Part shown: piece after piece, positions 1-17,222 of the stretch | Layout: the number at the start of each line of letters is the position of its first letter | Numbering within the stretch: the first letter of the stretch is position 1 | Origin: Candidatus Sigynarchaeum calidifontis | GTDB lineage: Archaea > Asgardarchaeota > Lokiarchaeia > Sigyniarchaeales > Sigyniarchaeaceae | Direction of reading: 5' to 3' | DNA length: 17,222 nucleotides | Assembly (NCBI GenBank): GCA_030587475.2 | Contig: JAUQYZ020000025.1 | Location: forward strand, 1-17,222 | Program-made: the position numbers and the translations under genes | The notes under the pieces: generated by a model | Seen by the model: the letters and a program-made list of their open reading frames with translations, nothing else | The model's database searches: none | Told to the model about the DNA's origin: nothing

Positions 1-240
1 CATCCACTGGGAACCATTCATCCATGTCAAGCCCGGGCAACCGATGAATAGCACGGAAGAAAAATAGGTCGCGCCGTATGACAACCCCGTGAGAAGCGCG
101 CCGATGCTTCGATTCGCAACCATGAAGTCTTGTATCGACTTGGTCCTTTTTTTGCCATAGATTCCGATGAGGGCCAGCCCGACGAGGTATGCAACAAACA
201 CGATCCAGAAAACTACCATGTCTTGAGCTAAGAAGGCCAT
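1..240 (-). CDS. Sodium:solute symporter (SSS/SLC5 family, PutP/PanF/ActP-like), N-terminal part, runs off the window edge
   Basis: Not in the ORF track; translated by hand from the ATG at 240: MAFLAQDMVVFWIVFVAYLVGLALIGIYGKKRTKSIQDFMVANRSIGALLTGLSYGATYFSSVLFIGCPGLTWMNGSQWM. It has TM1, the 'DFxxAxRxxG' motif and the 'S..AT..S...FIG.PG' SSS signature. Confidence 0.9.
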   Translation of the reverse strand, partial: MAFLAQDMVVFWIVFVAYLVGLALIGIYGKKRTKSIQDFMVANRSIGALLTGLSYGATYFSSVLFIGCPGLTWMNGSQWM

Positions 241-244
241 CTTT

Positions 245-577
245 TCATTCCGCCCCCTTTGTAGTTATTGTCGCGTTCCGCGCCTTACCGAGTTTGCTCC
301 ATTCTACGAGATAGACATAGATTAGAGCAAAAGCTATTGCAATGATGCAACCGACCAGAGTCGTCGAAAACACGTCGATTCGTGGGATACCAACATAAGG
401 ATCCGGTGGTTGTGGGAAAGGTGTTGTTGGAGGATTGTATGTGTCCGCAATCTTCCACGTCCACGCTTGTGTTATGGACCCACTGACAAACATGGCAAAA
501 ACGAATCCACACATTGCACCAATTGCAATACCGATCAGTAAAATCATGTACTTGTTTCTGTTTTCATCTGTCAGCAT
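245..577 (-). CDS. Small membrane protein (110 aa, 2 TM helices with a Pro-rich loop), probable accessory partner of the SSS transporter
   Basis: Lies within ORF 245..688. The ATG at 577 is preceded by GAGGAG. There are two hydrophobic segments (ILLIGIAIGAMCGFVFAMFV; LVGCIIAIAFALIYVYLV), and the stop is 4 nt before the SSS ATG. Confidence 0.7.
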   Translation of the reverse strand: MLTDENRNKYMILLIGIAIGAMCGFVFAMFVSGSITQAWTWKIADTYNPPTTPFPQPPDPYVGIPRIDVFSTTLVGCIIAIAFALIYVYLVEWSKLGKARNATITTKGAE

Positions 578-640
578 TGTCTCCTCACTTGAACTAATGG
601 TAAAAGATCGACAATGACGTGTCTCGCTAGCACGGGGTGA

Positions 641-657
641 GTATTTATAAATTTCCC
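641..657 (-). promoter_or_regulatory. Archaeal BRE/TATA promoter for the small-protein/SSS operon
   Basis: The minus strand reads GGGAAATTTATAAATAC, a purine-rich BRE followed by TTTATAAA, about 65 nt upstream of the ATG at 577. Confidence 0.55.
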
Positions 658-822
658 AAAAAATTCCCACTCGCATGTTTTGAATCATGGACTTGAACTT
701 GGCAGATAGGCTCCCACAATCCCTTATGTACCCTGGCAGGAGATGGATTTCCCAAACACGATGTTCGCATTAGAGTCTGTATCGAGGATAAGTTTATCTC
801 GATTTGGCAGCCTTTACCACTT

Positions 823-1386
823 ATGAAACCGGTCAAGCGCCCAGCTTCCCTTATGGCTTTGATCAGCCTCGTTCTCTTATTTCTACCGCAATCATGCGGT
901 GCCGTGGTGTTATCGGGTATCGTGACATACCCTGAACCCAATTGGTATAAAATCTCTGTTGAATCCGCTAGCAATCTTCATATCGAAGTAACTGCAGCAA
1001 ATATAACTGCCAACAGCACTTTGTGGGTCGTTCTTGCGACGGGTATATCCCAGAACATTGGCTTGACGCCGACACTAGCATTAGACGTGATTAACAAAAC
1101 CCAGAACGCGACAATCAGCTATAATTACAATGATACCCGACCGCTGTATTTGATGATCCTTTATTTTTACCGTCACTTGAACAGCAGCAACTCAATCGTG
1201 TACAGTGTTATCTGTTCGCACCCGATCATGCCGTATTCTTATTCACAGTATTATAACGACGTTATTTACCCGGAAATCATCAAACAAGTCGTCGTAGTGG
1301 GGATTATCCTGGGCGGCATTGCGCTGGCAATAACCATCTATTTGATAAAGCGGCGGCGGAAAGAGCCCCACTCACGGCTTATTTAA
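823..1386 (+). CDS. Hypothetical exported protein with an N-terminal signal peptide and a C-terminal TM anchor
   Basis: Basic-then-hydrophobic N-terminus (MKPVKRPASLMALISLVLLFL). Several N-x-S/T sequons (NIT, NST, NKT, NAT, NDT, NSS). C-terminal TM followed by KRRRK. Confidence 0.75.
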   Translation: MKPVKRPASLMALISLVLLFLPQSCGAVVLSGIVTYPEPNWYKISVESASNLHIEVTAANITANSTLWVVLATGISQNIGLTPTLALDVINKTQNATISYNYNDTRPLYLMILYFYRHLNSSNSIVYSVICSHPIMPYSYSQYYNDVIYPEIIKQVVVVGIILGGIALAITIYLIKRRRKEPHSRLI

Positions 1387-1439
1387 TCTTTCCCGTGAAA
1401 AGAATGAAAAAACAAGCCCGGTTGCTATCAAGCAATCGA

Positions 1440-2603
1440 TTATATACGCAAGTATATCTTTTTCTTGTCCAATAACCATCCGACGAAACCTACCAAGGCC
1501 ACGGAACCCGCGCAGTACAGAAGCCCAACCCAAGCGATTTGCGGCGTGAGGAAATCGAACGCCCCTATCTCTCCCAGCACCGTTCCCGGGATGATCCCGA
1601 CTGCGTAGATTATGAGCGCGTTGCGGCCCATGGGCGTGAGCAGCGGGAACTGGAACTTGAAGACATGCTCGAGGGAAAAGAATAGCACGAGAAGGAAGAA
1701 GCCAGCGCCGATGGCGAGCAAATCCGCCGAGATGCTCAAGTCATGATGCTCGAACGGGATGAACCACATCACGACGAAGCAAGCAACGAGGGAATACATT
1801 GCCACCGGCAGGTGCCGCGCCTTGATGGCATCAACAGGCTTCTCCTTGTCGAACCAGTCCCAAAAGCAAGTACCCATGATCGAGATGGCACCGAAGCTCA
1901 GCAACTCGTAGGGGATCATGAACTCGTCGAAGAATGGACCACCCCCGACCCATTTCACGGGGGTTGCCGAGTTGTGCCGGAAAGCAGACAGCCCTGGGAT
2001 CAAGTAGAGCGTGCCGTGGATCACGAGCAGCGTCACGGCGATCAAGGCACGGCGATCGGGGTTCTTCACGAGTAACGTGGCAACCCCGCCGACAAGCGTG
2101 CCCAGACCTAGCGCTGAAAGCGTGGAGTTCTGGCCAAGCAAGAGCCCGCGATATGTCACATTGAAGAAATCCGTGACGGCTTGGAGCCCGATAAAAGCCC
2201 CGACCCTTACAAGCAGCCGCATAACCGCGCTCTTGGTACCGAACTTCTGCTGCCTACTCTTGAGCGAGATCGGGATCGTCACGCCGAGGATGAACATGAA
2301 CAAGCTGGAGCCGAGGTCGATGATCGTGTAAAATTGGTTTTCCATATCAAGCCAATTCCAAGTCACGTGGCTTGCATCATAGAATTGCCAGCCATGATCG
2401 ATGATAGGCGGGACAAGATGCATCTTGCCTAGTTCCCACGTGATCCACGAGATCGCGAGGAATAACACGGTTAATCCTCGAAATTGATCGATGAATTGAT
2501 ATCGATCGTGCGGTGTACGCCTGGCAGCGTCTTTCTTTCGCGATTCCCATTCCTCCGATGGAATGCCCTCGATCTTGATACCGTCCGTCCTATGCTCAGC
2601 CAT
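1440..2603 (-). CDS. HGSNAT-like (DUF1624/DUF5009) transmembrane acyltransferase family protein
   Basis: Motifs RYQFIDQFRG (RxxxxDxxRG), HVTWNW (HxxWxG-like), TIIDLGSSLFMFILG (TxxDLxxPxFxFxxG), PMGRNALIIY and C-terminal KKKIYLRI; multi-TM. The start is probably the ATG at 2603 (the ORF track extends to 2693). Confidence 0.75.
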   Translation of the reverse strand: MAEHRTDGIKIEGIPSEEWESRKKDAARRTPHDRYQFIDQFRGLTVLFLAISWITWELGKMHLVPPIIDHGWQFYDASHVTWNWLDMENQFYTIIDLGSSLFMFILGVTIPISLKSRQQKFGTKSAVMRLLVRVGAFIGLQAVTDFFNVTYRGLLLGQNSTLSALGLGTLVGGVATLLVKNPDRRALIAVTLLVIHGTLYLIPGLSAFRHNSATPVKWVGGGPFFDEFMIPYELLSFGAISIMGTCFWDWFDKEKPVDAIKARHLPVAMYSLVACFVVMWFIPFEHHDLSISADLLAIGAGFFLLVLFFSLEHVFKFQFPLLTPMGRNALIIYAVGIIPGTVLGEIGAFDFLTPQIAWVGLLYCAGSVALVGFVGWLLDKKKIYLRI

Positions 2604-2778
2604 GATGCTCGGTTCCTCGTGCTGCTGGAGAGGCTTTACACATCGGCTGAAACCAATCCAGCAAGTTATATGAGGATCTGGTTCCCACGCCATAATAGCT
2701 ATCCGAATTCGAGGATCACGTTATATGTCGTGCGGTCGTATTGGGAATCGCCGGTCTCCGACAAGCGCGTGTTGAGAA

Positions 2779-4374
2779 ATGGTGCTTGAAAAGATCGCTG
2801 GGGCAGCTACAACCAGCACGGGCGATTATCGCCAGGCCCTCGAGCATATTTGCACCGAGCTGGGCGAATTTTTCGGTTCCACAATTGGCAATGGCATGTC
2901 GAAGCTGGTCGAAGATCCTCACGGCAATTACGTCGTCGTGACTGACGGGGAGACCCTCGTGCGCGAGCTGCATCTCCGGTACAAGCATCCCATACTCTCC
3001 ATCTTGCTCGAGGCGGGGTACGAGCAAGGCCGGCAATGCGGCGACCTTGTTAAAGCGACCATGTTCCTTTGTTGCCGTTTCGTGATTGCCGGGCTTGGCT
3101 TGGTGGGGCAGGGCATCCACGCAAATCTCGTCAGCGAAGGATTCTCGAGCGCACTGCGTGCAATGTTGGCAAAAATCAAGCTTTTGGTTCAAGAAGTAGC
3201 TATGGATCTCAAGCTGGTTAATGCTTGCATTGCGGATTATTTATCAAGTCGATTGTCTCTTGCAGTGTCCCGGCACCTCGCCAATCTAGTCGCTGTCCCC
3301 CTGGCTCGCCATCTCGCGCAGCCAGAGGCACGAGGCCAAGATCGCGAACGGATCCTCGCCGCAATCCTTGACAAGCTCGGCATGATCATCAAACCTGGCG
3401 GGAACATCGTTGATTCTTTCATCGTCCAGGGCGTGGGACTCGTCAAGGATCCACTGTACTGGCACACAACGTGGAACAAGTGCTCGATCGAACAGCTTGG
3501 TAGCGTGCAGATCGCGATGGTATCAGGAGAACTCTATTTCGACAAGAAAAAGCACGGGGAAAGACTTTCCTTCGAGTTGCGAACAGCCGACCAGCATGGA
3601 TTTCGAGATGGTCTCGATGCTATCTGGGCTCGGAAGGCGAGCGTGCTCGCGTCGAAAGGCATACGGGTCCTCATCACGGAGAAAGGGATCGACGATGCAC
3701 TCGTCTCCGCCCTGAATGCCTTGGATCCGCCGGTCCTCGTCTTTCGGCGGGCAAAACAAGAAGAGATGAAAGCAATCGCGCGCCACGTGGGCGCGTTTAT
3801 CGTCCACGACATAGACGCGTTAGGTGATGCCGACATCGGCCATGCGCGTGCCATTAAGGTCGTAGAAACCAGAGGCGAAAGATGCTTCCTTTTCCAAAAT
3901 GAACGCGATCTTGAACAGCAAACGCTCGTGATACGTGGTTCCATGTATGACGTATGCGATGCAGTAAAGCATCACGTGATAGGAGCCATCGGGCATTGCA
4001 TCGATGCAATGACGAGCGGAACCATTTCTGGCTTCCCGTGGATCCTCGTTGACGCCGCACGGGCTGCGATTCAAGACAAGACCAGACCGGTTTCGCCCCG
4101 GGCCATGATAGCTCGCGAAGCCTTCCTTCACGAAGTCGAGTGGTTACCTCGCGTCATGCAAGCAAATCAAGGACTCGATCCGCTAGCGCCAGCCACGCCT
4201 GGAGCGACTGGCCAAAAAGTGACCGCCCGGTCCGTGGAACGCATGCTGAAGATAGCCGCGCTCACGGCGATACGGTTGCTCCGCGTGGACGAGTTGCTCG
4301 TGCACCCGGTAGGCTGGCAGAAGCGCGCCGGGAAAAAAGTCGAGGAGAAAATAGGTCATAACGAGGAAAATTAA
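2779..4374 (+). CDS. Divergent group II chaperonin (thermosome/TCP-1-like) paralog with degenerate ATPase motifs
   Basis: 531 aa with collinear chaperonin remnants: STIGNGMSKLV, VTDGETLVREL..HP, GDLVK at the GDGTT position, GIHANLVSEGF, KPGGNIVDSFIVQG, EKGIDD, RRAKQEEMKAIARHVGA, TLVIRG, AIRLLRVDELL. Confidence 0.85.
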   Translation: MVLEKIAGAATTSTGDYRQALEHICTELGEFFGSTIGNGMSKLVEDPHGNYVVVTDGETLVRELHLRYKHPILSILLEAGYEQGRQCGDLVKATMFLCCRFVIAGLGLVGQGIHANLVSEGFSSALRAMLAKIKLLVQEVAMDLKLVNACIADYLSSRLSLAVSRHLANLVAVPLARHLAQPEARGQDRERILAAILDKLGMIIKPGGNIVDSFIVQGVGLVKDPLYWHTTWNKCSIEQLGSVQIAMVSGELYFDKKKHGERLSFELRTADQHGFRDGLDAIWARKASVLASKGIRVLITEKGIDDALVSALNALDPPVLVFRRAKQEEMKAIARHVGAFIVHDIDALGDADIGHARAIKVVETRGERCFLFQNERDLEQQTLVIRGSMYDVCDAVKHHVIGAIGHCIDAMTSGTISGFPWILVDAARAAIQDKTRPVSPRAMIAREAFLHEVEWLPRVMQANQGLDPLAPATPGATGQKVTARSVERMLKIAALTAIRLLRVDELLVHPVGWQKRAGKKVEEKIGHNEEN

Positions 4375-6203
4375 GGTCTCTTCTTGATGGCTTCGGACGG
4401 GCAGATGGAGACGCACACTTCGCAGCCGTTGCATTGCATCTCGTTTACAATGACTTTTCCCTCGTCCGAAAGCGTGAGTGCGGGGCAGCCGAAATTCTTG
4501 ATGCATATCATGCAGTTGGTACACTTGTCCTTGTCGATGCAAACCGGCTCTGGCTTCTTTTTCATCGTGCCCGCCTCGTGCAGCGCGCATGCATGCCGGG
4601 AGATGATGACCCGTGGCCCCTTCCTCTTGATCGCTTCCTCGATCGCCTTGGTCACTTCCGGGAGCTTGTTGGAATCGACGATCCAGAGATCTTCCTTCTT
4701 CACGCCCGCGCCGAGCACGATCTGCTCGGGTGGGATGCGCGTTCCTTGTTCTCCCGAGATTTTAATCCCCGTTCCCGGGTGCGGCTGGAAGCCGGTCATG
4801 GCCGTTACGCTGTTGTCGAGGATCATGACGATGACATCATTCTGGTTGTACACGGCATCGACAAGTCCAGGCACGCCAGTGTGGAAGAAGGTCGAGTCGC
4901 CGATGATCGCAAAAACGGGGCCATCGTGCAACTTGGCGATGCCGTTAGCGAGACCTATCGACGCGCCCATGCAGATGCACGTTTCTATCGCTTCCGTCGG
5001 CTTGTAAAATCCAAGCGTGTAACAGCCGATGTCGCTCGAATAGACGAATTTTTTCTTGGTTTTGTACTCGACCAGCTTCATCGCGTATAAAGTGCTGCGA
5101 TGCGAGCAGCCCGGGCAGAGTACCGGTGGGCGTGGCGATGCCTTGTGGTACCCGTCGGTGGGCACGGCCAAGCTGGCGAACGGGTTTGCGATGCCTAGGA
5201 ACTTCGTTATGCCGGCAATAGTGGAAGTGAGATCGAGCTCGCCTTTTCTGGAAAAGTATTTCTTGCCCTCGATCTCCACGCGGGAACCAGACTCGTAAGC
5301 GAGTTTTTTCGCGAAATCCTCTATGAACGGGTCCAGTTCCTCCACCACGAGCACGCGATCGACGTTCTGGTAGAGTTTTTTCATCAACTCTTCGGGAAAC
5401 GGGAAAACCATGCCTAACTTGAGTGTCGAAACCTTTCCTTCGAGGCCGAGACTGTGGATCGCGTCATTTGCGTATGAATATGGAACCCCCGCAGAAATGA
5501 TTCCTATCTTTGCGCCGTCGACGAGATCGAGCTTGGTGAAGGGAAATTCGTTTGAAAATTTTCTTAGCGTCTCGTAGCGTTCGAGCAGTTTCACACGCTG
5601 GACCCGCGCGTTCGACGGGAGAAAAGTCCAGCGAGCACTATCATCATCGAAATCGTAAATCCGGTTCCCGATATCCACCCGATCGCCAAGAACCAGATCG
5701 CCACGCGCATGGTTGAGTCTCGTTGTCGTGCGCATCATCACGATGCTACTAAATTTCTCGGAAAACTCGAACGCGTATTTTATCGTGTCTTTGGCTTCTT
5801 GAATGTTGATTGCCTCGAACACGGGACACAGCGCGTGAAGCCCGAAATAGCGGTTATCTTGCTCGTTCTGGCTGGAATGGCACGCGGGATCGTCGGCAGA
5901 TAGCAAAACAAAACCACCATGGGCACCTGCATACGTCGCCGTCATGAATGCATCCGCCGCGACATTCACGCCCACGTGCTTCATGCACGCAAATGACCTG
6001 GCGTTGCACATGGACGCGCCGAGGGCGATTTCGAACGCGACTTTCTCGTTCGTGCTCCATTCCATCTTGATCTCTTGCTGGTGTACCTTGTTGATCTCAG
6101 CAAGTGCTTCCATTATCTCGGTTGAGGGGGTGCCCGGGTATCCAGCGGCGACTTTTACCCTAGCTTCGTAAAGGCCTCGGGCGAGGCCCTCGTTGCCAAG
6201 CAC
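4371..6203 (-). CDS. iorA: Indolepyruvate:ferredoxin oxidoreductase alpha subunit (true 5' end probably extends to about 6251-6258, see findings)
   Basis: LGNEGLARG, GYPGTPSTEI, EWSTNEKVA, MKHVGVNVAAD, DDPACHSSQNEQD, RPPVLCPGCSHR, TPP-binding GDSTFFH...DNSVTAMTGFQP, and a C-terminal 2x[4Fe-4S] domain (CTNCMIC...CP; CNGCEVCVSICP). Confidence 0.95.
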   Translation of the reverse strand: MLGNEGLARGLYEARVKVAAGYPGTPSTEIMEALAEINKVHQQEIKMEWSTNEKVAFEIALGASMCNARSFACMKHVGVNVAADAFMTATYAGAHGGFVLLSADDPACHSSQNEQDNRYFGLHALCPVFEAINIQEAKDTIKYAFEFSEKFSSIVMMRTTTRLNHARGDLVLGDRVDIGNRIYDFDDDSARWTFLPSNARVQRVKLLERYETLRKFSNEFPFTKLDLVDGAKIGIISAGVPYSYANDAIHSLGLEGKVSTLKLGMVFPFPEELMKKLYQNVDRVLVVEELDPFIEDFAKKLAYESGSRVEIEGKKYFSRKGELDLTSTIAGITKFLGIANPFASLAVPTDGYHKASPRPPVLCPGCSHRSTLYAMKLVEYKTKKKFVYSSDIGCYTLGFYKPTEAIETCICMGASIGLANGIAKLHDGPVFAIIGDSTFFHTGVPGLVDAVYNQNDVIVMILDNSVTAMTGFQPHPGTGIKISGEQGTRIPPEQIVLGAGVKKEDLWIVDSNKLPEVTKAIEEAIKRKGPRVIISRHACALHEAGTMKKKPEPVCIDKDKCTNCMICIKNFGCPALTLSDEGKVIVNEMQCNGCEVCVSICPSEAIKKRP

Positions 6204-6254
6204 GATACCTTTGGCTCCTGGCTTGTCAAGTGCGAAAAATGGCGCGCTCGTTTT

Positions 6255-7145
6255 TCATCCCCTCTGCTGCTTGTACAGCTTCCCTATCGCCAATCCCTCG
6301 TTGAAAGCCTTCATGTTGACCTCCAAAGCTTTCCTCGGGACGAAGCTCTCCACGGTCTTTCGCATTGTCTCTATCTTGAGCGGAACCTTTTCGATACCGG
6401 CGAGGACACCGAGCATGACCACGTTTGCCGCGAGTATATTGCCTGCTTGGATCGCGATCTCATCGGCGTCGACGATGATGGTATTCTTAGACGCGGCCTT
6501 GAGGTCTTTCTCAATTTCCGAGACGGGCGGGTATTCCCAGTCGTTGAAGGCCGTGATAGCACCGAATGGGCATATCTTGTCTACGATACATTGAGTGCAT
6601 CCAGTGCAAGAATCAAGTACAATCGAGTAACCGTTCCGAATTTGCCTCGATTCGCCCTGGATGAGGGTGAACTGCTTTTGCGCATCGATCTGCCCGCGAA
6701 AGACCTGGCTCGGTATGCAACTTGCAAGGCAGTTCCCACAACCGATGCATTTGTTCCCGTCGATCTTGAGCTTGCGGTGAGTTAGAACGGATGGCGGGAT
6801 GACGACAGTCTTGGATGTTATGATAACCGTTTCCTCGCCAATATATTTCAAATTACGCAATGCTTCCGAGATCTCGAATGCGAGCAATATATCGATGTCG
6901 CCCTCTATCATAAAAGGACCTTCAAGTGATTTTCCAAAGCGGAGGTATGAAGAGACCGAACCGCCTCGCTGGCTCATGCCGTGGGTCTCAGCTGTCCGGA
7001 CCTTGAATCCGTCGTTCATAGCGGCCCAGCCGAGGATCATGGACGCGCGTATCACGCCCGTGCCGCCGATACCCACGCATAACATGTTGTAGTTGTCCTT
7101 TATCGCTGCATGGATGCTAGTACTATCCTTGGTATTGGTAGCCAT
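6255..7145 (-). CDS. iorB: Indolepyruvate:ferredoxin oxidoreductase beta subunit with an inserted ferredoxin domain
   Basis: GIGGTGVI, ETHGMSQRGGSV, DILLAFEISEALR, GNILAANVVMLG, NMKAFNEG. Internal CIGCGNCLASC and CTGCTQC...CP motifs. Confidence 0.92.
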   Translation of the reverse strand: MATNTKDSTSIHAAIKDNYNMLCVGIGGTGVIRASMILGWAAMNDGFKVRTAETHGMSQRGGSVSSYLRFGKSLEGPFMIEGDIDILLAFEISEALRNLKYIGEETVIITSKTVVIPPSVLTHRKLKIDGNKCIGCGNCLASCIPSQVFRGQIDAQKQFTLIQGESRQIRNGYSIVLDSCTGCTQCIVDKICPFGAITAFNDWEYPPVSEIEKDLKAASKNTIIVDADEIAIQAGNILAANVVMLGVLAGIEKVPLKIETMRKTVESFVPRKALEVNMKAFNEGLAIGKLYKQQRG

Positions 7146-7259
7146 TGTAAATCGAGCGTCTTGAAGGAATCAATTTGCATGATTTGCCAGAGAGCCGGCG
7201 TATTTGAGACTATTGCGTGAGAAACAAAAAAATTTCCCGACTGATGCTCGTACTCTCTA

Positions 7260-8591
7260 TTATTTCCCCTTGTATCCCCTGAAATCATCTGGTTTTTCGC
7301 GCAAGTCCTTGTATCGCTTGGCCTTACCTTCTTGCACGGGCAGGGTACCCGCGGGGACGACTGTAACGGGGATTTTCATCATGGCGGCTTCGTAAAGGTT
7401 CTTTTCGAGGTCTGCCTTTATTTTTGCGAAGTCTGTGCCAGACTTGCCCTCGACAGTGACATAGACATGGTCGAGAACGCCTTCGGTCTTGATGAGCATT
7501 TCCCAATTGTCCGTCGTGCCTGGTAGCTTGTAGACTTCCTCCTCGATCATGGATGGATACAAGTTCACGCCCTTTACGATGAGCATCTCGTCCTTTCGAC
7601 CGGATATCCGGTCCATTATCCAGCCAGTTCTACCGCATGGGCACTCGCTCTTGTGAATCGCGGTGATGTCCCCCGTGCGATAGCGAAGGATGGGCATTGC
7701 CTCCTTGAATAGTGACGTGAGCACGAGCTCACCTCGCTCCCCCTCGCCGAGAAGTTCGCCCGTTGCCGGATCGATGACCTCGGCAAAGAAATGGTCGCTC
7801 CAGATGTGTAACCCCTTTTGCTCGAGGCACTCGCAAGCAACGCCCGGACCACCACCTTCCGTGAGGCCGTAATTGTCATAAGCTTTGATATTGAGCCCTT
7901 TCTCGATGCGCTGCCGGGTGCTCTCGGACCAGCCTTCGGCCCCGATGATGGCACGCTTGAGGAACAAGTCCTTCACCGGGTCGAGGCCGAGCTCGGCAAC
8001 TTGCTCACCAAGCCGCAATGCAAAAGATGGAATCGCGTGGATCGTCGTGACTTGAAAGTCGATGAAAAACTGGATCTGCTTTGCCGACATGCCACCCCCG
8101 AAGGGGATGACCATCGCGCCAACACGAGTTGCTCCCTGGGTGTACCCGTACCCGCCCGTGAAGAGGCCAGATGAGGTCGTGTTCTGGAATACATCATTGT
8201 TTGTCATTCCGATACCGACAAGGTTCCTGGCGGTGAGATTGGTCCACGCCTCGAGATCGTTGCGAGTATAAAGGCCAACAGTCGGTTTCTTCCCCGACGT
8301 CCCAGATGTCGCATGCATGCGGACTAGCGTGTTACGTGGCACGCATAGGAGCCCGTACGGGTATGTATCGAGGAAATCCTTTTTTTCCATGAACGGGAAC
8401 TTCGTGATGTCGTCCACGGTTTTAAAGTCATCCGGAGAACGGCCGGCTTTCTTGATCTTGTTCTGGAGATACTGGTTATTGTTCCACATGTGATTGATGG
8501 TTTTCTTGATCTTTTCCTCGTGAAGCTTCGTTAACTCGCTCCAGGGAAGTTTTTCCATTTTTTCATCGAGGTAAAGGTAATTTTTTGCCAT
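7260..8591 (-). CDS. paaK: Phenylacetate-CoA ligase family protein (paralog 1, altered substrate-pocket motifs)
   Basis: MHATSGTSGKKPT P-loop, GLFTGG, IGAEGWS, YGLTEGGGPGVACEC, LRYRTGD, CPCGRT, GRKDEMLIVKGVNLYPS, GKAKR. Confidence 0.88.
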   Translation of the reverse strand: MAKNYLYLDEKMEKLPWSELTKLHEEKIKKTINHMWNNNQYLQNKIKKAGRSPDDFKTVDDITKFPFMEKKDFLDTYPYGLLCVPRNTLVRMHATSGTSGKKPTVGLYTRNDLEAWTNLTARNLVGIGMTNNDVFQNTTSSGLFTGGYGYTQGATRVGAMVIPFGGGMSAKQIQFFIDFQVTTIHAIPSFALRLGEQVAELGLDPVKDLFLKRAIIGAEGWSESTRQRIEKGLNIKAYDNYGLTEGGGPGVACECLEQKGLHIWSDHFFAEVIDPATGELLGEGERGELVLTSLFKEAMPILRYRTGDITAIHKSECPCGRTGWIMDRISGRKDEMLIVKGVNLYPSMIEEEVYKLPGTTDNWEMLIKTEGVLDHVYVTVEGKSGTDFAKIKADLEKNLYEAAMMKIPVTVVPAGTLPVQEGKAKRYKDLREKPDDFRGYKGK

Positions 8592-8748
8592 CTAAGTGAC
8601 CTTGCGCTGCTATCACAATAGTCGAATGAAAGATGTAAAAAAAGGATCTCTTTTAAAGTCCGATTCATGACACATAAGACAATGCTTTTGTGGAATGCCG
8701 TCAATGTTGGTATAAACGTGTTTTCAATCCCATTTTCGAGGTTTTTGT
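8592..8748. promoter_or_regulatory. Divergent promoter region between the two paaK genes
   Basis: AT-rich. TTTAAAA on the minus strand at about 8651-8657, TATAAA on the plus strand at 8711-8716, and a GAGGT RBS at 8738-8742. Confidence 0.45.
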
Positions 8749-10086
8749 ATGGTAGACCAAGTGCGGTATTGGAACAAGGAACTTGAAACCATGCCAAGGG
8801 CAGAGTTGCAAGACCTCCAGCTCCGGCGTTTCAAGGAGCTTGCAAAGCGTTGTTACACGAAAGTGAAGCATTACAAGACCAAGTTCACGGAAATGAAGAT
8901 CACGCCCGATGATATCAAGTCACTTGACGACGTGAAGAAGTTTCCCATCACGGTGAAGGCAGATCTCCGCGACAACTATCCGTTCGGGTTGTTTGCTGAG
9001 CCGATGGAAAATATCGTCCGCATCCACGCCAGTTCGGGAACCACGGGCAAGCCGACCGTCGTCGGGTACACGAAGCACGATATCGACGACGTGTGGACGG
9101 AGACCATGGCCAGGAGTCTCGTGAGCGCGGGCGTCTGGCGGGGAGACGTGATTCAAAATGCATACGGTTACGGGCTCTTCACCGGTGGTCTCGGAATACA
9201 TTTTGGAAGTGAACGCATCGGAGCGGCGGTCATTCCCATATCTGGTGGCAATACCGAGCGCCAGATAATGCTTTTCCAGGATTTCGGCTCGACCGTGCTA
9301 ACGGCCACCCCGAGCTTCGCCGCGTATCTCGCCGAGATGCTCAAGCAGCAGAAGGTCGACAGGAAGCTGATCAAGCTCCATACCGGCGTCTTCGGTGCCG
9401 AGTTCTGGACTGAAAAGATGCGGGAAAAACTGGAATCGGCCTTTGGGGCGGTGAATGCCACGGGCAAGTTCAACGCCATCGACATCTATGGCTTGAGCGA
9501 GATCCAGGGACCCGGCGTTTCGAACGAGTGCATCTTCAAGAGGGGTAATCACATCTGGGAGGACCATTTCTTGCCCGAGATCATCGACCCGAAGACAAGC
9601 GAGCGCGTCGCCCCCGGCGAGTCGGGGGAGCTCGTGTTCAGCACGATCACCAAGGAGGGAATCCCGCTTATCAGGTACACGACCAAGGACATCACGTCTC
9701 TCAACTACGAGAAATGCGATTGCGGCCGCACGCACGTCCGTCACGCGAAGATCACGGGCCGGTCGGATGACATGATGAAGATCAAGGGTATCAACGTGTT
9801 CCCCAGCCAGATCGAGTACGTGCTGATGAAAATCCCCGGCATCGCCGAGCATTACGAGATCATCGTCGAGCGGGACATCCTGGACAAGATCAAGGTGCGG
9901 GTCGAGCTCACGCCGAAGACCTTCTCGGACAGCATGGCCGAGCTCGAGAACCTAAAAAAGACCATCGAGAAGGAACTATACACGACGCTGCAAATTAACG
10001 CCGCTGTCGAGCTCGTCGCGCCCAACACGATTCCCCGGAGCATCGGAAAGGCGAAACGAGTCATTGACATGCGGAAGGAAGGTTAA
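8749..10086 (+). CDS. paaK: Phenylacetate-CoA ligase (paralog 2, canonical motifs)
   Basis: IHASSGTTGKPT, NAYGYGLFTGGLG, FGAEFW, DIYGLSEIQGPGV, CDCGRT, GRSDDMMKIKGINVFPSQIE, GKAKRVID. Confidence 0.93.
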   Translation: MVDQVRYWNKELETMPRAELQDLQLRRFKELAKRCYTKVKHYKTKFTEMKITPDDIKSLDDVKKFPITVKADLRDNYPFGLFAEPMENIVRIHASSGTTGKPTVVGYTKHDIDDVWTETMARSLVSAGVWRGDVIQNAYGYGLFTGGLGIHFGSERIGAAVIPISGGNTERQIMLFQDFGSTVLTATPSFAAYLAEMLKQQKVDRKLIKLHTGVFGAEFWTEKMREKLESAFGAVNATGKFNAIDIYGLSEIQGPGVSNECIFKRGNHIWEDHFLPEIIDPKTSERVAPGESGELVFSTITKEGIPLIRYTTKDITSLNYEKCDCGRTHVRHAKITGRSDDMMKIKGINVFPSQIEYVLMKIPGIAEHYEIIVERDILDKIKVRVELTPKTFSDSMAELENLKKTIEKELYTTLQINAAVELVAPNTIPRSIGKAKRVIDMRKEG

Positions 10087-10119
10087 ACGACAACAAGAAC
10101 GGATCAATGGTGAGATAAA

Positions 10120-10548
10120 ATGGTGACACAGATTAGCATCTTTCTCCCGAACCGTCCCAACCAGCTTGCAAAGGTCACGGGCCTCCTCATGAAGGAAAAG
10201 GTGAATATCCGCGCCCTGACCGTCAGCGAGACGTCCGATTACGGGATCTTGCGCATGATCGTGTCGGATCCGGACAAGGCGCAGAAGATCCTTCAAGGCA
10301 GCTTCCTCGTGGATCAGACCGACGTGATCGCTTGCGCGCTCAAGGATTCCCCCGGCGGCTTGCACGAAATTGCGACGGTTCTCGGCGATAACGATGTGAA
10401 CATTGAATACTTGTACGCGTTCGTTGGAAAAGTGAATCAAGCGATCTTGATCTTGCGCGTCGAGAACAAGATGCGCTCGAAGGCCATCGACGTGCTTGAA
10501 GCGCACAAGATCAAGATCTTCGATCCCGAAGAGATCTATTCGTTGTAA
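10120..10548 (+). CDS. Tandem ACT-domain protein (COG4747/BT0572-like), usual paaK neighbour
   Basis: QISIFLPNRPNQL...NIRAL.VSETSDYGILRMIVSDP; second ACT domain DSPGGL...VNIEYLYAF. GGTGAG RBS upstream. Confidence 0.9.
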   Translation: MVTQISIFLPNRPNQLAKVTGLLMKEKVNIRALTVSETSDYGILRMIVSDPDKAQKILQGSFLVDQTDVIACALKDSPGGLHEIATVLGDNDVNIEYLYAFVGKVNQAILILRVENKMRSKAIDVLEAHKIKIFDPEEIYSL

Positions 10549-10595
10549 ATGGTGATCGGGGCAAAGGACAAGCGCGACACGGGCGATCTGCAACC

Positions 10596-10603
10596 TTTAT
10601 AGA
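10596..10603 (+). promoter_or_regulatory. TATA box for the yjjX-like gene (possibly a leaderless transcript)
   Basis: TTTATAGA ends 26 nt before the ATG at 10630. A T-run at 10614-10620 may also terminate the paaK-ACT transcript. Confidence 0.35.
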
Positions 10604-10629
10604 ACCGCTTTACTTTTTTTGGTTCACAC

Positions 10630-11199
10630 ATGCCTCCATCGAGAAGTCCGCTCGCAATGAAACGAATACGCATCATTCTCGGATCTACCAACAGCACAAA
10701 GATCAACGCGATCACCGAGGCGATCGCCAGTTTTCCCGAGCAGCTGGGTGGTGCCCAGGTCGAGGCAGTCCTGGTCGATAGCCTCGACCAACCCTTCAAC
10801 GAGGACATCAAGAAAGGAGGCGTCGCGCGCGCAAAAGCAGCGATGGAGAAGGTGGGTCAAAAAGCGGCAGGTGAAACGATCTACGGCGTCGGCATCGAGG
10901 GCGGCCTCTTGAAATACATGGGGACGTGGTACATCACGGCGTATTGTCACGTGATCCGTGATGATGGCACTGAGCACGGCGCTTGGACATCCATGCTCGA
11001 GTGCCCAAAAGACATCGTCGATGCGGTCAAGCGGGAAGCCCAATCGCTCGGGAGCGTTGTTGAAAAGATGGCAAAGGAGAAAAATTGGGACAGCAGCGGT
11101 GGTGCCTTTGGCACGCTCACGGGCGGTCGATTCACGCGGTTCCACGCCTTGCGGAACGCCTTGATCTTGTGTTTTAGCCCGTTTTTCGTCAAAACGTGA
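10630..11199 (+). CDS. yjjX: Inosine/xanthosine triphosphatase (non-canonical purine NTP phosphatase, YjjX/DUF84 family)
   Basis: GSTNSTK (GSxNPxK), QPF, GGVARA, GVGIEGG, GAFGTLTGGRFTR. Alternative start at the ATG at 10657. Confidence 0.85.
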   Translation: MPPSRSPLAMKRIRIILGSTNSTKINAITEAIASFPEQLGGAQVEAVLVDSLDQPFNEDIKKGGVARAKAAMEKVGQKAAGETIYGVGIEGGLLKYMGTWYITAYCHVIRDDGTEHGAWTSMLECPKDIVDAVKREAQSLGSVVEKMAKEKNWDSSGGAFGTLTGGRFTRFHALRNALILCFSPFFVKT

Positions 11200-11201
11200 T
11201 T

Positions 11202-12188
11202 TCAAGTCGCGATGGCGGCGGGTTCAAACCCCTCGACAGAAACATCACCTGCCTCGCTTATTCTAACTACTTTTGGCTTGATCTGGCGCTCGAACGGGCT
11301 GTACACGACGCGACGCGAGGAAAAGATGCTCAGCACGCGATCGTCGAAGAAAAACTGGAAACCATCATTAAATTCCTCGTGGGCGCGGATGATCTTTTTT
11401 ATTTTCGTGCGTTGTTGGAACTCATCGAGTGCAAGAACCCCGAATTCCTTAGTTTCACCGCCCCTGGCTCCTTTTTTAAAATGAACGGGCTTTTTCTTCT
11501 CGACCGGGTCGTTCCACAGCAGATCGAGGGCAATTTTGTTCTCCGGGTTGAATTCCTTCGGGAGTGTCTCGATTTCCTGGATGCTTTGAATGTCCTCGGG
11601 AATTCCCCCGTGGACGAGAAAAATACCGTTCCACGTGATCGCAGCGAGGGGAAGCTGCATGAATAGCCGGTTGTATAGATGCCACAAGATCACGCCGTCA
11701 TCATGCCCAAATTGTCGTTCCAAGCAGTCGCGAAAGCCGTTTTCCCCGTTTACCGCGGGTATCTCGTGATTTCCCCGGAGCATCGTGACGCGATCCGGGA
11801 AGGTCGCCTTTAGCAATAGTATTAGGTTGATCACGTCTACTTGATGCGATCCCCGGTCGACATAATCCCCAAGGAAAACTTGCTGTAGTTTGGGACCTCC
11901 TTCCACGATTTGCTTTGCAATCGCCAGCGCTGCGGCGATATCGCCGTGCATGTCCCCGATGACGATGGTCTCAGCGGCACGCAATTGAACAAGGGCGTGT
12001 TCGATCGCCAGGATATCTTCCACCTTGTATATCAACGTCTTGACGTCTGCTATCGAGATGGAACGCAGCTGTGCGAATAGCTCCTCGTGGGAGAGCGGCT
12101 CCTCGGCGAAGCGATTGATGATCATGGAAAGCCTCTGCAATGGTAAGAAGTCGAGCGAATCAAGAAAGTTTTTGTGTGCATCCTTCAT
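11202..12188 (-). CDS. PPP-family Ser/Thr protein phosphatase (PP1/PP2A-like metallophosphoesterase)
   Basis: Complete PPP motif set: GDMHG, FLGDYVDRG, LRGNHE, VHGGI, DLLWNDP, RG....FG, IIRAHE, LSIFS. Confidence 0.93.
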   Translation of the reverse strand: MKDAHKNFLDSLDFLPLQRLSMIINRFAEEPLSHEELFAQLRSISIADVKTLIYKVEDILAIEHALVQLRAAETIVIGDMHGDIAAALAIAKQIVEGGPKLQQVFLGDYVDRGSHQVDVINLILLLKATFPDRVTMLRGNHEIPAVNGENGFRDCLERQFGHDDGVILWHLYNRLFMQLPLAAITWNGIFLVHGGIPEDIQSIQEIETLPKEFNPENKIALDLLWNDPVEKKKPVHFKKGARGGETKEFGVLALDEFQQRTKIKKIIRAHEEFNDGFQFFFDDRVLSIFSSRRVVYSPFERQIKPKVVRISEAGDVSVEGFEPAAIAT

Positions 12189-12247
12189 TTGTTTGTTTCG
12201 AGACTTGCTTCTTTCAGAATCTAAAAACTAACGATCACGTGCTCATC

Positions 12248-13216
12248 ATGGGCTGGTTCGATTTTTTAAAAAAAAACAAGAAAAAAGAAGGCGAGGATCC
12301 GAAGGGCACCCCTGCGAGCAACGATGATGTCGATCAGGTAGAAAAGGGGAAATCACCACTAAACTTGGATGCCAACGCCGAGGCAACCATGCAAAGGGAG
12401 GCAATCTTGCTCCAGATCCTCGACGGATTGTACGACAACCCGATTAAATTCATGTTACAAAAGCGCGCCAAGGTGGAGATTTTAAAGCACTTGACCACGT
12501 TCCTGGACTCCCGTCCCGCTGCAAAGGAATTCTGGACGAAGGAAGGAAAGGATATAATCGCCACGGTCAGCAATTTGCTCGATGACGCGGATAAATTCGC
12601 CTACGAAAAGGGCTTGCGGATGTCTCCGCAGAAGCAATCCTTGATCGTCAACGTTGCCATGCTTGGCGGCGTGGTCGCGCTCTTCATCCTCATGTACACG
12701 ATCCCGGATGATAATGTTAGAACAATTCTCACGAGCTCGATGATTTACGTTTTGTGCGCGCTGTGCTGCATCCCGCAGTTGCTCCAGAAATTCCTGAACT
12801 CGAAGTACATGAAATTCCAGGCAGCGAATGCGCCCGAATTCACCAAGAGAGTGACATCCCGCTTGGAGATCCTGCACGACATGGTGCAATACCTGTTGAC
12901 GGACATACGAGAGACCTTGCTCACCGCGGGCAACGACGTGTCGAACATCCGCTTCCAGCTGTGGAACAGCGATTACAAGGACATCAAGGTGCTCGATTCC
13001 AAGGTGGTTCCGGGGATGGCCAAGACGGTCTATATAGTACGGTTCACGAAAGACGTCGAGGACGAGAACGAGCCTGAAATGCCGCCAGCGAGCGGTCCCG
13101 ATTCAGATGTCGATTTCGAGACCGATCCAAGAAATGCGAAGGTTGACAAGGAAAACATCGATGCAGACGAAAAAGATGACAATGACATCGATGAGAATTC
13201 CTCGGGACCGGATTAA
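12248..13216 (+). CDS. Hypothetical 2-TM membrane protein with an amphipathic/basic N-terminus and an acidic C-terminal tail
   Basis: Start taken as the ATG at 12248 (MGWFDFLKKNKKK), because the longer ORF from 12140 overlaps the phosphatase. Helical-hairpin TMs and a D/E-rich tail. Confidence 0.75.
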   Translation: MGWFDFLKKNKKKEGEDPKGTPASNDDVDQVEKGKSPLNLDANAEATMQREAILLQILDGLYDNPIKFMLQKRAKVEILKHLTTFLDSRPAAKEFWTKEGKDIIATVSNLLDDADKFAYEKGLRMSPQKQSLIVNVAMLGGVVALFILMYTIPDDNVRTILTSSMIYVLCALCCIPQLLQKFLNSKYMKFQAANAPEFTKRVTSRLEILHDMVQYLLTDIRETLLTAGNDVSNIRFQLWNSDYKDIKVLDSKVVPGMAKTVYIVRFTKDVEDENEPEMPPASGPDSDVDFETDPRNAKVDKENIDADEKDDNDIDENSSGPD

Positions 13217-13389
13217 AACTATCCCTTGATAAATCTGCTTGAAAATTTCCTCACTCCGCCTGATTTTTTCTAACTTGTTGATCCCTTGGTAACATAATTG
13301 GTGCTCAAGTAGTTTTTTTCCCAACGATCGGGTTTTATGCTCCCAGCATGCGATTATATTAAAACTACTACCTTGCATGGTGAAGGCTT

Positions 13390-14970
13390 GTGAACGAGCG
13401 CGATGATGATGTCCCCCCGAAAATCAAAGAAAAAGACGTGAAGAACCAGGATTCGAGGGATGACGGGACCGCTACAAAAAGAACAAGTGTTCGGGCCGAT
13501 TTTTTAGGCGTGTTGCTGATCTTTCCCCTCGTGTTGCTCGCGTCCTCCGATGGTGCCTTGTTGGTGGGCAACGAGGTGATGATCATGGCGGATTTGAACG
13601 TGAATGTCGTCATCTTCGGCTTTATCATCGGGCTCGGGATCTTGTCAGGCGGGATTGCAACTTTCACCTTCGGTTATCTCTCCGACAAGAGCTCGCGAAA
13701 GGTTCTCCTTCTCGTCGGGGGAACCACGTGGAGCTGTGCCACCTTGCTGATGAGCATGGCCCCGAACAGCACCGTGTTATTCATAATTCGCATTCTAGCC
13801 ACCATTGGAAATGGAGCAATAACGCCCGTCGTGTTCTCGTTGCTAAGCGACATGTTCCCATCGGAAAAGCGGAGTAACTCGTTCGCGTGGTGGGGTATCG
13901 CGAGCTTGATCGGGAGCCTCGCTGGAGGCTCGATCGCGCTCGCGTTCAACCGCATCCCCTTCGATACGATCATTGGCTGGGATGACATGGACTTGCTCGC
14001 GAAGATGCACTATCTGCAGCTGAATTATCCAGACCTGGTGTCTCTGTGGCGGATGCCCTTCATCCTCACGGGCATTCTCGGCCTGGCATTCGTCGGCCTG
14101 GTGTTCCTGGTCAAGGAACCGAAGCGCGGCGCTCGCGACAAGCAATTGAGGGATGCACTGTCCAAGGAGGAATTGCATTACTCGTACAAGATCAAGCGTT
14201 CGGATCTAAAATATATCTTCACGCGCAAGTCGAATTTCTGGTTGATCTTCAATTTTCTCGATGTCGTCGTCTCGGGCTTCTTCATCGCAAACATCTTGCT
14301 TTATATCCAAGTGGAAATGCAATTTTCCTTCACGGACATAGAATCCATTGCCCAGATCCTGCTTATGATCGTTCCCGCCGTCGTTCTCGGCCTGTTCGGA
14401 CAATTTTATTTTGCAAAAGTGGGTGACAAGCGGGTCGAGCGTGGTGACCCGGCAGGGCGAGTGAAAGTAGCAATAATGGGCGGCTTGTTGCACATTCCAT
14501 TCTTCGTCGCTGCTTTTCTCTTTTCCCCGTTTAAGGGAAACGGCACGTTCTTCCTCGGTTCCCTGGCCGTGCCGAGCTGGGGCTTCTGGTTGATAATGCC
14601 GATCGCCGGCGTCGTTCTCGGCATCGGGCTAATGTATTCATTCGCTATTGCCCCGAACTGGTATGCAAGCCTCATCGACGTGAACTTGCCCGAGCACCGC
14701 AGCACCATGATCGCCACTGCCTCGTTTCTCGACACGATCGGGCGGTCGTTCGGCTCCATCATGGGTGGTTTCTTCATTAGCTTCTTCGATTCGACAGGCA
14801 CGCATTATAGCATCTCCCTCTCTATCATCTGGATGACTCTCGTTTTCGGCGGGATCTCGGGCTTGATGTGGATCCCGATATACAAATATTGCAACGATGA
14901 TTTCTCGTATATCCAGCGCGTTCTGGAGAAACGGGGGAATGAACTAAGGGATCGGGTTGAAAGTAAATAG
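13390..14970 (+). CDS. MFS transporter (spinster-like/MFS_1)
   Basis: MFS motif A (GYLSDKSSRK), SLLSDMFPSEKRS, WRMPF, DVNLPEHRST, about 12 TMs. GTG start preceded by GGTGAAGG. Confidence 0.9.
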   Translation: MNERDDDVPPKIKEKDVKNQDSRDDGTATKRTSVRADFLGVLLIFPLVLLASSDGALLVGNEVMIMADLNVNVVIFGFIIGLGILSGGIATFTFGYLSDKSSRKVLLLVGGTTWSCATLLMSMAPNSTVLFIIRILATIGNGAITPVVFSLLSDMFPSEKRSNSFAWWGIASLIGSLAGGSIALAFNRIPFDTIIGWDDMDLLAKMHYLQLNYPDLVSLWRMPFILTGILGLAFVGLVFLVKEPKRGARDKQLRDALSKEELHYSYKIKRSDLKYIFTRKSNFWLIFNFLDVVVSGFFIANILLYIQVEMQFSFTDIESIAQILLMIVPAVVLGLFGQFYFAKVGDKRVERGDPAGRVKVAIMGGLLHIPFFVAAFLFSPFKGNGTFFLGSLAVPSWGFWLIMPIAGVVLGIGLMYSFAIAPNWYASLIDVNLPEHRSTMIATASFLDTIGRSFGSIMGGFFISFFDSTGTHYSISLSIIWMTLVFGGISGLMWIPIYKYCNDDFSYIQRVLEKRGNELRDRVESK

Positions 14971-14996
14971 TTTTAAATCCGCGACTTTAATATTTT

Positions 14997-15059
14997 TTAC
15001 AATATAAGTGACTTGCTATTTTTAACAATGAATTCTTGATTACAATATAGGTGAATTGC
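14997..15059 (+). repeat. Imperfect 20-bp direct repeat (18/20) upstream of the double-Lrp gene, probable operator
   Basis: TTACAATATAAGTGACTTGC (14997-15016) and TTACAATATAGGTGAATTGC (15040-15059). Confidence 0.75.
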
Positions 15060-16211
15060 ATGGCTGAGAAGATCCTCCTCAACAAGAAGCTATCGATCGA
15101 TTCCGATGACCGCAAGATCATGTCATTGCTTCAAGAAAACCCCGACCTGACCCACAGCGAGATCGCGGAAAAGATAAACAAGTCACAACCCGCTGTCGGC
15201 GCCCGTATCCTGAAACTGGAGCGAAAAGGGCTGCAAGCAACCCAATACGGCATCGATTTACGCGAGAACAAGCTGAGCATCGCCCTCGTCACCATGCACG
15301 CCAAGGATCCGAAAGCAGTGCTTGACATGATCACGTGCTGCCCCTACGTCATCAATGCTTTCAAGACGTCTGGAAAAACGAACGTTCTGGTATGGCTGGT
15401 CGGGTCGCGCCTCGAAAAACTCGAGGAAATCGTGGAAATCCATTTTCGCTCGAAATCCGATATCACGCACGTTAACATGTCGGTCGTGATCGAGACCATC
15501 AACAGGCTGGTGCTCCCGATCAACTTCAATTTCGAAAGTCATAACAACATCAAGTGCGGCGAGGGATGCCATGCGTTGTTGGCCGAACGGGCAGAGAGCG
15601 GTGCCGACTACGTGCCATTCAAGGGGGAAAGTGATGTCAACAAGGCTTTCAACATCGACGATGACGACAAGCGCATCATCATGTTCTTGCAAGGCAATCC
15701 CGAGATGACCCACTCGTCGATAGGCGAGAGGATCGGTAAATCGCAACCAGCTGTCGGTGCCCGCATCGCCAAGCTGAAGGACAAGAAATTTCTTGGCATT
15801 CAAAAGGGCGTGAACTTCCGTGTTGTCGACCAGTTCCATCTCGTGCAGGTTGCCATTTCCGCGCTCAACAGCACGAAAATACTCGAACGCATGCGGAAAT
15901 GCCCGTTCATCATCACGGGATTCCGGTCAACCGGGGACACATCGCTAGTCGTGTACATAGCAGGCCATACCCTCGAAAAAATAGATGACATCATCGATTT
16001 CTGCGTACGATCGGACGAAAATGTAAAGGAAATCGAAACTGCTATCGTCTTGAAGTATATGAAGGATTTAATATTACCGTACAATTTCGATTGCGATTTT
16101 CTAGAGGACATCGGTTGCTTGGAATGCAAGCATTGCAGCGCATTCGTGTCAAAGAAATTAACGGGCGATGCGGCCAAGGTGGTCTCTGGCAAGAGTTCGG
16201 GTGCCAATTGA
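15060..16211 (+). CDS. Tandem-duplicated Lrp/AsnC family transcriptional regulator (HTH-RAM-HTH-RAM) with Cys-rich tails
   Basis: Two repeats: IDSDDRKIMSLLQENPDLTHSEIAEKINKSQPAVGARI and IDDDDKRIIMFLQGNPEMTHSSIGERIGKSQPAVGARI, each followed by a RAM-like domain (CP...F.xSG/TG). The ATG at 15060 follows AGGTGA. Confidence 0.88.
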   Translation: MAEKILLNKKLSIDSDDRKIMSLLQENPDLTHSEIAEKINKSQPAVGARILKLERKGLQATQYGIDLRENKLSIALVTMHAKDPKAVLDMITCCPYVINAFKTSGKTNVLVWLVGSRLEKLEEIVEIHFRSKSDITHVNMSVVIETINRLVLPINFNFESHNNIKCGEGCHALLAERAESGADYVPFKGESDVNKAFNIDDDDKRIIMFLQGNPEMTHSSIGERIGKSQPAVGARIAKLKDKKFLGIQKGVNFRVVDQFHLVQVAISALNSTKILERMRKCPFIITGFRSTGDTSLVVYIAGHTLEKIDDIIDFCVRSDENVKEIETAIVLKYMKDLILPYNFDCDFLEDIGCLECKHCSAFVSKKLTGDAAKVVSGKSSGAN

Positions 16212-16443
16212 GGAAGCCAATAGCTCAATCTACAACTTTATGCCCCTTTTGTTCATTGCGTTACAAGGCTAGCGCGTTTCGAACCCGGGGATGATTAAAA
16301 ACAGACACGGTATTGTTCTTTTTTCACAAACGATTTTATCCCCCGAAATTTAGCCTTACTATATCGGTACCGCATTTCCTCCCGGCATCAAACATGAAAT
16401 CAACCGGGCGGGATGTGAACTGAAAAATGCGACGTGAAACGAA

Positions 16444-17222
16444 ATGGCGGCAGAATCTGAGATTTTTGACTTGATCATAATTGGCAGCGGTCCGGGCGGC
16501 TATCATGCCGCTTTGCGTGCCGGTCAATATGGCGCGAAGGTTGCCTTGGTAGAGAAACAGAACCTGGGTGGCACGTGCTCGAATTGGGGGTGCATCCCGA
16601 CCAAGGCTCTTTACGCGTCTGCAAAATTGCTGGAGGACGTGCAAGAAAAGGCGGCATCTGCAGGTGTGATAATCGAAGGGAATGTCAAGGCAGATTTCGC
16701 AGCGGCGGTTAATCGAAAGAATGAAGTCGTCAAGTCCCTTGTTGATGGCATCGCCGGGCTATTGAAGACCCGCAAGATCCCCGTCTTCTGGGGCTCGGGC
16801 AAGGTCGAAGGCGGTAGCATCGAAAAAGGATTCGATATAAGCGTCACGGCGAAGGACGGGAACAAGACGATGCTCAAGGGAAAGCGGGTCATCATCGCCA
16901 CGGGCTCCACCCCCGCCTTGATTCCGGCGTTCAACATCGACCACAAGAAAATCTTGACATCCGATGACATCTTGCATCCGGACTTCAAAACGCTACCGAA
17001 GACGATGATCATCATCGGTGGCGGTGTTATCGGATGCGAGTTCGCGAACATATTCGCACGCTTTGGAGTGAAAGTGACGATCCTAGAGTTCCTCGATACC
17101 ATCCTCGCCACAGAGGAGCAAGCGATCGTGCGAGAGCTCAAGAAGAAATTCGATGCGCTCGGTATTGCCGTCTTCACGGGCATTAACGTGTTTAAGATCG
17201 AAGCGACCGCAACTGGCGTCAA
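16444..17222 (+). CDS. lpdA: Dihydrolipoamide dehydrogenase (E3), N-terminal part, runs off the window edge
   Basis: Not in the ORF track; translated by hand: MAAESEIFDLIIIGSGPGGYHAALRAGQYGAKVALVEKQNLGGTCSNWGCIPTKAL (FAD motif and redox CxxxxC), IIATGS, and the NAD motif IIGGGVIGCEFA. Confidence 0.92.
   Translation, partial: MAAESEIFDLIIIGSGPGGYHAALRAGQYGAKVALVEKQNLGGTCSNWGCIPTKALYASAKLLEDVQEKAASAGVIIEGNVKADFAAAVNRKNEVVKSLVDGIAGLLKTRKIPVFWGSGKVEGGSIEKGFDISVTAKDGNKTMLKGKRVIIATGSTPALIPAFNIDHKKILTSDDILHPDFKTLPKTMIIIGGGVIGCEFANIFARFGVKVTILEFLDTILATEEQAIVRELKKKFDALGIAVFTGINVFKIEATATGV

What the first reader, a model, noticed from the sequence alone, without database searches (positions are those of the whole stretch)
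2779..4374. Full-length but apparently ATPase-dead group II chaperonin paralog (archaeal 'pseudo-chaperonin', BBS-like in concept)
Seen: an intact 531-aa ORF with all three chaperonin domains in order, but most nucleotide-handling motifs are altered. LGP(K)G becomes IGNG (Pro lost). The P-loop GDGTT becomes GDLVK (aa 88-92, nt 3040-3054). By hand alignment from IRG, the catalytic Asp of 'ERxLxDA' becomes G402 (nt 3982-3984). GGGAxE becomes SGFPWI, and the late equatorial segment looks shortened by several tens of residues. The apical domain (EKGIDD, RRAK..MKAIA..VGA) and the last helix (LLRVDE) are kept. Established: these motifs are near-invariant in thermosome/CCT/GroEL, and eukaryotes have divergent chaperonin-like proteins (BBS6/MKKS, BBS10, BBS12, the Fab1/PIKfyve CCT-like domain) that act as adaptors or assembly factors. 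Inference: this is a non-catalytic ring subunit, holdase or assembly adaptor; if the host is Asgard, it bears on how CCT and BBS subunits diversified.
Basis: partly seen in the sequence, partly recalled or inferred. Interest (0 to 1): 0.75.

Follow-up and report, generated by a model that had tools for sequence, protein, structure and literature searches.

The report
ATP-site-less thermosome paralog in Asgard archaea
A Lokiarchaeia-type Asgard archaeon has three normal protein-folding cage (thermosome) genes plus a fourth intact, fast-evolving copy whose whole ATP pocket is gone; this copy occurs only in a narrow clade, always beside one amino-acid fermentation gene cluster, and tells us nothing direct about the origin of eukaryotic CCT or BBS proteins.

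Summary
Window 2779-4374(+) is an intact 531-aa group II chaperonin homolog (PF00118 150 bits; thermosome model 137 bits against a cut-off of 671). The predicted fold has all three domains and matches closed thermosomes (TM 0.76-0.78).

Every nucleotide motif is altered. LGPxG has lost its Pro, GDGTT reads GDLVK, the catalytic Asp is Gly402, and GGGA reads GFPW. About 24 residues of the C-terminal equatorial part are deleted.

These changes are shared by a 17-member clade found only in Asgard MAGs. The gene is under purifying selection (dN/dS about 0.2-0.3, against 0.07-0.09 for the adjacent iorA) but evolves about four times faster than the canonical thermosome. It is a truncated pseudogene in one sister genus.

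The same genome keeps three canonical thermosome genes. In 12 of 12 intact loci the gene is convergent with an iorAB-paaK cluster.

It is most likely an ATP-independent chaperonin-like binder. Whether it is a ring subunit is open.

The suggested link to CCT/BBS diversification is not supported, because the clade is narrow, derived and thermosome-like.

This scan has noted other ATPase-degenerate thermosome paralogs on other DNA. It has not noted this family (sequence look-up empty).

The parts
2779..4374 (+). Intact 531-aa ATP-site-less group II chaperonin (thermosome) paralog (P0001)
   Evidence: ORF. PF00118 149.8 bits. thermosome_arch 137 bits against cut-off 671. AF2 pLDDT 81.6, pTM 0.77. 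Foldseek TM 0.76-0.78 to closed Mm-cpn, thermosome and TRiC.
2884..2895 (+). Remnant of the LGPxG motif: I36-G-N-G39. The Pro of the adenine-contacting Gly-Pro dipeptide is deleted.
   Evidence: Alignments. All 17 family members lack the Pro, and nearly all 140 other thermosome-like proteins have it.
3040..3057 (+). Degenerate P-loop G88-D-L-V-K-A93 (canonical GDGTTT). Leu90 is a clade synapomorphy.
   Evidence: One search shows Gly at this position in 98% of 140 non-family proteins and Leu in all family representatives. The Thr residues that bind phosphates are named in PMC5635000. A T-to-V change abolishes ATP binding in the T. acidophilum thermosome (PMC5983026).
3967..3990 (+). Former catalytic helix K397-H-H-V-I-G402-A-I (canonical ERxLxDAL). 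The catalytic Asp is replaced by Gly.
   Evidence: Asp is kept only in the deep members P0018 and P0020 and is G/R/A/S/K elsewhere in the family.
4027..4047 (+). S417-G-F-P-W-I-L423 in place of (A)GGGAxE. Pro420 is a clade synapomorphy.
   Evidence: One search shows Gly in 97% of non-family proteins. The backbone NH of this glycine run binds the ribose in Ch-CPN.
4183..4245 (+). Shortened late equatorial linker (aa 469-489). Two deletions (about 12 and 14 aa) remove a helix and part of the hairpin and 'DM...VIEP' segment that lines the adenine pocket.
   Evidence: 18 residues against 42-44. AF2 shows a coil here. The mapping of Ch-CPN Met469 and Val474 into the deleted block is by positional offset, so it is an inference.
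3523..3555 (+). Family-specific conserved motif S-G-E-L-Y-F-D-K-K-K at the base of the built-in lid (aa 249-258)
   Evidence: G250 is invariant; Y253 is newly conserved. The lid tip at 258-268 has low pLDDT.
4312..4332 (+). Conserved basic C-terminal motif G512-W-Q-K-R-x-G in place of the Gly/Met-rich thermosome tail
4371..6203 (-). iorA (indolepyruvate:ferredoxin oxidoreductase alpha). It is convergent with the chaperonin-like gene, and the two stop codons overlap in TTAA (4371-4374).
   Evidence: Pfam. Sequence. Adjacent in 12 of 12 intact loci.
6255..7145 (-). iorB variant with an inserted 2x[4Fe-4S] domain (296 aa)
   Evidence: Pfam. The insert is absent from the 206-aa IorB of a same-order genome that lacks the chaperonin-like gene.
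7260..10548 (.). Two phenylacetate-CoA-ligase-like genes (7260-8591 minus strand; 8749-10086 plus strand) and an ACT-pair gene (10120-10548 plus strand). These are the rest of the conserved block.
   Evidence: The block is conserved in L008-L013, L040 and L041.
1440..2693 (-). Divergently transcribed 417-aa membrane protein (weak match to an HGSNAT/DUF1624-like acyltransferase). It is the upstream neighbour in only some carriers.
   Evidence: It is 76% identical to its L008 counterpart. Other carriers have different upstream neighbours.

Best explanation
The gene encodes a fourth thermosome paralog that selection maintains but that evolves fast. It keeps the equatorial, intermediate and apical domains and the built-in lid.

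The canonical nucleotide pocket has been taken apart. The adenine-contacting Pro is deleted. The P-loop Gly is Leu and the phosphate-binding Thr residues are Val and Ala. The catalytic Asp is Gly. The ribose-binding GGG is FPW. The hairpin that closes the adenine pocket is deleted. That the protein therefore cannot bind or hydrolyse ATP in the chaperonin way is an inference from the sequence and from published structures and mutants.

Constraint has shifted away from the C-terminal equatorial region and toward the apical domain, the lid and the second intermediate segment. I therefore take it to be an ATP-independent binding module (holdase or adaptor).

Three observations make me think it more likely acts as a dispensable accessory factor on its own (monomer or homo-oligomer) than as a stoichiometric subunit of the three-subunit thermosome ring. 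It evolves about four times faster than the canonical subunits. It decayed in one sister genus that keeps all three canonical subunits. Even single P-loop substitutions block hetero-assembly in T. acidophilum.

It arose inside a narrow Lokiarchaeia-type clade and is not an ancestor or ortholog of CCT or BBS proteins.
For: Motif losses.

Roles of those residues: PMC5635000 names Pro37, Met469 and Val474 around the adenine, Gly390 at the ribose, Asp87, Thr89 and Thr91 at the phosphates, and Asp56 and Asp373 as catalytic. PMC5983026 shows that a P-loop T-to-V change gives no detectable ATPase and no alpha8beta8 assembly.

Fold kept.

Not a pseudogene: 17 intact members down to 27-37% identity, with 33 invariant columns. 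dN/dS is 0.20-0.29 on unsaturated pairs, against 0.07-0.09 for iorA. Every domain has omega below 1.

Shift of constraint at matched divergence: C-terminal equatorial region 26.6% identity (canonical 42.2), apical domain 38.2 (29.9), lid 30.0 (21.9), second intermediate segment 41.6 (33.7).

Fast evolution: 70% identity between congeners, where the canonical thermosome is 93%, iorA 88% and paaK 93%.

Dispensability: the copy in the closed genome G280 is truncated and carries a stop, while three canonical thermosome genes remain there.

Canonical partners are present in the own genome.

Narrow distribution.
Against: There is no biochemical or expression evidence. The oligomeric state could not be modelled, because only single-chain prediction was available and coordinates are not exposed.

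The N-terminal equatorial domain and the stem-loop (KL[IV]EDPHGN), which form inter-subunit contacts in thermosomes, are the best conserved parts. That fits some ring or oligomer assembly.

Asp56 and Asp89 (the NDG and P-loop aspartates) and Lys92 are kept, so a non-canonical ligand or metal site in the remodelled pocket cannot be excluded.

dN/dS of 0.2-0.35 is high for a prokaryotic gene, so part of the protein may be nearly neutral.
Confidence: 0.5

Rival explanations
1. It is a passive, ATP-dead fourth subunit that co-assembles with the three canonical subunits into hetero-oligomeric thermosome rings. This would give an asymmetric ring like that of CCT, where some subunits contribute little ATPase activity.
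For: The full three-domain fold with a lid is retained. The stem-loop and N-terminal equatorial domain, which carry ring contacts, are the most conserved regions. Three canonical partners are present in every related genome examined. ATP-site mutants of one subunit type (D93K-beta, T158A-beta) still assemble into alpha8beta8 in T. acidophilum.
Against: Divergence is about four times faster than in the canonical subunits it would have to pack against. The C-terminal equatorial region is the least conserved part and carries a 24-aa deletion. P-loop T-to-V mutants fail to hetero-assemble. The gene was lost in G280 while the canonical set was kept. The net charge has shifted (pI 6.0-9.7 against a canonical median of 5.5).
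Confidence: 0.22
2. It is a private, ATP-independent helper (assembly or stabilising factor) for the adjacent variant indolepyruvate:ferredoxin oxidoreductase and phenylacetate-CoA ligase module of aromatic amino-acid fermentation.
For: It is convergent with and immediately next to iorA in 12 of 12 intact loci, including members only 27-37% identical. The upstream neighbour has changed at least four times over the same span. In every carrier locus where iorB lies whole on the contig (9 loci), it is the unusual 294-306-aa form with an inserted 2x[4Fe-4S] domain, which is absent from the 206-aa IorB of a same-order genome without the gene. In G280 the orthologous IOR block is gone and the chaperonin-like gene is a pseudogene. 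Other AI notes of this scan report cluster-linked dead thermosome paralogs elsewhere. Those notes are leads, not evidence.
Against: The genes are convergent, so they are not co-transcribed. All carrier genomes are close relatives (IorA 72-88%, ArgRS 64-68% identical) that share a wider syntenic block (ArgRS ... Metallophos), so the adjacency may be inherited gene order. The G280 loss looks like one deletion that removed both at once, not independent co-loss. One locus has a gene inserted between them.
Confidence: 0.15
3. It is a decaying relic: a duplicated thermosome gene drifting toward loss with no function of its own.
For: It has the fastest evolution in its neighbourhood. dN/dS is about three times that of iorA. 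There is a confirmed pseudogene in G280. Its distribution is patchy and narrow.
Against: Reading frames are intact in 17 lineages across up to about 70% protein divergence. There are 33 invariant columns and newly conserved motifs (GELYFDKKK, YDVCDAVKHH, GWxKR). Omega is 0.2-0.3 overall and below 1 in every domain. The predicted fold is confident.
Confidence: 0.08
4. It is still ligand-driven: the remodelled pocket binds a nucleotide in a new way, or binds another ligand or a metal.
For: Asp56, Asp89 and Lys92 are kept. New conserved Cys and His residues appear around the former pocket: C/H at position 87, C393 (invariant) and H398-H399.
Against: The adenine, ribose, phosphate and catalytic elements are all lost together. 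The pocket-bearing C-terminal equatorial region is the least conserved part. No coordinates were available to test whether the Cys and His residues lie close together.
Confidence: 0.05

Closest known systems
Archaeal thermosome subunits (group II chaperonin, PF00118; e.g. Sulfolobus/Acidianus beta 3J1E/6XHI, M. maripaludis Mm-cpn 3RUQ, T. acidophilum 1A6D)
   Same: Same superfamily and the same three-domain fold with a built-in helical lid. These are the best sequence hits (E about 1e-29) and structure hits (TM 0.76-0.78). It coexists with three canonical paralogs in the genome.
   Different: About 20% identity. It scores 137 bits against the 671-bit thermosome cut-off. LGPxG, GDGTT, the catalytic Asp and GGG are all lost. 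About 24 aa of the C-terminal equatorial part are deleted. The tail is basic (GWxKR) and not Gly/Met-rich. The pI is neutral to basic. The protein is rich in Trp, His and Phe.
Eukaryotic chaperonin-like proteins BBS6/MKKS, BBS10, BBS12 and CCT8L (Mukherjee et al. 2010, PMC2846930)
   Same: The concept is the same: full-length group II chaperonin paralogs whose hydrolysis motif (GDGT and the catalytic triad) has degenerated, and which are thought to act outside the normal ATP-driven folding cycle.
   Different: Those proteins are eukaryotic, derive from CCT, and keep the Gly-Pro ATP-binding dipeptide. This family is archaeal, scores closest to thermosome models, has lost the Pro as well, and is confined to a narrow Asgard clade. 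The resemblance is convergent. No BBS sequences were available here for a direct tree.
Low-ATP-affinity CCT subunits of TRiC
   Same: The idea of division of labour among paralogous ring subunits, some of which contribute little to ATP turnover.
   Different: By my own knowledge (not tested here), all eight CCT subunits keep recognisable nucleotide-binding motifs and are slow-evolving, essential ring members. This protein keeps none of those motifs, evolves fast and is dispensable in a sister genus. Its scores against the CCT equivalog models are at most 92 bits, against cut-offs of at least 456.
Milder degenerate Asgard thermosome paralogs (P0026-like class, annotated 'thermosome subunit beta', Helarchaeota)
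   Same: They are Asgard-specific extra thermosome paralogs with an altered P-loop (GDG[GL]K) and no catalytic Asp (Asn in its place). They are the nearest group along the branch to this family in the trees.
   Different: They keep LGPxG, the third P-loop Gly, GGG and the full C-terminal segment. They score only 176-232 bits against the family profile, where true members score at least 295.

Membership tests
Cpn60/TCP-1 superfamily (PF00118), group II chaperonin fold | Pfam PF00118 match above the gathering score | tested here: met
   149.8 bits against 34.3, covering aa 30-469.
Cpn60/TCP-1 superfamily (PF00118), group II chaperonin fold | Equatorial, intermediate and apical domains with a built-in helical-protrusion lid | tested here: met
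   AF2 pLDDT 81.6, pTM 0.77. Foldseek TM 0.76-0.78 over about 520 columns to closed Mm-cpn, thermosome and TRiC chains.
Functional thermosome subunit (NCBIfam TIGR02339 / NF041082 / NF041083) | Score above the curated thermosome cut-offs | tested here: not met
   137, 117 and 118 bits against cut-offs of 671, 450 and 400.
Functional thermosome subunit (NCBIfam TIGR02339 / NF041082 / NF041083) | Nucleotide-binding and hydrolysis motifs: LGPxG, GDGTT P-loop, catalytic Asp of ERxxxDA, GGG | tested here: not met
   IG-NG, GDLVK, G402 and GFPW. The same holds across the 17-member clade, except that Asp is kept in 2 deep members.
Functional thermosome subunit (NCBIfam TIGR02339 / NF041082 / NF041083) | Assembly into double 8- or 9-membered rings | not testable with these tools
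   Only single-chain prediction was available, and no coordinates were returned.
Eukaryotic CCT subunits (TIGR02340-02347) | Score above a CCT equivalog cut-off, or closer to CCT than to thermosome models | tested here: not met
   The best CCT model (eta) gives 92 bits against a cut-off of 669. The thermosome model scores higher at 137 bits. All ten representatives that I classified from the top 150 hits are archaeal thermosome-type.
BBS6/10/12-type chaperonin-like proteins | Eukaryotic, CCT-derived origin with the Gly-Pro ATP-binding dipeptide retained | tested here: not met
   The Pro is deleted. The feature itself is described in PMC2846930. The family is found only in Asgard MAGs. A direct tree with BBS sequences was not possible because none were at hand.
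BBS6/10/12-type chaperonin-like proteins | Degenerate hydrolysis motif in a protein that is otherwise full length | tested here: met
   This is a functional analogy only.

The most novel reading that the evidence does not exclude
This would be an undescribed archaeal 'pseudo-chaperonin' family that has given up ATP altogether and become a dedicated, ATP-independent assembly or stabilising factor for one enzyme system: the variant Fe-S-rich indolepyruvate:ferredoxin oxidoreductase and aryl-CoA ligase module beside which it always lies. That would be a prokaryotic parallel to the client-specific BBS chaperonin-like proteins of eukaryotes, arisen independently within Asgard archaea.
Probability: 0.15. 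Interest if true: 0.7.

Novelty: new variant of a known kind. Interest (0 to 1): 0.5.

Why it matters
Group II chaperonins are textbook ATP-driven machines. Full-length relatives that have lost ATPase function are, in the literature I could search, described only in eukaryotes (BBS6/10/12, CCT8L).

This family shows that an archaeal lineage close to eukaryotes independently made a chaperonin-like protein with the whole nucleotide pocket removed, and kept it under selection. It offers a small, tractable system for two questions: what a chaperonin scaffold can do without ATP, and how dead paralogs arise next to multi-subunit rings.

It also guards against over-reading such paralogs as CCT/BBS precursors. 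This one is young, narrow in distribution and fast-evolving.

For annotation, these genes are currently labelled 'TCP-1/cpn60 chaperonin family protein' or 'chaperonin GroEL', which implies an activity they almost certainly lack.

Tried and rejected
1. A tree with CCT1-8 and BBS proteins. No eukaryotic sequences could be obtained by reference. The ten representatives I classified from the top 150 exhaustive-search hits were all archaeal thermosome-type. The CCT/BBS question therefore rests on HMM scores, distribution and branch length.

2. Placing the family inside a particular canonical thermosome clade. Both the FastTree and the PMSF quick tree put it on a stem of about 1.9 substitutions per site, joined with other long branches (P0054, then the P0026-like group). 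Long-branch attraction cannot be excluded.

3. Defence-system link suggested by the fast evolution. There were no PADLOC hits for the protein or its unannotated neighbours.

4. Literature. Four searches found no description of this family or of ATP-site-less thermosome paralogs in Asgard archaea.

5. Earlier scan notes. The sequence look-up found nothing. The word look-up found other degenerate thermosome paralogs in other genomes.

6. P0023 and P0025 (about 1050 aa) scored high against the family profile, but they are tandem fusions of two canonical units and not family members.

7. The matches in f21 and G128 at 200-232 bits are the milder P0026-like class, not members.

8. Per-domain dN/dS was too noisy to rank domains, beyond showing that all are below 1.

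9. Pocket geometry and clustering of the conserved Cys and His residues could not be examined, because model coordinates are not exposed.

10. The sigma-70 promoter and terminator scan is uninformative for an archaeon.
Full report
**The object.** Window 2779-4374(+) is an uninterrupted 531-codon ORF. It matches PF00118 (Cpn60_TCP1) at 149.8 bits over aa 30-469. It reaches only 137 bits against NCBI's thermosome subfamily model, whose cut-off is 671, and at most 92 bits against any CCT equivalog model. The nearest solved proteins are Sulfolobales thermosome beta subunits (E about 1e-29, about 20% identity). An AlphaFold2 model built on the family alignment is confident (pLDDT 81.6, pTM 0.77). 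It superposes on closed-state Mm-cpn, thermosome and TRiC subunits over about 520 columns with TM 0.76-0.78. The protein is therefore a complete three-domain group II chaperonin fold with the built-in lid.

Every claim holds at the stated coordinates.
- HMMER alignments and an alignment with 140 other thermosome-like proteins show LGP(K/R)G as I-G-gap-N-G, so the Pro is deleted.
- GDGTT(T) reads G88-D-L-V-K-A.
- ERxLxDAL reads K-H-H-V-I-G402-A-I, so the catalytic Asp is Gly.
- (A)GGGAxE reads S-G-F-P-W-I-L.
- The late equatorial segment has 18 residues where canonical proteins have 42-44. Two blocks of about 12 and 14 residues are missing.

**What the lost residues do.** Published structures and mutants say what these residues do. 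In the AMPPNP complex of the archaeal-like chaperonin Ch-CPN:
- the adenine is surrounded by Pro37 (the Pro of LGPxG), Ile152, Phe461, Met469 and Val474;
- the ribose hydrogen-bonds to the backbone NH of Gly390 (the GGG run);
- the beta and gamma phosphates bind Asp87, Thr89 and Thr91 of GDGTTT;
- Asp56 and Asp373 are the catalytic pair (PMC5635000).

In the T. acidophilum thermosome a single conservative Thr-to-Val change in the P-loop gives no detectable ATPase and prevents alpha8beta8 assembly (PMC5983026). In our protein the Pro is gone, the two Thr are Val and Ala, the third P-loop Gly is Leu, the GGG run is FPW, and the second catalytic Asp is Gly. By positional offset, the Met469 and Val474 equivalents lie in the deleted block; that last mapping is an inference. 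Only the two aspartates equivalent to Asp56 and Asp87 survive. That canonical ATP binding and hydrolysis are lost is an inference, but a strong one.

**It is a family, not an accident.** The word-indexed search found orthologs at 99, 71, 66-68, 51 and 42-44% identity. They come from MAGs named Lokiarchaeota, Lokiarchaeia and Sigynarchaeota. An exhaustive HMMER search of 1.84 billion representatives with the family profile found further members at 295-461 bits (P0018-P0022). Scores then dropped to a plateau near 155 bits for ordinary thermosomes. Where named, these further members are 'Promethearchaeota archaeon' MAGs.

All 17 members share four derived characters: the deleted Pro, GDL at the P-loop, an aromatic-Pro pair replacing GGG, and the shortened C-terminal segment. 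Leu90 and Pro420 replace glycines present in 98% and 97% of the other 140 proteins. The catalytic Asp survives only in two deep members (P0018, P0020). This suggests stepwise decay of the site. The clade is monophyletic in FastTree (99) and in a PMSF mixture-model tree (SH-aLRT 99) on a very long stem.

**Selection.** The family alignment has 33 invariant columns. It also has new conserved motifs with no canonical counterpart: SGELYFDKKK at the lid base, YDVCDAVKHH on the former catalytic helix, and GWxKR at the C-terminus.

Nei-Gojobori dN/dS on pairs with unsaturated dS (0.33-0.50) is 0.20-0.29. For the C-terminal part of the adjacent iorA in the same pairs it is 0.07-0.09. Every domain has omega below 1. 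The gene is therefore maintained, under roughly three-fold weaker constraint than its neighbour.

Its rate is striking. Between congeneric genomes it is 70% identical, where iorA is 88%, paaK 93% and the canonical thermosome 93%. Across carriers whose IorA proteins are 72-78% identical, it falls to 27-37%.

At matched overall divergence the pattern of constraint is inverted relative to canonical thermosomes:

| Region | Family identity (%) | Canonical identity (%) |
|---|---|---|
| C-terminal equatorial region | 26.6 | 42.2 |
| Apical domain | 38.2 | 29.9 |
| Lid | 30.0 | 21.9 |
| Second intermediate segment | 41.6 | 33.7 |

The protein is also less acidic (pI 6.0-9.7 against a median of 5.5) and richer in Trp, His, Phe and Cys.

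**Genomic and phyletic context.** The window's genome (4.99 Mb, 89% complete) encodes three canonical thermosome subunits with all motifs intact. Two are complete. One is split across the ends of contigs C203 and C132, with an overlapping EEKMLK. Related genomes each have the same three.

Among 400 Asgard species genomes, only the window's genus has intact copies of the fourth gene. A closed genome of a sister genus (G280) has a remnant directly downstream of ArgRS. The remnant covers only residues 16-312, has an in-frame TGA at the invariant Gly250, and reads GTL for GDL. Its 3' half and the whole IOR block are replaced by a DUF1156/N6_N4 DNA methylase gene. No orthologous iorA is present elsewhere in that genome.

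The cultured-Loki-type family of the same order lacks the gene. Its iorA is only 50-52% identical and sits in a different context, next to an ordinary 206-aa IorB.

In 12 of 12 intact loci the gene is convergent with iorA. The two stop codons often overlap in a TTAA. Beyond iorA, wherever the contig reaches that far, come iorB (always the 294-306-aa form with an inserted 2x[4Fe-4S] domain), one or two phenylacetate-CoA-ligase-like genes and an ACT-pair gene. The upstream neighbour differs among carriers. One locus has a gene inserted between the chaperonin-like gene and iorA.

**Interpretation.** These points are shown:
- the ORF is intact;
- the fold is predicted to be retained;
- the nucleotide motifs are lost;
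- the clade is conserved;
- selection is purifying but relaxed, and evolution is fast;
- canonical paralogs coexist with it;
- distribution is narrow, with one pseudogenised copy;
- it is invariably adjacent to the IOR cluster.

These points are inferred. The protein no longer uses ATP. It works through what is still conserved, namely the apical domain, the lid and the stem-loop, as an ATP-independent binder.

I lean toward a dispensable accessory factor that acts outside the stoichiometric ring, for four reasons:
- a ring subunit must keep two lateral interfaces and one inter-ring interface with slowly evolving partners, yet this protein diverges four times faster than they do;
- its C-terminal equatorial region is the least constrained part;
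- P-loop substitutions alone disrupt hetero-assembly in vitro;
- G280 lost it while keeping all three canonical genes.

The ring-subunit rival remains live, because the stem-loop and the N-terminal equatorial domain are well conserved. The IOR-dedicated-helper idea is attractive but is confounded by inherited synteny among close relatives and by the convergent orientation. Pure decay is unlikely given omega well below 1 and 17 intact lineages.

**Relation to known things.** It belongs to the Cpn60/TCP-1 superfamily by sequence and fold. It fails the defining functional motifs and the curated cut-offs of thermosome subunits, and it is not a CCT.

It works like the eukaryotic BBS6/10/12 and CCT8L chaperonin-like proteins only in concept. 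Those are CCT-derived and retain the Gly-Pro dipeptide (PMC2846930). Nothing here supports common descent with them.

It is a recent, lineage-specific offshoot.

Other degenerate thermosome paralogs exist. One is a milder Asgard class with GDG[GL]K and Asp-to-Asn. Many of the 140 compared proteins carry single-motif changes. AI notes of this scan report several such cases in other genomes. This family is the most extreme case I saw, and I found no description of it in the searchable literature.

**Verdict.** The feature is real. It is a new variant of a known kind (a pseudo-enzyme paralog of a chaperonin). Interest is moderate: it is biochemically intriguing and easy to test, but narrow in distribution, and it is not the evolutionary link that was suggested.

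Noticed in passing
P0023 (1057 aa, Freyarchaeota) and P0025 (1047 aa): Each is a single ORF holding two complete canonical thermosome units in tandem (PF00118, 2 stretches, 1025 and 814 bits). These are covalently fused double subunits.
   Followed up: partly
L017-L023 (G117-G122, G128) and P0026 (Helarchaeota): A second, milder class of Asgard thermosome paralog. The P-loop reads GDG[GL]K and the catalytic Asp is replaced by Asn (ERLLRNA), but LGPxG, GGG and the C-terminal segment are intact. It is present in 6 of 6 genomes of one family.
   Followed up: partly
P0054 (533 aa) and P0114 (603 aa): Two further singleton thermosome-like proteins with strongly degenerate motifs (P0054: GDFTK, Asp replaced by Ser, GAGAWQ; P0114: GGG run unrecognisable). 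The host is unknown. They cluster with the family in trees, possibly through long-branch attraction.
   Followed up: no
window 6255-7145 (-): IorB carries an insert of about 80 aa with two CxxCxxCxxxC motifs, relative to the 206-aa IorB of a same-order genome. In every carrier locus where iorB lies whole on the contig it is this 294-306-aa form.
   Followed up: partly
window 4371-4374: The convergent chaperonin-like and iorA genes end in overlapping stop codons within TTAA, leaving no intergenic space. The same 4-nt overlap occurs in L010, L024-L026, L041 and L042.
   Followed up: partly
L016 / L039 (G280:C1:3624000-3640000): In a closed genome of a sister genus, the chaperonin-like gene is a truncated pseudogene directly after ArgRS. 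The IOR/paaK block is replaced by a 752-aa DUF1156 + N6_N4 DNA methylase gene, which looks like a deletion or insertion event.
   Followed up: yes
L003 (G000:C132) and L004 (G000:C203): The third canonical thermosome gene of the window's genome is split across two contig ends. The halves overlap in EEKMLK, which indicates an assembly break and not a split gene.
   Followed up: yes
window 1440-2693 (-): A 417-aa multi-pass membrane protein with only a sub-threshold match to the HGSNAT/DUF1624 acyltransferase domain. It is 76% identical in a carrier whose chaperonin-like gene is 44% identical, and it is divergently transcribed from the chaperonin-like gene in several but not all carriers.
   Followed up: partly
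L040 2317-5889: In one carrier the upstream neighbours are a MazE-antitoxin-like gene and a 1112-aa protein with no Pfam match.
   Followed up: no
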